Shown: piece by piece, positions 1 through 59,844 of the stretch | Layout: every line of letters starts with the position of its first letter | Position numbering within the stretch: position 1 is the stretch's first letter | NCBI GenBank assembly: GCA_001787005.1 | Contig: MFUV01000009.1 | Coordinates: 1,929-61,772, forward strand | Origin: Candidatus Nomurabacteria bacterium RIFCSPLOWO2_01_FULL_39_18 | Lineage (GTDB): Bacteria > Patescibacteriota > Minisyncoccia > Phycocordibacterales > UBA9973 | Length of the DNA: 59,844 nt | Reading direction: 5' to 3' | The notes under the pieces: model-generated | Told to the model about the DNA's origin: nothing | Databases searched by the model: none | The model's input: only the letters and a program-made list of their open reading frames with translations | Position numbers and translations under genes: made by a program

Positions 1-16
1 GCTGGGTTCAGACCGT

Positions 17-362
17 TTAGAACCTCACCCCCAACCCCTCTCCTTGTCAAGGAGAGGGGGGCCGAAAGGTCGGGTGAGGTGCTGGACAGTTTGAACCCTC
101 AGAGGAATTTAAGAACTATATTGAACTTAATCTGTTATGTAACCAAGTGCATTAAATTGCACATCACGGCGGCGTATTGCAGAAATGCAGTATGGCAAGC
201 TAACTTATATCGGCGAAATCCTAATCATCAATGGTGAAGGATAATGCCGAGGGAATACTTTATTAAAATAAAGCACCCGTAGAGACTGAATGTTAGCGAT
301 CCTGAGAAAATTCTAAGGATTATGTCACAGTCCAATCCCCAAAGTAATTTGGGATGTAGATG
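17..362 (+). ncRNA. Probable ORF-less group I intron in 23S rRNA, at the equivalent of E. coli U2593/C2594
   Basis: The 5' exon ends in T and the insertion ends in G. P7-like pairing GACTG (284-288) with CAGTC (328-332) sits in GTAGAGACTGAATG / ATGTCACAGTCC contexts that resemble the group I R and S elements. Exon GGTTCAGAC (5-13) pairs with intron GTTTGAACC (~100-108). There is no ORF. Confidence 0.6.
22..80. repeat. Family-1 nested palindrome, copy A (inside the 23S intron)
   Basis: ACCTCACCCCC-AA-CCCCTCTCC-TTGTCAA-GGAGAGGGG-GGCCGAAAGGTC-GGGTGAGGT. The same architecture recurs at 5970, 6858, 7743 and 22894. Confidence 0.85.
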
Positions 363-414
363 CGTGAGACAGGTTGGTCTCCTATCTACTGCACTCGTTG
401 ATTCTTGAGAAGAT

Positions 415-445
<31 letters not shown>

Positions 446-728
446 TGACCTCTGGTGTACGAGCTGTCCTGCCAAGGGCACTGCTCGGTAGCTATGTCGG
501 GAATGGATAACCTCTGAAAGCATCTAAGAGGGAAGCCAGCTTCAAGATTAGGAATCGTTAAGAACCCTGAGAGATGATCAGGTTGATAGGCTTTAAGTGT
601 AAGGCGAGTAATCGCTTCAGCTGAGAAGTACTAATGTTTCGATTCCTGTTAAGAAATTTGGAAACCACACCCCAGTAGTAGAGCATAGCTCACTACGGGG
701 CAAGAAAAATATAAAACTTGAATATAAT

Positions 729-840
729 GTTCTGGTGCTTTGACGGCGGAGTCACATCTCTTCCCATTCCGAACAGAGCAATTAAGCCCGCTAGTGCCGA
801 TGATAGTCTTCATGGCGAAAGTAGGTAGGCGCCAGAACAA
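729..840 (+). rRNA. rrf: 5S rRNA
   Basis: Helix I is GTTCTGGTGC (730-739) paired with GCGCCAGAAC (830-839). The loop C motif CCCATTCCGAACAGAG and GCCGATGATAG...AAGTAGG are present. It lies directly downstream of the 23S gene. Confidence 0.85.
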
Positions 841-843
841 TGT

Positions 844-883
844 ATTTGAGGAAATAAAAATAGCCTCAAATAAGGTTATTTTT
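844..883 (+). terminator. Terminator-like hairpin after 5S
   Basis: ATTTGAGG (844-851) pairs with CCTCAAAT (864-871), and a T-rich tract follows. The loop is long at 12 nt. Confidence 0.4.
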
Positions 884-1123
884 ACTACCAATATTATATA
901 TTGACTTTATCCACATTTTGATTAGTATGTATTTTAACGAGCGTTTGTTATAATTATCCTAATGGGACGTCATTAATAATTGAGAATTGATTCTTAGTTT
1001 TTTTAGGAATTAGCTCTTATTAATTAATGGTGAAATTATTAAAAGAATAACATAAGAGGTCGGAAAGGTTTTTTCCTTTTGTTTTTTTGAAAATTATTGT
1101 TAGGTAAGTACAGGAAGTAAATG

Positions 1124-1209
1124 TGGGCTTAACGAGATTCGAACTCGTACAACCTAGGCAGGATAGTGGTTTTGGAGACCACCGCGTCTACCAATTCCGC
1201 CATAAGCCC
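1124..1209 (-). tRNA. 86-nt type-II-like tRNA (Leu-like body) with anticodon CCA
   Basis: Reverse complement is GGGCTTA-TG-GCGGAATTGGTAGACGC-G-GTGGT-CTCCAAA-ACCAC-(17-nt variable region)-ACGAG-TTCGAAT-CTCGT-TAAGCCC-A. The D arm GGCGGAATTGGTAGACGCG is the bacterial tRNA-Leu signature. The anticodon loop has U33, then CCA, then A37. The discriminator is A73. Confidence 0.65.
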
Positions 1210-1292
1210 CTACTTTATATTACTTCCTGTGCTCACCCAATAATAAAATATTGAGTGAACAAAGTTTTGCAACAAACTTTAGTTTGAAAAAG

Positions 1293-1321
1293 GCTACGAA
1301 ATTATTTTCGTGGCTTTTTTC
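1293..1321 (+). terminator. Intrinsic terminator
   Basis: GCTACGAAA-TTAT-TTTCGTGGC forms a 9-bp stem followed by TTTTTTCTTT. Confidence 0.6.
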
Positions 1322-1894
1322 TTTCCGCTTCGGTGGTTTGCGGATGATTCTCGGCGTACGACTTTTTCACGTACTTACCAGTAACCGAACTTCTATAGTT
1401 TTTACCCATAGAGTTTAATCGATTTTACATTTCGACAAATGGAGGATACAGGAGCGTGTCCTCACTATATACTATGCGGCCCCCTTTCAGACAGGTAAGG
1501 AAGTGTGCCTAAAAGGAAGTCGAATAATAAACATTTTATTAAATTTTATAGACAAAATAGAACTCGTCCTGAACGGTGGGATGTGGCGAGTAGACATCTC
1601 TTTCGAGACAGCTAACGCCCCATGCGGGACATTAGGTAGAAAATTTACCAAGCATCCCACTGTTCAAGACAGGTTGAACTCTGTCTACTTCTTTTACTTC
1701 GTTTTTCTACGACGAAGGTTAAACGTACTCTACATATAATTATACAGCACAGATAATATTTATAGCAAGTGGAAAACTCTTTTTTTTGTCGCAAGTTGTC
1801 CCGCCTTACAGGCGCAGTACACCTTTTGGACTTTTTCATTCACTTCGTTCTGAAAAATTCTCAAAAGCTCTTGCGCTTGGGTCCCTATCCCAAG

Positions 1895-1990
1895 CTCACC
1901 TCTTCCCATTCCGGACAGAGAAGTTAAGCCTTGTAGAGCTGATGATACTCTTCATGGGGAAAGTAAGCAGTCGCCAACACAAAGTATTTA
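1895..1990 (+). pseudogene. Partial second 5S rRNA copy (loop C to 3' end) with no helix I partner
   Basis: CACCTCTTCCCATTCCGGACAGAGAAGTTAAGCC...GCTGATGATACTCTTCATGGGGAAAGTAAGCAGTCGCCAACACAAAGTATTTA aligns with 5S positions ~753-850. The upstream sequence cannot pair with the 3' end. Confidence 0.6.
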
Positions 1991-2003
1991 ATAAATTAAT
2001 TGA

Positions 2004-2170
2004 GCCGATGATAGGCTGAATGGTGAGAAGCGTAGCTTCGCAAGGCCGGAAGCGCGAAGGCGCTGAGGCGGGGTCGCGAGCAAAGAAAGCTTTCTTTGAC
2101 TGTGACAAAGTAGGCAGCCCGCCTTGGCTCGATGTCAAATCGAGGCAGTCGCCAGCACCGAGTACTTGAT
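2004..2170 (+). repeat. Third 5S 3'-half-like copy carrying two internal insertions
   Basis: GCCGATGATAG...GACAAAGTAGGCAG...CAGTCGCCAGCACCGAGTACTTGATTT parallels GCCGATGATAG...GAAAGTAGGTAGGCGCCAGAACAATGTATTTGA of the intact 5S. Confidence 0.45.
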
Positions 2171-3118
2171 TTAAAATTCAGAGAGAATTTTCTTTAAAAT
2201 TTCTAAGGCTTTTTCCGCGACCTCTTTATGACCTTCCTTTGTTCTGGGAAGTGCTACTGTTGTGGCACGTACAGCCAAATATTTAATAACTATAGGATCA
2301 TCCGCCAGTTTTCCATATCCCTTTTTGAAAAAATCTTTTTCTTTGTTATTTTGATATAGTAGACTTTTTGCAATATCATTCCTAGGATCGCCGGCCTGTA
2401 ACCGTCCCAGGTCGATTATTCCTGTGATTTTGCCGTGATTAATAAAGATATGTTCTTTTTTTAGATCTCTATGCAGAAGGGAAGCTTGCCCGAAATTCAA
2501 AGAATTTATTTCCTTTATAATTCTGTGCAGTTTCTCTGCTTCCTCGGGCGTTATTAAATTATTTTTTACCAAAGTGTTAACTACTTCATTGTAATTATTT
2601 TCTTGTGAGTGACAATATTCTTCATAACTTTTATATTTGCCCCTCAACTTTCCATCAACTACCTCAAGTGTACCAAACCCTTCTAGCTTAATTTCGTTTA
2701 TTCTCCTTAAAATTTCTCCCCAACTTTGATAGATCTTTTCCTTTTCTGTTTCGGATAGGTTTGTTTCTTCGAGGCTTACTCCTTCCGCAGCCTCTATTAT
2801 CATAGTTGGATGCCCAATTGTCGGTGGATTTTCTTGGTATGAAATAACTTGCGGTACGGGTATACTTTCCTCTCTAAGCATTTTATATCCCAAGCTCTCA
2901 ACTTCAAATGCCACCCCTTTTTTATTTATTCTGATGAATACCATTCTTCCTTCAGTAGTTTTTGCTCTGTATACCTCGCTTTGATAACCTTTGGCAGTTT
3001 TTTCTACTGCTGTTAAGACAATTCCAAAATCACTTTTTATAGCTTCTCCCAAACGAACGGGATCCATTTCTATTACCGTCAGTTTTGGAGTTGCTGGTTT
3101 TGGGTCCATATTTTTCAT
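2171..3118 (-). CDS. Phosphotransferase of the APH/choline-kinase (protein-kinase-like) family
   Basis: 315-aa ORF with a Brenner-type catalytic loop LLHRDLKKEHIF and the downstream GIIDLGRLQAGDPRNDI motif. Confidence 0.7.
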   Translation of the reverse strand: MKNMDPKPATPKLTVIEMDPVRLGEAIKSDFGIVLTAVEKTAKGYQSEVYRAKTTEGRMVFIRINKKGVAFEVESLGYKMLREESIPVPQVISYQENPPTIGHPTMIIEAAEGVSLEETNLSETEKEKIYQSWGEILRRINEIKLEGFGTLEVVDGKLRGKYKSYEEYCHSQENNYNEVVNTLVKNNLITPEEAEKLHRIIKEINSLNFGQASLLHRDLKKEHIFINHGKITGIIDLGRLQAGDPRNDIAKSLLYQNNKEKDFFKKGYGKLADDPIVIKYLAVRATTVALPRTKEGHKEVAEKALEILKKILSEF

Positions 3119-3134
3119 TATAACTTATTTTTAA

Positions 3135-3197
3135 CGAAAGTAGGTTATTTCTGAGAGTCTCAGACTCGATGAGCAGTCGCCAGAACAATGTATTTAA
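3135..3197 (+). repeat. Fourth 5S 3'-end fragment
   Basis: CGAAAGTAGGT-(28-nt hairpin insert)-CAGTCGCCAGAACAATGTATTTAAG. The last 24 nt are nearly identical to the trailer of the intact 5S (831-853). Confidence 0.55.
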
Positions 3198-3515
3198 GAA
3201 AACTAACTTTATAAATGAAGTGCTGTCGCCGTCCCGGTGGAACGGCGACGCACTTTTACTGGCATAGTGACGTTCCGTATTTTACGCCGAGGCGGAAGGC
3301 CAAGACGAGAAATATGAGGAAGAACACTATGTAAATCGCGATAAGGATTCTTCGGAGACCCTTACAGGTTTCCGTGATCCGACCGCAAACAGCCTCGATC
3401 TGTGTCACAGGTACCTCCGTGTTTATTGTACTATATATGTTAGAATTTTTTTTGCGTTGCCTGCCCACCCTTGGAGGGCTTGCTTTTGAAATCTGATAGT
3501 GTAGGATTGCTTTAT

Positions 3516-3596
3516 CCAGAGAGGAGGGGTGCATCGTCGGGATCGAAACGTCCCCAAAAGCTGATTTTTAGGCCTAACCAGGCACCCCCCTCTTGG
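3516..3596 (+). ncRNA. Long hairpin A of an ORF-poor structured region
   Basis: CCAGAGAGGAGGGGTGC (3516-3532) pairs with GCACCCCCCTCTTGG (3582-3596), about 15 bp with two bulged A residues. An intrinsic terminator lies 30 nt downstream. Confidence 0.35.
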
Positions 3597-3625
3597 ATAC
3601 CAGATTTGTTCTTAATCGTTTCGTC

Positions 3626-3661
3626 GCCCGAGTTCGTCCATGTGATGAACCGGGCTTTTTT
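3626..3661 (+). terminator. Intrinsic terminator
   Basis: GCCCGAGTTC (3626-3635) pairs with GAACCGGGC (3647-3655), followed by TTTTTT. Confidence 0.6.
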
Positions 3662-3702
3662 CATGCTTGACTTGGGAAATTTAATAACTTACCATTAACT
3701 TG

Positions 3703-3780
3703 CCTGGAGAGGGAGGATGCATGTTGTAGTTGGGAGACGCGCCCCTGACCACAACCGATACCCCGCACCTCCTTCTCTGG
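3703..3780 (+). ncRNA. Long hairpin B, a paralogue of hairpin A
   Basis: CCTGGAGAGGGAGGATGC (3703-3720) pairs with GCACCTCCTTCTCTGG (3765-3780). It has the same purine-arm / pyrimidine-arm design and the same GC-AT apical start as hairpin A. Confidence 0.35.
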
Positions 3781-4046
3781 GTGGGGATGTTCTTTTATAT
3801 ATTTTTTGGTATTCATCGTTTTTTTTGCCCATTTCGTATTTCGCGGAGTGGGTTTTGTGTTTTTATATTGCATGTGGGAAAATGAGTGGGGGTACTCTAA
3901 AATGAGGATCACGTTCTTAACTTCCTGGATAAAGTTGTTCCAGGGATTCATCCGGGTATTGCGCATGTCCGGGTGGTGATATCGCTGGGCCTGTAGTTTG
4001 GTCTTTTCGACGAATTACAGGCGTCCAGCTTTTATTTTTATTTTCA

Positions 4047-4055
4047 TGTTACAAT
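4047..4055 (+). promoter_or_regulatory. Extended -10 promoter (TGtTACAAT), 6 nt before the ATG at 4062
   Basis: The motif and its spacing were read directly. No Shine-Dalgarno sequence lies between them. Confidence 0.5.
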
Positions 4056-4061
4056 GTTTTT

Positions 4062-4844
4062 ATGACTTGGGCGTTCAAGAGGCAAGCTTTTTATATCAGT
4101 ATTCTTATTTTGGTTGTTTTGGTGTTCGGATTTATAATAATTTATCCAAGTTTAAACCAGCCGCCAACCTGCGCAGACAACGAGCAAAATGGAGATGAAA
4201 CAGGGGTGGACTGCGGAGGCTCCTGTCTCCGGGCGTGCATAGCGCAGATGGATGAAGTTTCTGTTCTCTGGTCTCGAGCTTTTAGAGTCGTGCCGGGGCG
4301 CTATAACGCAGTCGCTTATCTTATCAATCACAACCAAGACACAGCTATCAATAAAATAAGTTACCGATTTCGCTTTGCGGATGAAAATAATGTTTATATA
4401 GGCAAGCGCGACGGCACTACTTTTATCCCCCCAGCGGGCAAATTTACCATCTTTGAGCCGGCAATAGATGTCGGGCATTCTATTCCTGTATACGCGACTT
4501 TTGAATTTACGCAGGCGCCCGAATGGATCCAAGTGTCTAAAGAAAAAGTTAACCAAATAAAAATGTTGGTTTCAAACATAACTCTCACAGACGAACAAGT
4601 AAGCCCTAGACTCTCTGCTACCATCAAGAATGATTCACTCTTTATTGTTCCAGAAGTGGATGTGGTTGCGATTTTATATGATGCTTCCGGCAACGCGCTC
4701 GCCGCCAGCCGTACTTATCTGGATGTATTAAATGGGGAAGAGAGCAGAGATTTAAATTTTACATGGCCAGAGCCCATCTCTGGAGTAGTGACCCTCAAAG
4801 AGATAATTCCGATGTACAATATTTTTTCGGCTAAGTTAAAATGA
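4062..4844 (+). CDS. Membrane-anchored secreted protein of unknown function
   Basis: 260-aa ORF with an N-terminal TM helix and the Cys-rich CADNEQNGDETGVDCGGSC segment. Its stop overlaps the next start (ATGA). Confidence 0.6.
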   Translation: MTWAFKRQAFYISILILVVLVFGFIIIYPSLNQPPTCADNEQNGDETGVDCGGSCLRACIAQMDEVSVLWSRAFRVVPGRYNAVAYLINHNQDTAINKISYRFRFADENNVYIGKRDGTTFIPPAGKFTIFEPAIDVGHSIPVYATFEFTQAPEWIQVSKEKVNQIKMLVSNITLTDEQVSPRLSATIKNDSLFIVPEVDVVAILYDASGNALAASRTYLDVLNGEESRDLNFTWPEPISGVVTLKEIIPMYNIFSAKLK

Positions 4845-5971
4845 TAGAAAAAATTTCTAACAGGATAGATTGGATGCTGGTCTTTTTCATACTTCCCATA
4901 ATTGCCGCGGGGCTTGTGACAATGAAATCATTTACGGGAGGAGAAAATATTGGCGGATTTTTCGACAAACAGATTATCTGGGTGCTGGTGGGTTTCTCTG
5001 TTTTCTTCATTTTTTCTTTTATTGATTTTCGATTTTTAAAACGTACTTCCGTAATAGTGTTTTTATTTCTTTTGATTTCCTTAATTTTGCTTACACTTTT
5101 TATTTTGGGGCGTGTTTCTCACGGCGCAACGAGTTGGTTTGACTTCGGGTACTTTTCTTTTCAACCGGTTGATATGATGAAGCTGGTGCTGGTGCTCATT
5201 TTAGCAAAGTATTTTTCCCGGCGTCACGTGGAAATCAAGGACATCAAGCACATTTTTATATCATTTTTCTATGCTCTCATTCCTCTCATTTTGGTTTTGC
5301 TTCAGCCGGATTTCGGTTCGACGATGATCATATTTTTTATTTGGCTAGGCATGGTCTTTGTTTCTGGAATTTCCAAAACGCATTTATTTTTGGTTTTTTC
5401 TTCTGGTGTGGCAATCTTCGCCATGATGTGGTTTCTAGTTTTCGCGCCTTATCAAAAAGCCCGTATTTTTAATTTCATAAATCCATTAGCCGATATTCAT
5501 GGAACAGGTTACAATGCTTTCCAGTCAACTATTGCTGTCGGCTCAGGCGAGATTCTAGGCAAGGGTCTAGGCTTCGGTACGCAGTCGAGATTGAAATTTT
5601 TACCAGAGCCCCAGTCTGATTTTATTTTTGCCGCTTTTGCCGAAGAATGGGGCCTAGTCGGTAGTGTTTTGATCCTGTTACTTTATGGTCTTGTTATTTG
5701 GAGGATTCTTTATTTTTCTGCCCTGGGAGCGTCTAATTTCGAGATACTTTTCGGCATGGGCATTGCTATTTTTTTCATGAGTCATATATTCATAAATATT
5801 GGCATGAACCTGGGGCTCTTGCCCGTGACTGGCATTCCGCTTCCTTTTATGAGCTATGGCGGCTCGCATCTTTTGGCTGAGTTTGCCGGCTTGGGTATAT
5901 TAATGAGCATGCGTAGATACGCAAGGCCCGCGCATCGCGACGATATGAAAAATGAATTTCTGGGAGCATGA
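4841..5971 (+). CDS. SEDS-family peptidoglycan polymerase (FtsW/RodA)
   Basis: 376-aa polytopic ORF with SEDS hallmarks: QPDFGS, FAEEWGLVG, GLLPVTGIPLPFMSYGGS. Confidence 0.85.
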   Translation: MIEKISNRIDWMLVFFILPIIAAGLVTMKSFTGGENIGGFFDKQIIWVLVGFSVFFIFSFIDFRFLKRTSVIVFLFLLISLILLTLFILGRVSHGATSWFDFGYFSFQPVDMMKLVLVLILAKYFSRRHVEIKDIKHIFISFFYALIPLILVLLQPDFGSTMIIFFIWLGMVFVSGISKTHLFLVFSSGVAIFAMMWFLVFAPYQKARIFNFINPLADIHGTGYNAFQSTIAVGSGEILGKGLGFGTQSRLKFLPEPQSDFIFAAFAEEWGLVGSVLILLLYGLVIWRILYFSALGASNFEILFGMGIAIFFMSHIFINIGMNLGLLPVTGIPLPFMSYGGSHLLAEFAGLGILMSMRRYARPAHRDDMKNEFLGA

Positions 5972-6025
5972 CCTCACCCCTTCGCCCCTCTCCTTGTCAA
6001 GGAGAGGGGTTGGGGGAGAGGTGAA
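5970..6025. repeat. Family-1 nested palindrome, copy B (intergenic, SEDS/folD)
   Basis: GACCTCACCCC-TTCG-CCCCTCTCC-TTGTCAA-GGAGAGGGG-TT-GGGGGAGAGGTGAA. Confidence 0.85.
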
Positions 6026-6032
6026 TTATTAT

Positions 6033-6914
6033 ATGGAAATTATTGATGGGAGGAAATTAAATAAAGAAATTTTGGGAAAAGTGAAGGCGGAGGTCGTTTC
6101 GCTTTCCTTCCAGCCGATTTTTTGCGATGTCTTGGTGGGGAGCGACCCGGCAAGTGTTCAGTATGTGGGGATGAAAGCAAAAACGGCAGAAGCGGTGGGG
6201 ATGAAATTTCACAGTGCGAATTTCCCCGCATCCATAACCACGGAGGAGCTGATAAAAGAAATAAAAATTCTGAACAAAGTAGAAAATATGTGCGGAATAA
6301 TTATTCAGCTTCCATTGCCTCCTCATATTGAAAAACAATTAGCGCTTGACGCTCTTGACGTGCATCTTGATGTGGACTGCCTGGGTACGATAGCGAGTGA
6401 AAAATTTTATCAAGGTGAAACCTTGATAAAATATCCTACTGCGCTGGCTTGTATGGCGCTTCTTGATTCAATTAATTTAGACTTAACGCAGAAAAAAATA
6501 GTTGTTTTTGGGCAGGGGATGCTGGTGGGCAAGCCTGTGACAGCCCTGCTCAAATTTAGAAATTTGTCGCCAACAATTATTACTAGCAAAACTTCCGATA
6601 AAGAAAAAATTATTAAGCAAGCAGATGTTATAATTTCAGGCATAGGGAAGGGGAAATACATTACAGGTGATATGATTAAAGAAGGAGCAGTTTTGATTGA
6701 TGCTGGAACTTCTGAATCCGGAGCCGGCATCGTGGGCGATGTTAATTTGGAGTCTGTCAAAGATGTGGCAGGATTTGTTTCTCCCGTGCCCGGCGGCGTG
6801 GGGCCCGTAACTGTGGCCATGCTTCTCAAGAATGTGTTAACCGTGGCGAAGAACAAAGACCTCACCCCAGCCCCTCTCCTTGTAAAGGAGAGGGGAAGAG
6901 AGATTTTTAAATAA
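6033..6914 (+). CDS. folD: Bifunctional methylenetetrahydrofolate dehydrogenase/cyclohydrolase
   Basis: MEIIDGRKL..., GIIIQLPLP and VPGGVGPVTVAMLLKNV are present. The start was moved to the ATG at 6033 because the upstream 27 codons only translate the palindrome. The C-terminal tail DLTPAPLLVKERGREIFK is encoded by repeat copy C. Confidence 0.85.
   Translation: MEIIDGRKLNKEILGKVKAEVVSLSFQPIFCDVLVGSDPASVQYVGMKAKTAEAVGMKFHSANFPASITTEELIKEIKILNKVENMCGIIIQLPLPPHIEKQLALDALDVHLDVDCLGTIASEKFYQGETLIKYPTALACMALLDSINLDLTQKKIVVFGQGMLVGKPVTALLKFRNLSPTIITSKTSDKEKIIKQADVIISGIGKGKYITGDMIKEGAVLIDAGTSESGAGIVGDVNLESVKDVAGFVSPVPGGVGPVTVAMLLKNVLTVAKNKDLTPAPLLVKERGREIFK
6858..6895. repeat. Family-1 palindrome, copy C (left outer arm plus inner palindrome only)
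   Basis: GACCTCACCCC-AG-CCCCTCTCC-TTGTAAA-GGAGAGGGG. The right outer arm is absent. Confidence 0.8.
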
Positions 6915-6919
6915 AAATC

Positions 6920-7384
6920 ATGACAACTGACGAACTAAAAAAGCTAGTACAAGAAATTGTTGCTGAATCATATCGTTTAAATTTAGCTCATACTTCTGAG
7001 AGAAATGCACCAGTTAATTATGCATGTGTATTCACACATAGTTCAGATAAATATGAGGAAATTATTAATGTAGCTCAACAACTTGGACCAGTAGTGCAAG
7101 ACACTACAATGGGTTTAGTATTTCATATTTCTGCACTCCCAACTGTTGCTGGAATTCTTAACCTATTAAAAATACGTCGTTCTGATACAAAACGGACGGA
7201 ACGTGGAGATGCAGATTTTACTATCACTGACTATGAAAATTTCAAGAGGACATATCTTGGAAAATCTGGTTTTAGTATAATTAAACGACCCGAGATTGAA
7301 ATGATTGAGCTTTTAGACCCATCCTTCAATGTAATTGCTTATTATTCCAATCCTCCGCTCGCTACTGTATTAAAAATCAAATAA
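6920..7384 (+). CDS. Hypothetical protein
   Basis: 154-aa ORF with no motif I recognise. It lies between palindrome copies C and D. Confidence 0.5.
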   Translation: MTTDELKKLVQEIVAESYRLNLAHTSERNAPVNYACVFTHSSDKYEEIINVAQQLGPVVQDTTMGLVFHISALPTVAGILNLLKIRRSDTKRTERGDADFTITDYENFKRTYLGKSGFSIIKRPEIEMIELLDPSFNVIAYYSNPPLATVLKIK

Positions 7385-7396
7385 TATTATATAGTT

Positions 7397-7783
7397 ATGA
7401 CTTTATTAAAAAACAAATCCAAATTATTACCGAGACGGAGAGAATTAAGGAAAAATCAAACCAAGCACGAGGAAATTTTATGGGAGCATATAAGAAATCG
7501 AAAACTTGGATTTAAGTTTAAAAGGCAGTACAGTATAGGTGGTTATGTTTTAGATTTTTATTGTCCAAAAATCAAATTAGCCATCGAGTTAGACGGGAAC
7601 CAGCATTTAGAAAAAGAAAATTTTTTATACGATGAAGACAGAACTAATTTTTTAAAAGTTTTGGATTGTAAAGTTTTAAGGATTAGAAATTTAGAATTGG
7701 AAACAAATTTAAAAGAAGTTTTATTAAAAATTAAGCATTTTTCCCCTCTACTTGATAAGGAGAGGGGTTTAGGGGTGAGGTGA
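7397..7783 (+). CDS. DUF559 (Vsr-like / restriction-endonuclease-fold) domain protein
   Basis: ELRKNQTKHEEILWEHIRNRKLGFKFKRQYSIGGYVLDFYCPKIKLAIELDGNQH...DRTNFL...VLRIRN fits the DUF559 pattern. The C-terminus PLLDKERGLGVR is encoded by repeat copy D. Confidence 0.8.
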   Translation: MTLLKNKSKLLPRRRELRKNQTKHEEILWEHIRNRKLGFKFKRQYSIGGYVLDFYCPKIKLAIELDGNQHLEKENFLYDEDRTNFLKVLDCKVLRIRNLELETNLKEVLLKIKHFSPLLDKERGLGVR

Positions 7784-7785
7784 AT
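7743..7785. repeat. Family-1 palindrome, copy D (inner palindrome plus right outer arm only)
   Basis: CCCCTCTA-CTTGATAA-GGAGAGGGG-TTTA-GGGGTGAGGTGAA. The left outer arm is absent. Confidence 0.8.
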
Positions 7786-7787
7786 TT

Positions 7788-8318
7788 ATGAATAATCAAA
7801 TCTTTTTCTTTTTTTATAATTTAGCGCATCAGTCGAAATTTCTCGACCAAGTGGTTGTCTTTTTTGCTGTTTATTTTCCATACGTTGTGATTTTTTTGGC
7901 AGGAATATTTCTCTTGATGCATCATGAAGTTTTTAAAACGGAAAGCACTTTCCAAGTTTTTCTAGAAAAAAAGAAGGAAATATTTAGTTCTTTTTTAACC
8001 GGAATTTTAGCTTGGATCTTAACTCATGCTCTGAAATTTCTGTTTTCTTCTATGAGACCCTTTGAAGTACTTCCCCAAATACAGCCATTAATTTCGAAAA
8101 CAAGTTCCGCTTTTCCATCCGGGCATGCGGCTTTCTTTATGGCTTTAGCAATTTCTATTTTCTTTTTCCATAAAAAAGCTGGCTACTGGTTCATGCTTTT
8201 TGCACTTGTGATTGGCATTGCTCGCGTCATCGCCGGGGTACATTTTCCGATTGATATTCTAGGCGGTTTTATCTTCGGCGCCCTGATTGCTTATTTTGTG
8301 AAAAGTGTAAAATTATGA
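7788..8318 (+). CDS. PAP2-family lipid phosphatase (undecaprenyl-diphosphatase-like)
   Basis: The three PAP2 motifs are present: KFLFSSMRPF, PSGHAAF, ARVIAGVHFPIDILGG. Confidence 0.8.
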   Translation: MNNQIFFFFYNLAHQSKFLDQVVVFFAVYFPYVVIFLAGIFLLMHHEVFKTESTFQVFLEKKKEIFSSFLTGILAWILTHALKFLFSSMRPFEVLPQIQPLISKTSSAFPSGHAAFFMALAISIFFFHKKAGYWFMLFALVIGIARVIAGVHFPIDILGGFIFGALIAYFVKSVKL

Positions 8319-8330
8319 AATAATTTTCTT

Positions 8331-9203
8331 ATGGAATATAGACCTAGATTATCTGGCCAGCTTTTTTCTCCGCCACAATTAACCCCCGAACAAATAAGGG
8401 AAAAATTAGAAGATCCAGCCTACTTGCCGCATCTCGCAGAAATACTGACAGCCTTTGCTCCTGACAGAAACAAGGAAATTAGCGAAGAAGAAGAACTAGC
8501 GTATATAAAATTATGGCAAAACTATTTAAACAGAGAGGGCAGCCCTGTTTACGAATTTTTAAGTGAAGAGTTTCTGATTGCATTGTCAAACTATCTTTCA
8601 CAACGAATTAAGACCGTTTATCATGGAACAAAAGCTAGCCCAGTCGTTATATTAGAAGTTGCGGCGGGTGATGGTCGGCTAACTCATTTCTTGTCACAAA
8701 AACTAGAAAAACTTGTTGGAAAATGTGTCAAAATTATTTCGATGGATTCAGGGAAAGACTATGTCGATCCCCACGTTAGAATAACACCAAAATTTCCCGT
8801 TGAAAGAATTTCTCAAGTAGATGCCCTAGTAAAATATAGGCCCACAATTGTGATCTGCTCTTGGATGCCCGAGGATGTTGATTTCACTAGAGAGTTTCGA
8901 CATACTAGTACTGTTAAAGAGTATGTCCTGATAGGAGAAGACGATGGGGGCTGTTGCGGTAAACCTTGGGATACGTGGGGCTATGGAGCCAACCATAAAA
9001 AACACGAAGGGGAACTTGCCCCTTATCAAAAAGAAGGTTTCACAAGACAATACGTTGAAGCAACGCAACATACTCAGCTTTGCCGGTCTGATAAGCCACA
9101 AGATATAACCACACACCAGTTTTCTAAAGAGAAAAACAAAATGGAAGAAATAATTGAAACATCGAGTCATTCCAGCACAGTATCATTCAGACGTGTACTC
9201 TAA
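8331..9203 (+). CDS. Putative class I SAM-dependent methyltransferase-like protein
   Basis: Contains the motif I-like VILEVAAGDGRLTHFL. The rest is unrecognised. Confidence 0.4.
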   Translation: MEYRPRLSGQLFSPPQLTPEQIREKLEDPAYLPHLAEILTAFAPDRNKEISEEEELAYIKLWQNYLNREGSPVYEFLSEEFLIALSNYLSQRIKTVYHGTKASPVVILEVAAGDGRLTHFLSQKLEKLVGKCVKIISMDSGKDYVDPHVRITPKFPVERISQVDALVKYRPTIVICSWMPEDVDFTREFRHTSTVKEYVLIGEDDGGCCGKPWDTWGYGANHKKHEGELAPYQKEGFTRQYVEATQHTQLCRSDKPQDITTHQFSKEKNKMEEIIETSSHSSTVSFRRVL

Positions 9204-9289
9204 TTTCTCCAGTTGCTTATTTTGTAAAAAAAATCTCTAAATCTCACTAGGCAAGACCTAGTGATCTAAAACAAGACCTAATTAAAGAA

Positions 9290-9646
9290 TTACATACCTT
9301 TTTCTTCCATAGTGGGAACCCTGAGTCCTCTTCTTTCGATTTCTTTCCTTAATTTTCCAAGGTCCGTAAATCCAACTTCTATTCTTCCCTGACTTTCTTC
9401 GGGTGTTGAAATTTTATCTAATTCAGATCCAATCACATCCTTATGACGTACTTCACCTGGATGATCTCGTCTCTCGATGTCATCTCTTGTCCATGCTTGA
9501 GATGTTTCATAATGAGAAAGTAAATCCTCGTCGCTCAATTCTTCTATAGTAACTTTTTTTTCTTCACTTATATCCATTCTGTTCCTCTCCACATATGACA
9601 TGTTTTCTCTTTTTTTGTCTCCCCCAAATCCCAAGTTTTCAAGCAT
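9290..9646 (-). CDS. Hypothetical acidic protein
   Basis: 118-aa ORF on a segment flanked by direct repeats (9210-9249 and 9727-9774). Confidence 0.4.
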   Translation of the reverse strand: MLENLGFGGDKKRENMSYVERNRMDISEEKKVTIEELSDEDLLSHYETSQAWTRDDIERRDHPGEVRHKDVIGSELDKISTPEESQGRIEVGFTDLGKLRKEIERRGLRVPTMEEKGM

Positions 9647-9773
9647 AATTTTAATTGTTAAATAATAATAATAATTTAATTATACCCCCATCGAATAAAA
9701 TAACAAGAATCAAGTTTTAGATATGCAAAATCTCACTATTAAGTTGCCCTGATTGCTTATTTTGTAAAAAAAA

Positions 9774-9844
9774 TATACCCCCACACTTAATTCATTTTTA
9801 TCAAACTAACCTTATATTTTTGACTTTTTAAGTGTGGGGGTATA
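9774..9844. repeat. 17-bp perfect inverted repeat immediately upstream of secD
   Basis: TATACCCCCACACTTAA (9774-9790) and TTAAGTGTGGGGGTATA (9828-9844) are separated by a 37-nt loop. TATACCCCCA also occurs at 9681. Confidence 0.7.
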
Positions 9845-9860
9845 GAATTACCCTACATTT

Positions 9861-11255
9861 ATGAAAATATGGGGAATGTCAAAGACATTTAAGAAAGTAA
9901 TTTTGGCTATTATCGTGCTTATGTTCGGCGCAGGTATTGGTCTTTTTGTTTATAAATCAGAACCGAAATTAAACAAAAATTTTGAGACAGAAAGAACATT
10001 TTTCAAAAATCACCCATTTCGTCTTGGTCTCGACCTCTCTGGAGGTAGTCACTTGATATACAAGGCAGATGTGAGCGGGGTGCCGGGGGATCAAATTTCT
10101 GATTCTATGGATGCTTTGAGGGATGTCATTGAGCGCAGAGTCAATCTTTTTGGAGTTTCTGAGCCGGTGGTGCAGGTGCAGGGAGGGGGATTTATTTCAG
10201 GCGGGGAAAATAAGCTGATTGTTGATCTTCCTGGAATCACCGATGTAGAGAAAGCGACAGCTATGATTGGAGAGACCCCGCTTTTGGAATTTAAAATTGA
10301 AAGATCCAAAGACGAGCCAATAACTATAAAACCAGGCAAAGACGGGAAGATAGACGCGGAAGCCTTAAATGCACAGCAACAATTTGTTTCTACCGAACTG
10401 ACGGGCAGATATTTACAAAAGGCAACCTTGGAATTTGATCAAAATACCCGCGCGCCGAATATAAGTTTACAGTTTGACGATACAGGCACAAAGCTTTTTG
10501 CGGAGATCACAAAAAATAATATTGGCAAAATGGTGGCAATATATTTAGACGGTCTGCCCATCTCTACTCCGGTAGTTCGCGAGGTGATTCCCAATGGCCA
10601 AGCGGTGATTTCTGGCAGTTTCATTCCCACTGAAGCGAGAGAGCTTGTGCGTAATTTAAATTACGGCGCACTGCCGCTACCCATCAGTCTTCTTTCTAAG
10701 CAAACTATCGGTGCTACGCTCGGAGACAACGCAGTTGTGGCAGGGGTGAAGGCTACTATCATCGGATTTCTGCTAGTGATTTCCTTTTTAATATTATGGT
10801 ATCGCTTGCCAGGGCTAGTGGCCGCTCTTTCTTTGTGTATTTTTATCACTATCATGCTCTCGCTCTTTAAATTAGTACCAGTAACTTTGACTGCGGCAGG
10901 TATCGCCGGATTTATAATTTCTATTGGCATAGCGGTGGATGCCAATGTGCTCATTTTTGAACGCATTAAAGAAGAATTGTGTTCTGGCAGAAGCGTGACG
11001 GATGCCATCTCAGCCGGTTTTTCTCGTGCTTGGTTTTCAATTCGCGATTCTAATATTTCAAATTTCATTACCGCCCTTATTCTTTTCTGGTTTGGCACAT
11101 CTTTGATTAAAGGATTCGCGCTAACACTCGGCATGGGAGTGCTTGTTTCAATGTTTAGCGCTATTACCGTTACCAGGATTTTTCTTTCTTTGTTTAATTT
11201 TGTGGGAGATGGCAAGGTCGCTAAATTTTTATTTAGTTCTGGCATAACGAGATAG
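9861..11255 (+). CDS. secD: Protein translocase subunit SecD
   Basis: Has GLDLSGGSHLIYKAD, a periplasmic domain, and a C-terminal six-TM block with DANVLIFERIKEE. Confidence 0.9.
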   Translation: MKIWGMSKTFKKVILAIIVLMFGAGIGLFVYKSEPKLNKNFETERTFFKNHPFRLGLDLSGGSHLIYKADVSGVPGDQISDSMDALRDVIERRVNLFGVSEPVVQVQGGGFISGGENKLIVDLPGITDVEKATAMIGETPLLEFKIERSKDEPITIKPGKDGKIDAEALNAQQQFVSTELTGRYLQKATLEFDQNTRAPNISLQFDDTGTKLFAEITKNNIGKMVAIYLDGLPISTPVVREVIPNGQAVISGSFIPTEARELVRNLNYGALPLPISLLSKQTIGATLGDNAVVAGVKATIIGFLLVISFLILWYRLPGLVAALSLCIFITIMLSLFKLVPVTLTAAGIAGFIISIGIAVDANVLIFERIKEELCSGRSVTDAISAGFSRAWFSIRDSNISNFITALILFWFGTSLIKGFALTLGMGVLVSMFSAITVTRIFLSLFNFVGDGKVAKFLFSSGITR

Positions 11256-11300
11256 AGGTTTAGCCTCTATCTAAAGTCTAAAACTCTATCGCAAAACATT

Positions 11301-12200
11301 ATGTTTATCATTAAACACAAAAAAATATTTATCAGCTTCTCGATATCTCTAGTGGTTCTTTCTTTGCTTTCGCTTTTAATTTTTGGATTAAAAGTCGGTA
11401 TTGATTTTAAGGGCGGAGCTTTGACGGAAGTAGTTTATACTACCCTACGTCCAGCGCAGGCTGATCTAGATACTGCGCTTCAGTCTTTAGAGCTGGGTTC
11501 TGTCCTTGTCCAGCCGACGGGGAATACGGGCTATATTATAAAATCTCGCGATTTAAATGATGCCGAACACGCCTTGGTTCTAAAGACTCTCTCGCTCGGA
11601 GGAAAGAATGAGTTGACCGAAACAAGCTTTAATTCAATCGGACCCTCAGTTGGAAAGGAATTAACAAGGAAGGCCGTTATTGCTATTATTTTGGTTTCGC
11701 TTGCGATAGTTTGCTTTATCGCCTTTGCTTTTAGAAAAGTCTCTCGTCCGGTTTCGTCCTGGCGATATGGGTTTATCGCAATTATTACATTACTGCATGA
11801 TGTTATCATCCCGATTGGTCTTTTTACTATTCTTTCACATTTTTATGGCGCGGAGTTGGACACTCTTTTTGTGGTTGCGATTCTCACCATACTTGGTCTC
11901 TCTGTCTCGGACACAATCGTTATTTTTGACAGGATTCGAGAAAATCTAAACAATCAAGTGAATATATCAAAATCTAATTTTAGTGAGATAGTGGGCGGGA
12001 GCCTCGAACAATCATTTGTCCGGTCCATATGCACTTCGCTCACAGTCATCTTGGTGCTACTTGCGCTCTTCACTTTTGGCCCTGTTTCTACAAAGTACTT
12101 TGCTCTCATGCTCACCACTGGCATGTTTTTCGGCACATATTCGTCAATTTTTTTGGCATCTCCGCTTTTGGTGTTAGTGGAAGAATGGCAAAAAAGGTGA
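11301..12200 (+). CDS. secF: Protein translocase subunit SecF
   Basis: Has GIDFKGG and DTIVIFDRIREN, and is adjacent to secD. Confidence 0.9.
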   Translation: MFIIKHKKIFISFSISLVVLSLLSLLIFGLKVGIDFKGGALTEVVYTTLRPAQADLDTALQSLELGSVLVQPTGNTGYIIKSRDLNDAEHALVLKTLSLGGKNELTETSFNSIGPSVGKELTRKAVIAIILVSLAIVCFIAFAFRKVSRPVSSWRYGFIAIITLLHDVIIPIGLFTILSHFYGAELDTLFVVAILTILGLSVSDTIVIFDRIRENLNNQVNISKSNFSEIVGGSLEQSFVRSICTSLTVILVLLALFTFGPVSTKYFALMLTTGMFFGTYSSIFLASPLLVLVEEWQKR

Positions 12201-12206
12201 TACAAT
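12198..12206 (+). promoter_or_regulatory. Extended -10 (TGaTACAAT) overlapping the secF stop, 7 nt before the lemA ATG
   Basis: Motif and spacing were read directly. Confidence 0.45.
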
Positions 12207-12213
12207 AAAATAT

Positions 12214-12765
12214 ATGAAATACATTTTAATTGTTTTGGGAGCTTTGGTGCTATGGGCGATTTATATTTATAATGGTTTCGTTTCTCTAAAAAATAGAGCA
12301 CAGGAGGCCTGGGCGGATATTGAGGTGCAATTAAAGCGCCGATACGACTTGATTCCGAACCTGGTGAATACAGTGAAGGGTTATGCCACCCATGAATCAA
12401 GCGCTTTTGAGAATGTTACGAAGGCGAGGTCTATGGCTATGGGGGCATCTGGTCCCACCAAGGAGCATGCAAAAGCGGAAAATATGCTAACCGGGGCGCT
12501 GAAATCTATTTTTGCTATTTCTGAAGCGTATCCAGATTTAAAAGCGAACACAAACTTTCTTGAACTTCAGCGTGAGCTTTCTGACACCGAAAATAAAATC
12601 CAAGCGGCGCGAAGATTCTACAATGCGAACGTCCGTGACTTGAATACCAAGATCGAATCTTTCCCTTCCAACATTCTTGCCGGGATTTTTCATTTTTCAA
12701 AAATAGAATTCTTCGACCTTGCGGACAATGACGCCGCGCAAAACCCCGTCGAAGTAAAATTCTAA
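12214..12765 (+). CDS. lemA: LemA family protein
   Basis: N-terminal TM helix, NRAQEAWADIEVQLKRRYDLIPNLV and ARRFYNANVRDLNTKIESFPSNI. Confidence 0.85.
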   Translation: MKYILIVLGALVLWAIYIYNGFVSLKNRAQEAWADIEVQLKRRYDLIPNLVNTVKGYATHESSAFENVTKARSMAMGASGPTKEHAKAENMLTGALKSIFAISEAYPDLKANTNFLELQRELSDTENKIQAARRFYNANVRDLNTKIESFPSNILAGIFHFSKIEFFDLADNDAAQNPVEVKF

Positions 12766-12770
12766 ACTAG

Positions 12771-13256
12771 ATGAATAATTTTTTTGGTTCAAAATTAAAT
12801 AGCGTGCTCCTAATAGTCCTCATTATTTTGATGATTTTTGCTATTAAAATAATGCTGAAGGAAAAAGAGAAATATTTTCCTATACTGACGCCTACCAAAG
12901 AAGAACCGACTCCAAATTCTCAAATCTTGGGTAACAAAGATGATTTAGTAACATTCTCTATTTTACCCAGTTCAAAAGTTCATGGAGTCTTGTCTTATCG
13001 AGGAGTCATTAAAGGCGCATACTTTTTTGAGGCGAACATCGTGATAAATATTTTAGATTTAAATAAAAATGTTCTACAGAGAAGTAACGCCATGGCTACT
13101 AGCGACTGGATGACTTCGGGACCAGTGGATTTTGAAGGTAATTTCGACTTTGGAGGGCTACCGAAGGGTCCCGCTTATTTTGAAATCCACAACGACAACC
13201 CTTCAGATATGCGCCAAAATGACAAATCCATCCTCATTCCTATTGTGATAGAATAA
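12771..13256 (+). CDS. Membrane-anchored protein with a Gmad2-like Ig domain
   Basis: N-terminal TM helix. The C-terminal GAYFFEANIVINILD...GPVDFEGNFDF pattern resembles Gmad2. Confidence 0.45.
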   Translation: MNNFFGSKLNSVLLIVLIILMIFAIKIMLKEKEKYFPILTPTKEEPTPNSQILGNKDDLVTFSILPSSKVHGVLSYRGVIKGAYFFEANIVINILDLNKNVLQRSNAMATSDWMTSGPVDFEGNFDFGGLPKGPAYFEIHNDNPSDMRQNDKSILIPIVIE

Positions 13257-13260
13257 GTGA

Positions 13261-14172
13261 ATGGCTACGCTTTATACTCACCAAACTCAAAATATTACAA
13301 AAACTTGGATTTTAATGACCTTGTTTTTTGTCGTTATCATCGGGCTCGGCTGGTTTTTTAGTTTTTATTACGGCAATCCAGACATTCTATATTTTTTTGT
13401 TGCCTTCAGTATTCTGATGAATATTTTCTCATATTGGTTTTCAGATAAAATTGTTCTGACACTCGCAGGGGCAAAGCTAGCCAAGAGGGAAGAGTATTTT
13501 GATCTATATACCAGCGTTGAGAATCTTTCAATTACGGCTGGGCTACCGATGCCGAAAGTCTATGTAGTGGAAGATCCAGCGCCGAATGCTTTCGCCACAG
13601 GGCGGAACAAAGAGCATGCTGTCGTCTGCGTCACGACCGGGCTTCTTAAAATTTTAGAGAAAAATGAGCTAGAGGGCGTGATAGCCCACGAGCTCTCCCA
13701 TATCGGCAATCGTGATATGTTGCTTTCTACTGTTGTGGTGGTGCTGGTTGGTTTTGTTTCCATTATTGCAGATGTGTTCAGGCGCAATTTATTTTTTAGC
13801 AGGAGCAGAGACAGCGACAATAAAGCGCAAGGTATAATTTTGCTTATCGGAATAATTCTTTCAATTTTAGCGCCGATTTTTGCCATACTTATCCAGCTGG
13901 CCATCTCTCGCAAACGCGAATTTCTAGCAGATGCCTCCGGAGCATTGCTCATGCGCTATCCAGAAGGACTCTCTAATGCATTGCGTAAAATTTCTCAGAA
14001 TAGCAAACCGATGACTCGCCAATCCAATACTATTGCGCATCTATACATTGCCGACCCGAAAGGAACTGGAGTTGGCCTGCCTGCGCAGGCAGGCAAAAAA
14101 ATCAGCGGCCTCTTCGCTACCCATCCGCCGGTAGAAGAGAGAATCAAGGCTTTGGTTGGACAAAAGGAATGA
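13261..14172 (+). CDS. htpX: M48 zinc metalloprotease HtpX
   Basis: Has HELSHIGNRD (HExxH), four TM segments and a C-terminal LFATHPPVEERI. Confidence 0.9.
   Translation: MATLYTHQTQNITKTWILMTLFFVVIIGLGWFFSFYYGNPDILYFFVAFSILMNIFSYWFSDKIVLTLAGAKLAKREEYFDLYTSVENLSITAGLPMPKVYVVEDPAPNAFATGRNKEHAVVCVTTGLLKILEKNELEGVIAHELSHIGNRDMLLSTVVVVLVGFVSIIADVFRRNLFFSRSRDSDNKAQGIILLIGIILSILAPIFAILIQLAISRKREFLADASGALLMRYPEGLSNALRKISQNSKPMTRQSNTIAHLYIADPKGTGVGLPAQAGKKISGLFATHPPVEERIKALVGQKE
14075..14094. repeat. Family-2 palindrome (GCCTGCCTGCGCAGGCAGGC), in frame inside htpX
   Basis: A perfect 20-bp palindrome that encodes GLPAQAG. Related copies lie at 31152, 31216, 31619 and 48224. Confidence 0.8.
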
Positions 14173-14294
14173 ATCCCGTACGAAGTCGCTCGGTTTAACA
14201 AAATCACAGAAGGTGCTATAATAGCTACGTCTTTTTATGTCATTATTAGTAAAATAACTACGGAAATCTAAAGATTTCCTACTTCGTACGGGAT
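14173..14294. mobile_element. 122-bp MITE-like element with 14-bp perfect terminal inverted repeats
   Basis: ATCCCGTACGAAGT (14173-14186) and ACTTCGTACGGGAT (14281-14294). It fills the whole htpX-gatC spacer, and the flanks read GAATGA| and |GAAT. Confidence 0.55.
14214..14222 (+). promoter_or_regulatory. Extended -10 (TGcTATAAT) inside the 122-bp element, facing gatC
   Basis: Motif was read directly. Confidence 0.4.
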
Positions 14295-14565
14295 GAATAT
14301 CAAAGATGTAGAAAACCTTGCAAAACTTGCCAGGATTGAGCTTACTGAAGAAGAAAAAAGTGAATTGCTGTCCGACATGGACAGCATTTTGGAGTATGTC
14401 AAGCAGGTTGAAGAAATGAAAGTTGAGGACACGAAGTCAGAATTATCCACTTACAATGTTTGGCGAGAGGACAAAATAGAATCCCGGGATTTCTCCAGAG
14501 AGCTTATTACAAAACAATTTCCCGCTTCAAAAAATGGATTTTTGAAAGTAAAAAAGATTTTATGA
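14293..14565 (+). CDS. gatC: Glu/Asp-tRNA amidotransferase subunit C
   Basis: Has LAKLARIELTEEEKSELLSDMDSILEYV. Its stop overlaps the gatA start (ATGA). Confidence 0.85.
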   Translation: MNIKDVENLAKLARIELTEEEKSELLSDMDSILEYVKQVEEMKVEDTKSELSTYNVWREDKIESRDFSRELITKQFPASKNGFLKVKKIL

Positions 14566-15989
14566 CAATAGACTTAAAAAATCTGACAATAAAAAAAGCG
14601 AGGATGGCGCTAGATGAGAAAGAATTTTCGGCAGTGGATTTGGCGCAGGCGTATTTAGGTAAGATAAAAGAGAAAAACAAAGAACTCAATGCGTACCTTG
14701 AAGTTTATGATGATGTATTAGAGCAAGCAAAACTTGCCGATGAAAAAATCGGGAGAGGGGAGAGTTCCCCGCTTCTCGGCATTCCTCTAGCTATCAAAGA
14801 TGTTATTCTGGTGAAAAATAAAAAAGTTTCCTCCGCATCAAAGATTTTGGAAAATTATGTGGCGTCCTATGATGCTACGGTGATTGCCAAGCTAAAGGAG
14901 CAAGGAGCAGTGTTTTTAGGCAGGACTAATATGGATGAATTCGCCCTGGGATCCTCGACGGAGAATTCAGCTTTCGGAGTAACGCGAAATCCTTATGATC
15001 TCTCGCGGGTAGCCGGCGGGACTTCGGGCGGATCAACTGTTGCCGTAGCGAGCGATATGGCGCTCGGCGCTCTAGGATCAGACACAGGGGGGTCAGTTCG
15101 CCTGCCTGCTGCCTTTTGCGGAGTTGTGGGACTAAAACCGACTTATGGTAGAGTCTCACGATATGGTTTGATCGCGGCGGCCTCATCTTTTGACTGCGTA
15201 GGTCAGATTGCCAAGAATATAGAAGATGCAGAAATAATCTTTAATGCTATTTCCGGGCATGATATTTTAGACAGCACTAGTGTTAATTATGAAGCGGACT
15301 CAAAATTATCCAGTAAAAAAGAGTTAGTGATTGGCGTGCCCTGGAATTTAATCAACCAAGAAGGAATTGAGCCAAACGTCAAAGAGAATTTCCAGAAAAT
15401 TGTAAAAAGTTTTGAGAGTTCGGGATATAAAATTAAAGATATCAGTCTCCCCAACTGCATTGCCCTGTATTACATTATCAACTTCGCTGAAGTATCTTCC
15501 AATTTATCGCGTTTTGATGGAGTCCGGTATGGTCTCCATAAAGATGGTAAGAATTTACTTGAAGATTATTTATTGACCAAAGGGCAAGGCTTTGGCAAAG
15601 AGGCCAGGAGGAGAATCCTACTTGGCACCTTCGTGCTTTCAGCTGGTTATTATGACGCCTATTATGGCAAGGCGCAGAGAACTCGTGACGCCTTGAGGAA
15701 AGAATTCAAAAAATTATTTTCTGAAATTGATTTGATATTAACACCGACTTCTCCGATACCCGCCTGGAAAATCGGGGAGAAAAGCGACCCCCTTTCTATG
15801 TATTTGGCTGATATTTTTACTGTGACAGCAAACATCGTTGGTATTCCAGCTATTTCCTTGCCGTCAGGTTTTATGGAAGTGGCAGGGAAGAAAGTTCCAC
15901 TAGGTATCCAGTTTATGGCGCCGCACGGCAGAGAAGAATTTCTTTTCGAGGTAGGTAAGAAATTAGAGATGATAGAGGGCAGTAATTAA
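14562..15989 (+). CDS. gatA: Glu/Asp-tRNA amidotransferase subunit A
   Basis: Has the amidase signature GGTSGGSTVAVAS...GSDTGGSVRLPAAFCG. The start was set at MTIDLKNL; the ORF-track extension overlaps gatC. Confidence 0.9.
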   Translation: MTIDLKNLTIKKARMALDEKEFSAVDLAQAYLGKIKEKNKELNAYLEVYDDVLEQAKLADEKIGRGESSPLLGIPLAIKDVILVKNKKVSSASKILENYVASYDATVIAKLKEQGAVFLGRTNMDEFALGSSTENSAFGVTRNPYDLSRVAGGTSGGSTVAVASDMALGALGSDTGGSVRLPAAFCGVVGLKPTYGRVSRYGLIAAASSFDCVGQIAKNIEDAEIIFNAISGHDILDSTSVNYEADSKLSSKKELVIGVPWNLINQEGIEPNVKENFQKIVKSFESSGYKIKDISLPNCIALYYIINFAEVSSNLSRFDGVRYGLHKDGKNLLEDYLLTKGQGFGKEARRRILLGTFVLSAGYYDAYYGKAQRTRDALRKEFKKLFSEIDLILTPTSPIPAWKIGEKSDPLSMYLADIFTVTANIVGIPAISLPSGFMEVAGKKVPLGIQFMAPHGREEFLFEVGKKLEMIEGSN

Positions 15990-16033
15990 TGGCTTTTCCA
16001 TGATATAATTACATTGCTTTACAAAAAATTTCC

Positions 16034-16699
16034 ATGAAAGATTTTTCAGTCGAATTGATTATTCTGGTTATCATTATACTCGTTTTTATTTCCGGGGCTT
16101 CTTTTCTTAAATCTCAATTTCTTAATCCCGATTATTTGTTTAATGAAGGCTCTTCACTATCTGTCCAATTATTTGATAAAATTTTTAACCCAAAAACAAT
16201 ATCTCTTTTTCGTACCTTGCTCTTTTTGTTAACTGCATTTTTTTTTACAATTATCACTTATTGCTTTGTTCGGATGTTCGAAATCAGGAAGAAAGAGCAT
16301 GCGCATCTACAGCAAGAGATTAGGGAATATGCCCATCGCCAGGCAGAAAGGGAAACTAAACTGCAAGAGGGGATGGATGTATCTAAAAATGAAAGGTGGA
16401 ATAAAACACTCGTCTATCTCTTCTCCGAAAGTTCTAGTGACTGGAAATTGGCTGTTATTGAAGCAGACGCTATACTCGAGAGTCTGATGACAGAGCTCGG
16501 ATTTAAGGGTGAAAATTTGGGCGAAAAATTAAAATCTGCCAACCAGGAAGATTTCCGCAATCTTACCACCGCCTGGGAGGTGCATACTGTCAGGAATAGA
16601 ATAGCGCACGAAGGCTTGTCATTTAATCTCTCGCAACACGAGGCAAAAAGAGTGATCGCTCTTTATGAAAGAATTTTCCGCCAGTACGGGTATATTTAG
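16034..16699 (+). CDS. Hypothetical membrane protein
   Basis: 221-aa ORF with two N-terminal TM helices and a C-terminal WEVHTVRNRIAHEG motif. Confidence 0.5.
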   Translation: MKDFSVELIILVIIILVFISGASFLKSQFLNPDYLFNEGSSLSVQLFDKIFNPKTISLFRTLLFLLTAFFFTIITYCFVRMFEIRKKEHAHLQQEIREYAHRQAERETKLQEGMDVSKNERWNKTLVYLFSESSSDWKLAVIEADAILESLMTELGFKGENLGEKLKSANQEDFRNLTTAWEVHTVRNRIAHEGLSFNLSQHEAKRVIALYERIFRQYGYI

Positions 16700-16725
16700 C
16701 GTCTAAAAACAAAAACAATAAATTG

Positions 16726-17042
16726 TTGCGGGAGGCCGAATCGAACGGCCGTCTCAAGGTTATGCTTTACCACCATAGTTTTCACTACCCTTCAAATACT
16801 TTTAGGTTTGTGGTCTGGACTATACCATCTCCTTTTTTGAAAAACCAAAATTAAGGAGCTCATCGTCTAGTCTCTACACTTTTATTTCTGAAAAAATTCA
16901 GAAAATTTAGCTCGGAATTGTCTTTCTGTTTTCTCACAGAGAGGATTTCTCCGAATTTGATGAGTTCATACCTCAAAGTTTCCCAAGAGGGGGCCCATAG
17001 AATAACGCTGAGCCTTGCGAGATGCCTCTTCTCTATCCCGCT
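16726..17042 (-). tRNA. tRNA-Met(CAU), initiator-like, split by a 246-nt group I intron in the anticodon loop
   Basis: Exon 1 is AGCGGGA-TA-GAGA-AGAGGCA-TCTC-G-CAAGG-CT. Exon 2 is CATAA-CCTTG-AGAC-GGCCG-TTCGATT-CGGCC-TCCCGCA-A. The acceptor resembles E. coli tRNA-fMet (CGCGGGG/CCCCGCAA), with an unpaired 1:72 position and A73. Confidence 0.7.
16765..17010 (-). ncRNA. Group I intron (ORF-less) in the tRNA-Met anticodon loop, between U33 and C34
   Basis: The 5' exon ends in U and the intron ends in G. Exon GGCU can pair with intron GGCC (P1, with a U.G pair). GTAGAGACTAGAC and GGTATAGTCCAGAC match the R and S (P7) consensus elements. Confidence 0.7.
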
Positions 17043-17117
17043 ATACAAATCAGTCTATATTAAATTAAAAATATTTGCAAGTTGTTTTTGTACCCATTAT
17101 AGTACATAATATACCTT

Positions 17118-17795
17118 ATGTACTATCCACAAATAAAAGAGACAGCCAGATCAATGCGAAAAGGTGGTGTAAGTTTAGGCGATATCTCTAAAAAACTCCA
17201 TGTTACAAAATCCACGCTTAGTTTTTGGTGCAAAGATATCTTTCTTAAAAAATCGGCAATTTTAAAGATAAAAACAAAAGGCAAAGCAAAATCCATTATG
17301 GGTCTTCTACGGTATTCCGAGTCTAAACGAAAAGAGAGGATAGAAAGAAATATTCTGCAAAGAAGAGAAGGTGTTGAAATGTTAGGTAAAATATCGAACA
17401 GAGATATGTTAATGATTGGTTTAGGGTTGTATTGGGGAGAAGGTTATAAATATGAAAATGGTGAGCTTGGATTTACCAACAGCAATCCTTACATGATACG
17501 CTTTTATTTTAAATGGCTACAGTTATGGAGTGTCGAAAAAGATTCTCTTATATTTCGCTTAACTATAAATGAATTTTTTAGAAAGGAAGAAGATGATATA
17601 AAAAATTTCTGGTTGAATTTTCTAGGCGTTAAGAAAGAACAATTTTCAAAAACCACCTTTATAAAAACCAATCTGAAAAAAGGTTCTTTTAAAAACATTC
17701 AAAAATACAAAGGTATCTTAAGAGTTAAAGTAAGAAAAGGTACCGCTTTAAGAAATAAGATTCTTGGAGCGTTGGAACATGTCGCAAATGATTAA
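17118..17795 (+). CDS. HTH-LAGLIDADG endonuclease-like protein (free-standing)
   Basis: Has an N-terminal HTH (GVSLGDISKKLHVTKSTLSFW) and a LAGLIDADG block MLMIGLGLYWGEGYK. It is a paralogue of 20570..21190. Confidence 0.7.
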   Translation: MYYPQIKETARSMRKGGVSLGDISKKLHVTKSTLSFWCKDIFLKKSAILKIKTKGKAKSIMGLLRYSESKRKERIERNILQRREGVEMLGKISNRDMLMIGLGLYWGEGYKYENGELGFTNSNPYMIRFYFKWLQLWSVEKDSLIFRLTINEFFRKEEDDIKNFWLNFLGVKKEQFSKTTFIKTNLKKGSFKNIQKYKGILRVKVRKGTALRNKILGALEHVAND

Positions 17796-17836
17796 AACTT
17801 TCGTTTTTGCAAATTTTCTGTTATATTTCTTCTATT

Positions 17837-17912
17837 GTCGGGGTAGCTCAGTTGGTAGAGCAGAGGGATCATAATCCTCAGGTCGTGGGTTCAATCCCCA
17901 CCCCCGACACCA
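17837..17912 (+). tRNA. tRNA with CAU anticodon (elongator Met or Ile2), CCA encoded
   Basis: GTCGGGG-TA-GCTC-AGTTGGTA-GAGC-A-GAGGG-ATCATAA-TCCTC-AGGTC-GTGGG-TTCAATC-CCCAC-CCCCGAC-A-CCA. Confidence 0.85.
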
Positions 17913-18017
17913 AAAAAACAAACCTTTGAAATTATACGATTTTATGTATAATAGACTAGACGCATCAAGTATTTTACTGGAGAGGAAAAGAGTCGTGTTT
18001 CAAAAATACTTAAAAAT

Positions 18018-18089
18018 GCGGCTGTAGCTCAACGGTAGAGCACCCGCCTGTCACGTGGGAGGCCGTGGGGTCAGCACCCATCAGCCGCG
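18018..18089 (+). tRNA. tRNA-Asp(GUC) with a non-canonical T-loop
   Basis: GCGGCTG-TA-GCTC-AACGGTA-GAGC-A-CCCGC-CTGTCAC-GTGGG-AGGCC-GTGGG-GTCAGCA-CCCAT-CAGCCGC-G. The T-loop has G54 and G58 where T54 and A58 are expected. Confidence 0.7.
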
Positions 18090-18160
18090 CAGAGGAGAAT
18101 TTTTAAATATAACCTTTTAATGGTAAGGACTTTTTGGTTCCAACCTGATATACTTTTGGT

Positions 18161-18600
18161 ATGGAAGACAAAAAAATTATCATTAAAGTTCGGGCAGTTA
18201 TTTTACATGAAGGAAAGTTATTGGTAGTGCGACATATCCCCACGACACAAGTTTTGTGGCACTGCCTGGCGGCCATTTAGAATGGAGAGAAGATATAAAG
18301 GAATGTTTATCTAGGGAGATTATTGAAGAACTTGGAGTAAAACCAGAAATAGGAAAACTACTTTATATCAATAATTTTACACAAACAGATAATAAACAAT
18401 ATGTGGAGTTTTTCTTTGAGGTAAAGAACGGAGTAGATTATTTAGACACTCAAAAACTTACTCGTTCTCACGCCCACGAGATTGCTGAAATAGTATGGGT
18501 ATCTCCTAACGAGGATATTCACATACTTCCTAAAAATCTAGGTGAGGATTTTAAGGCAGGAAAGATAGTTTCAAATGAAGTTCGGTATATTAAAGGATAG
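18161..18600 (+). pseudogene. NUDIX hydrolase with a 1-nt frameshift near the T-run at 18252-18255
   Basis: Frame A gives MEDKKIIIKVRAVILHEGKLLVVRHIPTTQV, stopping at 18278-18280. Frame B continues FVALPGGHLEWREDIKECLSREIIEELGV, which is the NUDIX box. Confidence 0.7.
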
Positions 18601-18696
18601 AATGACCTTAGTATAGCAATCCACAAACTATTGCCGAAATCCAGCATGGTTGCCTAATATGGGTATGTGGTATACTATACGCATATATAAAAATTT

Positions 18697-18888
18697 ATGG
18701 ATATTCTTCCAAAGGAAAGATTCTTTCGTGTATATGCAAATTTGCCAGTTGGCTTGAGAGACCAAGTTGTTATTGTTGTACCCGAAGTTGGGCCAATGAG
18801 TTGGAATGCCGCATATGCTGAAGTTAGCAATAATACTAAGATCGGAGACACGATTGTTGAGAAGCTCATTGAACAAAAAATAATTTAA
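18697..18888 (+). CDS. Small hypothetical protein, first gene of a three-gene operon
   Basis: 63-aa ORF with TGgTATACT at 18668-18676. It shares an NLP...G...V...G..IVE pattern with the next ORF. Confidence 0.5.
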   Translation: MDILPKERFFRVYANLPVGLRDQVVIVVPEVGPMSWNAAYAEVSNNTKIGDTIVEKLIEQKII

Positions 18889-18893
18889 TTATT

Positions 18894-19127
18894 ATGGAAA
18901 CAGAACAAGAAATTATTGATTTGGTAGTTGCGCGTTTGCAAAACTTACCATCAAATAAAGATATTTCAGTTGGCTCTTCTGGTGAGTTTACTAAGAGCGA
19001 GCTTATTGAACATGTCAAAAAAGCTGATGATGTTGGCAAGAAAATGATTGCAATCGAAATGGATTTCTTGAGATCAATGAAAGACGGAATATTCTATGAG
19101 CAACATAGCATTAGTAACAACGCCTAG
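18894..19127 (+). CDS. Small hypothetical protein, an apparent paralogue of the preceding ORF
   Basis: 77-aa ORF with a 5-nt gap from the previous gene. Confidence 0.5.
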   Translation: METEQEIIDLVVARLQNLPSNKDISVGSSGEFTKSELIEHVKKADDVGKKMIAIEMDFLRSMKDGIFYEQHSISNNA

Positions 19128-19752
19128 CTCAGACTCTACAACTAGGTATATTTCAACTTGGGCCGAAGAAACAACCAAAAAGTTGGAGTCAAAACAACTT
19201 AAGTTTATTTTACTTAAAAAAGATCGAGCTACAGCCTCAATTGTAGAAAGTATGCTCAAAAAACATAGCCCATCACTATTATTTTTAAATGGACATGGTG
19301 GCCCCGACTCAGTGTGTGGTCATAACGATGAAATTTTGGTACAAGCCGGTAAGAATGGAATAGCTCTTAAAGGGGTTGTTGCATACGCTTTATCATGTAG
19401 TTCTGCAAAGACTCTTGGTCCAGCTACAGTTCAAGCCGGAGCTATCGCTTATATTGGCTATACCGAAGATTTTATATTCTTTATATCTCCGGAGAAGATG
19501 AAAAGGCCACAAGAGGATAAGACTGCAGAGATGTTTCTAGCACCCGCAAATCATGTCGTAGTTTCTCTTGCTAAAGGTCATACCACAGGAGAAGCAACTA
19601 ATGCGGCAAAAAATTACTTTCTCAAAAGTATTCAAAAACTTATCTCAAGTGAATCATCTGTTGACGAAAGGGAATATATAAGATATTTGATGTGGGACAT
19701 GCGTAGTCTTGTATGTCAGGGCGATCGTGATGCTGTGGTTGTTAGTAAGTAA
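19096..19752 (+). CDS. Hypothetical protein with a clan-CD (caspase/gingipain-fold)-like His-Cys dyad
   Basis: SLLFLNGHGG (His67) and VVAYALSC (Cys101) each follow a hydrophobic strand, which is the clan CD arrangement. It overlaps the upstream ORF by 32 nt. Confidence 0.4.
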   Translation: MSNIALVTTPSSDSTTRYISTWAEETTKKLESKQLKFILLKKDRATASIVESMLKKHSPSLLFLNGHGGPDSVCGHNDEILVQAGKNGIALKGVVAYALSCSSAKTLGPATVQAGAIAYIGYTEDFIFFISPEKMKRPQEDKTAEMFLAPANHVVVSLAKGHTTGEATNAAKNYFLKSIQKLISSESSVDEREYIRYLMWDMRSLVCQGDRDAVVVSK

Positions 19753-20022
19753 ATTGTTTTAATTTAAAAGGCTGGAATGTAGATTGTAGTATCATCTCCA
19801 CCAGCTACGATAAGTACCTGATGTGGCTTTTGTTCGGGTACCATGTTTAAACTATATCATTTCTGGATAAAAGGTGTTAGAAGATTCTACTCCTTCCAGA
19901 GATTTACTCCTTCTTGGCTCTGAGTTTAACCTAACTTTTCTCTAAAACTAGGTATATAAATATAACCCTTATGGTTGATGATTCGCTGAATTTTTCTTAA
20001 AAGAGGTGTATAATTAAGTTAT

Positions 20023-20469
20023 ATGAATATACAAAAAATAGTATTGCTCAAGTTGCGTTTTGTGATGGCATTTATTTTTCTCTGGGCATTTTTTGATAAA
20101 CTGTTGGGTCTTGGTTTTGCCACAACCAGTGAGAAAGCGTGGATTCACGGAGGTTCTCCAACGACTGGATTTTTATCAATGGGCGTCCAGGGGCCATTTG
20201 CCGAGGTATTTCATAGTTTGGCAGGAGTAGCAGTTGTGGATTGGCTGTTTATGCTCGGGCTTCTTTTCATTGGTGCTACCTTGCTTTTTAATAGATATGT
20301 TTTGTGGGGCGCCGTGGCTGGGATAGTAATGATGGTCTTGATGTGGCTTGCCCTTCTTTTCCCAGCAAACAATCCCATTATTGATGATCATATCGTTTAT
20401 GCCCTAGTCCTTACACTTCTTGCAATCAAAGATAAAACAGGCGAACTTTCAATTGGTGGCCGTTTCTGA
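20023..20469 (+). CDS. DoxX-family membrane protein
   Basis: 148 aa with four TM helices and the N-terminal LRFVMAFIFLWAFFDKLLGLGF pattern. Confidence 0.6.
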   Translation: MNIQKIVLLKLRFVMAFIFLWAFFDKLLGLGFATTSEKAWIHGGSPTTGFLSMGVQGPFAEVFHSLAGVAVVDWLFMLGLLFIGATLLFNRYVLWGAVAGIVMMVLMWLALLFPANNPIIDDHIVYALVLTLLAIKDKTGELSIGGRF

Positions 20470-20569
20470 CATCATACACCAAGTCGCTTTTTTGCAAAAT
20501 ATAGCAAAATAAACTAATAAATAGCTTTTCCAATTGAATTTTACATTATTTTGATGTTTATGGTAGACT

Positions 20570-21190
20570 ATGTATATACACCTTATAAGGTCTGCTATGG
20601 ATAAAAAGATTTTAGAAAATTTATATATAACAAAAAAACTCTCGTCTGCTGATATTGCTAGAAAATTTAGTTGCTCAGAAACCAAAATTAATTACTGGCT
20701 AGCTTTTCACAAGATAAAGAAAAGAACAATATCCGAGGCTATATATCAAAAAAACAATCCAAAAGGTGACCCCTTTTTATTTAATCGTCCGAGAACCCGT
20801 AATCAAATGTTTCTTTTTGGATTAGGGCTTGGTTTGTATTGGGGTGAGGGTACAAAAAGAAATCTCCATATGGTTAGGTTGGGTAATTCAGATCCACAAT
20901 TAATAAAGAAATTTATTGATTTTTTGGTTGATATCTATAATATTAATAAAAAAAGATTAAGGTTCCAACTACAAATTTATGATGACCTAAATTCAAATGA
21001 ACTTCTTAAGTTTTGGGCAAAATATTTATCAGTAAAAAATACTCAATTTTCTAAAACAACCATCTTAAAAAGAAGAGGAAAAGGAACTTATCTAGAAAAG
21101 ATGAAATACGGTGTAATAATTGTTGGTTTTGGAAATGTAAAATTAAGGAATCTTATTTGTGCTCAAATTGCAAACATGGAGAATTTATAA
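20570..21190 (+). CDS. HTH-LAGLIDADG endonuclease-like protein (free-standing, second paralogue)
   Basis: Has an HTH (LSSADIARKFSCSETKINYWL) and a LAGLIDADG block MFLFGLGLGLYWGEGTK. An alternative start exists at 20597. Confidence 0.7.
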   Translation: MYIHLIRSAMDKKILENLYITKKLSSADIARKFSCSETKINYWLAFHKIKKRTISEAIYQKNNPKGDPFLFNRPRTRNQMFLFGLGLGLYWGEGTKRNLHMVRLGNSDPQLIKKFIDFLVDIYNINKKRLRFQLQIYDDLNSNELLKFWAKYLSVKNTQFSKTTILKRRGKGTYLEKMKYGVIIVGFGNVKLRNLICAQIANMENL

Positions 21191-21213
21191 TACTATTTAC
21201 AAACAGTTAATAA

Positions 21214-21288
21214 GCCGTCGTAGCTTAGTGGTAAAGCACGTCATTGGTAATGACGAGACCGTGAGTCCGATCCTCACCGACGGCTCCA
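21214..21288 (+). tRNA. tRNA-Thr(GGU), CCA encoded
   Basis: GCCGTCG-TA-GCTT-AGTGGTA-AAGC-A-CGTCA-TTGGTAA-TGACG-AGACC-GTGAG-TCCGATC-CTCAC-CGACGGC-T-CCA. T-loop position 55 is C. Confidence 0.8.
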
Positions 21289-21361
21289 GCCACCCTAGCT
21301 CAGTTGGTAGAGCACGACTTTCGTAAAGTCGGGGTCCGCAGTTCGATCCTGCGGGGTGGCT
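21289..21361 (+). tRNA. tRNA-Thr(CGU)
   Basis: GCCACCC-TA-GCTC-AGTTGGTA-GAGC-A-CGACT-TTCGTAA-AGTCG-GGGTC-CGCAG-TTCGATC-CTGCG-GGGTGGC-T. It abuts the previous tRNA and the following ATG. Confidence 0.85.
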
Positions 21362-21362
21362 C

Positions 21363-21614
21363 ATGCCATATTATGTTTATTTTTTAAAAAGTTTGAAAGA
21401 TGGAAGATATTATGTTGGCGTCTCAAACGATGTAACAAGACGATTAGAAGAACACAATAAAGGACTTTCAAAATTTACAGCGCCTTTTAGTCCTTATGAA
21501 TTAAAAAGAGTTGAAAAATTTGTCAAAATAGAGGATGCTTATAAAAGAGAAAATTTTATTAAGAAAAAGAAAAGCAAAAAAATTATTGAATTAATTATTA
21601 ATTCGCCGATATAG
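21363..21614 (+). CDS. Mini GIY-YIG nuclease-domain protein
   Basis: Has YYVYFLKSLKDGRYYVGVSNDVTRRLEEHN (GIY...YVG...R...H/N). It is wedged between two tRNA-Thr(CGU) genes with no spacer. Confidence 0.75.
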   Translation: MPYYVYFLKSLKDGRYYVGVSNDVTRRLEEHNKGLSKFTAPFSPYELKRVEKFVKIEDAYKRENFIKKKKSKKIIELIINSPI

Positions 21615-21740
21615 TCCCGATGCTCTTGCATAGCAAGAAATCGGGATCCCGATTTCGCGAAAGCGAACATCGGGACTCAGCTGGCAGAACACTACTTTCG
21701 TAAAGTAGGAACGTGGGTTCGATTCCCACTTTCGGCTCCA
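21605..21740 (+). tRNA. Second tRNA-Thr(CGU)-like gene, interrupted after nt 10 by a 61-nt double hairpin. May be a pseudogene
   Basis: GCCGATA-TA-G[61 nt]CTC-AGCTGGCA-GAAC-A-CTACT-TTCGTAA-AGTAG-GAAC-GTGGG-TTCGATT-CCCAC-TTTCGGC-T-CCA. The acceptor stem pairs at 6 of 7 positions. Confidence 0.45.
21615..21675. repeat. Family-3 tandem hairpins (TCCCGAY...RTCGGGA, two units)
   Basis: TCCCGAT-GCTCTTGCATAGCAAGAA-ATCGGGA followed by TCCCGAT-TTCGCGAAAGCGAAC-ATCGGGA. Related units lie at 35355 and 37418. Confidence 0.75.
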
Positions 21741-21745
21741 GGTTT

Positions 21746-22048
21746 TTATTCTCCTATCAATATTCCGGCAGTAAGCCCGACCATTAAAGCAATTCCGCCC
21801 AGTATTAATATTCGAAGTCCTGATTTAAGGATTGGTTGTTTAGTAAATTTTGTCATGCTCATCCCAAGCGTGAAGAGCCCAATCAGAGTTATTACTATAG
21901 ACAGAGGTAGGGCATTTTTAATAGATAATACAAGATAAAAAAACAATGGGACGATACCACCCAAGATATACGCAAGAAACATATAAAATCCGCCCTTCAG
22001 AGATACGGATTTTTGGTTGTCTGAAATTCTTAGCTCGTGCGTGACCAT
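21746..22048 (-). CDS. VIT1/CCC1-family transporter, C-terminal (TM) half
   Basis: MVTHELRIS...GGIVPL with three TM helices. It is in frame with the upstream half. Confidence 0.6.
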   Translation of the reverse strand: MVTHELRISDNQKSVSLKGGFYMFLAYILGGIVPLFFYLVLSIKNALPLSIVITLIGLFTLGMSMTKFTKQPILKSGLRILILGGIALMVGLTAGILIGE

Positions 22049-22054
22049 TTCTTT

Positions 22055-22441
22055 TTAAATGAGTTTCTCATTTCGTGAAGCTTCTTCTGACATTTGCCTT
22101 GCTAAATTTTCTGACCAACCATTTTCTAAATACATTTCATAAAGTTCCTCCTTTTCCTCTTTTGGAAATTTTTTTAGTTCCTCCTTTTCTTCTTTTATTT
22201 TCCTCTCCTCTATTTCTTCTTGGGAACGATTTGACAAATAAGATCCTATGCCCATGGAGATAGATTCTACGGAAATGATGACTATTCCCGCCAGAATAAC
22301 TGTGGCGCGACTGTTGCTACCAATGGCTATGCCCGTGATTGAACCCAAGGTGGAAACCATGCCGTCTTCCATGCCGAAAACCACTTCTCTAAATACATTC
22401 GCAATAGAAGACTTTTGGTGATGTATATAATCTTTGTTCAT
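22055..22441 (-). CDS. VIT1/CCC1-family transporter, N-terminal half, ending at an in-frame TAA
   Basis: FREVVFGMEDGMVSTLGSITGIA plus a Glu-rich cytoplasmic segment. The junction reads KLI-TAA-KE-MVTHEL. Confidence 0.6.
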   Translation of the reverse strand: MNKDYIHHQKSSIANVFREVVFGMEDGMVSTLGSITGIAIGSNSRATVILAGIVIISVESISMGIGSYLSNRSQEEIEERKIKEEKEELKKFPKEEKEELYEMYLENGWSENLARQMSEEASRNEKLI

Positions 22442-22508
22442 TTTTCTTTACACTCCTGTTTCGATAAGTATAGCAAATATGTTTGATTTTTGATAAAGTA
22501 AGCTCAGG

Positions 22509-22565
22509 ATGAATATAGGATTTACAAAAATGCATGGTTTGGGAAATGACAAAAATTATGCCTGA
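22509..22565 (+). pseudogene. 18-codon relic of the diaminopimelate epimerase (DapF) N-terminus
   Basis: Encodes MNIGFTKMHGLGNDKNYA*. FxKMHGLGNDF is the conserved DapF N-terminus. The relic overlaps the prfB start out of frame. Confidence 0.45.
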
Positions 22566-23490
22566 TGATACACACGATATAGATGAACAAATTAGGAAAC
22601 TAGAGGAAGGTATGGCACTTCCGGATTTTTGGAATGATAAGGTTAAGGCGCGGGCGGTACTCCGAGAACTGGCGGAGCTGAAGAATAAAAAGGAAGGCTT
22701 AGGAAAATATGATAAAGGCAATGCCATACTTACAATAATTTCTGGCGCGGGCGGAGACGATGCCGAAGATTTCTCCGCTATGCTTTTGTCGATGTATCTG
22801 AAATATGCTGACAGAAAAGGATGGGGCATTTCTTTTATTCATGAACACAAGAATGATCACGGGGGTTATAGGAATACCACAATAGAAATTTCTGACCCCA
22901 CCCTTCGCCCTCCCCTTGCCAAGGGGAGGGTTGGGGAGAGGTCGGGTCCCTACGGGACCTTGAAAAACGAATCCGGCGTGCACCGCCTGGTGCGCATTTC
23001 TCCCTTTAATGCCAAGAAGCTACGCCACACGTCCTTTTCTCTAGTTGAAGTTTTGCCGAAATTTTCAAAATTAGAAGAACGCGATGTGGCTATACCTGAA
23101 GCGGATTTAAAAATAGAATTTGCTCGCTCGTCAGGCCCGGGAGGTCAAAATGTGAATAAAAGAGAAACAGCTGTCAGGATTGTGCACGTGCCGACCGGCA
23201 TTTCTGCGCAAGCTTCCGGCGAACGCTCCCAAGAACAGAATCGTGAGTCTGCTCTGTCCATCTTGCGGGCGAAGATCTTCAAAAAAGCGCAGGATGAGAA
23301 AAAGAGCATTGAGGAAAGCTTGAAAATAAATAAAGGCACAGAAATAGAATGGGGGAGTCAGATACGTTCATACGTACTTCATCCTTATAAAATGGTCAAA
23401 GATCATAGAACTGGAGCGGAGACTTCGAACATTGATGCGGTTTTGGATGGTGATATAGACTTATTTGTGGATGCAGAAAAAGACTTGTAA
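22534..23490 (+). CDS. prfB: Peptide chain release factor 2 (short form, no recognisable +1 frameshift site)
   Basis: Has SPF (HRLVRISPFN), GGQ (SSGPGGQNVNK) and WGSQIRSYVLHPY. At 318 aa it has a much reduced domain 1. Alternative starts are at 22546 and 22558. Confidence 0.85.
   Translation: MVWEMTKIMPDDTHDIDEQIRKLEEGMALPDFWNDKVKARAVLRELAELKNKKEGLGKYDKGNAILTIISGAGGDDAEDFSAMLLSMYLKYADRKGWGISFIHEHKNDHGGYRNTTIEISDPTLRPPLAKGRVGERSGPYGTLKNESGVHRLVRISPFNAKKLRHTSFSLVEVLPKFSKLEERDVAIPEADLKIEFARSSGPGGQNVNKRETAVRIVHVPTGISAQASGERSQEQNRESALSILRAKIFKKAQDEKKSIEESLKINKGTEIEWGSQIRSYVLHPYKMVKDHRTGAETSNIDAVLDGDIDLFVDAEKDL
22894..22944. repeat. Family-1 palindrome, copy E, a 51-nt in-frame insertion in prfB
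   Basis: GACCCCACCC-TTCG-CCCTCCCC-TTGCCAA-GGGGAGGG-TT-GGGGAGAGGTCG encodes DPTLRPPLAKGRVGERS, between TIEIS and GPYGTLKNESGVHRLV. Confidence 0.85.
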
Positions 23491-23505
23491 TGTTGTTGTG
23501 TCCTG

Positions 23506-23514
23506 TGATATAAT
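23506..23514 (+). promoter_or_regulatory. Extended -10 (TGaTATAAT), 6 nt before the ATG at 23521
   Basis: Motif and spacing were read directly. Confidence 0.5.
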
Positions 23515-23520
23515 GCATAC

Positions 23521-23754
23521 ATGACCACAGTAACTTTGAAAAAAATTGAATACATGAAATTAAAAAGGGAGGCGAATGCTTATCGTAATATTAAGATGCA
23601 CCTTTTTGAATCTTTGGTTCAGGATCCAGTAGACGGGGTCATACAAGATTTTGCTCAAACAAAACTTTACTCCAAAGCTTTTTTGCAAGATCTAGAAAGA
23701 GGTCTTCGTCGATCCTCGTTTGGATTATTGGCAAAGGTCAAGAGCCTCAAATAA
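23521..23754 (+). CDS. Small hypothetical protein, possibly an orphan antitoxin
   Basis: 77-aa ORF followed by a truncated RelE/ParE-like reading frame. Confidence 0.35.
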   Translation: MTTVTLKKIEYMKLKREANAYRNIKMHLFESLVQDPVDGVIQDFAQTKLYSKAFLQDLERGLRRSSFGLLAKVKSLK

Positions 23755-23861
23755 GCAAAAGTGCCGCTAAGGTAAGACTCGATCAATTACCAACAGACAT
23801 TCGTCAAGATATTGCTAATCATCAGGAGGTACAAAATGTTTTTCCCGGGTTAGGAAAATAA
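23751..23861 (+). pseudogene. Truncated RelE/ParE-like toxin relic
   Basis: ISKSAAKVRLDQLPTDIRQDIANHQEVQNVFPGLGK* resembles the N-terminal a.kdlkkLPk.iq.ri...i..l...P.pg pattern. It has no start codon and stops after ~36 codons. Confidence 0.3.
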
Positions 23862-23871
23862 ATTATTTTCA

Positions 23872-23880
23872 TGATATAAT
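23872..23880 (+). promoter_or_regulatory. Extended -10 (TGaTATAAT), 6 nt before the ftsE GTG
   Basis: Motif and spacing were read directly. Confidence 0.45.
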
Positions 23881-23886
23881 CAGAAA

Positions 23887-24561
23887 GTGATTTACTTTAA
23901 TAATGTTTCGAAAAATTATAAAGATTCTAGGGCGCTCGATGATGTAACTTTCACCGTTACGGCAGGGGAATTCGTTTCCATTGTCGGACATTCAGGGGCG
24001 GGCAAGACCACCTTGACTAAAATGATTTTGGCTGACGAGAATCCAACAGAAGGCACAGTATTTTTCGAATCCATTAATGTGCATAAATTAAGAAATAGCG
24101 ATTTAACCAAGCTTCGTCGGCGCATCGGAGTGGTATTTCAAGACTTTAAATTATTGTCGAATAAAACCGCCTATGAAAACATCGCTTTTGCCATGGAGGC
24201 GGCGGGCAAAACAGACGAGGAAATAGCCAATGATGTACCGCATGTCTTAGAGCTGGTTGATTTAGGAAACAAAATCTTGCACTTTCCCAACCAGCTCTCC
24301 GGCGGCGAGCAGCAGCGTTTGGCGATAGCCCGAGCTATTATTAACCAGCCGGAGCTCATAATTGCCGATGAGCCGACAGGAAATCTAGATCCCATCAATA
24401 CGCATGAAGTAGTCCAAATTTTAAAAAAGATAAATGATCTCGGAACGACCATTATTTTAACCACGCACAATAGAGGGGTGATCGACTCAGTCGGGAAAAG
24501 GGTTATCACCATGGAAAATGGTAAAATTGTCAGAGACAGCAAAGAGGGGAATAGGTTATGA
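23887..24561 (+). CDS. ftsE: Cell division ATP-binding protein FtsE
   Basis: Has Walker [24 protein letters not shown] and Walker [12 protein letters not shown]. ftsX follows. Confidence 0.85.
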
Positions 24562-24575
24562 TACAATAATTAATT

Positions 24576-25496
24576 ATGATAACAGAATTAAAAAGAGTAA
24601 TAAAAGCGGGGGTCATTAACTTTACTCGGAATGGGATCATTTCTTGGGCGGCTGTTCTGGTGGTTACCATCACTCTTTCTGTCATTACCACGATCATTCT
24701 TCTGCAAGCAGTATTGTATTTTTCACTTAATCTGATTAAAGATAAAGTGGATGTGACGATTTACTTTAATGTCGGAGCTCCGCCCGAGAGAATAATGTTA
24801 TTAAAAGATTCTCTTTTGAAACTGCCCGAAGTGGCCGAAATTTCCTATACCAGCGCTGAGGAAGCGCTGGAACTTTTCCGCTCTCGCCACCAGAATGACT
24901 ACCCGACAATCCAAGCGTTGGATGAGATAGGGGAGAATCCGCTAGGAGCATATTTGAACGTCAAGGCTAAAGAAATTTCTCAATATGAAAGTATTGCCAA
25001 TTTTTTAAAGAGCGACAACGTCCTGGTTTCAGGCTCTACCAACATAATCGACAAAGTAAATTATCACCAAAATAAATTAGTCATAGACAGATTGAGCGCG
25101 ATAATTTCTGGCGCGCAGAAACTTGGTTTTCTCATTACTCTCCTTTTGATAATTATTTCCATCATCATTACTTTCAATACCATTCGATTGACCATCTTCA
25201 TTTCCAAAGAGGAAATAGGGGTGATGCAGTTGGTCGGAGCCTCCAAAATGCGCGTGCGCGGACCCTTTATGATCGAGGGAGCTATTTATGGTATTATTGC
25301 CACAATATTGACGCTGATCATCTTCTGGCCAGCTACGGCTTGGGTGGGGCGCAATATGACCGGTTTTCTTGGAATTAACATGTACGATTACTACATTTCC
25401 AACTTCTTTCAAATTTTTGTGATTATTTTATTATCAGGTATACTGTTGGGGATGATTTCGAGTTTCCTGGCGATTAGAAGATATTTGAATAAATAA
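24576..25496 (+). CDS. ftsX: Cell division permease-like protein FtsX
   Basis: Has one N-terminal TM helix, a periplasmic domain and three C-terminal TM helices. It is adjacent to ftsE. Confidence 0.8.
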   Translation: MITELKRVIKAGVINFTRNGIISWAAVLVVTITLSVITTIILLQAVLYFSLNLIKDKVDVTIYFNVGAPPERIMLLKDSLLKLPEVAEISYTSAEEALELFRSRHQNDYPTIQALDEIGENPLGAYLNVKAKEISQYESIANFLKSDNVLVSGSTNIIDKVNYHQNKLVIDRLSAIISGAQKLGFLITLLLIIISIIITFNTIRLTIFISKEEIGVMQLVGASKMRVRGPFMIEGAIYGIIATILTLIIFWPATAWVGRNMTGFLGINMYDYYISNFFQIFVIILLSGILLGMISSFLAIRRYLNK

Positions 25497-25502
25497 ATAG
25501 AA

Positions 25503-27137
25503 ATGTCGAAAAAAGAAACAAAGTATATTTTTGTAGTGGGAGGGGTGATGTCAAGTGTTGGAAAAGGCATAGCTGCCTCCTCAATTGGTAAAATTTTGCA
25601 GTCTCGTGGATATCGCATTGCTAATCTAAAAGCGGATATGTATGTCAATATCGATGCTGGTACTATCCGTCCCGCCGAACATGGCGAAGTTTTTGTCGGC
25701 GAGGACGGGATCGAAGCAGACCAAGATCTCGGCAATTATGAACGTTTTACCAATCAAGTCAGCACTCGAGAAAATTATATTACCACTGGTCAAGTATATG
25801 CAGAAGTCATCAGACGTGAACGCAATTTAGAGTATGGAGGAGAAGATGTAGAGGTTTACCCAGACATACCTAAAGAAATAATCAGACGCATAAAAGCTTG
25901 CCAAGAAAAGAATAAATCAGAAATTGTGGTCATAGAATATGGCGGTACAGTTGGGGAGTATCAACTTTTGCCGTTCTTGGAAGCGGCAAGAATGATGAAA
26001 TCCAAAAATCCAAACGATGTTTTTATAGTTTTGATAAGTTATTTACCAACGCCAGTTCTGCTCGGAGAGCAAAAATCAAAACCAACTCAACATGCCATCA
26101 CAGATCTTCACTCAGTCGGTCTTAACCCCGACTTTGTCATTTGTCGTTCTGATCTTCCAGCTACGTCTGATATCAAGCAAACTATTAGTAATGTATGCAG
26201 TCTGCCCATTGAAAGAATAATTTCCGCACCCGATGTTTACTCTATTTATGATGTACCGGTTAATTTTGAAAAAGAGAATTTTGGCACAACCTTACTAAAG
26301 ACCTTAAGCTTGCCACCCCGGAGTAAGGATTTGGCTGACTGGACAGCCCTTGCTTCTAAAATCAAAAAGATAAAAAAGGAAGTTCGCATAGGTATTGTGG
26401 GTAAGTATTTTAACTTCAAATCATGCAAGGATACTTATATTTCTGTTATCGAATCCGTCAATCATGCGGCTTGGGCGATGAACCTGAAACCAAAAATTAT
26501 TTGGCTTGATTCTGAAAAATACGAAAAAAATCCTAAATTGTTGAGTGAACTCGATAAGCTAGACGGTATCATTGTGCCGGGAGGATTTGGCAAACGTGGC
26601 ACGGAGGGGATTATTCTAGCCACAGATTATGCACGCAGAAAGAAGATTCCATACCTCGGCTTGTGTTTCGGTATGCAACTTCTAACCATAGCTTACGCTC
26701 GACATGTTTTAGGTTTTCGTGATGCCAATTCCACAGAAATGGATCCTCATACCAAATATCCAGTCATCGCCACCATGGCTGACCAGGTTGATAAGATAAA
26801 AAACAAAAATTATGGGGCAAGTATGCGCCTCGGTGCTTATGATTGCGTACTCACCAAGGACACTGTTGCCTTCGGAGCCTACAAGGCTTCTAAAATTTCT
26901 GAACGGCACCGTCATCGATACGAAGTTAATATAAAATACATTGCCGAATTAGAAAAAGCTGGTTTGGTATTCTCCGGCAGATCCCCCAATGGAGTTTTGA
27001 TGGAGATAGCAGAGCTACCGAAGAAGAAACACCCGTTTTATCTTGGAACACAATTCCATCCTGAATTTAAGTCTAGACCGTTGAAACCGCATCCGCTTTT
27101 CTCAGCTTTCATCAAAGCTTGTGAGAGGAAGAAATAA
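25503..27137 (+). CDS. pyrG: CTP synthase
   Basis: Has KYIFVVGGVMSSVGKGI, YLGLCFGMQ and HRHRYEVN. Confidence 0.92.
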   Translation: MSKKETKYIFVVGGVMSSVGKGIAASSIGKILQSRGYRIANLKADMYVNIDAGTIRPAEHGEVFVGEDGIEADQDLGNYERFTNQVSTRENYITTGQVYAEVIRRERNLEYGGEDVEVYPDIPKEIIRRIKACQEKNKSEIVVIEYGGTVGEYQLLPFLEAARMMKSKNPNDVFIVLISYLPTPVLLGEQKSKPTQHAITDLHSVGLNPDFVICRSDLPATSDIKQTISNVCSLPIERIISAPDVYSIYDVPVNFEKENFGTTLLKTLSLPPRSKDLADWTALASKIKKIKKEVRIGIVGKYFNFKSCKDTYISVIESVNHAAWAMNLKPKIIWLDSEKYEKNPKLLSELDKLDGIIVPGGFGKRGTEGIILATDYARRKKIPYLGLCFGMQLLTIAYARHVLGFRDANSTEMDPHTKYPVIATMADQVDKIKNKNYGASMRLGAYDCVLTKDTVAFGAYKASKISERHRHRYEVNIKYIAELEKAGLVFSGRSPNGVLMEIAELPKKKHPFYLGTQFHPEFKSRPLKPHPLFSAFIKACERKK

Positions 27138-27161
27138 AAACAATATCAATACTATTTAGGA

Positions 27162-27677
27162 CTATTTAGGTGTGATTTCTTGAAAATTAACGTTGGTTGG
27201 GATAGCGAATTTTGACTGGTCTACGCTCCAAGCTACGCAATTGTAGTCTCCAATTTGCGAAGCATATCCATATGTCCCGGAATAACTTGTATCTTCTCCG
27301 GTACTGCTATTCACCTCATTTTTTATCTTAAAACCCGTGGGCAGTGTGGAAGTCCAGCTGTATGTGTAGCCATCTCTGATTATCATGATGGAGGTCATAT
27401 CTACTCCCTCCACCTTAGTATTATATTCTCCACGGATCATTCCATTGTTTACGTATGTTGTGCCCTTTGTTTCAAAATCGTCTACAGTCTGATTGACTTC
27501 GCATTTATAAGGTCCTCCCTGCTTCAAGAATTCTCCGAAAGCCATTTTTTTATTTGTTTCTTCTTTTGCTGTCGCATCAGTATTTTGATTTTCTTCAGAC
27601 TTTGGTTTGCTAAAAATGAAATATCCGGCTACAACTACTACTATAACTACCAGAATCGCTATTGATGTTTTTGACAT
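27162..27677 (-). CDS. Membrane-anchored hypothetical protein
   Basis: 171-aa ORF with an N-terminal TM helix. Confidence 0.5.
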   Translation of the reverse strand: MSKTSIAILVVIVVVVAGYFIFSKPKSEENQNTDATAKEETNKKMAFGEFLKQGGPYKCEVNQTVDDFETKGTTYVNNGMIRGEYNTKVEGVDMTSIMIIRDGYTYSWTSTLPTGFKIKNEVNSSTGEDTSYSGTYGYASQIGDYNCVAWSVDQSKFAIPTNVNFQEITPK

Positions 27678-27858
27678 AAAATTTGTTTATTAAATTAATA
27701 ATTTGAATTATTTGATAGGTCAGCAGTATCCTCTATTGCCCCTTACAACAATCCGATAATAAAAAGTATTATCATACTATGATGATACTCCTTTATATAT
27801 TCAAATCAAGGGCCTCAAAAAAATCCGTTTATAAGGAAATTCATCTTCTAGTCCGAAT

Positions 27859-29601
27859 TTATCCAAATGTGAAAGTAAAGACTTGTAATCTTGCTTTTGG
27901 TATCACTATATGTAATTCATGTTTTCCATAATCACTTCCTTCTATCATAGAATAAAGCATCTCGTTTTTAATAGTTATTTTCTTTACAAACACATCGTCT
28001 TTGTAAATTTCTATCTCTACTCCCTCAGATGATCCAGCCGCCATATAGACATTCTTCGCCTCGTAGTTAAAAACAATACTTGCCGTGTTTTTATTTTCCG
28101 CATATTCATAGTTGAAGACCCAGATTCCTTCTAGATAAAGTTTGTTTGGGAGAATACTCTTCGGCAGAGTGAAAACTTGTTCTCCTGTGGCACTAGCTAC
28201 GCCATTTCCCAAAAACTCATTTCGACCCCAACCGAAATAAATTTCTAGACTTCTAACTTTACTCGAATCAACAGACACGACATTTTCTGGACTAGATATA
28301 TTTGAAGACACCTCCATATCCATGTTTAGCCTATCTGCGCGTTCCATAAGAGCTTTTTGTATTGCCACTTCTGTTTCTTTATACTGACCTTCGCCAGCGT
28401 GATCGTAGACAATGTACCCGTCTACATCTATCAGATACTTCCTAGGCCAATATCTGTTCTTATATGCATTCCACGTGGAAAAATCATTATCAAGTACTAC
28501 TGGATATTTTATCCCAAAGTCTTTTGCCGCCTTCTCTACGTTCTTTTGAACTTTCTCAAAAGAGAATTCTGGAGTATGCAGACCGATAATTACAAGCCCT
28601 TCGCCTTCATATTTTTTATGCCACTCTTTTAGATACGGAATAGTGCGCTGGCAATTGATACAGCTATATGTCCAAATGTCTAATAACACAACTTTTTTAC
28701 CTTTAAATTCACTTATGGTGATAGGTAAATTGTTGGTGTTTATAAAACCATCGGGAGTACTAATGTCAGGTGCCAGTGTAAATTTTTTTTTCTTCTCTTC
28801 AAGACTTATAAAGTTGTTTTCTTTTATGCTAGGTTTTTCTGCAACTTCAGTATTCTCATTAGCATCTTTTTCCTCATTTTTATCCAACAATTTTTGTTCA
28901 ATTTTTGTAACATCTAAAAATCCGGCATCGAGTAAACTGATTTGAAGTTTCTTATCATATCCGGAAATAATAGCTATTGCTACCAGAATAAAAACAATAC
29001 CGAATATTTTTTTAAACCATCCTCTCGGGTCTGAGACACGGCCTATTTTTATCATGATGCGTTCGCCTATAAGGGCGATAACTATAAGGGCGAGCGACAA
29101 ACCCAAAACATAACTAAAAAGGTAGACAATTCCTAAGAAAAAGGATACCGGCAGGACCGTGGCTAGAATAACAAAATAGGTTGGACTACAGGCAGAAAAA
29201 ATGGGTCCGAGAGATGCCCCAATTATCACATCCCCCCAAATACTATTTTTTTGATACCCTGTTGCTAAAACTTTATTTGATTTAAGATTTAAAGTATTTG
29301 CGAGAGAAAAACCTTCCCATATATTAGGAAAAAGCATAGTCAAACCAAAAAAGAAAATTATGCCACCCGAAATCCATTTCCAGAAATCTTCTGGAATATC
29401 AATCAATAACGTGCTTGCCTTGAGAAGAAGTGTGAAAAGTACAATGGAAATTCCAAGTGAAAGAACGACCACAAAAAGTCTTCTTCTGCTCGGAGTAGCG
29501 TCTGTTATGGAATGTCCGACGATCACCGGCAGAAGCGGTAAAATACACGGCGCCAGTATCGTCAAAATTCCAGCTACAAATGAGGTAACCAGTAGCAACA
29601 T
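27859..29601 (-). CDS. DipZ-like fusion: CcdA/DsbD-type membrane domain, thioredoxin-like domain and C-terminal beta domain
   Basis: Has an N-terminal TILAPCILPLLP... polytopic domain, and a redoxin domain with WTYSCINCQRTIP (CxxC). Confidence 0.75.
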   Translation of the reverse strand: MLLLVTSFVAGILTILAPCILPLLPVIVGHSITDATPSRRRLFVVVLSLGISIVLFTLLLKASTLLIDIPEDFWKWISGGIIFFFGLTMLFPNIWEGFSLANTLNLKSNKVLATGYQKNSIWGDVIIGASLGPIFSACSPTYFVILATVLPVSFFLGIVYLFSYVLGLSLALIVIALIGERIMIKIGRVSDPRGWFKKIFGIVFILVAIAIISGYDKKLQISLLDAGFLDVTKIEQKLLDKNEEKDANENTEVAEKPSIKENNFISLEEKKKKFTLAPDISTPDGFINTNNLPITISEFKGKKVVLLDIWTYSCINCQRTIPYLKEWHKKYEGEGLVIIGLHTPEFSFEKVQKNVEKAAKDFGIKYPVVLDNDFSTWNAYKNRYWPRKYLIDVDGYIVYDHAGEGQYKETEVAIQKALMERADRLNMDMEVSSNISSPENVVSVDSSKVRSLEIYFGWGRNEFLGNGVASATGEQVFTLPKSILPNKLYLEGIWVFNYEYAENKNTASIVFNYEAKNVYMAAGSSEGVEIEIYKDDVFVKKITIKNEMLYSMIEGSDYGKHELHIVIPKARLQVFTFTFG

Positions 29602-29602
29602 G

Positions 29603-30088
29603 TTATTTTACTTCAGCTACAAGAGCAGAAAGGGTGGGACTACCGCTCCATTTTTTGATTAGATTTCCATCTTTATCAACTTGCACAAATGTATGCTGAT
29701 AGGTAACTCCGTATTTTTGTTTAAGTGAAGATGAATCATCGTAATTTACATCAAGAATCGCAAGATCTGAAGGAATTTTTGATAAATTGGCTTTAATGTC
29801 TGTATCTACCGCCCTACAGGTAGGACACCAACTTGCTCTAAAAAACAAAACTACATTCTGAGTAGAGGAAGCAAGAGCTACTTTTTCCGGTGCGTAAGCC
29901 TCATATGATCCAGACGCCATCATCACATCACTTTTTTCCGTCATAGCACTTTCATCTTTTTTCATCACATCAGGCTCTGTAGAATCTTTCACCATCGTTA
30001 CAACATCTTCTTTTTTTGTTGATGAATAAATGATACCTGCAATTATAATCACCACAACACCCAAAATTATTCCTATATTTTTATTCAT
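29603..30088 (-). CDS. Membrane-anchored thioredoxin-family protein
   Basis: Has an N-terminal TM helix and FFRASWCPTCRAV (CxxC). Confidence 0.75.
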   Translation of the reverse strand: MNKNIGIILGVVVIIIAGIIYSSTKKEDVVTMVKDSTEPDVMKKDESAMTEKSDVMMASGSYEAYAPEKVALASSTQNVVLFFRASWCPTCRAVDTDIKANLSKIPSDLAILDVNYDDSSSLKQKYGVTYQHTFVQVDKDGNLIKKWSGSPTLSALVAEVK

Positions 30089-30140
30089 ATAAATTTTATT
30101 AAACTAGTAATATAAAGAATTATAAGAAATAAATAGACCA

Positions 30141-30160
30141 ATGTAAAGCCAACTTTACAT
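30141..30160. promoter_or_regulatory. Palindromic operator candidate ATGTAAAG-N4-CTTTACAT upstream of the trx-dipZ operon
   Basis: Perfect 8-bp arms. On the minus strand it lies 16 nt upstream of a TATAAT box. Confidence 0.45.
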
Positions 30161-30180
30161 TAAATATGTGGATAAGTGTC

Positions 30181-30543
30181 TTAGAGGTTTTTGTCACTCC
30201 AAATACGAGTAGTAATTTTTACTATTATCATAGCTATTAGAGCAATGACCAGCCAAGGATCTACGGAATGAGAATAACCTTCAATGACGATACTTAGCAT
30301 TAGTATCGTTGCGCCGGCAAGGAATGCGTTTCGTCCAGCAAGAGTTCGGTGGATGATATCTCGTTCATCAAATACCTTTTCTCTTAAAATAAAACTCGCG
30401 AATATTCCAAAGATAACTAACGCAAAAGCAAGCATAGCCATAACCATCATGTCTGGCATCCAAAAGTGAAATGGGTTTAAAAGCAAAATAGCGATAGCAA
30501 TAAGGCAAACAGTTACTATTGTTTCTTTTATATTATTTTTCAT
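30181..30543 (-). CDS. Small four-TM membrane protein (partner of the XRE regulator)
   Basis: The start was set at MKNNIKETIV. It overlaps the XRE gene stop by 11 nt. Confidence 0.55.
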   Translation of the reverse strand: MKNNIKETIVTVCLIAIAILLLNPFHFWMPDMMVMAMLAFALVIFGIFASFILREKVFDERDIIHRTLAGRNAFLAGATILMLSIVIEGYSHSVDPWLVIALIAMIIVKITTRIWSDKNL

Positions 30544-30745
30544 ATGATATTTTAAATACTTTTTCAACCGGCACTTTAAAAAAGCCAGCAATTTTAATTG
30601 CTAATAAAACTGACGGAGTATAGTGTCCTTTTTCTAGGGCTATAATAGTTTGACGACTAACACTAACATTACAAGCGAGATCTTCTTGGGTTACTCCAGC
30701 ACGCAATCGTAATGTTTCAACTTCATTTTTTATATATTCTTGCAT
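30533..30745 (-). CDS. XRE-family HTH transcriptional regulator
   Basis: LRLRAGVTQEDLACNVSVSRQTIIALEKG. The start was set at MQEYIKNE, 7 nt after a TATAAT box. The ORF-track start is 30763. Confidence 0.75.
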   Translation of the reverse strand: MQEYIKNEVETLRLRAGVTQEDLACNVSVSRQTIIALEKGHYTPSVLLAIKIAGFFKVPVEKVFKISYEK

Positions 30746-30773
30746 TAATTTCATTATACACACGAAATATCTT

Positions 30774-30793
30774 ATGTAAAGTTGTCTTTACTT
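30774..30793. promoter_or_regulatory. Second copy of the operator candidate (ATGTAAAG-N4-CTTTACTT) upstream of the XRE gene
   Basis: Matches 7 of 8 positions of the palindrome. On the minus strand it lies 15 nt upstream of the XRE -10 box. Confidence 0.45.
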
Positions 30794-30860
30794 TAAGTAA
30801 TGTGGTCATCCACGATACAGTACTGGGTGTGGCTGGATGTATGGGGCGATGTTGGAACTT

Positions 30861-31118
30861 TTACCCTGTAGCAAGCATGATCCATATAAAGGCAAAGATG
30901 GCGACCACGATTATGCCTGCAGCAATCTTGCCTCCACGATGGGCAATTTTATTGGTCACGAATGTATACGTGAAACCAAGAATATTGAAAAATACCCAAG
31001 CAAAAATAAATTCTCCTGGACCCCAATTCCACCTATCCACAAATAACTGTCCAAGAATCGGAATAATGAGAGCAGCCGTTGAGCAGGTAACAATTCTAAT
31101 GATTTGTTTCTTTTGCAT
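30861..31118 (-). CDS. Small membrane protein
   Basis: The start was set at MQKKQIIRIV. The longer ORF-track version only translates tRNA-like and palindrome sequence. Confidence 0.45.
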   Translation of the reverse strand: MQKKQIIRIVTCSTAALIIPILGQLFVDRWNWGPGEFIFAWVFFNILGFTYTFVTNKIAHRGGKIAAGIIVVAIFAFIWIMLATG

Positions 31119-31151
31119 ATTTATAATATCACGAGCTGCGGGACTTGGAGT

Positions 31152-31170
31152 CCATGCCTGCGCATACAGG
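31152..31170. repeat. Family-2 palindrome, degenerate copy
   Basis: CCATGCCTGCGCATACAGG. Confidence 0.5.
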
Positions 31171-31215
31171 GAACCAAGATTCATTGCTCCAGAGGCAATT
31201 TGCCTACCGTTAGAC

Positions 31216-31231
31216 CTGCCTGCGCAGGCAG
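31216..31231. repeat. Family-2 palindrome copy
   Basis: CTGCCTGCGCAGGCAG, a perfect 16-bp palindrome. Confidence 0.75.
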
Positions 31232-31263
31232 ACGATCTCCCAATATCTGATTCCTGCACAGAG

Positions 31264-31334
31264 CTGGGAGACTTGGATTCGAACCAAGATGACACCCTCC
31301 AGAGGGGTGAATCCTACCATTAGATGATCTCCCA
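31264..31334 (-). tRNA. tRNA-Gln(CUG)
   Basis: TGGGAGA-TC-ATCT-AATGGTA-GGAT-T-CACCC-CTCTGGA-GGGTG-TCAT-CTTGG-TTCGAAT-CCAAG-TCTCCCA-G. U1:A72 and G73 are typical of bacterial tRNA-Gln. Confidence 0.85.
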
Positions 31335-31407
31335 GCTCTGCGCGGGAACTACTATTATTCAATTTCAAAATTTTTTATTATTTTTTCCTTTTCAATTCTC
31401 TTGTTTT

Positions 31408-31602
31408 TTAGAGCCTTTCATAACTTCTGGCCTCCTTTTCTGAGCTAAATTCTTTTTTAAAAATTAAATGAAATGGTCTATAAGCTTTTGTCGACAGAAC
31501 TCTACCTTCATTGTGTTCCTTAAAGCGTGTAGATAATCTATTTGTACTACCTACGTAATACCATTTCTTAATAGAACTTTTTAGCATGTATACGTACCAC
31601 AT
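31408..31602 (-). CDS. Mini GIY-YIG nuclease-domain protein (C-terminally short)
   Basis: Encodes MWYVYMLKSSIKKWYYVGSTNRLSTRFKEHN.... Its ATG lies 2 nt after a tRNA-Gln 5' fragment. Confidence 0.7.
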   Translation of the reverse strand: MWYVYMLKSSIKKWYYVGSTNRLSTRFKEHNEGRVLSTKAYRPFHLIFKKEFSSEKEARSYERL

Positions 31603-31604
31603 AT

Positions 31605-31646
31605 GTCCTACCGTTAGACCTGCCTGCGCAGGCAGGCGATCTCCCA
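31605..31646 (-). pseudogene. tRNA-Gln 5' fragment (acceptor plus D arm) with a family-2 palindrome after nt 10
   Basis: TGGGAGA-TC-G[CCTGCCTGCGCAGGCAGG]TCT-AACGGTA-GGAC, followed directly by the GIY-YIG start codon. Confidence 0.55.
31619..31636. repeat. Family-2 palindrome copy
   Basis: CCTGCCTGCGCAGGCAGG, a perfect 18-bp palindrome. Confidence 0.8.
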
Positions 31647-31703
31647 ATTGCTTTACAATAATACAAAAAAAGCTTTTAATCAAATGTAAGTTTGACTAAA
31701 GTT

Positions 31704-31712
31704 TGCTATACT
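31704..31712 (+). promoter_or_regulatory. Extended -10 (TGcTATACT), 6 nt before the ATG at 31719
   Basis: Motif and spacing were read directly. Confidence 0.45.
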
Positions 31713-31718
31713 ACTTTT

Positions 31719-32261
31719 ATGAAAGTAGTTTTAATGCATGGAAAAGACACAGACCCAACCCAGAAATGGTATCCATGGTTCGCAAAAGAAGTTAAAAATT
31801 TTTTAATGGATTTTTTCGCTCCCGCATTGCCTGATTCTAGCGATCCCTCTATTGATAAATGGATTGCAGAATTAGAAAAAACAAATCCAGACGAAGATAC
31901 AATTCTAGTTGGACATTCTCGCGGGGGCGTCACTATTTTAAGATGGCTGGAAGAACTTCCCATAAATAGAAGAGTTCAAAAAGTAATTCTAATTGGAACC
32001 AATTCAGGAAATTCAGAAAAAATGATTGGAACAGAAAACAGCAAAGGGTTTTTTACAAAAGAAGGGTATGATTTTAAAAAAATAAAACTGCACTGTAACA
32101 ATTTTGTCGTTCTACATTCACGCGATGATGAATGGGTGCCATTTCAAGCAGGAGAGGAAAATGCTAAAGGTTTAAACGCAAAATTCTTAAAATTCGATAA
32201 TCGGGGCCATTTTGGTAAAAAAGTAAGTACAATACCTGAATTATTACGGGAAATTAATTAA
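31719..32261 (+). CDS. Alpha/beta serine hydrolase (YdeN/RBBP9-like)
   Basis: Begins MKVVLMHG and has the nucleophile elbow LVGHSRGG and a C-terminal HSRDDEWVP...RGHF. Confidence 0.6.
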   Translation: MKVVLMHGKDTDPTQKWYPWFAKEVKNFLMDFFAPALPDSSDPSIDKWIAELEKTNPDEDTILVGHSRGGVTILRWLEELPINRRVQKVILIGTNSGNSEKMIGTENSKGFFTKEGYDFKKIKLHCNNFVVLHSRDDEWVPFQAGEENAKGLNAKFLKFDNRGHFGKKVSTIPELLREIN

Positions 32262-32315
32262 AATATTTTGGATATTAATGTCCCAGCTTAACGCCGTACA
32301 GTCAACTAGTGAATT

Positions 32316-32324
32316 TGCTATAAT
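32316..32324 (+). promoter_or_regulatory. Extended -10 (TGcTATAAT), 6 nt before the ATG at 32331
   Basis: Motif and spacing were read directly. Confidence 0.5.
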
Positions 32325-32330
32325 AAGTAC

Positions 32331-32759
32331 ATGCAACCAAAACCATCCGAAGTTCCAAAAACATTTTATAGAGTAAGTATTAAAGCACTTATTTTAGACG
32401 AAACCCGTAAGAAATTTGCTGTTATTTTGGAAGATAATGGCTGGTGGGAATTGCCGGGCGGAGGACTTGATTGGCCTGAAAAACCTGAAGAATGTCTCAA
32501 GCGTGAACTTAAAGAAGAAATGGGTCTTACGATAACTGAAGTTAGTAAATTTCCTTCATATTTTTTAGTGGGCGAAAACATGAAAGGCAATAGAAGTGTG
32601 AATGTGGTATTTGAAGTAAAAGTTAAAGACCTAAATTTTACTCCTAGCAGGGAATGTCTAGAGATGAAATTTATGTCGCCAGAAGAAGTCGGATCTATTA
32701 ATGCCTTCAGGACTGTCAAAGAATTAGCGGTATTATTCGATAGTTCTAAACATAACTAG
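32331..32759 (+). CDS. NUDIX hydrolase
   Basis: Has the NUDIX box GGGLDWPEKPEECLKRELKEEMGL. Confidence 0.8.
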   Translation: MQPKPSEVPKTFYRVSIKALILDETRKKFAVILEDNGWWELPGGGLDWPEKPEECLKRELKEEMGLTITEVSKFPSYFLVGENMKGNRSVNVVFEVKVKDLNFTPSRECLEMKFMSPEEVGSINAFRTVKELAVLFDSSKHN

Positions 32760-32827
32760 GGTTGTTGTTGATTATTGTTCAGCATTGTCCCGCACGGCCA
32801 GCAAAAAAATTTGATATAATCATCATT

Positions 32828-33268
32828 ATGGAACTAAAATTGCAAAATAGTAAAAAACCTACCCCAGAAACATTACCACTTGTAAAATGCGCTGTTGTTA
32901 AAGCAGAACCTACTTTAACTCCAGAATTATTTCAGCATTTCACCCATGGCGCAGAATCAATAATTATTACTTCTTTCGCTAATGGTACAGTGCCCAATAG
33001 ATTATCTGCAGTAATTAAATTAAAGGTTGATTCCGGAATTCCTGTATTTTTGATTTCTAATAACTCAGGTGATAATCACGGAATTGAAAGATTAAAATAC
33101 CAAGTGCAAGTTGATATAGCCCAAGCCGGAGCAATAGCACTTAAAAAAGTTAATATAAATAATATAGAATCCGTGATAAGGGCAATTCAGGAAGAAACTG
33201 TTCTAGGGAAAAAGGGCTCGGATTTAGAAAGAGCAATAAGCGAAAGATTTGGAGTAGCAACAAGTTAG
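32828..33268 (+). CDS. Asparaginase C-terminal-domain-like protein
   Basis: IIITSFANGTVPNRL...SGIPVFLISNNSGDNHG resembles the G.G..P / GIPVV block. The start was set at MELKLQN, 7 nt after TGaTATAAT. Confidence 0.3.
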   Translation: MELKLQNSKKPTPETLPLVKCAVVKAEPTLTPELFQHFTHGAESIIITSFANGTVPNRLSAVIKLKVDSGIPVFLISNNSGDNHGIERLKYQVQVDIAQAGAIALKKVNINNIESVIRAIQEETVLGKKGSDLERAISERFGVATS

Positions 33269-33343
33269 GAAGCTGCGGACTTTAGTAAACCAGTTCCAAC
33301 TTCACGCCACACGACCGGCAAATTAATTTGATATAATATAAAC

Positions 33344-33493
33344 ATGAACGAATTACTAGAAACATACAATTTAGACGGGACTTTCTTGGCTACTCAAGAC
33401 AGAGAAGCATTTTATGACGAAGTTAAAAAAGAATTTAGCGAGAAAGGCTCAATTTCTAGAAAAGTAAAAACTATTCGAGTTCCTATTAAATAA
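33344..33493 (+). CDS. 49-aa ORF, possibly a truncated NUDIX/IDI-like N-terminal fragment
   Basis: Has a leaderless-type promoter (TGaTATAAT at 33329-33337). Begins MNELLETYNLDGTFLATQDRE.... Confidence 0.3.
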   Translation: MNELLETYNLDGTFLATQDREAFYDEVKKEFSEKGSISRKVKTIRVPIK

Positions 33494-33683
33494 TTTTGTT
33501 TCGATTTTACGCCACGCATTCAGGCTCAATTTTGCGGTATTTGTAACATTACCTCTCCAATTTCGTCATAGTATACAGGTGTAAACTATTGTCCTTTACA
33601 AAGGCGGATGTCGAGTGCATCCGTCTTTTCGCGTTATGAATAAAAATAAGGAAATATTATAGGATTAGTTATATAATTACACT

Positions 33684-34367
33684 ATGCCAATGGGAATAAT
33701 TGAAAACATTATATCCATGTTTAATCAGAGACATAAAGACGAGAAAGTATATTTAGATACTATCTTGACTGATTATAAAAACAAACGTCCAAGTTATGAA
33801 GAATTCCGCGTGGCCGCGCACAAGACCCTAGAAGCGCTTCTCGAAGAAAGTGGATATAAATATCAGATTTTTTCCAGAACAAAGGTGCCTGAGCGGCTAG
33901 AGGAAAAACTTATTCGCAAAAGAGCGGAAGGTGTTTATTATTATGCGGTTGAAGACATAGAAGACTTAGTGGGCATCAGGGTGGTTTTCTACACCGAGCG
34001 GGACAAGGAGAAGTTTATAAAAAAAATTAAAAATGAAATCGGCGGATTTTTGAAAGTCAAAGAAAGAGATAAGCAAAATGGATACAAAGCCACCCACGTC
34101 ATAATGTCCTTCGGTCGCAAGCGGTTGAAGTTGAGCGAGTACAAGCATTTCCGGGGTCTGAAAAGTGAGATACAAATTACTTCGATTTTACATCACGCCT
34201 GGGCGGAAATTGAACATGACTTGATTTATAAAGACATCAATAATTTGAAGATTCAAAATCCGGGTAAATTTGCTTTAATGAAGCAGAAAATGAACGGGCT
34301 GATGGAGAAATATATTAAAAAAGCCGCCACGGAGCTCGAAGAAATCATAGATGAAAGTATTAGCTAA
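33684..34367 (+). CDS. RelA/SpoT-domain small alarmone synthetase-like protein
   Basis: Has SRTKVPERLEEKL, DLVGIRVVFY, GYKATHVIM and EIQITSILHHAWAEIEHDLIYK. Confidence 0.8.
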   Translation: MPMGIIENIISMFNQRHKDEKVYLDTILTDYKNKRPSYEEFRVAAHKTLEALLEESGYKYQIFSRTKVPERLEEKLIRKRAEGVYYYAVEDIEDLVGIRVVFYTERDKEKFIKKIKNEIGGFLKVKERDKQNGYKATHVIMSFGRKRLKLSEYKHFRGLKSEIQITSILHHAWAEIEHDLIYKDINNLKIQNPGKFALMKQKMNGLMEKYIKKAATELEEIIDESIS

Positions 34368-34407
34368 AAATTAAAAAATTTTTGCTAAAATTGGTATAAT
34401 TAAGAAC

Positions 34408-34491
34408 ATGAATTCAGCAAAACAATATAGCGGATTTTCTCTCATAGAACTTCTGGTAGTTATAGTGATTATTGGAATACGGCTGGAATAA
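34408..34491 (+). pseudogene. 27-codon remnant of a type IV pilin-like gene
   Basis: Encodes MNSAKQYSGFSLIELLVVIVIIGIRLE*, the prepilin N-terminal methylation motif, followed by a stop. Confidence 0.55.
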
Positions 34492-34527
34492 TTCTCAAAA
34501 ATATTTACAGGTTTCGAATTAAAAATT

Positions 34528-35256
34528 ATGCAATTAAAAATCTTATCTTGGAATATATGATGTGGAACTCATCTGGAAAAAGTAATCGAATTTTTGAAAA
34601 TTGCCGATGCTGACATTATTGCTCTGCAAGAAATTTTAGAAGACGAAAAAGGAAATTCTGCTCTTACTTTAGCAAACATTTTGGGATACGAATGTGTATT
34701 TGATATAGGTATGCAGATGCCAGAAAAGTTTCTAGGTGATCCTCTAAGGAAATCCGAGGAAATTATTAGATTTGGCAATGCAATTTTAAGCAAGCATAAA
34801 ATACTTGCACACAAAATTTATAATTTGTCTCCAGAGGGAGAGGAAAGCCGGACAATGGTCCAGGCTGATATACAAATTGCAGATGAAATTGTTCATGCAT
34901 TCAGTCTTCATTTGAAACACAGTCATCAACAACCATTAGAATTACAGAATCAGCAAGCGAATAAATTAATCAGCATACTGCCGACGGGAAAATTAATCGT
35001 TATGGGGGATTTCAATGCTCTACCAGTGAGTTATCCAGTAGAAAAAATGCGGAATATTTTACAAGATGCAGAACCAGGGCAAGCTACACCGACATGGAGT
35101 GTTTACCCCGGAGGCTGTAGTGTTTGCAAGGAAGAGGGCGTCCACTATAAATTGGACTACATTTTCACTAGTAAAGATATTAAGATAAAATCTTTTGAAA
35201 TCGGGAAAACAAAAGGCTCAGATCATTTACCCCTCTACTCTATAATTGAGATATAA
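34528..35256 (+). pseudogene. Endonuclease/exonuclease/phosphatase (EEP) family gene with an in-frame TGA at 34558-34560
   Basis: Reads MQLKILSWNI-TGA-CGTHLEKVIEFLKIADADIIALQE...GDFNA...SDHLPL. The TGA sits where the family has the conserved Trp of SWNIW. Confidence 0.65.
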
Positions 35257-35354
35257 TTCAATATCATTTTCAAAAGTCTGTGGTGGCGGATTTTCTTTTG
35301 AATAAGTTAGCTTGTTTTCATTCCCCTTCTGTTGTTATAATAGTAGTATTATAA

Positions 35355-35375
35355 GTCCCGACGGAAAGTCGGGAT
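35355..35375. repeat. Family-3 hairpin in the 5' leader of the DUF1761 gene
   Basis: GTCCCGAC-GGAAA-GTCGGGAT, starting 14 nt after the TGtTATAAT box at 35333-35341. Confidence 0.7.
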
Positions 35376-35423
35376 TCCAGCCCGGATAGTCGTTTGGCGT
35401 TGGAATTTAAATAAACAACAAAT

Positions 35424-35846
35424 ATGACAATAAATTATTTAGCGGTTTTGATTTCCGGCATAGCCGCCATGGTTGTGGGCTTCGTGTGGTACGGACCTTT
35501 GTTTGGAAAAGCGTGGATGCAAATTATGGACGCAGACAGTATGTCGCCCGAGCAAAGAGAAGCAATGAAAAAGGGAATGTGGGGGATGTATCTTTTGCAG
35601 TTCATTCTTTCTCTTATAACTGCGGGTGTGCTTTCTGTTCATATTGCTTATTGGTCAGATATCACAACCGGAGCGGTGGTGATAGCAATTTGTAGTTGGT
35701 TTGGATTTGTGATGACTACGACTGCTGGCGCAGCCCTCTGGAGCGGTAGGCCTAAAAATGTGGCGTGGAAAATGTTTTTAATTTCTGCTGGAGGGCACCT
35801 CGTTACCTTCATTGTGTTCGGAATCATTCTTGGGATGTGGCAGTAG
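35424..35846 (+). CDS. DUF1761-family membrane protein
   Basis: Has GFVWYGPLFGKAWMQIM and four TM helices. Confidence 0.55.
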   Translation: MTINYLAVLISGIAAMVVGFVWYGPLFGKAWMQIMDADSMSPEQREAMKKGMWGMYLLQFILSLITAGVLSVHIAYWSDITTGAVVIAICSWFGFVMTTTAGAALWSGRPKNVAWKMFLISAGGHLVTFIVFGIILGMWQ

Positions 35847-35847
35847 C

Positions 35848-36267
35848 ATGAAAACTATTTTACACGAAGGTAGTCAATTCGTGCTCCGGTTCGACAGGGG
35901 AGACGAAATAGTTTCTCTTCTTAAAGATTTTTGCCAAAAAGAAAAAATAGACTCTGGATTTTTTCATGCCCTAGGCGCTTCTAAAAATTTAAAACTTTCT
36001 TACTATAATTTCCAGCTCAAAAAATATTTAGAGAAAGAATTTAATGAAGATTTAGAAATCGCCAACTTGGTTGGCAACATCAGCCAGTCCGATGAGGGAC
36101 TGGTTGTCCACGTGCATGGTACTTTTTCCGACAAGGAATTCAAAGCTTTTGCTGGGCATGTGGTGGCAGTAGAAATCGGCGTAACTTGCGAAATGGTTCT
36201 CACCAAGTTTGACCATTCCATGGTTCGCAAATTTAATCCTGGAGTTGGCATAAAAATTTTGGATTGA
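35848..36267 (+). CDS. PPC (DUF296) domain protein
   Basis: Has ALGASKNLKLSYYN...LVGNISQSDEGLVVHVHGTFSD...GHVV. The start was set at MKTILHEG. Confidence 0.5.
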   Translation: MKTILHEGSQFVLRFDRGDEIVSLLKDFCQKEKIDSGFFHALGASKNLKLSYYNFQLKKYLEKEFNEDLEIANLVGNISQSDEGLVVHVHGTFSDKEFKAFAGHVVAVEIGVTCEMVLTKFDHSMVRKFNPGVGIKILD

Positions 36268-36295
36268 TTTTGTAAAGAATTTATAAAATTCAAAT

Positions 36296-37336
36296 ATGAA
36301 GAGATTTTACGGAGAACATAAGGGGAAGGTCATAGAAACCGATAGTCAATTTAAGCATGTAATGGCTATCACTCTCAACCCTCGTACGAATTACAAAGAT
36401 GGCGTAGCTCGATGTATCACAAGCCGTTCTGGAGATTTGGCATTAAAGGGTAATATCGATAGAAGCGAATTACATAAAATAACTGGGAGTTCTCTAGAGC
36501 ATTATAAAATAGGGGAAAGATTAAATATAAAAAATGAGAAAGAGATTATCGATAAACTTGTCGGCAATGATGGAGATTTTATAGGTTTGGAAGACCCAGA
36601 TATTTGGATAGAGGAAAAAACCAATTTAATACATTTATATTTTACTATTCCTATTCGTACCGTAGATAAAGATTTAAATAGAATTGGAAAGACGAGAGTT
36701 CATTTGGGTCATACAGTGGGTCCGGATTTAGATTCTTTGGAAATGACCAAGCCAGTCCTTATGGATAATGGTAAATTTCGCGCAAAAGAAGTTTCTATTG
36801 CGCCAATAAATAAAAGGGGTTTCCGTTTTAATTTAATTGAGTCAAAAGATCGCCGAGTTGAGACATCGTATTCAATTGTTCAGGTGGCAATTGCTAAAGA
36901 TATGGGGGGATCTTGGGAATACGGCGATATTGCATTTCACCCAGCTGAAAATAATCTCCCATGGATTGGCGGGCATGCTTCACCCGGACCTCTTTTTTCA
37001 AAAAACTTTATTGATGTGGGGGCAGGCAAGCTTCTCGGCGTGATAAATGGATGTAAGGCAGATAAAATTGTGGGAGGCGAAACAACATATGGGACTTTTT
37101 CTATCGGTCTTTTTATTTATGATTATGAAAATGGGAAAATTAACTGGGTATCTCCTGAGCCATTTATAGAAGACAGTGAGGCGGGTAAGGGTGGAGGAAG
37201 AGCCATCACTTTTGCCAGCCAATTTGTGGAAACAGGGCAGGGAGAAGGAATTCTGTATACCCATGTGGACGATTCATTTGTCCGTGCCTATACGCTGAAA
37301 GCCCAAGATATTAAATCGTTGTTGCCCAGTCCGTAG
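36296..37336 (+). CDS. Hypothetical protein, possibly a beta-propeller glycosidase-like fold
   Basis: 346-aa ORF. Only a weak resemblance was seen (GLEDPDIWIEE). Confidence 0.3.
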   Translation: MKRFYGEHKGKVIETDSQFKHVMAITLNPRTNYKDGVARCITSRSGDLALKGNIDRSELHKITGSSLEHYKIGERLNIKNEKEIIDKLVGNDGDFIGLEDPDIWIEEKTNLIHLYFTIPIRTVDKDLNRIGKTRVHLGHTVGPDLDSLEMTKPVLMDNGKFRAKEVSIAPINKRGFRFNLIESKDRRVETSYSIVQVAIAKDMGGSWEYGDIAFHPAENNLPWIGGHASPGPLFSKNFIDVGAGKLLGVINGCKADKIVGGETTYGTFSIGLFIYDYENGKINWVSPEPFIEDSEAGKGGGRAITFASQFVETGQGEGILYTHVDDSFVRAYTLKAQDIKSLLPSP

Positions 37337-37417
37337 ATTTTCCTTAAAGATGTTGTCCTGGGGTTTCGTGCTATAATACTACTTATAGCTTATTAGAGTT
37401 ATAATTAAATATTATTA

Positions 37418-37462
37418 GTCCCGACGTAAAGTCGGGATCCCGACCCTAAAAGGCGTCGGGAT
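37418..37462. repeat. Family-3 tandem hairpins in the 5' leader of the DUF4870 gene
   Basis: TCCCGAC-GTAAA-GTCGGGA followed by TCCCGAC-CCTAAAAGGC-GTCGGGA, downstream of the TGcTATAAT box at 37369-37377. Confidence 0.75.
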
Positions 37463-37479
37463 TAATAAATTAAAAATAT

Positions 37480-37854
37480 ATGGACGTTCAAAATAATAAT
37501 AATACAACAGAAGAAAAAAATACTCCAGAGGTTGGAGCGGAAGCGGGGAAGCATGAAAAGGGTCTTTTGATGGGAGTTTTGGCATATCTTGGACCATTAG
37601 TCATCATACCTTATATGGTGGCGGAAGATAATCCATTCGTAAAGTTTCATATCAAGCAGGGTCTTGTATTGCTTGCTTTCCATGTTATTCTTTGGGTCCT
37701 TACCCCTATGTTTTTTCCTGGAATGTGGAGTATTGTGAAGTTGATAAATTTGGCGCTAACAGTGCTTTCAATAATAGGCATTGTGAATGTACTCCAGAAA
37801 AAAGAAAGAATTCTCCCCGTTATTGGTGGCCTATCTTCATATCTTAAGTTTTAA
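37480..37854 (+). CDS. DUF4870-family membrane protein
   Basis: Has LAYLGPLVIIPYMVAEDNPFVKFHIKQGLVL. Confidence 0.5.
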   Translation: MDVQNNNNTTEEKNTPEVGAEAGKHEKGLLMGVLAYLGPLVIIPYMVAEDNPFVKFHIKQGLVLLAFHVILWVLTPMFFPGMWSIVKLINLALTVLSIIGIVNVLQKKERILPVIGGLSSYLKF

Positions 37855-37861
37855 TTTTATA

Positions 37862-38860
37862 ATGAAAAATATTTGTGGAAAACTTATCTCACTTAGCCTT
37901 TTTCTCTTGATTGCGATTATGGTTTTCCCATCTAGTACGTCAGCGCAGTATAGTGGACGTGGATATTCGAGTTCGCTCCGCAGAAAAATCAATGAACTAG
38001 CTGATCGCAAAATGGTCAACGTTCCCGTGCCTATTTTGTTTGGTGTAACGCCGGACAATATTACCTCTGATTTTGGAGATCCTAGATCAGGCGGTCGGCA
38101 ACACGAAGGGCAGGATATTATGGCGCCCAAGGGCGCGCCTATTGTAACGCCCACAGAAGCAGTGGTGCTTCGCACTGACACGGGGGATAGTGCTGGGAAA
38201 TATGTTTACACAGCGAACCCAGGCAGGGAGACTTTTGCCTACATGCATTTAAACGAAATTGCAGACATTGATGAGGGTGACGTGCTAAAGAAGGGCGACT
38301 TAATCGGCTATGTCGGTAATACTGGCAATGCATCTTCGGGGGTGCCGCATCTTCATTTTGAAATACATAACGACGATGGCGACCCCATGAATCCCTACCC
38401 GCGGCTTACACGCATCTTTCCTCTGGCAGATAAAATAAAATACTTGGAAAGTATTCTGAAAGATGCGGATGACGAAGAAGAGCTGGCGGAGTTCTTGGTA
38501 AAGATGTACCGCAGTGAGTTGGTGCTTGCTAGAACTCTCGGTATTATTCTCCCTCCCGAAATAATAAATGCGTTAGAAATTGTTCCCGTCTCTCTTTCTC
38601 CTCTCCCAGCTTATGTACCTCAGGCATTAAATATACCCGTCGGAGATCTTTCTCTAGGTTCGCGGGGTCTAGACGTTGTCGCTCTTCAGAATTTTCTAAT
38701 CAGCAAAAATGCTGGTTTTTACAATGGGGTTGTGGCTGATGGGGTCTTCGGTCTCGTTACACAGAGGGCGCTGATTGACTATCAGACTGACGTTGGCATA
38801 AAACCAGCACTCGGATACTACGGCGCTATTACTCGCGCTTATATCGTAGCTCATCCATAG
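37862..38860 (+). CDS. M23 peptidase with a C-terminal peptidoglycan-binding domain
   Basis: Has HEGQDIMAPKGAPI, GNTGNASSGVPHLHFEIH and a PG_binding_1-like VVALQNFL...DGVFGLVTQRALIDYQ. The start was set at MKNICGK. Confidence 0.8.
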   Translation: MKNICGKLISLSLFLLIAIMVFPSSTSAQYSGRGYSSSLRRKINELADRKMVNVPVPILFGVTPDNITSDFGDPRSGGRQHEGQDIMAPKGAPIVTPTEAVVLRTDTGDSAGKYVYTANPGRETFAYMHLNEIADIDEGDVLKKGDLIGYVGNTGNASSGVPHLHFEIHNDDGDPMNPYPRLTRIFPLADKIKYLESILKDADDEEELAEFLVKMYRSELVLARTLGIILPPEIINALEIVPVSLSPLPAYVPQALNIPVGDLSLGSRGLDVVALQNFLISKNAGFYNGVVADGVFGLVTQRALIDYQTDVGIKPALGYYGAITRAYIVAHP

Positions 38861-38866
38861 CATGCT

Positions 38867-39658
38867 ATGTCGATTCTTAAAAATTTCTTGAAAGAATTTT
38901 TAGTTTTTGGATTCAAACAAGGCAGAGCCGCCATATTCGCCGGGTCATTTTTCGTTCTGCTTTTTTTGTCCAACCACATACACATCTCTGGGCTGGCTCG
39001 GTATGACTTTTTATTTATAACTGCTGTTTTAATTCAGCTGATTCTTTATCTAACGAAATTAGAAACCAAAGATGAAGTAAAAGTTATTTTCTTATTTCAT
39101 ATTATTGGGCTCTGCCTTGAACTGTATAAGACGAATCCCGCCATAGGATCTTGGAGCTATCCGGAGGATGCATACTTTAAGATAGCCACTGTGCCGCTAT
39201 ACAGTGGCTTCATGTATGCGGCGGTTGGGAGCTATATCAGTCAAGCTTGGAAAATTTTTAAACTAAAACTTACGAATTACAATCATTACATTATAAGCGT
39301 CATCCTTTGTCTTCTTATCTATCTCAACTTTTTTACCAATCACTTCATCTATGACTTTCGTTTATTTCTTATCGCGGCAGTTTTTATTTTCTTTTGGAAA
39401 GTCGGGGTATATTTTATTGTAATTGAAAAGGTGCGTTTCATGCCCCTCAATTTAGCATTCCTACTGATAGCATTTTTTATCTGGATTGCCGAGAACATCT
39501 CTACCTATTTCGGTGCTTGGCAATATCCGAACCAAGTCCACGCCTGGAGAGCTGTGTCTACCCAGAAAATTACGTCTTGGTTTTTGATGGTCATCATCAG
39601 CTTCATTATTGTCGCCTATTTAAAACATTTCAAAAGAGATATATTAAAAAGACTCTGA
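38867..39658 (+). CDS. Polytopic membrane protein, possibly DUF817 family
   Basis: 263 aa with about 8 TM helices. The family assignment is from memory only. Confidence 0.35.
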   Translation: MSILKNFLKEFLVFGFKQGRAAIFAGSFFVLLFLSNHIHISGLARYDFLFITAVLIQLILYLTKLETKDEVKVIFLFHIIGLCLELYKTNPAIGSWSYPEDAYFKIATVPLYSGFMYAAVGSYISQAWKIFKLKLTNYNHYIISVILCLLIYLNFFTNHFIYDFRLFLIAAVFIFFWKVGVYFIVIEKVRFMPLNLAFLLIAFFIWIAENISTYFGAWQYPNQVHAWRAVSTQKITSWFLMVIISFIIVAYLKHFKRDILKRL

Positions 39659-39681
39659 TCTGGTATACTGTATAGGCACTA

Positions 39682-40836
39682 ATGAAAAAAGACTTTTTTC
39701 ATAAATTTAAAAGCATGTTTAACGTTGCCCATTTTGGGCTTTTTGTGACTCTTTTGGTTGCTTTTTTTGTATTATTTTTTCTATTTCCTGAGTTTTTTGC
39801 AAGCGGGGTAACATATGTCAGAGATAGTGAAACTATCAAGTCTATAAAAAAATCAATAAAGCCCACCCTCCCGCCGCTTGATACAATTCTATATGACAAA
39901 AAAATAAATGAATTAGCCAACAATCCGCCTCCGAAACCACCGACCACCAAGGTCGTAAAAGACCCGCAGACGGGAGTTGAGACGACGGTTACCGTAGAAC
40001 CGAAGCCAATTATTTATCCTTGGCCGGTGAAGACAGTATATCCGAATGCCGGAGCGATTCTGCCATTCAAGCGCATTATCGCTTATTACGGAAATTTATT
40101 TTCCACCAAGATGGGAGTGCTCGGGGAGTATCCCCCAGATGAGATGTTGCAAAGACTCAATGTTGAAGTAAAAAAATGGGAACTTGCCGATCCTTCCACT
40201 CCCATAGTCCCGGCGCTTCACTATATCGCAGTTGTGGCGCAAGCTAGCCCCGGGGCAGATGGCAAGTACAGAGCCCGCATGCCCCATTCTGAGATAGACA
40301 AAGTTCTTGCTATGGCAGAGAAAGTAAATGCGATTGTTTTCTTGGACATACAGGTTGGATTTTCTACTTTACAGGCAGAGCTTCCAGTTTTTGAAAAATA
40401 TTTTAAACTACCCAATGTGCATTTGGGTGTTGATGCCGAATTTTCCATGAAGAGCGGTATTAGACCGGGGAAGGTGGTAGGTACTTATGACGCGGAAGAT
40501 ATAAATTTTGCGGCAAATTATCTGGCCAAGATTATTAAAGAAAACAATCTCCCGCCGAAAGTTCTGGTCGTTCATCGCTACACGCAAAAAATGATTACAA
40601 ACTATAAAGAAATAAAACCCCTACCGGAAGTGCAGATTGTAATGCATATGGATGGCTGGGGCGGCAAGGCCAAGAAAATTAACACCTATCAGCAGTTTAT
40701 TTACAAAGAACCAGTGCAATTCACCGGCTTTAAATTATTCTATAAGAATGATATTCTAACTCCCGGAACTATATTGATGACTCCAAATGACTTATTAAAA
40801 TTAAGTCCACAGCCTATCTACGTACAATATCAGTAA
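39682..40836 (+). CDS. Secreted or membrane-anchored hypothetical protein
   Basis: 384-aa ORF with an N-terminal TM helix. Confidence 0.5.
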   Translation: MKKDFFHKFKSMFNVAHFGLFVTLLVAFFVLFFLFPEFFASGVTYVRDSETIKSIKKSIKPTLPPLDTILYDKKINELANNPPPKPPTTKVVKDPQTGVETTVTVEPKPIIYPWPVKTVYPNAGAILPFKRIIAYYGNLFSTKMGVLGEYPPDEMLQRLNVEVKKWELADPSTPIVPALHYIAVVAQASPGADGKYRARMPHSEIDKVLAMAEKVNAIVFLDIQVGFSTLQAELPVFEKYFKLPNVHLGVDAEFSMKSGIRPGKVVGTYDAEDINFAANYLAKIIKENNLPPKVLVVHRYTQKMITNYKEIKPLPEVQIVMHMDGWGGKAKKINTYQQFIYKEPVQFTGFKLFYKNDILTPGTILMTPNDLLKLSPQPIYVQYQ

Positions 40837-40887
40837 AAAATGTGCTACAATAGACGGAGAAAATTATAAGATTAATTATTAAATTTT

Positions 40888-41349
40888 ATGAAAAACACAC
40901 ACATTATAATAATCATTTTAGTTTTGATATTGGGGGGTCTGTTTTTGTTTGGCAGGGGTAGCAAATTAGAAGCGCCAACCGGGGGAAGCGTCGAAAATGT
41001 AACTGATTCAACCAGTTTAGCGGGCAGTGAAAATATACCAATGGACACTCCTGGTATTGTAGAAATCCCAATCGTAAAAGAGTTTTCTGTTTCAGGAAAA
41101 AACTTTTCCTTCACGCCATCCACCATAAAAGTCAAGAAAGGTGACAGAGTAAAAATAACTTTTAAAAATAGCGCGGGCTTCCATAATTTTGTCATAGGTG
41201 AATTTGGCGTTACCACAAAACAAGCCCAGGCTCCTTACGAAGAAGTTCTAGAATTTACCGCAGATAAGGCTGGTAGTTTCGAGTATTACTGTTCCGTCGG
41301 GAGCCACCGGGCTACGGGCATGAAGGGCACCTTGGTAATTGAAGAATAA
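40888..41349 (+). CDS. Cupredoxin (plastocyanin/azurin-like) domain protein
   Basis: Has an N-terminal TM helix and type-1 copper ligand spacing FHNF...YYCSVGSHRATGM. Confidence 0.7.
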   Translation: MKNTHIIIIILVLILGGLFLFGRGSKLEAPTGGSVENVTDSTSLAGSENIPMDTPGIVEIPIVKEFSVSGKNFSFTPSTIKVKKGDRVKITFKNSAGFHNFVIGEFGVTTKQAQAPYEEVLEFTADKAGSFEYYCSVGSHRATGMKGTLVIEE

Positions 41350-41350
41350 T

Positions 41351-41740
41351 ATGGCAGACAAAGCAGATGAAGAAAAAGCCTGGCGTGAAATAAAATACAG
41401 TAAAAAATTTGCACACGCCCTGCGCGGGCTGTATGTCCTCTGGGTAACTACCAAAACATCGCATCTAGTGACATATATGGTAGCGAGCATAGCAGTGGTG
41501 ATCCTGGGGTTTTATTTTCATGTTTCGAGTTTTGAGTGGATTGCTCTCGTTTTCTCCATCGGCTTTGTTCTAGTTTCAGAGGCATTTAATACCGCGATTG
41601 AAATAGACATAGATTTAACTTCTCCAGAATATCATCCTTATGCCAGGGATACCAAAGACGCAGCCGCCGCGGCAGTATTATTATCCACATTTGTGGCAGT
41701 TGTCGTTGGCCTTATTGTTTTCTTGCCCAAGATTTTGTGA
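41351..41740 (+). CDS. dgkA: Diacylglycerol/undecaprenol kinase (DgkA family)
   Basis: Has FAHALRGL, EAFNTAIE and DTKDAAAAAVL. Confidence 0.8.
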   Translation: MADKADEEKAWREIKYSKKFAHALRGLYVLWVTTKTSHLVTYMVASIAVVILGFYFHVSSFEWIALVFSIGFVLVSEAFNTAIEIDIDLTSPEYHPYARDTKDAAAAAVLLSTFVAVVVGLIVFLPKIL

Positions 41741-41746
41741 TATAAT
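41738..41746 (+). promoter_or_regulatory. Extended -10 (TGaTATAAT) overlapping the dgkA stop, 6 nt before the ATG at 41753
   Basis: Motif and spacing were read directly. Confidence 0.5.
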
Positions 41747-41752
41747 GGCTTT

Positions 41753-42139
41753 ATGACCAACGTTAAAATTTTCTTTTCAGTTATTGCTGTTCTCATTGTG
41801 GGGACAGTTGCAACAGCTATATTGCGATCGAGTGAGACCCCTCCAGGTCCTGGCAAGTATGATGCTTTTGCGCAATGCTTGAAAGACAAAGGCGCTCTGT
41901 TTTATGGAGCTTTCTGGTGCCCGCATTGTCAGGCACAGAAAAAGTTTTTCGGCTCATCAGAGAAATTGCTACCCTACGTCGAATGTTCTACTCCTAATGG
42001 CAATGCCCAAACTCAAATTTGTATCGACAAAGGGATTACCGGGTATCCAACATGGGAGTTTGCCGACGGCACGCGCTTAAATGGAGAGATTCCACTTACG
42101 CAATTGTCTGAAAAGACTAGCTGTGAGTTGCCTATATAA
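41753..42139 (+). CDS. Membrane-anchored thioredoxin-like protein (of the type found fused to VKOR)
   Basis: Has FYGAFWCPHCQAQKKFFG and GITGYPTWEF. Confidence 0.65.
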   Translation: MTNVKIFFSVIAVLIVGTVATAILRSSETPPGPGKYDAFAQCLKDKGALFYGAFWCPHCQAQKKFFGSSEKLLPYVECSTPNGNAQTQICIDKGITGYPTWEFADGTRLNGEIPLTQLSEKTSCELPI

Positions 42140-42147
42140 ATATTTAT

Positions 42148-42696
42148 ATGAATCCTGTTACGGTACATTACTTAAATATTTTTTTGGGAACAGGCGCGAT
42201 AATATTGCAAATTCTTTCCGTTGTGGCTCTGTTTTTGCTTTTCTTGGGTCCAAAGAAAAACTCTTATCTTTCTTTCATTGACAAACATTACTTGACGCTT
42301 GGTTTCATTATTGCCCTTTCTTCATCTTTATTCTCCCTTGTCTATTCTGAGATTGTCGGATTTGTGCCCTGCTATCTGTGTTGGTATCAGAGGGTATTTA
42401 CCTTCCCCCTCTTCTTTATTTTTGGCGTAGCTATTTGGTACAAAGATCGCAAAATAGTAAAATACGTTTTACCCCTACTTTCTGTCGGCTTCATAATGTC
42501 TGTTTATCAGAATTTCATTTATTATTTTGCGGCTGACGCTTCGAACCTGCCCTGCGATGCCTCTGGAGTATCTTGCTATCAGCATTTAATTTCAGAATTC
42601 GGCGGATATATCTCTATCCCAATGCTGGCCTTGACCAGCTTCCTCGCTTTGATTACTATTGTTTTAGTTGCTCATTTTTACAAAAAGGAAGATTAA
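42148..42696 (+). CDS. Disulfide bond formation protein DsbB/BdbC family
   Basis: Has four TM helices, VPCYLCWYQR (CxxC) and a second Cys pair LPCDASGVSC. Confidence 0.75.
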   Translation: MNPVTVHYLNIFLGTGAIILQILSVVALFLLFLGPKKNSYLSFIDKHYLTLGFIIALSSSLFSLVYSEIVGFVPCYLCWYQRVFTFPLFFIFGVAIWYKDRKIVKYVLPLLSVGFIMSVYQNFIYYFAADASNLPCDASGVSCYQHLISEFGGYISIPMLALTSFLALITIVLVAHFYKKED

Positions 42697-42775
42697 TGAA
42701 AAAATACTTGTCCCGTTTAAAAATCAACGAGACTTGAATTAAAGATAAAAATTATTAGTTAAATTTTTTAATGGG

Positions 42776-43399
42776 ATGAATAAATACATAAGCTTCGTCA
42801 TCGTGATTGCCTTAACTGTTCTAGGTATTTGGTTTTTCACGAAAGGTGGAGGCGAAGGTGCAATTAATAATTTTCCGCCAGAAGCGGATCAGCCTACGGC
42901 TGAAGATAACCAAGAAAAAGTTATGAAAGCAACACTAAACACCAATAAGGGAAATATAACTATTGAATTTTTTGCAACACAAGCTCCGAATACCGTGGCC
43001 AACTTTACCAAACTCGCTAAAGAAAATTTTTACAATGGAGTCAAATTTCATCGCGTCATCAAAGGTTTTATGATTCAAGGGGGAGATCCGCTGACGAAGG
43101 ACGATTCCAAGGTGAGCTTATGGGGTACCGGAGGACCAGGCTATTCTTTTGCGGACGAGATAGGGCCCAATAACAGAAATGACATAGGGACTATTGCCAT
43201 GGCAAACTCTGGACCGAACACCAACGGTAGCCAATTTTTTATCAACACCACTTCTAATAATTTTTTAGATGGGAAGCACACTGTTTTCGGCAAAGTGGTG
43301 GCAGGCATGGATATTGTAACGAAAATCGAAAATACGCCAACCGGTCCTTCAGATAGACCAATTGAACCCGTAGTGATAAATAGTATTACACTGGAATAA
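42776..43399 (+). CDS. Cyclophilin-type peptidyl-prolyl isomerase, membrane-anchored
   Basis: Has FHRVIKGFMIQGGDP, GTIAMANSGPNTNGSQFFI and HTVFGKV. Confidence 0.9.
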   Translation: MNKYISFVIVIALTVLGIWFFTKGGGEGAINNFPPEADQPTAEDNQEKVMKATLNTNKGNITIEFFATQAPNTVANFTKLAKENFYNGVKFHRVIKGFMIQGGDPLTKDDSKVSLWGTGGPGYSFADEIGPNNRNDIGTIAMANSGPNTNGSQFFINTTSNNFLDGKHTVFGKVVAGMDIVTKIENTPTGPSDRPIEPVVINSITLE

Positions 43400-43404
43400 G
43401 ATAT

Positions 43405-44046
43405 ATGAATAAAAAAACAATCGTTCTTACCATTATATTAGCTCTTATTGTTGTAGCCGGATGGTTTTATTGGAAGCAAGAGACAATGAAAAATGCTCCT
43501 AAATGCGGCGGAATCGCAGGTTTAATGTGTCCCGAAGGATATGAATGTGAAATGGGAGTATACAAGCATCCAGATCAAATGGGTTATTGCAAGAAAACAG
43601 ACTCTACAACTCAACCTGTGAAAACCACCAATGAAACAAACGATCGGAAAACATATGCAAATACTGAATATGGATTTGAGTTTAAATATTCACCCGATGA
43701 GAAAATTGAAATGTTAGATAAATCATCAACCCCTCAAGATAATACTGGGGAAAAAGTAATTTCGATATATTTAGAAGATTCTAAGGATAAACTGACTTGT
43801 ATTGATGGGGAAGATGTTAGATGCAAAAATATTGCGAACAGTGATTATAACATAGTAGAGCAATTGCCAATGACTGGTGGTATTCTTGTCAGTATTGACC
43901 TTATGAATGGTAAAGCCGTATTTTTATCATTAAGTTGCGATTCTATGGGGATAGGGATGACTGGTAAAAATGATTATTGTGAAATATCAACCCAAAGACA
44001 GGAAGTCTTTGAAAACCTACTTTCCACTTTTAAATTTACCAAATAG
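43405..44046 (+). CDS. Membrane-anchored Cys-rich hypothetical protein
   Basis: 213-aa ORF with an N-terminal TM helix and CGGIAGLMCPEGYEC. Confidence 0.5.
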   Translation: MNKKTIVLTIILALIVVAGWFYWKQETMKNAPKCGGIAGLMCPEGYECEMGVYKHPDQMGYCKKTDSTTQPVKTTNETNDRKTYANTEYGFEFKYSPDEKIEMLDKSSTPQDNTGEKVISIYLEDSKDKLTCIDGEDVRCKNIANSDYNIVEQLPMTGGILVSIDLMNGKAVFLSLSCDSMGIGMTGKNDYCEISTQRQEVFENLLSTFKFTK

Positions 44047-44052
44047 TTTTTT

Positions 44053-45792
44053 ATGAAAATTTTATTTAATTACTTAAAAAAGTACTGGAAGCTTTTGGTT
44101 TTGGCTTTAGTTTTGGCGGCGGTGAACCAAATTTTTTCCCTGCTGGATCCTTACATTTTCCGGCTTATTCTGGATGATTTTGCTACCAAGTTTGAACAAT
44201 TGTCCAAGTCGGAATTTTTTACAGGCGTTACCATACTGCTTCTCTTGTCGATGGGCACCAACTTAGTTTCCCGCATTGCCAAAAATTTCCAGGATTTTTA
44301 CGTCAATACGATTACCCAGAAATTGGGGGCGAAAATGTATACCGATGGATTAGCACACAGTTTAAAGCTGCCGTACCAGGTTTTTGAAGACCAAAGAAGC
44401 GGGGAAACCTTAGAGAAGCTCCAACGAGTGAGGTCAGATACCCAGGTGCTCATTACCTCTTTTATCAATGTTATTTTTACCACGTTGATTGGTTTTGTTT
44501 TTGTAATAATCTACGCTTTTTCTGTAAGCTCCGTAATTGCGGTGGTTTATTTAGCAATGGTGCCTATTTTGGGCTTACTTTCGGCTTTTTTAAGTAAAAA
44601 AATCAAGACTGTACAAATAAAAATCGTGGCGCAGACTACAGCTCTGGCGGGATCTACCACGGAGAGTTTGCGAAACATCGAACTGGTCAAATCTTTAGGG
44701 CTTTCAGATTCGGAGATCAAACGTCTGAACGATACCACCAATGATATTTTAAAATTAGAATTAGAAAAAGTTAAATATTTGCGCGCCCTGAGCTTCCTGC
44801 AGGGTACGACAATTAATTTTTTACGCACCGTGATTCTTTTTGTCATGATGTACTTGGTGTTTACTCGTGTGGTAACCTTGGGAGAATTTTTCTCTCTTTG
44901 GATTTACTCTTTCTTTTTGTTTAATCCCCTTCAAGAGCTAGGCAATACTGTGAATTCTTACCGTGAAGCCGAGGCTAGTTTGGAGAACTTTAGAATAATT
45001 TTACATACAGAAAAGGAGCCGGTACCTAAAAATCCTAAAGCTGTCGGCCGGCTTTCTAAAATTGCTTTTAATTCTGTTTCTTTCCAACACCCGAGCGCCA
45101 ACCGCAATGCTCTTGAGAATGTTAGTTTTATCGGCAAGAGCGGAGAAACTATTGCTTTCGTTGGACCTTCGGGTAGCGGGAAGACAACACTAGTTAAATT
45201 ATTGGTGGGGTTGTATAAACCGAAAACAGGAAAAGTTTTGTACAACAATGTAGACATAACCGAAGCGGATCTAGAAGGAATGCGCAGCCAGATCGGGCTA
45301 GTCACGCAGGATACCCAATTATTTGCCGGTACGATTCGTGACAACTTAAAGTTTGCTAACCCCAAAGCCACAGATGAGCAAATATTAATAGCGCTAAAAA
45401 AGTCCTCAGCTGATAGTCTAATGCAGAGGGCCACAGACGGACTCGATACTGTAATCGGCGAAGGTGGGGTGAAAGTTTCAGGAGGGGAGAAGCAACGCTT
45501 GTCTATTGCGCGGGCGCTCCTTCGAGATCCGAAACTTTTAGTTTTTGATGAGGCGACTTCATCGCTTGACTCTTTAACCGAAGAGCAAATCACCTCTACT
45601 ATAAGGGAGCTGAGTGAACAAAACCACGTTACTGTAATCATTGCTCATCGTCTTTCTACCGTCATGCATGCGGACACCATATATGTATTAGAAAAAGGAA
45701 CAATTGTTGAATCTGGGTCGCATCAAGCTCTTCTTGACCTAAGGGGTTTATACTCCGCGATGTGGCGACAGCAAATTGGGGAAACGAGTTAA
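44053..45792 (+). CDS. ABC exporter, fused permease and ATPase (MsbA/MdlB-like)
   Basis: Has a six-TM domain, Walker A GPSGSGKTT, the signature VSGGEKQRLSIARA and Walker B LLVFDEATS. Confidence 0.88.
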   Translation: MKILFNYLKKYWKLLVLALVLAAVNQIFSLLDPYIFRLILDDFATKFEQLSKSEFFTGVTILLLLSMGTNLVSRIAKNFQDFYVNTITQKLGAKMYTDGLAHSLKLPYQVFEDQRSGETLEKLQRVRSDTQVLITSFINVIFTTLIGFVFVIIYAFSVSSVIAVVYLAMVPILGLLSAFLSKKIKTVQIKIVAQTTALAGSTTESLRNIELVKSLGLSDSEIKRLNDTTNDILKLELEKVKYLRALSFLQGTTINFLRTVILFVMMYLVFTRVVTLGEFFSLWIYSFFLFNPLQELGNTVNSYREAEASLENFRIILHTEKEPVPKNPKAVGRLSKIAFNSVSFQHPSANRNALENVSFIGKSGETIAFVGPSGSGKTTLVKLLVGLYKPKTGKVLYNNVDITEADLEGMRSQIGLVTQDTQLFAGTIRDNLKFANPKATDEQILIALKKSSADSLMQRATDGLDTVIGEGGVKVSGGEKQRLSIARALLRDPKLLVFDEATSSLDSLTEEQITSTIRELSEQNHVTVIIAHRLSTVMHADTIYVLEKGTIVESGSHQALLDLRGLYSAMWRQQIGETS

Positions 45793-45874
45793 AAGAATTT
45801 ATTCTGTGATATAATGTGTGCATAATTTAGGATTATTAATTAATTTTTTTATCCCGCCATGGCGGGGGAATTTT

Positions 45875-45940
45875 ATGGGAAAAGGAAATAATGCTTACAG
45901 AAAGGACGTGAAGAAGCCAAAAAAGAATAAAAAGAAATAA
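45875..45940 (+). CDS. 21-aa Lys-rich micro-ORF translationally coupled to guaA
   Basis: Encodes MGKGNNAYRKDVKKPKKNKKK*. Its TAA overlaps the guaA ATG (TAATG). It is preceded by the hairpin TCCCGCC-ATG-GCGGGGGA. Confidence 0.3.
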   Translation: MGKGNNAYRKDVKKPKKNKKK

Positions 45941-47490
45941 TGGCTAATGTAGAGATACTCATAATTGACCTGGGGAGTCAATATACACAGGTTATCAGGC
46001 GTTCCTTGCGTTATCTCGGCTTTCACTCAACCATTCTCCCACCCCACAAGTCTCTTGAATGGATTAAAGAAAATAAGCCAAAAGGGGTAATTCTCTCCGG
46101 TGGTAGCGCGAGTGTGTATGATACTGATGCGCCCAAAATTCCAAAAGAAATACTTGATTTCAAAATTCCAATTTTAGGAGTTTGTTATGGCATGCAATGG
46201 CTTGCGTATATTAATGACAAGAATTCTGTTCATAAAGTGAAAGAGGGGAAGTCCTACGGACCAGTAAAAATTAATTTTGAAAAAGGGACAAAAAGCAAAC
46301 TATTTGAAGGGCTCGGGGGGGGTATCAATGCTTGGTCTTCTCATGGAGATTCTGTCGCGTATGCTCCGAAGGGTTCAGCGCAGAATTTTAAGGTAACTGC
46401 CACTTCAAGGAGCGGGAAAGTTATTGAGGCGATGGAGTGTGCACCAGAGAGGATTTATGCCGTGCAATTTCATCCAGAAGTTGAGCAAACAGAAGATGAA
46501 AATATTATTTTAAATAATTTTGTTCTAAATATTTGCGGTTGCAAGAAAAATTATTTTAAAAAAGATGTTATAAAGGAGATAGGAGAGAATACAAAAAAGA
46601 TATTGGGGGATAAAACGGCAATCATCGGGGTTTCAGGCGGGGTAGATTCTACAACCCTGGCCGCGATACTAACACCGGTGTTGGGCAAACAACTGAAGGC
46701 CTTCATAATAGATACTGGCGGTATGCGTAAGGGTGAGATAAAAAAAATACAGGATATTGCCAAGAGGGCAAAAATAAATCTTGAGGTGATTGAGAAGTAT
46801 AAAAATAAATTCATAAAAAGTGTGGGCAAAACTATAGACGCGGAAGAAAAACGCGCGAAATTTAGAAAAGTTTACGGAGAAGTCTTTCTCTCAGTTGCCC
46901 GCTCATATGGGGCAACTCATATGGTTCAGGGCACTCTTGCCACCGACTTGATCGAGTCTGGAAGTACCGGCAAGTCGGCGCTTATCAAAACACATCATAA
47001 TGTCGGCCTTAATTTGGGTCTAAAAGAAATTATGCCGCTGGCTGACTTTTTTAAATTTGAAGTACGTGAAATGGCGAGAATGTTTGGACTCGACGAACTT
47101 CTGGCCGGCCGGCAACCTTTCCCAGGTCCGGGGTTATATTTGCGCATTGTGGGTGTGCCTGTCACCCTGGAGCTTCTTGACCTAGTGCGCGAAGCTGACC
47201 ATGAGGTCACGGAAATCCTTAAAAAGCACAAACTCTACAATAAAATTTCGCAAACAATTGTAGCACTTTTGGGAGTCAATACTGTGGGCGTGAAGGGCGA
47301 TGGACGAGTCTATGGATATTCATTTGCGGTACGTACAGTAGAAACAGTGGATTTCATGACGGTCAAAGGCTTCTATTTGCCAAAAGAAGTCTGCGAAGAA
47401 ATTACCAGTACCTTGGTCAGACATCCAAAAATCGTTCGCGTATTCTATGACTGGACAACCAAACCTCCAGCCACGACAGAGTTTGAATAA
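45940..47490 (+). CDS. guaA: GMP synthase (glutamine-hydrolysing)
   Basis: Has the GATase domain GVCYGMQ, the PP-loop GVSGGVDST and the C-terminal dimerisation domain ending PPATTEFE. Confidence 0.92.
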   Translation: MANVEILIIDLGSQYTQVIRRSLRYLGFHSTILPPHKSLEWIKENKPKGVILSGGSASVYDTDAPKIPKEILDFKIPILGVCYGMQWLAYINDKNSVHKVKEGKSYGPVKINFEKGTKSKLFEGLGGGINAWSSHGDSVAYAPKGSAQNFKVTATSRSGKVIEAMECAPERIYAVQFHPEVEQTEDENIILNNFVLNICGCKKNYFKKDVIKEIGENTKKILGDKTAIIGVSGGVDSTTLAAILTPVLGKQLKAFIIDTGGMRKGEIKKIQDIAKRAKINLEVIEKYKNKFIKSVGKTIDAEEKRAKFRKVYGEVFLSVARSYGATHMVQGTLATDLIESGSTGKSALIKTHHNVGLNLGLKEIMPLADFFKFEVREMARMFGLDELLAGRQPFPGPGLYLRIVGVPVTLELLDLVREADHEVTEILKKHKLYNKISQTIVALLGVNTVGVKGDGRVYGYSFAVRTVETVDFMTVKGFYLPKEVCEEITSTLVRHPKIVRVFYDWTTKPPATTEFE

Positions 47491-47495
47491 AACAT

Positions 47496-47527
47496 ATACG
47501 TATTTAAATACGTATACGAATACGTAT
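47496..47527. promoter_or_regulatory. Three ATACGTAT octamers at exact 12-bp spacing, overlapping the promoter of the next gene
   Basis: Octamers lie at 47496-47503, 47508-47515 and 47520-47527. The first two form a perfect 20-bp palindrome. Confidence 0.45.
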
Positions 47528-47536
47528 AAAAATAAA

Positions 47537-48190
47537 ATGTTTTTATTTACCCAAAAAGAAATAGCATTTTTAAAAAAAATAAACACACCATCTAAAGTGC
47601 AGGATTTTTTGAATAATTTGCCATTTAATTTTGAGAAGGAGGGAGAAACTTTGAAGTCGCCACTTCTTACTCTCAGACAGGAAAAGGCGCATTGTTTCGA
47701 GGGAGCGTTATTGGGGGCATATATATTATCCCTTCATGGATTTACACCGTTCGTGCTTCATTTAAAGACTGTAAAACACGACTACGACCATGTCGTAGCT
47801 CCATTTAAGATTTCTGGTATGTGGGGCGCGCTTTCTAAAACAAATCACGCGGTATTGCGGTATCGGGAACCAATTTATAGGAATATTCGCGAACTAGCAA
47901 TGTCCTATTTTCATGAATACTTTTTGAATTCAGGCACGAAGACCCTGCGGCAATATTCTGAACTTTTCAATTTAAATACTTTACCCCAAAATTGGGCTAT
48001 GCGTGGAGATGATCTCTGGGATATAGATAAAAAATTAGATAAAATCAAACATTACGATATCGTGCCTAAGGTGTACATCAAGAAACTACGCAGGGCAGAT
48101 AGAGTAGAAATTAGAGCGGGCAAGATTGTAGAATATCCCAGTAGTAGAACAAGTTCACTACGGGACAGGCAAAAAATAAAGAGGGGCTAG
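47537..48190 (+). CDS. Hypothetical protein, possibly a transglutaminase/papain-like fold
   Basis: Has EKAHCFEGALLGAYIL and a downstream DHVVAP. The start was set at MFLFTQKE. Confidence 0.35.
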   Translation: MFLFTQKEIAFLKKINTPSKVQDFLNNLPFNFEKEGETLKSPLLTLRQEKAHCFEGALLGAYILSLHGFTPFVLHLKTVKHDYDHVVAPFKISGMWGALSKTNHAVLRYREPIYRNIRELAMSYFHEYFLNSGTKTLRQYSELFNLNTLPQNWAMRGDDLWDIDKKLDKIKHYDIVPKVYIKKLRRADRVEIRAGKIVEYPSSRTSSLRDRQKIKRG

Positions 48191-48204
48191 TTTTGTTTTA
48201 AGTT

Positions 48205-49233
48205 TTACTCTTCTTTTTTATCTCCTGTCTGCGCAGGCAGGTCTTTTTTTTCTCCCTTATGCCCATGAGCATCAACTTCGTAGGAAGTATTTTGTTGTTC
48301 AAAGAAGTTTACCAGTTCAAAAACGTCTGTCGCGGTGGACATCCACTTGGCTGGATTGGTTACGCCGAAATGCGCCTCAAGTCCCAGCTCTTCGAGTCTT
48401 CTGTCTGCTACGTATTGCACGTATTGATTTACATAGTCCGCGTTTAACCCCAGGATTCCTTTAGGGAACATGTCTTTATTGTAATTAACTTCCAAGTCAA
48501 CTCCTTCAATAATTATATTTCTGATTTCTTCAGCAAACTCCGCAGTTAGAAGTTCTGCGTTTTCTTCGAGAACTGTGTGGATGAGCTGGATGCCAAACTT
48601 CAGATGAAGACTTTCGTCGCGGAGCACCCAGTTTATCAAAGAACCAAAATTACGTAGTTGGTTTCTTTGTCTGAAGGATAAGGCAACCATAAACCCTGAA
48701 TAAAACCAAATTCCTTCCATGACTATATTATACGCAACGAGGTTGCGGATGAAATCTTTTTTTCCTTCTGTGGTTTCAATATCGAGCGATTGTTCGGTCA
48801 TTCTTGTCAGATATTGATTAATGAAGGCTTCCTTTCTTTGCATTGAAGGAAGTTCAAGATGAGTATCGTAGACCTTGCTTCTATCAAGAGGAAAAGTCTC
48901 AAGAACATATTCAAAAGCCACACAGTGGTTTGCTTCTTCGAACATTTGTTTTGCCAGGTACAGGTGACATTCAGGTGATTTAAGATATGGGTATACGCCC
49001 AGGGCGAGAGTTCTATTCACAATAAGCTCAGCCGGATTAAAAAATGACATTAAAAACTGAACAGCAAATCTTTCATCGCTTGTCATTGATTTCCAATCGG
49101 CCAGGTCCTCCCCGAGCGCTATTTCATGAGGAAACCAGCTGTTTCTGACAGCTTGGTTATAGAGCTCGTAAGCCCATTTGTACTTCATGGGGTGTAAATT
49201 TACATCCGTTGGAGATGTTTTTCCTAGAATCAT
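48205..49233 (-). CDS. nrdB: Ribonucleotide reductase class I beta subunit
   Basis: Has di-iron ligand motifs FEEANHCVAFEYV and MEGIWFYSGF...RDESLHL. The tail DLPAQTGDKKEE is encoded by a family-2 palindrome. Confidence 0.9.
   Translation of the reverse strand: MILGKTSPTDVNLHPMKYKWAYELYNQAVRNSWFPHEIALGEDLADWKSMTSDERFAVQFLMSFFNPAELIVNRTLALGVYPYLKSPECHLYLAKQMFEEANHCVAFEYVLETFPLDRSKVYDTHLELPSMQRKEAFINQYLTRMTEQSLDIETTEGKKDFIRNLVAYNIVMEGIWFYSGFMVALSFRQRNQLRNFGSLINWVLRDESLHLKFGIQLIHTVLEENAELLTAEFAEEIRNIIIEGVDLEVNYNKDMFPKGILGLNADYVNQYVQYVADRRLEELGLEAHFGVTNPAKWMSTATDVFELVNFFEQQNTSYEVDAHGHKGEKKDLPAQTGDKKEE
48224..48241. repeat. Family-2 palindrome copy in the nrdB 3' end
   Basis: CCTGTCTGCGCAGGCAGG, with one mismatch. 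Confidence 0.7.
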
Positions 49234-49239
49234 ATATTT

Positions 49240-51885
49240 TTATTGGCAACCTTCACATAATAACGCGTCTTGCGGATCTTCGGAGATATGAATTTTTAGT
49301 TCTGGAGTTGTTTCCGCTTTTGATATTTGAGAAATAGTCGCGGAAACATTTTGTGTAGGGGTTACCGTTTCGGGAACTTTATTTTCTATTATTCTCATAC
49401 TTATAATTCCAGAAACGGGGGCAGGGGACGAAGTTATTATTTCACCTTCCTTTTTTTCTCCTACTGGTTGTTGTTTATCTCGAAGTACCGCAAAACCTCT
49501 CTTGCCCAGCGCTTCTGCCTTGTTCACTGTGGTTGTAGATTGCTCAGCCGAATGGCGTGGCTTCATGTGCAGATAGTAGGTTGTCTTCAGTCCCTTATCC
49601 CAAGCAGTGGTATAAATATTCATAATTTCATTTATATCGCGAACTTCTAGATACATGTTACGGGAAATTCCCATATCAACCCATTTCTGCGCTCGAGCAG
49701 CTACTTCCACGTAGGCATAAGGAGAAACAGAAAAAGATGTTTTGTAAATTTTCTTAATATGATCAGGGATCTCGGCGATACTCTCGATGTCACCATGATT
49801 TTCAAGTATTGTCTCTCGGGTTCTTTCCCAGAGGTTTTCTGCCTTTAGCGCTTCCATTAAATTTCCATTTACTTCGAGATATTTTCCGGATATTTTATTT
49901 CTAGAAAACATTTGCGTAAATCTCGGATCAATACCAGGAGAAGTTCCAGCCACCAGCCCAATATTCGCATTCGGAGCTATGGCCAGGAGAGTGGCATTGC
50001 GTATTCCGCGTTTAACTTTTCTGCGAACAGAATCCCAGTCAAGGAGTGGAAGCAATTTAGCGGATTCTTTTTTAACAGTCAACTCGCGTTCTCGGTCGGC
50101 TTCAAGTTTTTTAATTGTATCTATAGGAACTTCTCCCTTTGACCAGCCCGAACCCTTGAAATTATTATATGTTCCGCGTTCTTCTGCTAAATTTGCAGAT
50201 TCATCGATGGCCATATAGGAAATGAATTCAAAAATTTGATCAGCAAAATCATAAGCCTCATTGTCTTCATATGAATATCCAAGCTGTTCAATGGAGTCAG
50301 CAAATCCCATCAACCCCAAGCCTACCGCTCTGTTTTCATTATCAGCGCGCTTGGCCTCAGGTATTGGGAGTTCATTAATATCAATCAAGTTATCGAGCTG
50401 GCGGGTTGCCAGACGGACAGATTCTTCCAATCTGTGCCAATCTACCTGCCCATTTACTATGTGTCGTGCCATGTTGATCGAAACTAGGTTACAAACTGCC
50501 ACATTTCCTCTGTCTGTCGGCAGAGTTACTTCTGTACAAAGGTTGGAACAATGAATAGTACCAGTATTGTTATTTAATGCGCGGACGTTTATTGCGTCTT
50601 TCCAAGTAAGCCAAGGGTGGGAGGTTGTTTCGAGCGAAACTAGGATGTTCTTGTATTGTTGGCGGGCAGGAATGACGTTATACATTTTCATCTTTCCTTG
50701 TTTCGCCAATCCCACATACTCATTGTATCTTTTCGAAAACTCTTTTCCCACAAGTTCGTTTAAATCTTTGACTTCATTTGGATCAAACAGATACCATTCA
50801 TCATTTTCCAATACTCGCTTCATGAATTCATCAGATATAAATACCGCAGTGTTGGCAGTTCTGGTTCTTCTGTAATCGTCTCCATTGTTTTGTTTTAAAT
50901 CTAAAAAGTCTTGAAAATTTAAATGCCAGTTTTCCATATAAAAACAAAGCGCGCCCTTTTTCTTCCCGCCTCGTTGCACTGAACGTACAGCTGAGTCTAT
51001 TATGTGCATGAAAGGTATAGGACCAGAAGAGAGAGTGTTGTTTGATTTTAAAACTGATCCCTCTGAGCGAAGTTTGGTGACTGAAAGTCCAATCCCACCA
51101 GTTGCTTTTGATAGAAGCAGTACATCCGAAACAGTTTTACCGATGTGTTCCATGTCATCCTGAATCTCCATTAGAAAACAATTTGAAAGTTTGGGATGCG
51201 GTGTGCCCGCTCCGATGTTCGAACTTCCCGCAGAAAGATATTCCAGTTTAGACATTTTTTCATAAAACTTTTTTGCCCACATCGTGGGTTCTTCTTCATT
51301 CAAAGACATGCCCATGGCGACTCTCATCCAAAAATATTGCGGTGTCTCGAGCGGGGCCTGGTTCTCGTTTTTCATTAAGTAACGATTCTGCATCGTAGAG
51401 AGACCAGAATATTTGTAAAGTTCATCATTTTCTATTCTTAAACTTAAAGCCAAATCATCCAAGTCAAAAGTTGTTGCCATTCTGCTGTCGAGCAATTTAT
51501 TCTCGACTGCATTTAAGACATATTCTTTGAAATGTGTATTGTGGAGTTTGATAAATTCTTCTTTAGTCAGGACCTTGCTTTCATCATTGTCGTAGTCTCC
51601 GATGACTTTTTTATAAATATTCTTAAGAAGCAGGCGGGTTGCTATCTTGTCGAACTCCATGCCGTACTGAGCGTTCTGCAGAGCAGCATTTATGGTGGCC
51701 GCATCCATCTCTTCGGTAGTAATGCCGTCGTAGAGGGTGAGTCTCGTCTCTGTTGCTATCTGGATGACCTTGCTTATGGGGTCCTGTATTCCGTAGCAAG
51801 CTCTCTCAATGGATTTATTTATTCGGTCAGCGTTGAAGGGTGCCTTTGTCCCGTCTCTTTTCGTAATTGTAAGCGTCATAGGCAT
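49240..51885 (-). CDS. nrdA: Ribonucleotide reductase class I alpha subunit
   Basis: Has an ATP-cone (ITKRDGTKAPFNADRI), the catalytic NLCTEV and a C-terminal CEGCQ pair. The start could be the second ATG (51879), which lies 8 nt after a TATAAT box. Confidence 0.92.
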   Translation of the reverse strand: MPMTLTITKRDGTKAPFNADRINKSIERACYGIQDPISKVIQIATETRLTLYDGITTEEMDAATINAALQNAQYGMEFDKIATRLLLKNIYKKVIGDYDNDESKVLTKEEFIKLHNTHFKEYVLNAVENKLLDSRMATTFDLDDLALSLRIENDELYKYSGLSTMQNRYLMKNENQAPLETPQYFWMRVAMGMSLNEEEPTMWAKKFYEKMSKLEYLSAGSSNIGAGTPHPKLSNCFLMEIQDDMEHIGKTVSDVLLLSKATGGIGLSVTKLRSEGSVLKSNNTLSSGPIPFMHIIDSAVRSVQRGGKKKGALCFYMENWHLNFQDFLDLKQNNGDDYRRTRTANTAVFISDEFMKRVLENDEWYLFDPNEVKDLNELVGKEFSKRYNEYVGLAKQGKMKMYNVIPARQQYKNILVSLETTSHPWLTWKDAINVRALNNNTGTIHCSNLCTEVTLPTDRGNVAVCNLVSINMARHIVNGQVDWHRLEESVRLATRQLDNLIDINELPIPEAKRADNENRAVGLGLMGFADSIEQLGYSYEDNEAYDFADQIFEFISYMAIDESANLAEERGTYNNFKGSGWSKGEVPIDTIKKLEADRERELTVKKESAKLLPLLDWDSVRRKVKRGIRNATLLAIAPNANIGLVAGTSPGIDPRFTQMFSRNKISGKYLEVNGNLMEALKAENLWERTRETILENHGDIESIAEIPDHIKKIYKTSFSVSPYAYVEVAARAQKWVDMGISRNMYLEVRDINEIMNIYTTAWDKGLKTTYYLHMKPRHSAEQSTTTVNKAEALGKRGFAVLRDKQQPVGEKKEGEIITSSPAPVSGIISMRIIENKVPETVTPTQNVSATISQISKAETTPELKIHISEDPQDALLCEGCQ

Positions 51886-51996
51886 ACATTATACTCTAAT
51901 TTAAAATGGAAGAGCAAGTTTATTTCTCAAAAACTATCACAACAGAAAGTTATTGTAAGCTCGTCAATATGGGGTCTTAAAAATCCTTTAGAATTT

Positions 51997-52005
51997 TGGT
52001 ATAAT
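51997..52005 (+). promoter_or_regulatory. Extended -10 (TGgTATAAT), 6 nt before the ATG at 52012
   Basis: Motif and spacing were read directly. Confidence 0.5.
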
Positions 52006-52011
52006 ACCCCT

Positions 52012-52449
52012 ATGTCGGAGAAAAATAGACAAACTAGGATAATGGTTTTTGGAACTTTCGATGGATTACACAGGGGACACATCAATTTTTTAAAACAAGC
52101 AAAAAAATTATCCTCCGAGAGTTTTTTAGTAGTTTCTGTCGCGCGAGATCAGAATGTAATCAAGATAAAAGGAGTGCCGGTGTCGTTAAATGAGAAAAAA
52201 AGAAAAATTTTAGTTCAAAAATGCAAGCTAGCTGACAAAGTGATTCTCTCTGGAATCAAAAATCATATTCCACATATAGTGAAAGAAAAACCAGACATAA
52301 TTGCCCTAGGTTACGATCAAAAAGCTTACGTTAAAAATCTGAAAAAAGACTTAAAAAATAAAGGTCTTTCTGTTAAAATAGTTCGCTTAAAATCTTACAG
52401 GGAAAAAATTTATAAAAATCACTTGCTAAAAACGAAAAGGCGAATATAA
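52012..52449 (+). CDS. Cytidylyl/adenylyltransferase-like protein (RibL/TagD-like nucleotidyltransferase)
   Basis: Has VFGTFDGLHRGHINFL (HxGH). The long ORF-track N-terminal extension is antisense to nrdA and was discarded. Confidence 0.65.
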   Translation: MSEKNRQTRIMVFGTFDGLHRGHINFLKQAKKLSSESFLVVSVARDQNVIKIKGVPVSLNEKKRKILVQKCKLADKVILSGIKNHIPHIVKEKPDIIALGYDQKAYVKNLKKDLKNKGLSVKIVRLKSYREKIYKNHLLKTKRRI

Positions 52450-52458
52450 TGGATAATT

Positions 52459-53844
52459 ATGCAAGAATTAGATCCAAATAAACTTCTTTCGAGTGAATGG
52501 CCAGACGCAAAAAAAAATGTTCAGGCAACTAAAATTGATATCGAGTCAGAAAGTTTAATATCTCTCATAAAAAAAAGTTTTTCACAAAATAATTTTCTTC
52601 CTATTTTTCTGACAAATCTGTTTTCTTTATTTTTAATTTTTTTAATTGGATTTTGTTTAGTTTGGTATTTCCGAGCTCCACTCTTCGGATTTTTTGCGAA
52701 AGAATATTTGCAAGATATACAAAACCAAAATGGAGGTGAAAAAATTTCTTCAGGAATTTTCGAAGGACAGTCTGTTTTTTCAGAAGAACGATTGGTGGTT
52801 GACGCAGTCAAGAAAACAAGTCCGGCAGTCGTGTCTTTAGTTATTTCAAAAGAAGTTCCCAAATACGAAACTTATATCAATCCGAATAATCAGAATAATC
52901 CGTTCGGTAATTTGTTTCCAGGTTTTAATTTTAACTTTAACATTCCGCAATATCGCCAAAATGGAACTGAAATAAAAGAAATTGGCGGCGGGTCGGGATT
53001 TTTTGTTTCAGATGACGGATTAATTGTCACCAACAAGCATGTAGTTTTGCAAAAGGACGTCGAGTATACAGTTTTTACCAATGATGGTGAAAAACATGAA
53101 GCGAAAGTTATCGCGCGTGACCCGATTTTAGACATAGCTCTAATAAAAATCGAGGGGTCAGATTTCCCATTTCTTTCTCTAGGTAATTCTGACTCTATCG
53201 AGGTGGGGCAGAGCGTGATAGCCATTGGGAATGCATTGGCAGAATTTAGAAATACTGTCTCGGTGGGCGTTGTTTCTGGCCTGGCGCGCTCTATTACGGC
53301 CGGGGATAGTGCTGGGAACATAGAAGTTCTAGATAAAGTGATTCAAACTGATGCGGCCATCAATCCAGGCAATTCGGGCGGCCCATTGCTTGATCTCTCT
53401 GGAAAGGTAGTTGGCGTTAATGTCGCCGTGGCGCAAGGTTCGCAGAGTATTGGCTTCGCTCTGCCGATCAATAGCATCAAAAGCGCAATCGAATCAGTAA
53501 AGACAACAGGAAAAATCGTCAGACCATATATTGGCGTTCGGTATGTTGTTGTGAATACCGACATGAAAGAAAAAAACAATCTTGCTGTAGACTATGGGGT
53601 CTTGGTAAAGTCTGGGGTAAGTCAAAACGAGCTGGCAGTTATTCCAGGATCTCCTGCGGACAAAGCTGGTATCGTTGAGAATGACATAATTCTAGAAATT
53701 GATGGAGTCAAGCTGGATAATAAAACGAGTTTTGCCTCTATTGTTCGAGAAAAAAGCATTGGGCAAGTTGTTACTCTGAAAATTCTTCATCGGGGTGAAG
53801 AGAAAACTCTTTCTGTCACCCTCGAAGTAGCGAAAGATAATTAA
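52459..53844 (+). CDS. HtrA/DegP-family serine protease with a PDZ domain
   Basis: Has an N-terminal TM helix, the His/Asp/Ser triad context (TNKHVV, DIALIKI, GNSGGPLLD) and a C-terminal PDZ domain. Confidence 0.88.
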   Translation: MQELDPNKLLSSEWPDAKKNVQATKIDIESESLISLIKKSFSQNNFLPIFLTNLFSLFLIFLIGFCLVWYFRAPLFGFFAKEYLQDIQNQNGGEKISSGIFEGQSVFSEERLVVDAVKKTSPAVVSLVISKEVPKYETYINPNNQNNPFGNLFPGFNFNFNIPQYRQNGTEIKEIGGGSGFFVSDDGLIVTNKHVVLQKDVEYTVFTNDGEKHEAKVIARDPILDIALIKIEGSDFPFLSLGNSDSIEVGQSVIAIGNALAEFRNTVSVGVVSGLARSITAGDSAGNIEVLDKVIQTDAAINPGNSGGPLLDLSGKVVGVNVAVAQGSQSIGFALPINSIKSAIESVKTTGKIVRPYIGVRYVVVNTDMKEKNNLAVDYGVLVKSGVSQNELAVIPGSPADKAGIVENDIILEIDGVKLDNKTSFASIVREKSIGQVVTLKILHRGEEKTLSVTLEVAKDN

Positions 53845-53925
53845 CCACCATCCCGTCCAAATTAATTTAGGCACTTCTACTTAATAAGGAGGAAAGGGGC
53901 TTAGACCCTGTACTCTTTATTAAAA

Positions 53926-53944
53926 ACGGAAGCCTTGCTTCCGT
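53926..53944. repeat. Family-4 hairpin (ACGGAAGC-CTT-GCTTCCGT), 5' flank of the tyrosine transposase gene
   Basis: The 23-nt string AAAAACGGAAGCCTTGCTTCCGT (53922-53944) is repeated identically at 54662-54684. Confidence 0.8.
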
Positions 53945-53970
53945 CTCTTAGCTGGTATATAGTATATATT

Positions 53971-54663
53971 ATGTCTATAAGAAAAACCGATTTTATTAAA
54001 GGTGAGTATTATCATATATATAATAGAGGTAATAGTAAACAGAAAATTTTTCTAGATGATAAAGATCGAGAAAGATTTTTGAAACTCTTGTATCTTTGTA
54101 ACTCCAAACAAAGAATCGATTTTAGAGACGATATTGTAAAAAAGAAAATAAATGTTTGGGATTTTGAAAAAGGAGAATCAATAGTTAGTATTGGTGCCTG
54201 GGTTTTGATGCCAAATCATTTTCATTTATATCTTGCTCAAAAAACGGAAGCAAGGCTTCCGTCAGGTGGTGCGATTACTGATTTTCTACACAGGGTTCTG
54301 ACTGCTTACTCAAAGTATTTTAATGCTAAATATCACAGAACTGGTTCTTTATTTGAAGATAAGTTTAAATCTGTTCACATAAGTAAAGATAATCAGGCTA
54401 GATATCTATTTTCATATATACATCTTAATCCAGTAAAATTAATCAATTCAAAATGGAAAGAGCAGGGAATTAAAGAAAAAAATAAAACTCTAAACTTTTT
54501 GGATTCATATAAATGGAGTAGTTATTTTGATTATTTAGAAATTGTTCGACCAGAAAAAAGAATAATAAATAGGATTAATTTTTTAAACTGCTTCAAAACT
54601 AGGCGTGATTTTCAAAAAGAGATTTTCGATTGGATAAAAATCAAATCAGATAAAAACCAATAA
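53971..54663 (+). CDS. IS200/IS605-like Y1 (HUH) transposase of the REP-associated (RAYT) type
   Basis: Has YYHIYNRGN, the HUH motif PNHFHLYL, YFNAKYHRTGSLFEDKFKS and the catalytic Tyr context YIHLNPVK. Confidence 0.8.
   Translation: MSIRKTDFIKGEYYHIYNRGNSKQKIFLDDKDRERFLKLLYLCNSKQRIDFRDDIVKKKINVWDFEKGESIVSIGAWVLMPNHFHLYLAQKTEARLPSGGAITDFLHRVLTAYSKYFNAKYHRTGSLFEDKFKSVHISKDNQARYLFSYIHLNPVKLINSKWKEQGIKEKNKTLNFLDSYKWSSYFDYLEIVRPEKRIINRINFLNCFKTRRDFQKEIFDWIKIKSDKNQ
54244..54262. repeat. Family-4 hairpin, inverted copy inside the transposase ORF
   Basis: ACGGAAGC-AAG-GCTTCCGT is the exact reverse complement of the flanking hairpins. It encodes part of KTEARLPSG. Confidence 0.8.
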
Positions 54664-54665
54664 AA

Positions 54666-54684
54666 ACGGAAGCCTTGCTTCCGT
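54666..54684. repeat. Family-4 hairpin, 3' flank of the transposase gene
   Basis: Identical to 53926-53944 and begins 3 nt after the stop codon. Confidence 0.8.
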
Positions 54685-54762
54685 TTTTGAAAGAGGATTA
54701 CACTTCACTCGAAATAAATTTCGGGTACTTCTCCTTGTGGAGGAGGGTCTGGGTGGTGATTC

Positions 54763-55911
54763 CTATATATCCCCCTTCCTAATAGTGGACGAAAGGTAAA
54801 CCCCGTAGAGCATGAGGGCGCAGAGGACCAGGTAGATAAAGTTGAACGGAACAAAAAGAAAGATAAAAGAAGCAAGGAGGGGACCCAGGATATAAGAGAG
54901 TGGCGCGGTGCTCCGGTAAACCCCAATGTATTGCTCATTCTCAGGTTTAATGTGTTTGAAAAAATAAGCATCACTCATTACTTCAATGATGGACGCCCCG
55001 ACGCGCGAGAACAGGAGAAGAATTGTCCAAATTATTATGCCACCATTTGCTTTGAAAAATATTGCGAGCGTGGCAAAACCAGCGACTAAAAATCCAACCA
55101 TGAGCATTTTTCGCTCACCAAATGTGTCACCATATTTTCCCAAGTGAAATGGCAAAACAAGAAAAGGAATGAGCATGATCGCAAACATAATTCCAATCTG
55201 GTTCCAGGAAAAACCCAAGTGAATGGAGAGATAAATAGTGGTATAAATTATCATCCAAGAGTAAAAAATCTGTAAGAGTAAATTGATACCATAGGCCCTC
55301 AGTAAATTTTTTTTCTTAAAAAATTCTTTGATAAATCTCACATGAGTCACTTTGTCGTATTCGGGCTCGGGAGCATTACGGAAGATGAAGATTGATACAA
55401 GAAGAAAGAAAGCAGTCAGGAGCGAGCTTGCTAAATAAACACTCGCGAATGATTTTGATCCCCAATAAAGCCAAACTGAAAGCTGTGTTAGGATGAATGC
55501 AACATGAGTGACGATGAGCACAATGCCGCGTACGCGGCCAAGCCAGCTATTTTTAGAAAAAATTTTTAAAAATTCGTCGAGCGCGAACGACACCAAAATA
55601 TTTAGCGAAAAACCCAGCACAAAGACAGTCGAGATCCAAAGCATCCCGCGAGTTTTGGCAAGTATGAAAAAATAAATAACGTCAAGCGCCGCGACCCAAA
55701 TTAAAAATTTATACGCGCCGATACGTCTAAAAATTATCGGAACGAAAGAGAGAACCGCCAGTGAGCTGATCGAGCCCAAAGTATAAAGCAAACCAACAAA
55801 CTTTTCACCCACCGTGGCCGTGATAAAACTCGAATTAATATAGTGAGTGAGGGCAAAGGGGACGGAGGAGAGAAAAACCGCCCAATATATTATTTTTCTA
55901 TTATTTTTCAT
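54763..55911 (-). CDS. MFS transporter
   Basis: 382 aa with about 12 TM helices. The loop motif GRVRG is similar to the MFS signature. Confidence 0.7.
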   Translation of the reverse strand: MKNNRKIIYWAVFLSSVPFALTHYINSSFITATVGEKFVGLLYTLGSISSLAVLSFVPIIFRRIGAYKFLIWVAALDVIYFFILAKTRGMLWISTVFVLGFSLNILVSFALDEFLKIFSKNSWLGRVRGIVLIVTHVAFILTQLSVWLYWGSKSFASVYLASSLLTAFFLLVSIFIFRNAPEPEYDKVTHVRFIKEFFKKKNLLRAYGINLLLQIFYSWMIIYTTIYLSIHLGFSWNQIGIMFAIMLIPFLVLPFHLGKYGDTFGERKMLMVGFLVAGFATLAIFFKANGGIIIWTILLLFSRVGASIIEVMSDAYFFKHIKPENEQYIGVYRSTAPLSYILGPLLASFIFLFVPFNFIYLVLCALMLYGVYLSSTIRKGDI

Positions 55912-55963
55912 GATTCTATTTTATCACCATGACCCTGAATTTATTTGAATGGGTCATATCGCA

Positions 55964-57934
55964 TCATACGCTCAATATCACCGGTATGACCAAGGGCCTC
56001 TTGGCCGTTTTCTGATACAAGAATTTTGAGATATTTTCACCCAAATTCGCTTTTATGTGGTCAAAGTCCACCCCGTTTCCGGACATTTTTAAATTCACAT
56101 CCTCAATTGATTTTTTTATTATTATTCTGACTTGACGCAAGAGTTCTTGATTTTCTTTTAAATAAACGAATCCGCGGGAAATCAAATCCGGAGATTTTTT
56201 CAATTTTCCGGTTTTTTGATCTATTAGTGCAATGACGACAAACATCCCATCCTGCGCTAGCATCACACGATCGCGAATGACCACGTCTTGGGTGTCACTA
56301 ATAGAGACGCCGTCCACCATCATGATGCCACTAGGAGCTTTTTCTTTACGCAGAGTCATTTTCTGTCCGTCATTTGAAATTTCAATAATAGAACCATTGT
56401 CCGGAACAATAATATTTTCTTCTGACATTCCGAGTTCCATTGCCAGCTCCTTATGCAGTACCAAGCGATAATGATTTCCATGAATCGGGATGAAGAATTT
56501 TGGATGTGTTTTTCTATGCAGCCATTTGATATCTTCTTGATTGCCGTGTCCCGTAGCGTGTACGAAGTCTTCACCGGCTGTTCGATAACTTATTATTCGT
56601 ACTCCTTGTCTGGTCAGGCCATCTTTCATCTTCTCTACCGCTCTTTCATTTCCGGGAACGATGGAAGCGGAGAGTATGATCGTATCTCCCCTCTGAAGTG
56701 AAAACTTTGTGTGAGTTTTATTGGCGGCCCTGTTGAGCGCCGCAAACTCTTCACCTTGCGCGCCAGTCATCAGCACGACAACTTTATTTGGCGGATAATT
56801 ATTTACTTCCTCTATTGGTATGAGAGTGTTCTTTTTTGGGGAAAAGAGTCCGGCTTCAATTGCCACTTCGATATTTGTTCTCATCGAACGTCCATCCAGT
56901 GCTATTTTTTTACCCAAAGCTTCGGCTACCTTGACCACATGCGCGAGTCTGGTGATGTGGGAAGCGAAAGCGGCAATAATTATTCTACCGCTTACTTTTT
57001 TTATCAAATTTTCGAGTCCTTGATGCACTTTTATCTCTGGCAGGGAAAAGCCCTCGTTTTCAATATTAGTTGAGTCGGTCAAGAGAAGAAGAACTTTCGC
57101 TTTGTCAAAAATAGAATATTCCGCTTCTTCTTCTTTTGAAACGATTCCGTCAATCTGGTCGAGCTTGTAATCTCCCGGGGTAACAATCCATCCATGTTCG
57201 GTCTCTATGATTATTCCCATCGAATCTGGGATGGTGTGGGTCACTCCAAAAAACCTGATTTTTATTTTTCCGCAAGTTATTGTTGAATCTTTTTCAACTA
57301 TATGTTCGTTTACTTTCGGCAGATGCGGGAATTCTGCTTGGCGCTTTCTCATCATTAAGATAGAAAGATTTCTTGAATATACTGGAGGGTTTCCAATGCG
57401 AGAGAGTACCAGCGGGACACCTCCAATATGGTCTAAGTGTCCATGGGTTATAATAAGCGCGCGCACTTTTTCCTTGCGTTCTTCAAGATATGTCGTATTT
57501 GGAATTACATAATCCACTCCCGGTGTTTCTTCGTTAGAAAAATGCATACCAGCATCAATGACGACAATATCTTCCCCGATTTCTATTGCGGTCATGTTCT
57601 TGCCGATCTCTTCTGTTCCTCCCAAGGGGATTATGCGAATCACTCCTTTTTCTACTGGAGGAATTTTCATTGCGTTTAAGTTTTTATTTTGTGTTTGGGC
57701 GCCGAATGATTTTGATCTTCTGTTTTGTCCCTTACCAAACTTAGAATACTGGTAAGTAGAACTTTTCATCATTCTTTTCTTGTCTCCTCCCTGACGTCTT
57801 CCACCAGGAGTGTTTTGTCTGCTCAAATCGCGCGTAGCTTCATCACGAACGGGCATAATGTTCTTAGCAAGAGAATTTTCTTCATTTTTATTTTCAATGC
57901 TGATAGAACTGAAAGATAGTCTTGTTTTTTTCAT
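55964..57934 (-). CDS. rnj: Ribonuclease J with a ~95-aa basic N-terminal extension
   Basis: Has the metallo-beta-lactamase motif ITHGHLDHIGG, a beta-CASP region and IRIIPLGGTEEIGKNM. The true start is uncertain. Confidence 0.85.
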   Translation of the reverse strand: MKKTRLSFSSISIENKNEENSLAKNIMPVRDEATRDLSRQNTPGGRRQGGDKKRMMKSSTYQYSKFGKGQNRRSKSFGAQTQNKNLNAMKIPPVEKGVIRIIPLGGTEEIGKNMTAIEIGEDIVVIDAGMHFSNEETPGVDYVIPNTTYLEERKEKVRALIITHGHLDHIGGVPLVLSRIGNPPVYSRNLSILMMRKRQAEFPHLPKVNEHIVEKDSTITCGKIKIRFFGVTHTIPDSMGIIIETEHGWIVTPGDYKLDQIDGIVSKEEEAEYSIFDKAKVLLLLTDSTNIENEGFSLPEIKVHQGLENLIKKVSGRIIIAAFASHITRLAHVVKVAEALGKKIALDGRSMRTNIEVAIEAGLFSPKKNTLIPIEEVNNYPPNKVVVLMTGAQGEEFAALNRAANKTHTKFSLQRGDTIILSASIVPGNERAVEKMKDGLTRQGVRIISYRTAGEDFVHATGHGNQEDIKWLHRKTHPKFFIPIHGNHYRLVLHKELAMELGMSEENIIVPDNGSIIEISNDGQKMTLRKEKAPSGIMMVDGVSISDTQDVVIRDRVMLAQDGMFVVIALIDQKTGKLKKSPDLISRGFVYLKENQELLRQVRIIIKKSIEDVNLKMSGNGVDFDHIKANLGENISKFLYQKTAKRPLVIPVILSV

Positions 57935-57938
57935 TTTT

Positions 57939-59702
57939 TTATTTTGTAAATATTTTCCAAACGCCTTCTGTATCTATGTACCAGGAATACACATTCAGGA
58001 AACGATCTCTTGGTGTGGTGATAGAATCGATATCCAACCCTTTAAGTTTTTTTGATACTGTGTATATAAAATCAGGACTATACAAAAAAACTGCCGGCAT
58101 GTCTTTTTTTATTTCTTCTTCGAATTGAACATATTTTTTTATTCTAGATGCCTCATCAGTTGTGATGAATGCATCTTCCAAAATTTTATCTACTTTTGCG
58201 TTGGTATACATCGCGACATTAAGTCCAGGATCTTTTCTTTGCGAAGAGTGCCAGAAAGCAAATAGATCAGACTCGTGGTTTATAATTTCTCCGAACAAAA
58301 GAGTGTCGTATTTGCGTGGGCGAATCACACTTTGATTTAAGTTTCCAATTTCAAAAGTTTTTATCTCAACCTTCATGCCGATCATGGATAGGTCTTTTTT
58401 TATTAACTCTGCAGTTTTTGCAAGTTCGGGAGCATTGCCCGTTGAAATAGAAAACGAGAGGGGAACAGTTGTTTTCTTGCCTTTTGTCGTTGTAGTTTTT
58501 TCTAAAAATCCTTCCTCATTCTTTTTCCAGCCGCTCCTAGAGAGGTCATCCTGTATTTTTTGTAATATTTCTTCGCGCGGCATATTACTTTTTTCGCTTA
58601 ATTTTTGGTACTGTATCATATTGGGTGGTATAGGATCGTCGATAGCAGTGCCATAACCAGATAATACCTCACGGACAATTCTATCTTTATCGATCGCTCT
58701 GTCTATGGCAGAAGTTATAGTTTTGTCGATAAAAAGTTGGTTTTGATTTTGGTTAAAGAAAAGTCCGAATACCCTAGGCAGGACGGAAGATCCTATTTGA
58801 TATTTTTTCTCTCCAAGAATTTCGGCATTTTGAGGCGTGATCGAGCTTATTTGATCCACCTCTCCCGCAAGAAGCGCTGCTACGAGATCATCTTCGTTTT
58901 GATAAAAACGCAAAGTCATATTTTTAATATATGGCTCGCCCAATGCGAATTTTTTAAATGATGCTAATTCATAATAATCAATAACCCCAGATGACTGCTT
59001 GCTTATCTCTGAAATTCGGTAAGGCCCCGATCCCACAGGATTGGTATTGGCATCATTGAGTTCAATATGAGAATCATTCCACAGATATTCCGGCATGATA
59101 CCAAGCGTTGCGTTCTCTAGAAATGACGCATATGGCTGTTTTAGATTAAATCGAATAGTTTTTTCATCAATTTTCTCGACATTTATTCCATCCCAATTTA
59201 TTTTATGCTGATTTTTAATGACCGGATCCTTAACTTTATTTATAGTGAAAACTACATCAGAAGCAGTGACGGGTTTTCCATCATGAAAATGAAGGTTGTC
59301 TTTCAAGATAAAAGTATAAACTAAACCATCTTTCGATCCTTCAACTTTTTCTGCCAAATCAGGTACCAATGTTCCATCAGGATTTTTTCTCATTAGACCA
59401 GAATAAACGAGCAAAACCAGGTCTTGATCGGCGGGGGAACTTGCCAGAATCGGGTTGACGAAACGGGGAGTACCGACAATACCATCAACTATCTCTCCTC
59501 CGTTTATCGGCACTCTCACCATAAAAGATTTATTGATGCTCTCTAGTATTGATATTGTGCTAAATACGAGTACCACCAGTAGTGAGACAAAAACAATCCA
59601 TTCGTTTTTTGAGAAAGAAGAAAAAACCAAATTTATTTCACGTTTTTTGGGCAATCCACCAATGATTTTCAACTGGCGCATACGACTATAGAAATTTTCC
59701 AT
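57939..59702 (-). CDS. ABC transporter substrate-binding protein, family 5 (peptide/nickel type), membrane-anchored
   Basis: 587 aa with an N-terminal TM helix and an SBP_bac_5-like pattern (GTPRFVNPILA..., WDGINVEKIDEKTIRFNLKQP). Confidence 0.75.
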   Translation of the reverse strand: MENFYSRMRQLKIIGGLPKKREINLVFSSFSKNEWIVFVSLLVVLVFSTISILESINKSFMVRVPINGGEIVDGIVGTPRFVNPILASSPADQDLVLLVYSGLMRKNPDGTLVPDLAEKVEGSKDGLVYTFILKDNLHFHDGKPVTASDVVFTINKVKDPVIKNQHKINWDGINVEKIDEKTIRFNLKQPYASFLENATLGIMPEYLWNDSHIELNDANTNPVGSGPYRISEISKQSSGVIDYYELASFKKFALGEPYIKNMTLRFYQNEDDLVAALLAGEVDQISSITPQNAEILGEKKYQIGSSVLPRVFGLFFNQNQNQLFIDKTITSAIDRAIDKDRIVREVLSGYGTAIDDPIPPNMIQYQKLSEKSNMPREEILQKIQDDLSRSGWKKNEEGFLEKTTTTKGKKTTVPLSFSISTGNAPELAKTAELIKKDLSMIGMKVEIKTFEIGNLNQSVIRPRKYDTLLFGEIINHESDLFAFWHSSQRKDPGLNVAMYTNAKVDKILEDAFITTDEASRIKKYVQFEEEIKKDMPAVFLYSPDFIYTVSKKLKGLDIDSITTPRDRFLNVYSWYIDTEGVWKIFTK

Positions 59703-59844
59703 AAAAAGAAATCATAAAAGAATTCAGTATAAAGCCTATTCTATTTAGCTGTTAGCTTTTATTATTATACTGAGAAGCGCGAATAAAGCAAAAAGGATTC
59801 CGCAAATAATAGATAAGTAAAAAAGAAATTTTTCAAAACCACGG

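Follow-up and report, generated by a model that had tools for sequence, protein, structure and literature searches.

At the end of its single rRNA operon, the DNA analysed here (59,844 nucleotides of Candidatus Nomurabacteria bacterium RIFCSPLOWO2_01_FULL_39_18, termed the window) carries one intact 5S rRNA gene (729–840), followed downstream by three 5S-derived pieces on the same strand with cargo between them, and the question arises how such an array was formed. The original prediction regarded it as the footprint of integrative elements, or of integron-like cassettes, that target the 5S 3′ end and displace a copy of it at each integration. Overall, this reading was partly supported, and on present evidence the locus is an unusual but explainable scar field. 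We place about even confidence in its being the layered debris of repeated, integrase-free recombination at the operon end.

Composition of the 5S array

The presence of four 5S-related copies, as predicted, was confirmed. The 13-mer CAGTCGCCAGAAC (at most two mismatches) was found at 826, 1968, 2146 and 3174, with related flanks 3′ of copies 1 to 4, in this order: aatgtatttgagg, aaagtatttaata, cgagtacttgat and aatgtatttaag. Four matches lay inside 2.4 kb and one elsewhere, compared with 0.51 expected per whole window, and none of 100 shuffled controls reached five. Each of the three downstream pieces retained the 3′ strand of helix I and about 12 nt of flank.

The genome material consisted of the ~60-kb window and short MAG contigs (denoted by L numbers), in which rrn regions may be chimeric. 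The array was 99.9–100% identical across contigs L001–L006, obtained from several independent samples, and mis-assembly, a concern raised together with the original prediction, was therefore ruled out. The same full array was present in all nine contigs of the source population, and an empty/filled polymorphism was observed at no window interval. The differing 23S-5S spacer of L001, considered as a proof of recent recombination, was set aside as a possible MEGAHIT chimera.

The context upstream is the 3′ end of the 23S rRNA gene (399–642, + strand; Rfam LSU_rRNA_bacteria, 221 bits), which showed 80–98% identity in relatives and is a possible homology anchor. The adjacent 23S gene contains group I introns and LAGLIDADG genes.

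The intact 5S module, allele T1 (717–851, +), comprises the gene at 729–840 and processing-stem halves at 717–728 and 839–851. Copy 1 (731–837) matched the full Rfam model RF00001 with 58.2 bits against a threshold of 38; its helix I is paired and continues into a flank stem (fold z −4.1). Over the full gene length, and with its own flanks, it was 96–97% identical to the sole 5S of L010 and L031. Copy 1 is a working T1 gene. The allele is complete, its own 5′ flank included, and does not combine a native 5′ part with an element-derived 3′ part. Its tail and copy 4 form a direct repeat of ~36 nt, 89% identical when the hairpin insert is ignored, around a 2.3-kb block (854–3134). A decayed integrase island would give the same repeat around the same block.

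Copy 2 is a nearly full-length T2 5S gene split by a 100-nt structured element. Its 5′ remnant (1785–1805, +; T2-type 5S positions ~11–30, read from the sequence) includes tttgtcgcaag, an exact 11-mer of the T2 5S (gtgttggtgatttgtcgcaaggg), immediately 5′ of the inserted element, referred to as the leader. Its body (1897–1993, +; positions ~27–112 with the 3′ flank aaagtatttaata) was delimited by BLAST and nhmmer, homology to the 5S genes of relatives beginning at 1897, and shared 96.4% identity with the intact 5S of L095 versus 82.5% with the resident copy 1. The Rfam 5S model matched copy 2 at 1875–1979 with 45.4 bits, but four helix I pairs were broken; an RF00001 structure with helices I–V intact was not obtained, and the first ~22 nt are inserted leader.

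Copy 3 (2002–2170, +) covers 5S positions ~62–112 with two interruptions and ends in a T2b-type terminus cagtcgccagcac followed by the flank cgagtacttgat. It represents the 3′ half of a 5S gene, in which the central 90 nt are a dispersed CPR element, referred to as the c3 core, and not 5S sequence. A hairpin insert in its tail (2118–2145, +; read from the sequence) is flanked by a GGCAG duplication, and a ctcgatg-containing insert occupies the same site in copy 4. Copy 4 (3135–3198, +) is a T1-like tail (cgaaagtagg ... cagtcgccagaac) with the T1 flank aatgtatttaag, in which 25 nt of 5S carry a 29-nt hairpin insert at 3145–3173; tails of this type were also found in L017, L028, L041, L045 and L095. 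Neither copy 3 nor copy 4 gave an Rfam 5S match even at E ≤ 5. The block of copies 2 and 3 was 87.8% identical to positions 1570–1806 of L095, where the 5S is intact, and 82% identical to L040.

All three extra copies had been described as 3′ portions of the 5S gene, which held for the tails of copies 3 and 4, while copy 2 also has a 5′ remnant upstream of the insertion at 1799–1900. In copy 3 the ends are 5S-derived as proposed, but the centre (2018–2108) and the hairpin insert are not; in copy 4 the description applies to the 25-nt tail and not to its insert.

The leader (1799–1900, +), an element of ~100 nt and four helices, interrupts copy 2 in the region of loop C. Matches to it were obtained by nhmmer in L010 (both orientations), L013, L014, L022, L028, L029, L055, L079 and L089 and in metagenome loci, that of L029 sitting away from rrn. 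Across its structure, 94% of cells were paired and both sides changed in 15 of 26 pairs, values equalled by none of 500 shuffles. The c3 core (2018–2108, +) stands at the place of 5S helix IV/loop D. Its pattern GGTGAGAAGC..GCTTCGCAAGGCCGGA was present in more than 119 metagenome contigs, and 62 of 80 fetched loci were without a detected 5S. Compensatory pairs numbered 10 of 31 (six sequences; fold z −2.2). The c3 core matched no Rfam family and showed no strand bias relative to neighbouring genes, and a riboswitch was rejected on these two grounds. An expanded working 5S was also rejected, as no intact example was seen and c3 units within 5S pieces always occurred alongside a separate intact 5S. 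The leader and the c3 core, each occurring once in 60 kb, are independent dispersed structured elements.

Cargo and variation of the locus among relatives

A CCA tRNA, noted in the first interval, was found at 1123–1209 (−) by ARAGORN and Rfam inside a 27-bp inverted repeat (1094–1246; fold z of the region −5.2). No tRNA was present in the corresponding interval of 60 relatives, and no homolog of 841–1800 was found in 80 relatives; this tRNA cargo was found in the source population only.

The APH-family kinase gene (2171–3118, −; 315 aa; Pfam PF01636, 5.6e-21) fills its interval as described, adjoining copy 3 directly and starting 16 nt from copy 4. It was missing from the corresponding interval of ~40 close relatives, and a 54%-identical kinase was found beside a 5S at the same locus in L091 and L092. 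In L092, which is without flanking repeats, a T2b 5S is followed by the kinase in the same orientation as in the window, and the tail of copy 3 is also T2b-type. The divergence of the kinase resembles that of neighbouring core genes (59–74% aa identity), and a strain variant in L090 carries an in-frame deletion of 29 aa. The family is small (28 matches); another homolog adjoins a NUDIX and a TraG/VirD4-like gene, and a NUDIX remnant sought in 3199–4061 was not found. A travelling cassette was rejected for the kinase in view of the small family and of the closest distinct homolog at the same locus without repeats; L092 likewise speaks against the proposal that the repeats are its cassette boundaries.

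Between copy 4 and the conserved operon lies a non-coding stretch (3199–4061) with two similar long hairpins at 3513–3599 and 3700–3783 (fold z −3.3 and −2.8, respectively), each followed by a terminator-like site in a terminator scan. No homolog of this stretch was found in 80 relatives. The conserved right boundary (4062–5971, +) consists of a gene for 260 aa and rodA, the former immediately 5′ of rodA in 42 of 42 relatives examined.

The order 23S–5S–(variable)–260-aa gene–rodA was syntenic in 80 related genomes. The gap between the 5S and the 260-aa gene ranged from 28–47 nt in L012, L034 and L048 through 3.2 kb in the window to at most 8.1 kb in L022. In the relatives it was free of ORFs or contained up to several of them, pointing either way; these were ordinary, unrelated genes, for example those for PurD, MetK, HIT, SET, EamA, histidine kinases and peptidase S51; an EamA–SET–histidine kinase block was found repeatedly. 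The comparison of cargo across relatives, called for by the original prediction, supported it in that the gap is variable, the cargo unrelated and the 5S pieces co-oriented. The locus is a real hot spot of insertion and turnover.

Two 5S alleles were recognized in the Nomurabacteria/Paceibacteria family, T1 (GTTCTGG...CCAGAAC) and T2 (GTGTTGG...CCAGCAC), each accompanied by processing-stem flanks of its own, in which the 5′ and 3′ sides co-vary. Identity was 76–82% between types and mostly 84–100% within a type (closer relatives), and carriers of the two were intermingled on the rodA tree. The idea that the 23S end travels together with the 5S type was considered and dropped, the 23S end of the window being no closer to that of T1 carriers.

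Extra 5S pieces occurred in 14 of ~64 relatives (~22%), all on the 5S strand, the 3′ pieces following the intact gene and the 5′ pieces preceding it. Pieces often resembled a foreign allele more closely than the resident one. The fragment of L010 was 100% identical to the 5S of L034 versus 83% to its own 5S; those of L022 and L028 were near-identical to the resident 5S (98.7% in L028). In L095, L045, L055 and L079, a split outer 5S encloses an inner one that is intact and has stem flanks of its own, and nested architectures with leader and c3 core were found in L055, L095, L124 and L165. As to allele order, T1 precedes T2 in the window, L010 and L014, and T2 comes first in L013; in L045 and L095, T2 is enclosed by T1. 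The 5′ limits of the fragments differed (5S positions ~11, 22, 34, 53, 62, 75 and 88), and some were shared by several genomes (~53, ~62–66, ~88 and the loop C insertion site). Such recurring limits could be a sign of site specificity rather than of shared ancestry.

Recombinase searches and the origin of the array

No tyrosine or serine recombinase was detected at 841–4061 (ORFs, Pfam), among the 39 cargo ORFs scanned in relatives, or among the 30 of ~44 window ORFs of at least 150 aa beyond the locus that were scanned; the last set also yielded no IntI, and a recombinase may be encoded in genome parts beyond the ~60-kb window. Viral contigs, searched for a phage or plasmid attP, gave no match to two 5S-end patterns or to the c3 core. 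The original observation that no integrase is visible in the window was thus borne out for the scanned ORFs, the sole match of transposition or recombination type being an IS200/RAYT-like Y1 (HUH) transposase gene 50 kb from the array (53935–54663, +). Its profile matches were sub-threshold (NCBIfam REP_Tyr_transpos NF047646, 41 bits, E 1.4e-10, cut-off 80; Pfam Y1_Tnp PF01797, 20.6 bits, cut-off 23). An HUH-like motif NHFHL and a Tyr-containing motif YIHLNP are visible, and the gene is bracketed by two copies of one hairpin (53922–53948 and 54662–54688). We infer that its product is a possible trans-acting mover of hairpin elements.

If the array is recombination debris, DNA of relatives would have entered by recombination, with the 5S gene and neighbouring rrn sequence as the portable homology and an illegitimate or microhomology-based second junction. 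Single crossovers of Campbell type inside the 5S, or homology-facilitated illegitimate recombination, are the candidate routes. With every event, a working 5S module would arrive together with donor 5S-adjacent DNA, and the resident 5S would be left as a co-oriented stump; deletions between 5S repeats would then shorten the stumps, and small hairpin-bounded elements (leader, c3 core, CCCCGTA-type palindromes) would colonise them. Copies 2 and 3 would stem from a nested 5S-in-5S arrangement whose inner 5′ half was lost by deletion between two loop C repeats, the kinase would have arrived with, or always adjoined, a T2b-type 5S, and copy 4 would be the tail of an older T1-like gene. Anatomy, synteny, mixing of alleles, nesting, the dispersed elements and the lack of recombinases among the scanned ORFs were observed directly; this mechanism and order of events are what we infer from comparison. 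All junctions were seen after the fact, and the anatomy, with co-oriented stumps and shared bases of only 2–7 nt at the junctions as read by eye, is compatible with homology-facilitated illegitimate recombination.

The use of the 5S 3′ end as an attB by integrative elements or integron-like cassettes, each integration displacing a 5S-end copy, appears quite unlikely. The 5S ends and their flanks do form co-oriented direct repeats around cargo, the ~36-nt repeat of the copy 1 tail and copy 4 brackets 854–3134, certain end points recur, the kinase fits exactly between two repeats, and L012, L034 and L048 have empty sites (such sites were seen in other species only, all source-population contigs having the full array). 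However, no integrase was found in the window interval, the cargo ORFs of relatives or the window ORFs scanned, and viral contigs gave no match to the 5S-end patterns. Neither a constant crossover position nor a hybrid intact gene was seen: the fragment limits vary widely, and copy 1 is T1 throughout, its own 5′ flank included. Copy 2 retains part of its own 5′ half, and the adjacency of copies 2 and 3 is a relic of nested genes, an arrangement that is intact in L095. The kinase of L092 adjoins a 5S without repeats, and the pieces lack the palindromic form of attC sites (fold z of copy 4, −1.25). A purely local history, in which at least two ancestral tandem 5S paralogues T1/T2 existed, one was kept, the others decayed in place and cargo came and went by ordinary gain and loss, is improbable, though somewhat less so. 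The fragments of L022 and L028 are near-identical to the resident 5S, so local duplication is indicated there; the nested leader and c3 core architecture of L055, L095, L124 and L165 looks as if inherited, and the EamA–SET–histidine kinase block recurs like ordinary ancestral content. Against this history, the order of types is not fixed (window/L010/L014 versus L013 versus L045/L095), fragments are up to 96–100% identical to working 5S genes of other species but 74–83% to the resident one, and the T1/T2 patchwork on the rodA tree would demand many parallel losses.

Little probability is also assigned to the proposal that hairpin-bounded modules, even whole 5S genes with their stems, are moved in trans by an IS200/RAYT-like Y1 HUH transposase and inserted preferentially into 5S loops. 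A RAYT-like gene with HUH and Tyr motifs and flanking hairpin repeats is present in the window, the same loop positions hold inserts in different 5S alleles, elements were seen in either orientation and also at sites apart from the 5S, and long inverted repeats bound inner 5S modules (L045, L055, L079). On the other hand, the transposase match is under both curated cut-offs, the leader and c3 core occur just once each in 60 kb, the hairpins flanking the transposase gene share only a 5-bp stem with the 5S inserts, and rRNA processing stems are a simpler account of the inverted repeats around 5S modules. The broader reading in which 5S loops are a preferred landing site, with either this Y1 protein or an unseen recombinase acting in trans, is equally a long shot; besides the 100-nt leader and the c3 core, the hairpin-bounded modules in question may include small palindromes as well as entire 5S genes together with their processing stems and neighbouring cargo. 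Retention of the pieces for a function, as rrn processing/termination modules or as parts of new structured RNAs, is very improbable: compensatory base changes in the leader and c3 core, and the 3′ stem half kept by each piece (in relatives often with the terminator, as in L028), would fit it, but ~78% of relatives are without pieces, the extents differ and the 5′ parts show erosion. As structured elements are also found at loci remote from 5S genes, their structure is uninformative on the 5S pieces.

Relation to known systems and significance

Genomic islands are said, in an account attributed to Williams in 2002, to be integrated in tRNA and tmRNA genes by tyrosine integrases. The present locus resembles them in its structural RNA gene, its co-oriented 3′-end repeats around foreign DNA, the empty sites in relatives and the newest material adjoining the intact gene. 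It differs in that no integrase, fixed crossover or hybrid gene was found and in that whole replacement 5S genes would arrive with their own 5′ flanks. We know of no integrase system targeting a 5S gene, and a literature search for one found none.

Homology-facilitated illegitimate or homeologous recombination is described in natural transformation of Acinetobacter and pneumococcus (reviewed e.g. in PMC3410848). The likeness would lie in a conserved rrn/5S anchor at one end, a junction with short microhomology at the other end, the introduction of foreign DNA and the truncation of resident DNA; unlike those cases, the array belongs to uncultured bacteria and is read from comparative anatomy. 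Nested insertions with both outer halves kept go beyond this process and call for either a Campbell-type crossover or a second junction.

Insertion sequences in CPR 16S and 23S rRNA genes have been surveyed (Tsurumaki et al. 2024, PMC11270868; 2022, PMC9297842), in which 645 CPR 5S genes were free of insertions of 100 bp or more and one rRNA copy per genome was reported. The present inserts share with them the host group and the ORF-less, structured character within rRNA gene loops, but are located in extra, apparently dead 5S copies. As in REP/REPIN and RAYT systems (PMC3116915, PMC3337134), short palindromic or structured intergenic repeats occur together with a single-copy Y1 HUH-like gene with flanking hairpins; in contrast to these, the transposase match stays below threshold, the leader and the c3 core are bigger elements of several helices and low copy number, and the link between protein and elements is putative. 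Like an integron cassette, the kinase is a single promoter-poor ORF beside a short repeat, whereas no IntI, attI or Pc was found here and the repeats are 5S-derived rather than attC-like.

Extra, broken and nested 5S copies with structured inserts were thus encountered at the window locus and in about a fifth of relatives, and two 5S alleles are swapped among species. In genomes of otherwise streamlined appearance and with few apparent mobile elements, the rrn terminus emerges as a hot spot of gene exchange, with the array as a readable record of past recombination events. Should a dedicated enzyme prove responsible, a new kind of targeting would be at hand; should 5S loops be landing sites, the end of the CPR rrn operon would be an integrase-free cassette platform targeting a structural RNA gene. 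Additional 5S matches in CPR bins should not be taken for contamination or extra operons. The analysis also revealed two unannotated structured elements, the leader and the c3 core, the latter with its more than 119 metagenome contigs.

Setting and reality of the 5S array

The window begins within the 3' part of a 23S rRNA gene, which carries a group I intron (143-354) and ends near position 642. Downstream lies an intact 5S rRNA gene (copy 1, 731-837; Rfam, 58 bits), the 3' flank of which pairs with its 5' flank and lengthens helix I into a processing stem (fold z -4.1). Beyond the array follow a gene for a 260-aa protein (4062-4844), rodA and folD. Because the related loci fetched with RodA were Nomurabacteria/Paceibacterota MAGs, the source organism is a CPR bacterium.

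The four copies of the 5S 3' end described in the original prediction are present. The 13-mer CAGTCGCCAGAAC was matched four times within 2.4 kb (826, 1968, 2146 and 3174) with at most two mismatches, compared to 0.5 matches expected in the whole window, with a related flank of about 12 nt after every one of them. Mis-assembly, named in advance as a result that would undermine the array, was ruled out by contigs from several independent samples carrying the same array at 99.9-100% identity.

5S alleles and gap content in related loci

The order 23S-5S-gap-260-aa gene-rodA was kept across 80 related loci. The gap measured 28-47 nt in three of them (L012, L034 and L048), 3.2 kb in the window and up to 8.1 kb in L022. 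Its cargo in relatives consisted of ordinary genes (PurD, MetK, HIT, SET, EamA, histidine kinases, peptidase S51, DUF975, SIMPL and NYN), with no recombinase or transposase among them. No counterpart of window segments 841-1800 and 3200-3980 was found in the relatives. The latter segment contains two similar long hairpins (3513-3599 and 3700-3783) with the common closing stem CCAGAGAGGAGG...CCTCCTTCTCTGG and a terminator-like site after each; neither a homolog in the 80 relatives nor an Rfam match was detected.

Two 5S alleles were distinguished, each with matching flanks: T1, the type of copy 1, and T2, which copies 2 and 3 resemble. Identity was 76-82% between types and mostly 84-100% within types among closer relatives, and carriers of T1 and T2 were interleaved on the RodA tree.

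An APH-family kinase ORF (2171-3118, minus strand) occupies the space between copies 3 and 4, as had been stated. The family is small, and the nearest distinct homolog (54% aa) was found at the same locus in two related contigs, L091 and L092, in the order 5S (T2b type, with flank cgagtacttgatt), 430 nt, kinase on the minus strand, NUDIX, two small ORFs, 260-aa gene and rodA; no 5S piece lies on the far side of the kinase there. Since copy 3 likewise ends in a T2b-type tail, the 5S-kinase linkage is common to both. The kinase has diverged about as much as the neighbouring core genes (59-74% aa), and the gene either entered along with a T2b 5S or is a long-standing resident. A strain variant (L090) carries the kinase with an in-frame 29-aa deletion. 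In L091 the 23S end is joined directly to the kinase region without a 5S gene, which is present in the 99% identical L092.

Composition of copies 2 to 4

Copy 2 had been regarded as a 3' portion of 5S; its 5S origin was confirmed, its restriction to the 3' part was not. Homology to the relatives' 5S begins at 1897, and the preceding 22 nt, which Rfam had forced into a broken helix I, belong to an element of about 100 nt (1799-1900, the leader). As a 5S remnant (tttgtcgcaag..., 1785-1805, about positions 11-30 of the second allele) lies upstream of this insert, copy 2 is a nearly full-length 5S pseudogene split in the loop C region. The leader occurs in other genomes in both orientations, also away from rrn, and folds into four helices that covary strongly (paired cells, 94%; both sides changed in 15 of 26 pairs; matched by 0 of 500 shuffles).

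Copy 3 comprises 5S positions of about 62-112, and its centre (2018-2108) is an independent element, the c3 core, with the layout AGGGTGAGAAGC-hairpin-GCTTCGCAAGGCCGGAG-hairpin-GAGGCGGGGTCGCG-hairpin-GTGAC. More than 119 metagenome contigs carry this pattern; in 62 of the 80 that were fetched (L094-L173), 5S was not detected. Compensatory pairs were present, while neither an Rfam match nor a strand bias relative to neighbouring genes was found. The c3 core is an unannotated structured element that often has the leader beside it, in one orientation or the other; in some cases, such as contig L129, longer perfect stems surround it. Small hairpin inserts lie just 5' of the final 3' strand in copy 3 (2118-2145) and copy 4 (3145-3173), the latter copy being merely a 25-nt T1-like tail with its flank.

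Copy 2 was 96.4% identical to locus L095, compared to 82.5% for the resident 5S. The nest in L095 opens with an outer T1 5S (positions 1-35), the leader, cattccgaacaga and a palindrome. The inner T2 5S, which is intact and has long stem flanks of its own, comes next; ccgatgatagtc, the c3 core and aaagtagctag stand after it, and another palindrome, cgccagaac and the T1 flank close the structure. Variants of this nest were found in L045, L055 and L079, as well as in the metagenome loci L124 and L165. L095 displays the state ancestral to copies 2 and 3; window 1897-2124 matches the nest at 87.8%. The stretch that separates the outer loop C repeat from the inner one in L095 is absent from the window; its loss joined the leader straight to inner positions 27-112 and destroyed the inner gene. 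The interval between copies 2 and 3, previously taken for a cassette boundary, is not one, because the pair derives from this nested state.

Origin of the array and associated elements

Extra 5S pieces were present in 14 of about 64 relatives having a 5S, in all cases on the same strand, the 3' pieces lying after the working gene and the 5' pieces before it. Several were closer to foreign alleles than to the resident gene; the piece in L010 had 100% identity to L034 and 83% to the 5S of L010 itself. Local duplication occurs too, as the L028 piece shared 98.7% identity with the resident gene. Purely local decay of paralogues is an unlikely source of the array. The explanation to which we give an even chance is recombination using 5S/rrn homology with illegitimate junctions, followed by decay of stumps. 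The conserved 5S/rrn would provide the homology for an event, perhaps HFIR-like or Campbell-type, whose junctions would be illegitimate or formed at microhomologies; each event would bring a new working 5S and the DNA adjoining it in the donor, and leave co-oriented stumps, which repeat-mediated deletion would later trim and hairpin elements colonise.

The integrative-element or attC-like origin originally proposed did not withstand its defining tests: no recombinase was found in 39 cargo ORFs of relatives or in the 30 window ORFs scanned, the limits of the fragments differ, copy 1 is a complete, non-hybrid allele preceded by a 5' flank of its own, and the repeats lack palindromic structure. 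A site-specific system, decayed or acting in trans, is improbable. Slightly more doubtful still is mobilisation by an IS200/RAYT-like Y1 HUH transposase gene (53935-54663, plus strand), which has NHFHL and YIHLNP motifs (HUH, Tyr) and scores below curated cut-offs; the hairpin AAAACGGAAGC-CTT-GCTTCCGT flanks it in two direct copies (53922-53948 and 54662-54688), with one inverted copy inside (54247-54259). That the co-oriented 5S pieces have a functional role is very hard to credit.

In published surveys, CPR rRNA genes were single copy per genome, with no insertions of at least 100 bp among 645 5S genes, and our literature search found no report of a bacterial 5S gene as an integration site. 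Set against these, the locus is a hot spot with gene stumps, an already known kind in a new form and not a new system.

One might speculate that homing endonucleases in the adjacent 23S supplied the initiating breaks. The population contains variants at this end of the array. In contig L003, the 23S is interrupted at window position 426 by an additional insertion encoding LAGLIDADG (L003 1-834 vs window 371-426). In L001 (3045-3564), the 23S end is 92% identical and the 23S-5S spacer holds a hairpin-bounded insert of about 360 nt; the junction with the array, which is otherwise identical, lies some 16 nt 5' of the 5S and reflects either recombination or an assembly chimera.

A tRNA gene with a CCA anticodon (1123-1209, minus strand) lies within a 27-bp inverted repeat (1094-1246). 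Its body is leucine-type (D arm GCGGAATTGGTAGACGC, long variable arm, discriminator A73; anticodon loop CUCCAAA), and LeuRS charging, if it occurs, could let it decode UGG as Leu. Neither this gene nor any other tRNA gene was found in the gap of 60 relatives. In the 23S-5S spacer of relative L040, ARAGORN reported a tRNA-like gene whose anticodon has 4 nt (aagc; 702-790). A tRNA(CAU) gene missed by ARAGORN (about 16745-17045, minus strand) is split in its anticodon loop by a group I intron (16791-17020) into exon 1, GCGGGATAGAGAAGAGGCATCTCGCAAGGCT, and exon 2, CATAACCTTGAGACGGCCGTTCGATTCGGCCTCCCGCA.

A REP-like palindrome, CCCCTCTCCTTGTCAAGGAGAGGGG, is repeated at gene ends (35-59, 5985-6009, 6871-6895, 7744-7766 and 22908-22930), one variant lying inside a release-factor ORF (22534-23490). 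A palindrome of this type encloses a leader copy in locus L029.

Follow-up and report, generated by a model that had tools for sequence, protein, structure and literature searches.

A gene for a class II tRNA that joins a leucine-type body to the tryptophan anticodon CCA lies on the minus strand of the 59,844-nt stretch of DNA analysed here (the window), and it is a real and intact gene. The explanation that we prefer, and hold tentatively, is that it encodes an accessory tRNA descended from tRNA-Leu(CAA), which is expressed, maintained by selection, charged with leucine and places some leucine at UGG codons. Since tryptophan has one codon and one tRNA, a second decoder of UGG directly alters the meaning of that codon. 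To our knowledge, the combination of a leucine body with a CCA anticodon has otherwise been described only in rare human alleles and in engineered yeast constructs, and in these systems such tRNAs do insert leucine at tryptophan codons. The features of the region, in window coordinates, are the following.

731–837, plus strand: 5S rRNA gene a, which closes the rRNA operon (Rfam, 58.2 bits).
838–4061, no strand assigned: variable island reaching from the rRNA operon to a block with a conserved 260-aa ORF and RodA (synteny with L044, L045 and L046).
1094–1120, minus strand: 3' (trailer) arm of the bracketing stem, starting 3 nt after A73; its inner 13 nt are 1108–1120.
1124–1209, minus strand: class II tRNA of the Leu(CAA) type, 86 nt (ARAGORN, Rfam, parse, and alignment with leuX and metagenomic tRNA-Leu).
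1173–1175, minus strand: anticodon CCA (C34 at 1175, C35 at 1174, A36 at 1173) in the 7-nt loop CUCCAAA with U33 and A37, closed by GTGGT/ACCAC.
1220–1246, minus strand: 5' (leader) arm of the bracketing stem, ending 10 nt before tRNA position 1.
1249–1260, minus strand: 5' strand of the upstream hairpin H0, paired with 1231–1242 in the minimum free energy fold.
1286–1409, minus strand: upstream context, a 35-aa basic ORF (1302–1409) followed by a 16-bp hairpin (1286–1321).
1875–1979, plus strand: 5S rRNA gene b, divergent, 72% identical to gene a (Rfam, 45.4 bits).
2171–3118, minus strand: APH-family kinase gene (Pfam APH).

A manual parse of the gene gives GGGCTTA TG GCG GAATTGGTAGA CGC G GTGGT CTCCAAA ACCAC for the 5' part and TATCCTGCCTAGGTTGT ACGAG TTCGAAT CTCGT TAAGCCC A for the 3' part. 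The D-arm consists of a 3-bp stem and the loop GAAUUGGUAGA, which places A14, A15 and G18G19; U48 is also present, and together with U8, U33 and a T-loop of the form GTTCRANNC these nucleotides are set in a regular cloverleaf. The variable region of 17 nt includes a 3-bp stem. At the acceptor end the discriminator A73 (position 1124) directly follows the strand TAAGCCC and accompanies a G1-C72 pair; G73 and acceptor pairs of the tryptophan type are absent, and the 3' CCA end is not encoded. ARAGORN, a check suggested in the earlier note, called the locus as tRNA 'Trp' (cca) at 1123–1209 on the minus strand, and the Rfam tRNA model RF00005 matched 1124–1209 with 59.5 bits, where the gathering score is 29; the unit had no match to a described RNA family other than tRNA. 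The earlier note had described an 86-nt minus-strand class II tRNA with a leucine-type D-arm, a 17-nt variable region, A73 and an unambiguous CT-CCA-AA loop closed by GTGGT/ACCAC, and this description stands in every part: ARAGORN, Rfam, the parse and the leuX alignment agree on the gene, the parse displays the variable region and the discriminator, and parse and ARAGORN agree on the anticodon.

The gene with its CCA anticodon recurs in the independent assemblies L001 (99.9% identity) and L031 (99.99%), where the anticodon is identical, and at the anticodon no base difference was reported in related contigs from runs X9, X10 and X16. Words sampled from window positions 900–1500 were 90–100% present in eight public groundwater and soil runs, six of which contained all of them. 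An assembly artefact is ruled out by this reproduction in independent assemblies and runs. Evidence of expression consists of a related unit in a single 226-nt contig of one metatranscriptome, which may contain DNA.

That the body is a tRNA-Leu, as had been proposed in the earlier note, was confirmed in several ways. In a scan with the anticodon masked, the module formed by D-arm and anticodon stem was found in nine metagenomic tRNAs, all nine with the leucine anticodons CAA or UAA, and the D-arm of the window tRNA is identical or nearly identical in them. When aligned with leuX of E. coli, a tRNA-Leu(CAA), the only systematic difference is the replacement of A35 by C, and the best annotated phage matches are all tRNA-Leu. 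A total of 18 class II tRNA(CCA) genes were found, all 18 with A73, and none of them has acquired acceptor features specific for tryptophan. The window tRNA is thus of hybrid identity, with a Leu body and a Trp anticodon: its CCA is not a leucine anticodon (NAG or YAA), and its variable arm of 17 nt lies outside the 4–5 nt of the class I bacterial tRNA-Trp.

In bacteria, TrpRS requires G73, the same nucleotide acts as an antideterminant for LeuRS, and the anticodon arm is dispensable for leucylation (PMC9976931). Since the window tRNA has the leucine identity set and lacks both G73 and the class I shape, charging with leucine by LeuRS is most likely under these identity rules, which come from E. 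coli, B. subtilis and Aquifex and are here applied to a host from the Patescibacteria. The CCA anticodon is nevertheless the strongest determinant for TrpRS, so that partial or even dominant charging with tryptophan is possible.

The main rival explanation takes the gene for a true, oddly shaped tRNA-Trp that TrpRS charges by way of CCA, the TrpRS of the lineage possibly accepting A73 and G1-C72 in the manner of the archaeal and eukaryal enzymes. Such a tRNA would supplement or replace the usual tryptophan decoder, for instance by withstanding a nuclease directed at the normal tRNA-Trp. TrpRS uses C34, C35 and A36 as major determinants in every domain of life, and the elements used by archaeal TrpRS (A73, C34/C35 and G1-C72) are all present in the window tRNA (PMC9976931). 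Furthermore, UGG remains the tryptophan codon in this genome. Of the 18 UGG positions in the two RNR subunits, 12 correspond to W and 4 to F or Y in the alignments, and L occurs at none of them; syntenic orthologues from three species have 21 Trp columns that read W/W/W, with no depletion of tryptophan; and UGG makes up 1.12% of codons, with all three stop codons in use. Reassignment of UGG to leucine, or an alternative code, is rejected, since UGG aligns with conserved Trp and three stops are used. This strict conservation of UGG as an unavoided tryptophan codon would suit a true tRNA-Trp, as would the conservation of the tRNA family and the fact that the roughly 70 kb of this genome that were available contained no canonical tRNA-Trp, a result that over such a stretch is uninformative rather than negative. 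Against these points, A73, G1-C72 and the whole D-arm are simply features of tRNA-Leu, acceptor features specific for tryptophan are found in no member, and bacterial TrpRS needs G73 (PMC9976931). The gene is also absent from the syntenic site in close relatives and occupies other sites elsewhere, which fits an accessory gene, not a sole essential tRNA-Trp; matches in Patescibacteria number only about eight among roughly 185,000 species genomes. We consider a true tRNA-Trp unlikely and continue with the leucylated accessory tRNA as the preferred explanation.

The gene is bracketed by an inverted repeat, of which a 13-nt portion (1108–1120 and 1220–1232, 12 of 13 paired) had been pointed out in the earlier note as a possible processing stem. 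This portion is indeed present and proved to be the inner part of a longer repeat of 27 nt (1094–1120 and 1220–1246) that is 85% complementary, and whose leader arm contains a conserved core, GAGCACAGGAAGTAA, at 1220–1234 that is kept in three other genomes (L007, L009 and L011). The duplex of leader and trailer has a predicted energy of -31 kcal/mol (z = -7.7), and none of 300 shuffled sequences equalled it. For the remaining tRNA units of the window z is about -2 at best, and leader-trailer stems as a general property of tRNA genes in this genome are thereby rejected. Some pairing of the flanks was also observed at a tRNA-Arg (L012) and a tRNA-Glu (L027). Upstream of the leader arm, the 5' strand of the hairpin H0 pairs with the outer part of this arm, so that H0 and the outer half of the long stem would be alternatives. 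In each of the four genomes that share this architecture H0 is significant (0 of 300 shuffles), and its sequence covaries between them; it was evaluated sequence by sequence, and MAFFT gave no common register. A promoter-like site at 1768–1739 on the minus strand could drive transcription of that strand.

The four genomes (Group A) comprise the window and three other metagenome-assembled genomes, L007, L009 and L011, two of them from Paceibacteria and one labelled Draconibacterium; they have a common architecture and stem core around the class II tRNA(CCA), with inverted-repeat arms of 25–27 nt. Their tRNAs are 64–73% identical to that of the window, yet all 20 stem pairs are kept, 11 of them with both partners changed. 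In the 27-bp flank stem, pairing across the group amounts to 89%, with seven pairs changed on both sides, and falls to about 43% in register-shift controls. Such covariation indicates that the arms pair with each other rather than binding proteins as two independent ends. A covariance model matched the flanks only in copies of the Patescibacteria type. The distant members were retrieved by a pattern that required CCA, so that conservation of the anticodon among them is not independent of retrieval; close relatives found without this requirement, from other environments, keep CCA at 90–97% identity, being only 3–10% diverged. A run search seeded with the unit of L007 found no runs. These comparisons indicate that the window tRNA gene is a member of a small family in Patescibacteria and not a one-off, and that both the tRNA and its stem appear to have been kept intact by compensatory evolution. 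The stem, conserved and covarying, is consistent with the processing role suggested for it earlier, and we regard it as a putative processing stem.

The tRNA gene lies 286 nt from 5S gene a, in a variable island (838–4061) that also holds 5S gene b and the APH-family kinase gene. In the relatives L044 and L046 (RodA identity of 82–84%) the synteny from the rRNA operon to RodA is kept with a single 5S gene and no tRNA there, which makes the cassette-like interval beside the 5S gene, already noticed in the earlier note, a lineage-specific insert. In another Nomurabacterium, L007, the genes nrdA and nrdB, which are adjacent in the window, are separated by an insertion of about 900 nt that contains the unit. 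Units of the L011 type, 94–97% identical, occur in soil and lake runs; their similarity reaches as far as the outer tip of the leader arm and, in X21/X22, about 9 nt past the trailer arm. Taken together, the tRNA(CCA) unit is a discrete stretch of about 155–170 bp with inverted repeats of about 27 bp at its ends, occurs in unrelated genomic contexts, and is by these comparisons accessory and cassette-like. Orthology of the locus is rejected, as there is no synteny with other tRNA(CCA) loci and the site lacks a tRNA in close relatives. The neighbours in the window are housekeeping genes. An organelle origin, which the rRNA introns might suggest, is rejected: the gene content is bacterial, and RodA homologues are named Nomurabacteria or Paceibacterota. 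An orphan group I intron at 16791–17020, considered as a place where a tRNA-Trp or tRNA-Leu might be hidden, splits an initiator-like tRNA-Met(CAU) instead.

The same setting could suggest that the tRNA-shaped sequence forms part of a small mobile or selfish element and that its main role lies outside translation. The arms would then be functional ends used in recombination, transposition or RNA processing, and the tRNA part could offer a promoter or processing scaffold, or be a decoy or a target for integration. This agrees with the discreteness of the unit, with homology that ends at or near the ends of the arms in differing contexts, and with an arm core that is more conserved between the window and L007 (16 of 17 positions) than the tRNA body is (64%). 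Near class II tRNA(CCA) genes outside Group A there are tyrosine recombinases (L012, L013 and L019), an IS1595 transposase (L004), an excisionase-like HTH gene (L024) and a restriction-modification methylase (L021). No recombinase, however, lies near any Group A copy, and viral contigs gave no match to either the tRNA pattern or the unit pattern. Carriage by phages is rejected on the latter ground, phage and plasmid records matching only generic tRNA-Leu segments. Nor does the unit behave as a dispersed element: a second copy or a scattered arm motif was absent from the 59.8 kb of the window and an extension of about 10 kb, and no clear target-site duplication was seen at the arm ends. Every helix of the tRNA and its tertiary-interaction nucleotides are kept by compensatory change, which argues for a working L-shaped tRNA, and the covariation of the arms speaks for pairing. 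A mobile module without a mainly translational role is for these reasons improbable. A dedicated synthetase or a shared protein partner is also rejected, none being common to all copies, and no aminoacyl-tRNA synthetase gene was present in the window or among the neighbours of the other tRNA(CCA) copies.

The weakest alternative takes the gene for a redundant tRNA-Leu(CAA) whose anticodon has mutated, a transient state that is neutral or mildly harmful and serves no function. It needs only one A35C step from CAA, can arise wherever tRNA-Leu(UAA) reads UUG, and has counterparts in the same mutation segregating at low frequency in humans (PMC11028032) and in about half of the class II tRNA(CCA) genes, which are scattered singly over unrelated phyla with an encoded CCA end and no special flanks. 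The observed strains of the window organism also share at least 99.9% identity, which leaves persistence within the species unproven. The alternative is nevertheless very unlikely for the window gene, given a stem and core common to three units of 64–73% identity that all have CCA and every helix compensated, a locus that is not an ancestral tRNA-Leu site (relatives have no tRNA there), and related units at 90–97% identity that keep CCA in other environments.

According to the preferred explanation, the gene, which lies in a Nomurabacteria-like Patescibacterium of groundwater, would descend from a UUR-reading tRNA-Leu(CAA) by a change from A to C at anticodon position 35; the unit belongs to a small family located at unrelated genomic sites. 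In the precursor, leader and trailer would form the stem of about 25–27 bp with its conserved core, or alternatively the upstream hairpin together with an inner stem of 11–13 bp. The stem may serve as a built-in signal for processing or stability, for example for a double-strand-specific nuclease, and would be followed by RNase P cleavage, 3' trimming and CCA addition. LeuRS, which does not read the anticodon, would charge the product if the known identity rules hold, and the tRNA would compete with a canonical tRNA-Trp encoded elsewhere, delivering leucine to UGG at a low to moderate level. Selection that maintains a proteome-wide source of Trp-to-Leu errors would need a benefit, and on its nature we can only guess. 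It might keep ribosomes moving when amino-acid-auxotrophic episymbionts run short of Trp-tRNA, or allow survival of nucleases that destroy the normal tRNA-Trp. A bolder form of the proposal, which we think is rather doubtful, is that Patescibacteria carry a horizontally mobile, self-processing cassette that was selected to read UGG as leucine, or that acts as a disguised UGG decoder; if true, it would be a conserved and transferable device for deliberate sense-codon ambiguity in bacteria.

A bacterial version of such a tRNA could provide a natural system for regulated or tolerated mistranslation and for the movement of tRNA genes between genomes, as well as a way to study how a precursor structure may free a tRNA gene from its landing site. 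The position of the cassette, with its conserved putative processing hairpin, varies from one ultra-small Patescibacterium to another. On the practical side, annotation based on the anticodon labels the gene as tRNA-Trp, and this could mask both a missing genuine tRNA-Trp and a mistranslating tRNA.

Compared with known systems, the window tRNA has in common with leuX of E. coli the D-arm (TGGCGrAATyGGTAGACGC), which matches except at two positions, and further U33, A37, A38, the long variable arm, the T-arm and A73; leuX differs in having A35 and an encoded CCA end and in lacking a long leader-trailer stem. The canonical bacterial tRNA-Trp has the same CCA anticodon and CUCCAAA loop, but it is a class I tRNA with a variable region of 4–5 nt, G73 and tryptophan acceptor pairs, none of which is found in the window tRNA (PMC9976931). 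The tRNA-Trp of L041 is organelle-like and was unsuitable as a comparator. MITE-like units and tRNA-adjacent integrative elements resemble the cassette as short units with inverted repeats in differing contexts, and some related tRNA(CCA) genes adjoin recombinase or transposase genes. Unlike MITEs, the unit is single-copy in the region examined and has no clear target-site duplication, its arms covary as a paired stem, and its interior is a fully conserved, functional-looking tRNA.

Natural tRNAs with a mismatch between body and anticodon have been described before. The nematode nev-tRNAs are reportedly leucylated in vitro, and their use in translation in vivo is said to be debated. They too belong to class II and combine a leucine-type body with an anticodon for neither leucine nor serine, and they are conserved within a clade (PMC3333845). 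They differ in being eukaryotic nuclear genes with glycine or isoleucine anticodons (CCC, UAU) and no flanking hairpin. Among bacteria, tRNA-ProX/ProRSx, the allo-tRNAs and tRNA-Sec(GCA) are likewise conserved natural tRNAs of mismatched body and anticodon, and bacterial tRNAs of hybrid identity have been predicted or shown to mistranslate (PMC11415595). These are class I or Sec-like rather than Leu-type, and none has been described with a CCA anticodon; furthermore, tRNA-ProX has a dedicated synthetase paralogue (PMC11415595), whereas the tRNA(CCA) units have no synthetase alongside. The same change as in the window gene, C35 in a CAA-type body, is found in the human tRNA-Leu-CAA-3-1 A35C variant and in a yeast tRNA-Leu anticodon library (PMC11028032). 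The human tRNA-Leu(CCA) is charged with leucine because LeuRS ignores the anticodon, and it places leucine at tryptophan codons, as detected by MS/MS, with little toxicity (PMC11028032). It is a rare segregating allele of a eukaryote (about 0.03%) with neither a bracketing stem nor a cassette (PMC11028032), whereas the window gene is bacterial, has a flank architecture in common with distant relatives and resides in a variable island.

A minus-strand tRNA reading cca in its anticodon was called by ARAGORN at 1123-1209 of the window; its score with the Rfam tRNA model is 59.5 bits (threshold 29). The sequence was parsed into the following elements:

Acceptor stem (minus strand), GGGCTTA/TAAGCCC
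Position 8 (minus strand), U8 present
D-arm (minus strand), 3-bp D-stem with loop GAATTGGTAGA
Anticodon stem (minus strand), GTGGT/ACCAC
Anticodon loop (minus strand), C-U-C-C-A-A-A, with the anticodon at 1175-1173
Variable arm (minus strand), 17 nt
T-arm (minus strand), ACGAG-TTCGAAT-CTCGT
3' end (minus strand), discriminator A73, CCA end not encoded

The CCA-anticodon tRNA with class II variable arm and A73 described in the earlier note is confirmed. The gene, including its CCA anticodon, recurs at an identity of at least 99.9% in independent ENA assemblies. Of the words sampled from window 900-1500, eight public groundwater or soil runs contain 90-100%.

The leucine-type body, also claimed from the sequence, was backed by three comparisons. 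A metagenome scan with the D-arm and anticodon-stem module, the anticodon being masked, retrieved nine tRNAs, all with leucine anticodons (CAA in five, UAA in four). Compared with E. coli leuX tRNA-Leu(CAA) and metagenomic tRNA-Leu(CAA), the CCA set differs systematically only in having C for A at position 35; both have in common the D-arm, U33, A37, A38 and A73. The best annotated phage matches were all tRNA-Leu. Residues A37 and A38 fit an origin from a UUR-reading isoacceptor. Since LeuRS depends on A73 together with the D-arm/tertiary core, and does not use the anticodon (PMC9976931), it is proposed that LeuRS would charge the mature tRNA(CCA) with leucine. The strongest rival is charging by TrpRS through the anticodon; the determinants of archaeal-type TrpRS (A73, C34/C35 and G1-C72) are all present, whereas A73 and the class II shape would disfavour a bacterial TrpRS.

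The 13-nt inverted repeat noticed around the gene is real (12 of 13 positions paired), and it reaches 27 nt (1094-1120 and 1220-1246). The leader-trailer duplex has an energy of -31 kcal/mol, 7.7 standard deviations beyond shuffled flanks; no comparable flank duplex was found at the other tRNA units of the window or at either 5S gene, and no dispersal of the arm motif was seen within the window. Units of this kind make up Group A, with four members:

Window, Nomurabacteria source genome
L007, Nomurabacteria
L011, Taylorbacteria
L009, MAG labelled Draconibacterium

Each of their stems has 25-27 bp, with the common core GAGCA(C/G)(A/G)GGAAG(T/C)AA and its paired complement. In the four-member alignment pairing holds for 89% of the 27-bp flank stem, seven pairs being altered on both sides, and a control shift of the pairing register lowers pairing to about 43%; in the four tRNA helices every pair is kept, 11 of the 20 being altered on both sides. 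Upstream lies a further hairpin, H0, individually significant in all four members and covarying in sequence among them. Its 3' strand is formed by the outer portion of the leader arm, so that two folds compete in the precursor, either H0 with an inner stem of 11-13 bp, corresponding approximately to the repeat first noticed, or the full long stem.

The window belongs to a compact bacterial genome of about 40% G+C and encodes RodA/FtsW, FolD, SecDF, GatCA, CTP synthase, class I RNR and RNase J. RodA homologues 80-94% identical carry the names Candidatus Nomurabacteria or Paceibacterota, which identifies the organism, by sequence, as a Parcubacteria-group Patescibacterium (CPR). The gene order 23S-5S-small ORFs-260-aa ORF-RodA-FolD is kept in two relatives, L044/L045 (RodA 84% identical) and L046 (RodA 82%, 813-kb contig), both with a single 5S and no tRNA at the rRNA-RodA site. 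Because the tRNA and the second 5S are missing there, the tRNA, a second divergent 5S gene and an APH gene are assigned to a lineage-specific island. The 5S genes at 731-837 (copy a) and 1875-1979 (copy b), both on the plus strand, share 72% identity and score 58 and 45 bits with Rfam, and the single 5S of the relatives scores about 71 bits. The L046 5S is 84% identical to copy b and 81% to copy a, so horizontal transfer may have brought in one of the two together with the island. Between FolD and PAP2 the window has a 154-aa ORF (6920-7384, plus strand) and a DUF559/Vsr-like endonuclease ORF (7397-7783, plus strand); as FolD and PAP2 stand side by side in relatives L043, L044 and L046, the pair is read as another small lineage-specific insertion.

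Elsewhere, in L007, about 900 nt of inserted non-coding sequence, with the unit inside it, separates nrdA from nrdB; these two genes are 6 bp apart in the window. Soil and lake metagenomes hold L011-type units at 94-97% identity with unchanged anticodon positions; similarity breaks off at the ends of the arms or close to them, with unlike sequence following on the contigs. This non-syntenic distribution shows the unit to behave like an accessory cassette. A mobile-element RNA role for it is possible: tyrosine recombinases adjoin class II tRNA(CCA) genes on MAG contigs L012, L013 and L019, and an IS1595 transposase (L004), an excisionase-like gene (L024) and a type I methylase (L021) are neighbours of others. 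No such neighbour was found at the Group A copies, and the unit was not found in viral contigs. The XerC/D-like recombinases upstream of the tRNA in L012 and L013 are 64% identical.

About 185,000 species genomes were scanned with a pattern of Leu-type D-loop, CUCCAA loop, class II spacing and T-loop. There were 25 matches, all in MAGs, 18 being of class II with A73 and a CCA anticodon (about eight of them from Patescibacteria). The chief caveat is that the distant members were retrieved by a pattern requiring CCA, and its conservation among them is not independent of retrieval. With a covariance model of the unit, Group A scored 165-179 bits and L012, L004, L013, L019, L005 and L027 scored 78-94 bits; the flanks were matched solely in Patescibacteria-type copies, and in genuine tRNA-Leu genes and tRNA(CCA) genes of other phyla the tRNA body alone. 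In freshwater, sediment and wastewater runs, units related to that of the window retain CCA. A sporadic-mutant origin is possible and probably explains the scattered copies in other phyla. The window tRNA, judged from the Group A units and the other copies retrieved, is not a lone mutant. In the Patescibacteria MAGs L012 (766-2322) and L005 (4070-5530) the tRNA(CCA) lies at most 1-2 kb from a CCA-adding enzyme gene, with tRNA-Arg(UCG), tRNA-Gly(GCC) and tRNA-Pro(CGG) clustered within 1-2 kb; unlike Group A, they may reside at a conserved tRNA locus and be passed on by vertical descent. In a Burkholderiaceae MAG (L014, 2038-2125) ARAGORN assigns a four-base anticodon (ccaa) to a class II tRNA of Leu type, and in the Taylorbacteria MAG L011 the cassette has a LOOT RNA motif (4894-5011; RF03000, 78.5 bits) at a distance of about 1 kb.

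The sole RNA trace is a 226-nt contig of a related unit, including flanks, from one wastewater metatranscriptome, possibly DNA carry-over. A promoter-like site at 1768-1739, on the strand of the tRNA, could drive a small ORF and the tRNA; a weaker TTGCAA-N16-TATTTT directly upstream of the leader arm, read by eye, falls under the promoter scan threshold. Directly upstream of the cassette on the same strand is a highly basic 35-aa ORF (1302-1409, minus strand; MGKNYRSSVTGKYVKKSYAENHPQTTEAERKKPRK), followed by a 16-bp hairpin (1286-1321).

Of the 16,016 codons counted, 1.12% are UGG; gene ends in the window use TAA, TGA and TAG. UGG aligns with W at four of six positions of RNR-beta against the Chlamydia R2 protein (F or Y at two) and at eight of 12 in RNR-alpha (F at two), never with Leu in these alignments. 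When nine syntenic orthologues were compared with those of two relatives, Trp was common to all three (W/W/W) in 21 columns, and the window had 28 Trp residues against 24 and 24. The alignments and W/W/W columns rule out reassignment, UGG still meaning Trp, and a Trp count equal to or above that of the relatives rules out UGG avoidance.

Group I introns occur in the window 23S rRNA, whose 3' end (143-354, about 426 and 670-709 being the positions noted) carries one. Further insertions there are present or absent at strain level in genomes otherwise at least 99.9% identical, namely 777 bp with a LAGLIDADG ORF (57-833) in L031 and about 350 bp (3049-3401) in L001, both independent assemblies of this organism. 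A tRNA(CAU) at 16726-17042 (minus strand) is split between U33 and C34 by a group I intron (about 17010-16765), placed identically in relative L044 (19731-19951); spliced in silico it gives a 72-nt tRNA-Met that resembles an initiator in its A1.A72 mismatch. On the raw DNA it escaped ARAGORN, and claims of missing tRNAs in this lineage therefore need an intron-aware search. A 318-aa release-factor ORF (22534-23490, plus strand; PCRF and RF-1 domains) seems short at its N-terminus, which may reflect a prfB-type programmed +1 frameshift.

The bracketing stem would serve as a precursor processing or stability element, freeing the gene from its insertion context; stem cleavage, RNase P, trimming and CCA addition would then yield the mature tRNA. 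Charged with leucine as proposed, it would place Leu at some UGG codons, and the benefit, speculatively, would be relief of ribosome stalling under Trp-tRNA scarcity in an auxotrophic episymbiont. In the literature searched, neither a bacterial tRNA of Leu type with a CCA anticodon nor this bracketed cassette was found described. Hybrid-identity tRNAs as such are already known, as nev-tRNAs, tRNA-ProX, allo-tRNAs and human anticodon variants. Among the latter, human tRNA-Leu-CAA-3-1 A35C, with the identical A35C change to that of the window tRNA, puts Leu at UGG and is well tolerated (PMC11028032).

Follow-up and report, generated by a model that had tools for sequence, protein, structure and literature searches.

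A DUF559 nuclease gene between triplex-motif repeats in a Nomurabacteria genome: a candidate repeat-partner module

Two copies of a palindromic repeat enclose a DUF559 nuclease gene and a small ORF in a stretch of 59,844 nt from Candidatus Nomurabacteria bacterium RIFCSPLOWO2_01_FULL_39_18 (the window), and further copies are scattered over the same stretch, which raises the question of how nuclease and repeat are related. An earlier note had proposed that the bracketed segment is the autonomous parent of a MITE family, with two three-quarter repeat copies as its ends. Our analysis leads to a different reading, to which we assign a probability of about 0.5: 6858-7785 is a resident module of a DUF559 gene and triplex-motif repeats, in which the nuclease would be the family-specific partner of the repeat, as RAYT is for REP/REPIN. 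The module looks more like a resident RAYT/REPIN-like pair than like an active autonomous transposon. The nuclease family DUF559 is very large, and a structure has been solved; we know of no role for it.

The pattern CCCTCTCCTTGTNAAGGAGAGGG, with up to three mismatches allowed, has five matches in the window (36-58, 5986-6008, 6872-6894, 7744-7766 and 22908-22930), and the expectation from shuffles is 0.00. Repeat finding on the window placed the five copies in one family (D1) with inverted repeats between copies, confirming the five-copy family of the earlier note, in which copies C and D bracket ORF154 and the DUF559 gene (Table 1). All five copies consist of a C-rich block, a 3-nt loop and a complementary G-rich block, with stems of 10-11 bp. 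The copies with both outer arms (A, B and E) fold into long hairpins (z = -5.8, -6.1 and -3.2, respectively); in the partial copies C and D, which lack the right arm after and the left arm before the hairpin, only the inner hairpin folds. The left arm of copy C, reverse-complemented, equals the right arm of copy D at 10 of 11 bases, and the outer arms of both equal the arms of the solo copies, making them terminal repeats common to the short and the long elements. A third, mirror-symmetric G-rich block (G·G, A·A and T·A triads) was detected in copies A, B, C and E with scores of 0.8-1.0 by a third-arm test with a null pass rate of 2%. Copy C forms a three-block triplex-motif unit on the minus strand (third-arm score 0.91 left and 0.64 right); copy D forms one on the plus strand, its arm matching the mirror of the purine stem in 10 of 11 triads of the same types when aligned by hand. 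The supposed three-quarter copies are complete three-block units, not truncations. Written as blocks, the window repeat reads CCCCTCTCC(TT) / (AA)GGAGAGGGG / GGGGTGAGG. Rfam searches at both thresholds gave no family for the element, copy A drawing chance microRNA-precursor matches only, and no target-site duplication was found at any of the four junction pairs of the window copies.

Repeats of this build, termed BoxC, PIT or TMECO, have been known in E. coli since the 1990s, and what had been taken for a three-quarter form is the normal unit of this described family. These intrastrand triplex-motif repeats occur in E. coli and more than 260 proteobacterial genomes, follow the consensus CCCTCNCCC N3-6 GGGNGAGGG N3 GGGNGAGGG, are reported as always intergenic and form triplexes in vitro, and no function was found for them (Holder et al., 2015, PMC4666352). 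Rearrangement and variation are unusually pronounced at TMECO loci, no mobility gene was found for them, and neither ycjD, the DUF559 gene of E. coli, nor any endonuclease is mentioned (PMC4666352).

Table 1. Copies of the repeat and genes of the bracketed segment; positions are those of the window.
Feature	Position	Strand	Description
Copy A	22-80		solo copy with both arms, inserted in the 23S rRNA gene
Copy B	5970-6025		two-armed solo copy between ftsW and folD; each arm passes the third-arm test
Copy C	6858-6895		left pyrimidine arm GACCTCACCCC (6858-6868), AG, inner hairpin CCCCTCTCCTTGTAAAGGAGAGGGG (6871-6895)
ORF154	6920-7384	+	passenger gene, located from the left unit towards DUF559; 154 aa
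DUF559 gene	7397-7783	+	128 aa; PF04480, E = 2.3e-30
Copy D	7743-7785		inner hairpin CCCCTCTACTTGATAAGGAGAGGGG (7743-7767, one stem mismatch), TTTA, right purine arm GGGGTGAGGTGAA (7772-7784)
Copy E	22894-22944		diverged solo copy of 51 nt, an in-frame insertion in the gene for release factor 2 (prfB, ORF 22534-23490)

Copy C overlaps the folD ORF (6033-6914) at its 3' end, which reads ...KNKDLTPAPLLVKERGREIFK followed by the stop codon; FolD thereby gains a repeat-derived tail of 18-19 residues (after ...VAKNK) and a new stop. Copy D contributes the final 13 codons and the stop codon of the DUF559 gene, and its purine arm ends 3 nt before the PAP2 ATG (7788), in the position of a Shine-Dalgarno-like ribosome-binding site. 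The segment is AT-richer than folD and ftsW, but PAP2 is too, and base composition is thus uninformative.

The DUF559 protein is predicted to be a Vsr-fold PD-(D/E)XK nuclease domain. It reaches 105 bits against PF04480 (cut-off 20.6), all family-invariant columns of the alignment are present (D53, E64, D66, H70, D79 and R82 among others), and it partially matches NF007294, the YcjD equivalog. The profile finds the PDB entries 3HRL (the structure of N. gonorrhoeae NGO0050; E = 7e-31) and 3R3P, a 'mobile intron protein' (E = 4.7e-5), and there are weak matches to homing-endonuclease families in PHROGs. PADLOC gave weak partial matches to two nuclease domains, one from a methyl-directed restriction enzyme and one from DpdF, and nothing beyond these, and a reading as a defense system was dropped. 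The gene has no Y1_Tnp match; a separate Y1_Tnp gene is located in the window at 53971-54654. For ORF154 no match was found in Pfam, NCBIfam, PADLOC or PHROGs. It has 177 homologues, the best 120 of which are approximately 52-75% identical, except for one 97% sister-strain copy. Its AlphaFold model (pLDDT 97) is most similar in Foldseek to 1K4N (TM 0.71), followed by glyoxalase-family structures; judged by this model, ORF154 is a conserved CPR/DPANN protein with a predicted VOC (glyoxalase/YecM-like) fold and not a mobility protein.

The solo copies sit in 23S rRNA (A), in a spacer (B) and in prfB (E). Copy A was inserted between ...CGU(U/C)(U/G)(A/U)GA and GACAGUU of the 23S rRNA, approximately 60 nt upstream of a group I intron (LSU rRNA and intron were placed with Rfam); by motif anchoring, its flanks match an annotated 23S rRNA with GCTGGGTTCAGAACGTCGTGA on one side and GACAGTTCGG on the other, and the insertion extends an rRNA helix. 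The left arm of copy B overlaps the ftsW stop codon, and its right arm lies 7 nt before the folD ATG (6033). Copy E encodes DPTLRPPLAKGRVGERS and adds 17 in-frame codons to RF2; compared with RF2 proteins of solved structure, the aligned sequence has about 15 additional residues exactly where the copy sits.

The interval between folD and PAP2 was compared in related genomes, for which a metagenome scan for close relatives contributed three useful loci (L083-L085), the remainder being distant. The unit is present in this interval in six loci from five distinct genomes (the window, L001, L002, L083, L084 and L085). Copy D is kept at the same site in all five relatives and copy C in four of them, being imperfect in L085; none of the relatives has just one of the two partial copies. 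In the closest relative, L127 (FtsW 94% identical), the site is empty: folD and PAP2 are joined by TAA-ttt-ATG, no repeat whatever is present, and the boundaries of the indel relative to the window are the outer arms at 6858 and 7785. Thus, the bracketed segment does behave as one unit, as had been proposed.

The comparison gave no support to this unit as the autonomous parent of a MITE. The window has a single DUF559 gene, which keeps its syntenic position throughout a family-level clade, with one pseudogene (L085) and one loss (L127). Nor is ORF154 part of a conserved unit. In L083 and L085 no ORF lies between the left unit and DUF559, and the ORF154 slot holds an unrelated 127-aa ORF in L002 and an unrelated 123-aa ORF in L084. 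An ORF in this position is confined to the window's own clade, and no homologue of ORF154, ORF127 or ORF123 was found in other DUF559 loci, so that cargo as a general feature was rejected; ORF154 is a lineage-specific passenger. Copy B is kept at its site in L002 and L083, the spacer containing other palindromes or nothing in L084, L127, L129, L130 and L132. Hairpins of the window family number 1-4 per DUF559 locus in the clade vs 0 in four loci without DUF559 (about 24 kb, a small sample).

The earlier note had also described 'PLS-KERG' tails as frequent in DUF559 proteins of other phyla, and this link was borne out and proved specific to the family: repeat-derived C-terminal tails occur in 48 of 106 DUF559 homologues compared to one of the best 120 of 177 ORF154 homologues (Fisher p = 4e-18) and about six of 120 FolD homologues. 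The flanks were then analyzed in 126 DUF559 loci from CPR, Pseudomonadota, Bacteroidota, Cyanobacteriota, Chloroflexota, Ignavibacteriota and others. C-rich/G-rich hairpins amount to 4.5-5.7 per kb just outside DUF559, 0.08-0.17 farther off and 0 inside the gene. A hairpin was found at 76 of the 126 DUF559 gene ends on each side (approximately 60%), compared to 13/187 and 12/187 ends of other ORFs (6-7%) in the same loci, a roughly nine-fold enrichment per end (p about 1e-25). Across phyla, hairpins thus occur to both sides of DUF559 genes, a point that the earlier note had put up for checking; 34 of the 126 loci have no hairpin under strict criteria.

The orientation of the flanking units was classified with the third-arm test, which replaced an arm analysis by flank complementarity that had left 36 of 60 loci unclassified. 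Thirty-five pairs are inverted, 26 with arms inward and nine with arms outward, vs five direct pairs; the window belongs to the arms-outward class, arms-inward being the commonest arrangement elsewhere. Upstream and downstream stems are equal in 57% of loci vs 5% between loci, and distant solo hairpins likewise match the stems flanking the local DUF559 gene in 57% vs 5%. The same hairpin type adjoins DUF559 from CPR to Pseudomonas and Neisseria, whereas neighboring RAYT-like genes carry quite different hairpins. A search for plasmid or phage carriage gave no sign of a plasmid-borne element: 33 of 72,556 plasmid records contain a relative, and several of these are mislabelled chromosomes. On a Synechocystis plasmid a DUF1156 gene is interrupted by a DUF559 unit of the window type, and an orthologue of that gene has repeat-derived in-frame sequence at the spot of the insertion. 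The purine arms resemble ribosome-binding sites and often lie 10-25 nt before a start codon, so that a role at the RNA level is conceivable as well.

In E. coli, three-block units follow ycjD, and the repeat next to the gene has a median of 16 copies per genome. The gene is absent from 2049 of 5426 E. coli genomes. Among the genomes sampled, those with ycjD have the repeat in 10-25 places and those without in 9-14 or in 1-4 (Mann-Whitney p = 9e-10), a pattern that follows phylogroups. Some genomes without ycjD, including O157:H7, keep 9-14 copies, and the ycjD-positive genomes H47 and H48, which are of phylogroup-D type, have 14 and 10 places and are no richer than ycjD-negative ones; the correlation may thus be purely phylogenetic. 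Copy number in E. coli tracks presence of the nuclease only loosely, and phylogeny confounds the signal. The strain counts obtained here agree with the published ones of 29 TMECOs in strain 55989 vs one in IHE3034 (PMC4666352). Outside E. coli, Enterobacter asburiae/cloacae have more than 300 motifs, Klebsiella aerogenes has fewer than 30, and Salmonella has no TMECO.

If the nuclease is the partner of the repeat, we infer that its substrate would be the unit in folded form, as a hairpin, a cruciform or an intrastrand triplex, with a nick or cut made at the unit or next to it. Through repair or copying, these breaks would allow the short units to spread and persist and would render adjacent DNA recombinogenic, and recombination between the hairpins of copies C and D would yield exactly the arm-hairpin-arm solo form. 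In the clade, DUF559 itself behaves as a single-copy gene of long residence, with occasional loss or decay. A partner nuclease would account for solo copies in tolerant sites of essential genes, for the three unrelated ORFs captured between the left unit and DUF559, for the clean indel bounded by outer arms and for the known instability of BoxC/TMECO loci. Several points speak against it: the protein is a single-domain nuclease of 115 residues without obvious means of strand transfer, no target-site duplications were found at the window copies, the single-copy, syntenic gene gives no sign of recent movement, the link between nuclease and repeat is positional and statistical throughout, and more than a quarter of the loci (34/126) have no hairpin under strict criteria. 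More tentatively still, the partnership may extend throughout Bacteria, DUF559 (E. coli YcjD, Neisseria NGO0050) being the missing partner nuclease of BoxC/PIT/triplex-motif repeats in general. Bacteria would then have a second symbiosis of the RAYT/REPIN kind, unrelated to the first in mechanism, in which a Vsr-fold PD-(D/E)XK enzyme recognises folded hairpin-plus-mirror-arm DNA and drives spread and maintenance of the repeat as well as local instability.

Alternatively, DUF559 could be a free-standing selfish gene of the homing-endonuclease type that targets the repeat. It would cut a full arm-hairpin-arm element and be copied into the break from an occupied allele, splitting the target into two non-cleavable three-quarter copies; the repeats would spread by other means and be mere landing sites. 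The window arrangement does resemble one full element opened around a gene, with an occupied (window) and an empty (L127) allele at one conserved site, the profile is related to 3R3P of the I-Bth0305I type and to the homing-endonuclease families in PHROGs, and the unit in the DUF1156 gene sits where the orthologue has its repeat-derived in-frame sequence. In addition, identity of DUF559 within the clade (70-78%) is uncorrelated with host identity (59-73%), and codon identity at conserved residues is raised in DUF559 (58-68% vs 35-59% in flanking genes), although the AT bias of DUF559 codons (the gene has about 29% GC) confounds the comparison; these comparisons hint at exchange of DUF559 between lineages. 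Nevertheless, we regard such a homing gene as unlikely, since a single DUF559 gene is found in the window despite at least three intact solo targets, both flanking units have an intact hairpin, the arms-inward arrangement that prevails elsewhere (26 vs 9) is not predicted by a simple split-target model, and the protein does not have the extra DNA-binding domains of I-Bth0305I.

Rather unlikely, too, is a host nuclease without a role in repeat mobility, serving in housekeeping or repair of hairpin/triplex DNA (e.g., at stalled forks) or in restriction-like defense, with flanking units that are operators, autoregulatory or merely accumulated. The Vsr fold, the conserved catalytic residues of a syntenic single-copy gene, the weak PADLOC matches and the block that PIT elements impose on DNA polymerase in vitro (PMC4666352) would all suit such an enzyme, and base pairing between the arms in the mRNA could hide the ribosome-binding site. 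Yet the gene is dispensable, being lost in L127, a pseudogene in L085 and missing from over a third of E. coli genomes, no partner methylase or defense-island context was found in the window, and the genome-specific sharing of flank and solo sequences as well as the inverted orientation rule would be left unexplained. Finally, nuclease and repeat could have no functional link, the GC-rich palindromes being terminator or ribosome-binding-site cassettes at gene boundaries of variable regions in which DUF559 is a frequent inhabitant. This fits elements that supply stops and Shine-Dalgarno-like sequences at gene boundaries, palindrome families that replace one another in the ftsW-folD spacer of relatives and the location of TMECOs in variable regions (PMC4666352). 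We consider it improbable in view of the enrichment at DUF559 ends, the near absence of tails in homologues of ORF154 (among the best 120 of 177) and FolD, the recurrence of one hairpin type beside DUF559 from CPR to Pseudomonas and Neisseria with different hairpins at RAYT-like neighbors, and the lack of promoter and terminator activity of PIT elements in published tests (cited in PMC4666352).

The proposed pairing of nuclease and repeat offers a candidate partner for two orphans, the BoxC-type repeats and DUF559, across phyla. In the open-access literature, no paper linking the DUF559/COG2852/ycjD nuclease to BoxC/TMECO-type repeats was found; relative to published work on these repeats, the link to DUF559 is the new element. 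It is testable in E. coli K-12 with ycjD, which many natural E. coli lack, and in Neisseria, for which a crystal structure exists. If true, nuclease-plus-repeat partnerships of the REPIN-RAYT type arose more than once with unrelated enzymes, and an explanation would be at hand for the peptide tails and in-frame insertions from repeats, which make gene calling harder in genomes of CPR and other organisms.

In-frame insertion into genes also occurs with Rickettsia palindromic elements (RPE) and other MITE-like repeats. The solo copies of the window are likewise short palindromes tolerated inside essential genes, but have no sequence relationship to RPEs, for which we know of no dedicated nuclease gene of the kind proposed here. 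With the I-Bth0305I-type Vsr-like homing endonucleases of phage group I introns (3R3P), DUF559 shares a related catalytic domain (E = 4.7e-5) and presence or absence of the gene at a conserved site; it differs from them in having neither an intron/intein context nor an extra DNA-binding domain, and in being flanked by repeats instead of splitting a unique conserved target.

The repeat itself agrees with BoxC/PIT/TMECO elements in the order of its parts (C-rich arm, 3-6 nt loop, complementary G-rich arm, short loop, mirror G-rich arm), in being dispersed, multi-copy and at times present as inverted pairs, and in the unusual variability of its loci; the median copy number of the ycjD-adjacent repeat is in line with the 23 TMECOs of K-12 (PMC4666352). 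The window sequence CCCCTCTCCTT / AAGGAGAGGGG / GGGGTGAGG is not an exact match to the consensus in print (CCCTCNCCC...GGGNGAGGG), however. It keeps block order and symmetry and differs at several positions, and is thus a variant and not TMECO proper; moreover, some window copies have arms on both sides, and two lie inside genes (23S rRNA and prfB).

RAYT/REP-REPIN systems, in which REP-associated tyrosine transposases are paired with repeats (reviewed in PMC3733652), differ from the window module in enzyme and repeat: a HUH/Y1 transposase takes the place of the Vsr-fold PD-(D/E)XK nuclease, and REP sequences with a GTAG or CGTC tag that of the potentially triplex-forming pyrimidine/purine mirror element. 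Both have a single-copy gene between inverted copies of a short palindromic unit, further copies of which are scattered over the genome; in both, each genome has its own repeat sequence, and the gene resides for long times with occasional loss. In L129 and L132 the very slot between folD and PAP2 holds a Y1-transposase (RAYT-like) gene with its own flanking hairpins.

Five occurrences of one palindromic element (family 1, copies A to E) are present in the window, where none is expected from shuffled sequences. The earlier note had described the five copies and called C and D partial and complementary; this description was accurate, since direct reading of the arms and hairpins confirmed the anatomy of the copies, with 10 of 11 bases complementary between the left arm of C and the right arm of D. 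Three features go beyond the note. The FolD tail is translated copy C, and copy D supplies the final 13 codons of DUF559 together with its stop codon. The purine arms of copies B and D stop 7 and 3 nt ahead of the folD and PAP2 start codons, respectively, and resemble ribosome binding sites. Copy A interrupts conserved 23S rRNA sequence between GCTGGGTTCAGAACGTCGTGA and GACAGTT (as in an annotated 23S), and a group I intron follows shortly after it. The release factor 2 gene contains copy E as an in-frame insertion of 51 nt, adding 17 residues (DPTLRPPLAKGRVGERS) at a position where about 15 residues are missing from solved RF2 structures. Judged from the sequence, these solo copies are insertions. 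The 5S rRNA matches of the window are separated by 1.1 kb and lie in a direct repeat of 103 nt.

Features of the window (strand in brackets where assigned)
Feature	Position	Remarks
23S rRNA gene	1-642	window start inside it; palindromic element 22-80, group I intron 143-354, last LSU segment 399-642
Copy A	22-80	pyrimidine left arm, inner hairpin, purine right arm; long-hairpin fold
5S rRNA matches	731-837, 1875-1979 (+)	two matches
Direct repeat	755-857, 1897-1999	contains the 5S matches
ftsW/rodA	4841-5971	
Copy B	5970-6025	pyrimidine left arm, inner hairpin, purine right arm; long-hairpin fold
folD	6033-6914	
Copy C	6858-6895	left arm and hairpin only
ORF154	6920-7384	
DUF559	7397-7783	
Copy D	7743-7785	hairpin and right arm only
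PAP2 phosphatase	7788-8318	
Second group I intron	16791-17020 (-)	
Release factor 2 gene	22534-23490	contains copy E
Copy E	22894-22944	pyrimidine left arm, inner hairpin, purine right arm; long-hairpin fold
Other palindromic family	31203-31244, 31607-31648, 14068-14093	CCTGCCTGCGCAGGCAGG
Other palindromic family	35347-35411, 37410-37474	AGTCCCGACGGAAAGTCGGGAT and a second hairpin
Y1-transposase gene	53971-54654 (+)	RAYT/IS200-like; PF01797, E = 4e-4
Inverted hairpin copies	53921-53944, 54661-54684	ACGGAAGCCTTGCTTCCGT; flank the Y1-transposase gene

Searching full texts with the repeat sequence pointed to the BoxC repeats of E. coli, for which the names PIT elements and TMECO came into use later (Holder et al., 2015, PMC4666352). 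Their pattern, CCCTCNCCC N3-6 GGGNGAGGG N3 GGGNGAGGG, is a hairpin with a mirror-symmetric third purine block, and in vitro they adopt an intrastrand triplex (PMC4666352). The same study counted 23 in K-12 and 3610 in 262 proteobacterial genomes, with 29 to 1 per E. coli strain and none in Salmonella; rearrangement was far greater at TMECO loci than at control loci, and according to the authors transposase or integrase remnants were never found nearby. It mentions neither ycjD, the E. coli DUF559 gene, nor any endonuclease. Based on this pattern and a mirror third-arm test (null pass rate 2%), copies C and D, the three-quarter copies of the note, are not truncations but normal three-block units: they have exactly this build, on opposite strands, and the "full" copies of the window carry the third block on both sides.

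The surrounding region is low in GC and gene-dense. The DUF559 protein clearly belongs to its family (PF04480, E = 2.3e-30) and retains the residues invariant across an alignment of 41 relatives. Searching the PDB with the alignment profile returned 3HRL, a DUF559 protein structure from Neisseria (E = 7e-31), and 3R3P (4.7e-5), a "mobile intron protein" corresponding to the catalytic domain of the homing endonuclease I-Bth0305I; PvuRts1I was a weak hit. Phage homing-endonuclease families (PHROGs) were also matched weakly. ORF154 has no family match, and its 177 homologues occur in CPR bacteria and DPANN archaea. Its very confident AlphaFold model (pLDDT 97) resembles E. coli EC4020 (1K4N, YecM; TM 0.71) and other glyoxalase/VOC-fold proteins. 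Going by the model, ORF154 would be a small enzyme of an ordinary kind.

Repeat-derived C-terminal tails (…PSPL, …FTPLLDKERGRGEVNL, …PSPLQGEG…) were found in 48 of 106 DUF559 homologues, in 1 of 120 ORF154 homologues and in about 6 of 120 FolD homologues. A set of 126 DUF559 loci was assembled from a collection with one genome per species and from metagenomes, spanning CPR, Pseudomonas, Pontibacter, cyanobacteria, Chloroflexota, Ignavibacteriota, Cloacimonadota and one Bathyarchaeia bin. In these loci, the density of perfect hairpins whose 5' arm is C-rich rises from 0.08-0.17 per kb far away from DUF559 to 4.5 per kb over the last 160 nt upstream of its start and 4.6-5.7 per kb over the first 100 nt past the domain end; none lies inside the gene. 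Counted by gene ends, 60% of DUF559 ends have such a hairpin, compared to 6-7% of the ends of other ORFs in the same loci. Upstream and downstream stems are identical in 57% of loci versus 5% between loci, and solo hairpins elsewhere in the locus match the local flanking stems at the same rates (57% versus 5%). In 60 of the 126 loci, DUF559 has a hairpin on both sides. By the mirror third-arm test, flanking units are inverted with arms inward in 26 loci, inverted with arms outward (the window type) in nine and direct in five. These sequence statistics indicate that the link between DUF559 and the repeat is specific and general.

In E. coli, ycjD is located between sapF and fabI, a site occupied either by ycjD or by the eefRABCD operon (PMC12817139). 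Directly 3' of ycjD lies a left-arm-plus-hairpin unit, with two more units within 250 bp, all three BoxC-type; upstream lies a different palindrome with an 18-bp stem and the ends CACCTCA…TGAGGTG. The 51-nt unit from this locus is present in 5426 of 5426 complete E. coli genomes (median 16, maximum 29 places), and a chimeric query of ycjD plus unit detected ycjD in 3377 of them. In an even sample of the ranking from this query, ycjD-positive genomes carry the repeat at 10-25 places; among ycjD-negative ones, O157:H7 and others have 9-14 places, ST131 and others 1-4. This difference is strong (p = 9e-10) but follows phylogroups. Both sampled genomes with a longer ycjD locus (H47 and H48), possibly an ST69/ST182-type allele, are no richer in repeats than ycjD-negative ones. 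A tie between repeat number and ycjD presence is no more than suggested. In N. gonorrhoeae, three-block units lie to either side of the gene matching 3HRL, which is convenient to study because its protein has a solved structure; by eye, its flanks form a direct repeat of about 80-100 nt, each with the unit CTCTCTCCC TGT GGGAGAGAG CTA GAGAGAGGG. On a Synechocystis sp. B12 plasmid (L140, 1228-3752) a DUF1156 gene is split by a window-type [left arm + hairpin]-DUF559-[hairpin + right arm]. Its orthologue on PCC 7002 pAQ6 (L141, 1286-4450) contains about 70 in-frame repeat-derived residues (…PQPSPPAPMNGGER…SPQPSPPTPKFGG…) at the position of this interruption, and a separate DUF559 gene lies just upstream.

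The order ftsW-folD-[left arm + hairpin]-…-DUF559-[hairpin + right arm]-PAP2 recurs in five further loci of the same clade, one of which is the sister strain L001. The left unit is followed directly by DUF559 in L083 and L085; unrelated ORFs intervene in L002 (127 aa, weakly 2H-phosphoesterase-like) and in L084 (123 aa, weakly cupin-like). Contrary to the note, ORF154 is thus a lineage-specific passenger and does not belong to the conserved unit as its cargo. The L085 copy of DUF559 (3001-3345) is interrupted in frame by a stop at codon 87 (…TEYL*ILG…), and its flanking hairpins have degraded as well; decay seems to affect gene and repeats jointly. Through FolD homologues the folD-PAP2 site could be reached without bias in further genomes, among them L127, L129 and L132. 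An empty site, envisaged in the earlier note, was found in the closest relative, L127 (FtsW 94%, PAP2 84% identical). Its site reads folD-TAA-ttt-ATG-PAP2 without a repeat, and the difference from the window therefore starts and stops at the outer arms. Since DUF559-bearing genomes are basal in the FtsW+FolD tree and L127 stands beside the window, the DUF559 unit would most simply be ancestral at the site and lost or replaced in some lines. Sequence identity of DUF559 (70-78%) does not track that of the hosts (59-73%), and its codon identity is somewhat above that of flanking genes, which may reflect genes exchanged among lineages or simply an AT-biased codon usage. Family-1 hairpins are present in DUF559 loci, including the site of copy B in L002 and L083; four DUF559-less loci (about 24 kb) contain none.

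In L129 and L132 the folD-PAP2 slot, where the window has DUF559, is held by a Y1-transposase (RAYT/IS200-like) gene with its own, different flanking hairpins. These genes are 50-55% identical to the Y1-transposase gene of the window, which together with its hairpins (53921-54684) resembles a classical REP/RAYT arrangement and shares the genome with the DUF559 module. The ftsW-folD spacer holds different palindromes in L084, L127 and L130, which suggests that palindromic elements turn over rapidly. L002 carries a diversity-generating-retroelement-like pair (bAvd accessory protein and reverse transcriptase; 6192-7611) 1.3 kb downstream of PAP2; the equivalent region of the window is without it.

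Several explanations were weighed. DUF559 could be a homing-type selfish gene landing in repeats, or a host repair or defence nuclease with the repeats as operators. Gene and repeats could also have no functional link. By analogy, the best reading of the window module would be a resident nuclease-plus-repeat pair like RAYT/REPIN. The core idea of the earlier note, a nuclease-hairpin system of this type, is supported by the statistics of the association; to call it the "autonomous parent of a MITE" claims more than the data support. Repeat family and protein family were each already known; their association is unreported in the literature searched, in which we found no report linking DUF559 to BoxC-type repeats. 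Compared with BoxC/PIT/TMECO, copies C and D share the three-block build, but the sequence variant of the window departs from the published consensus and does not agree letter for letter. Compared with RAYT/REPIN, the module would be an analogous combination of nuclease and repeat, but its enzyme is unrelated and its repeat triplex-capable.
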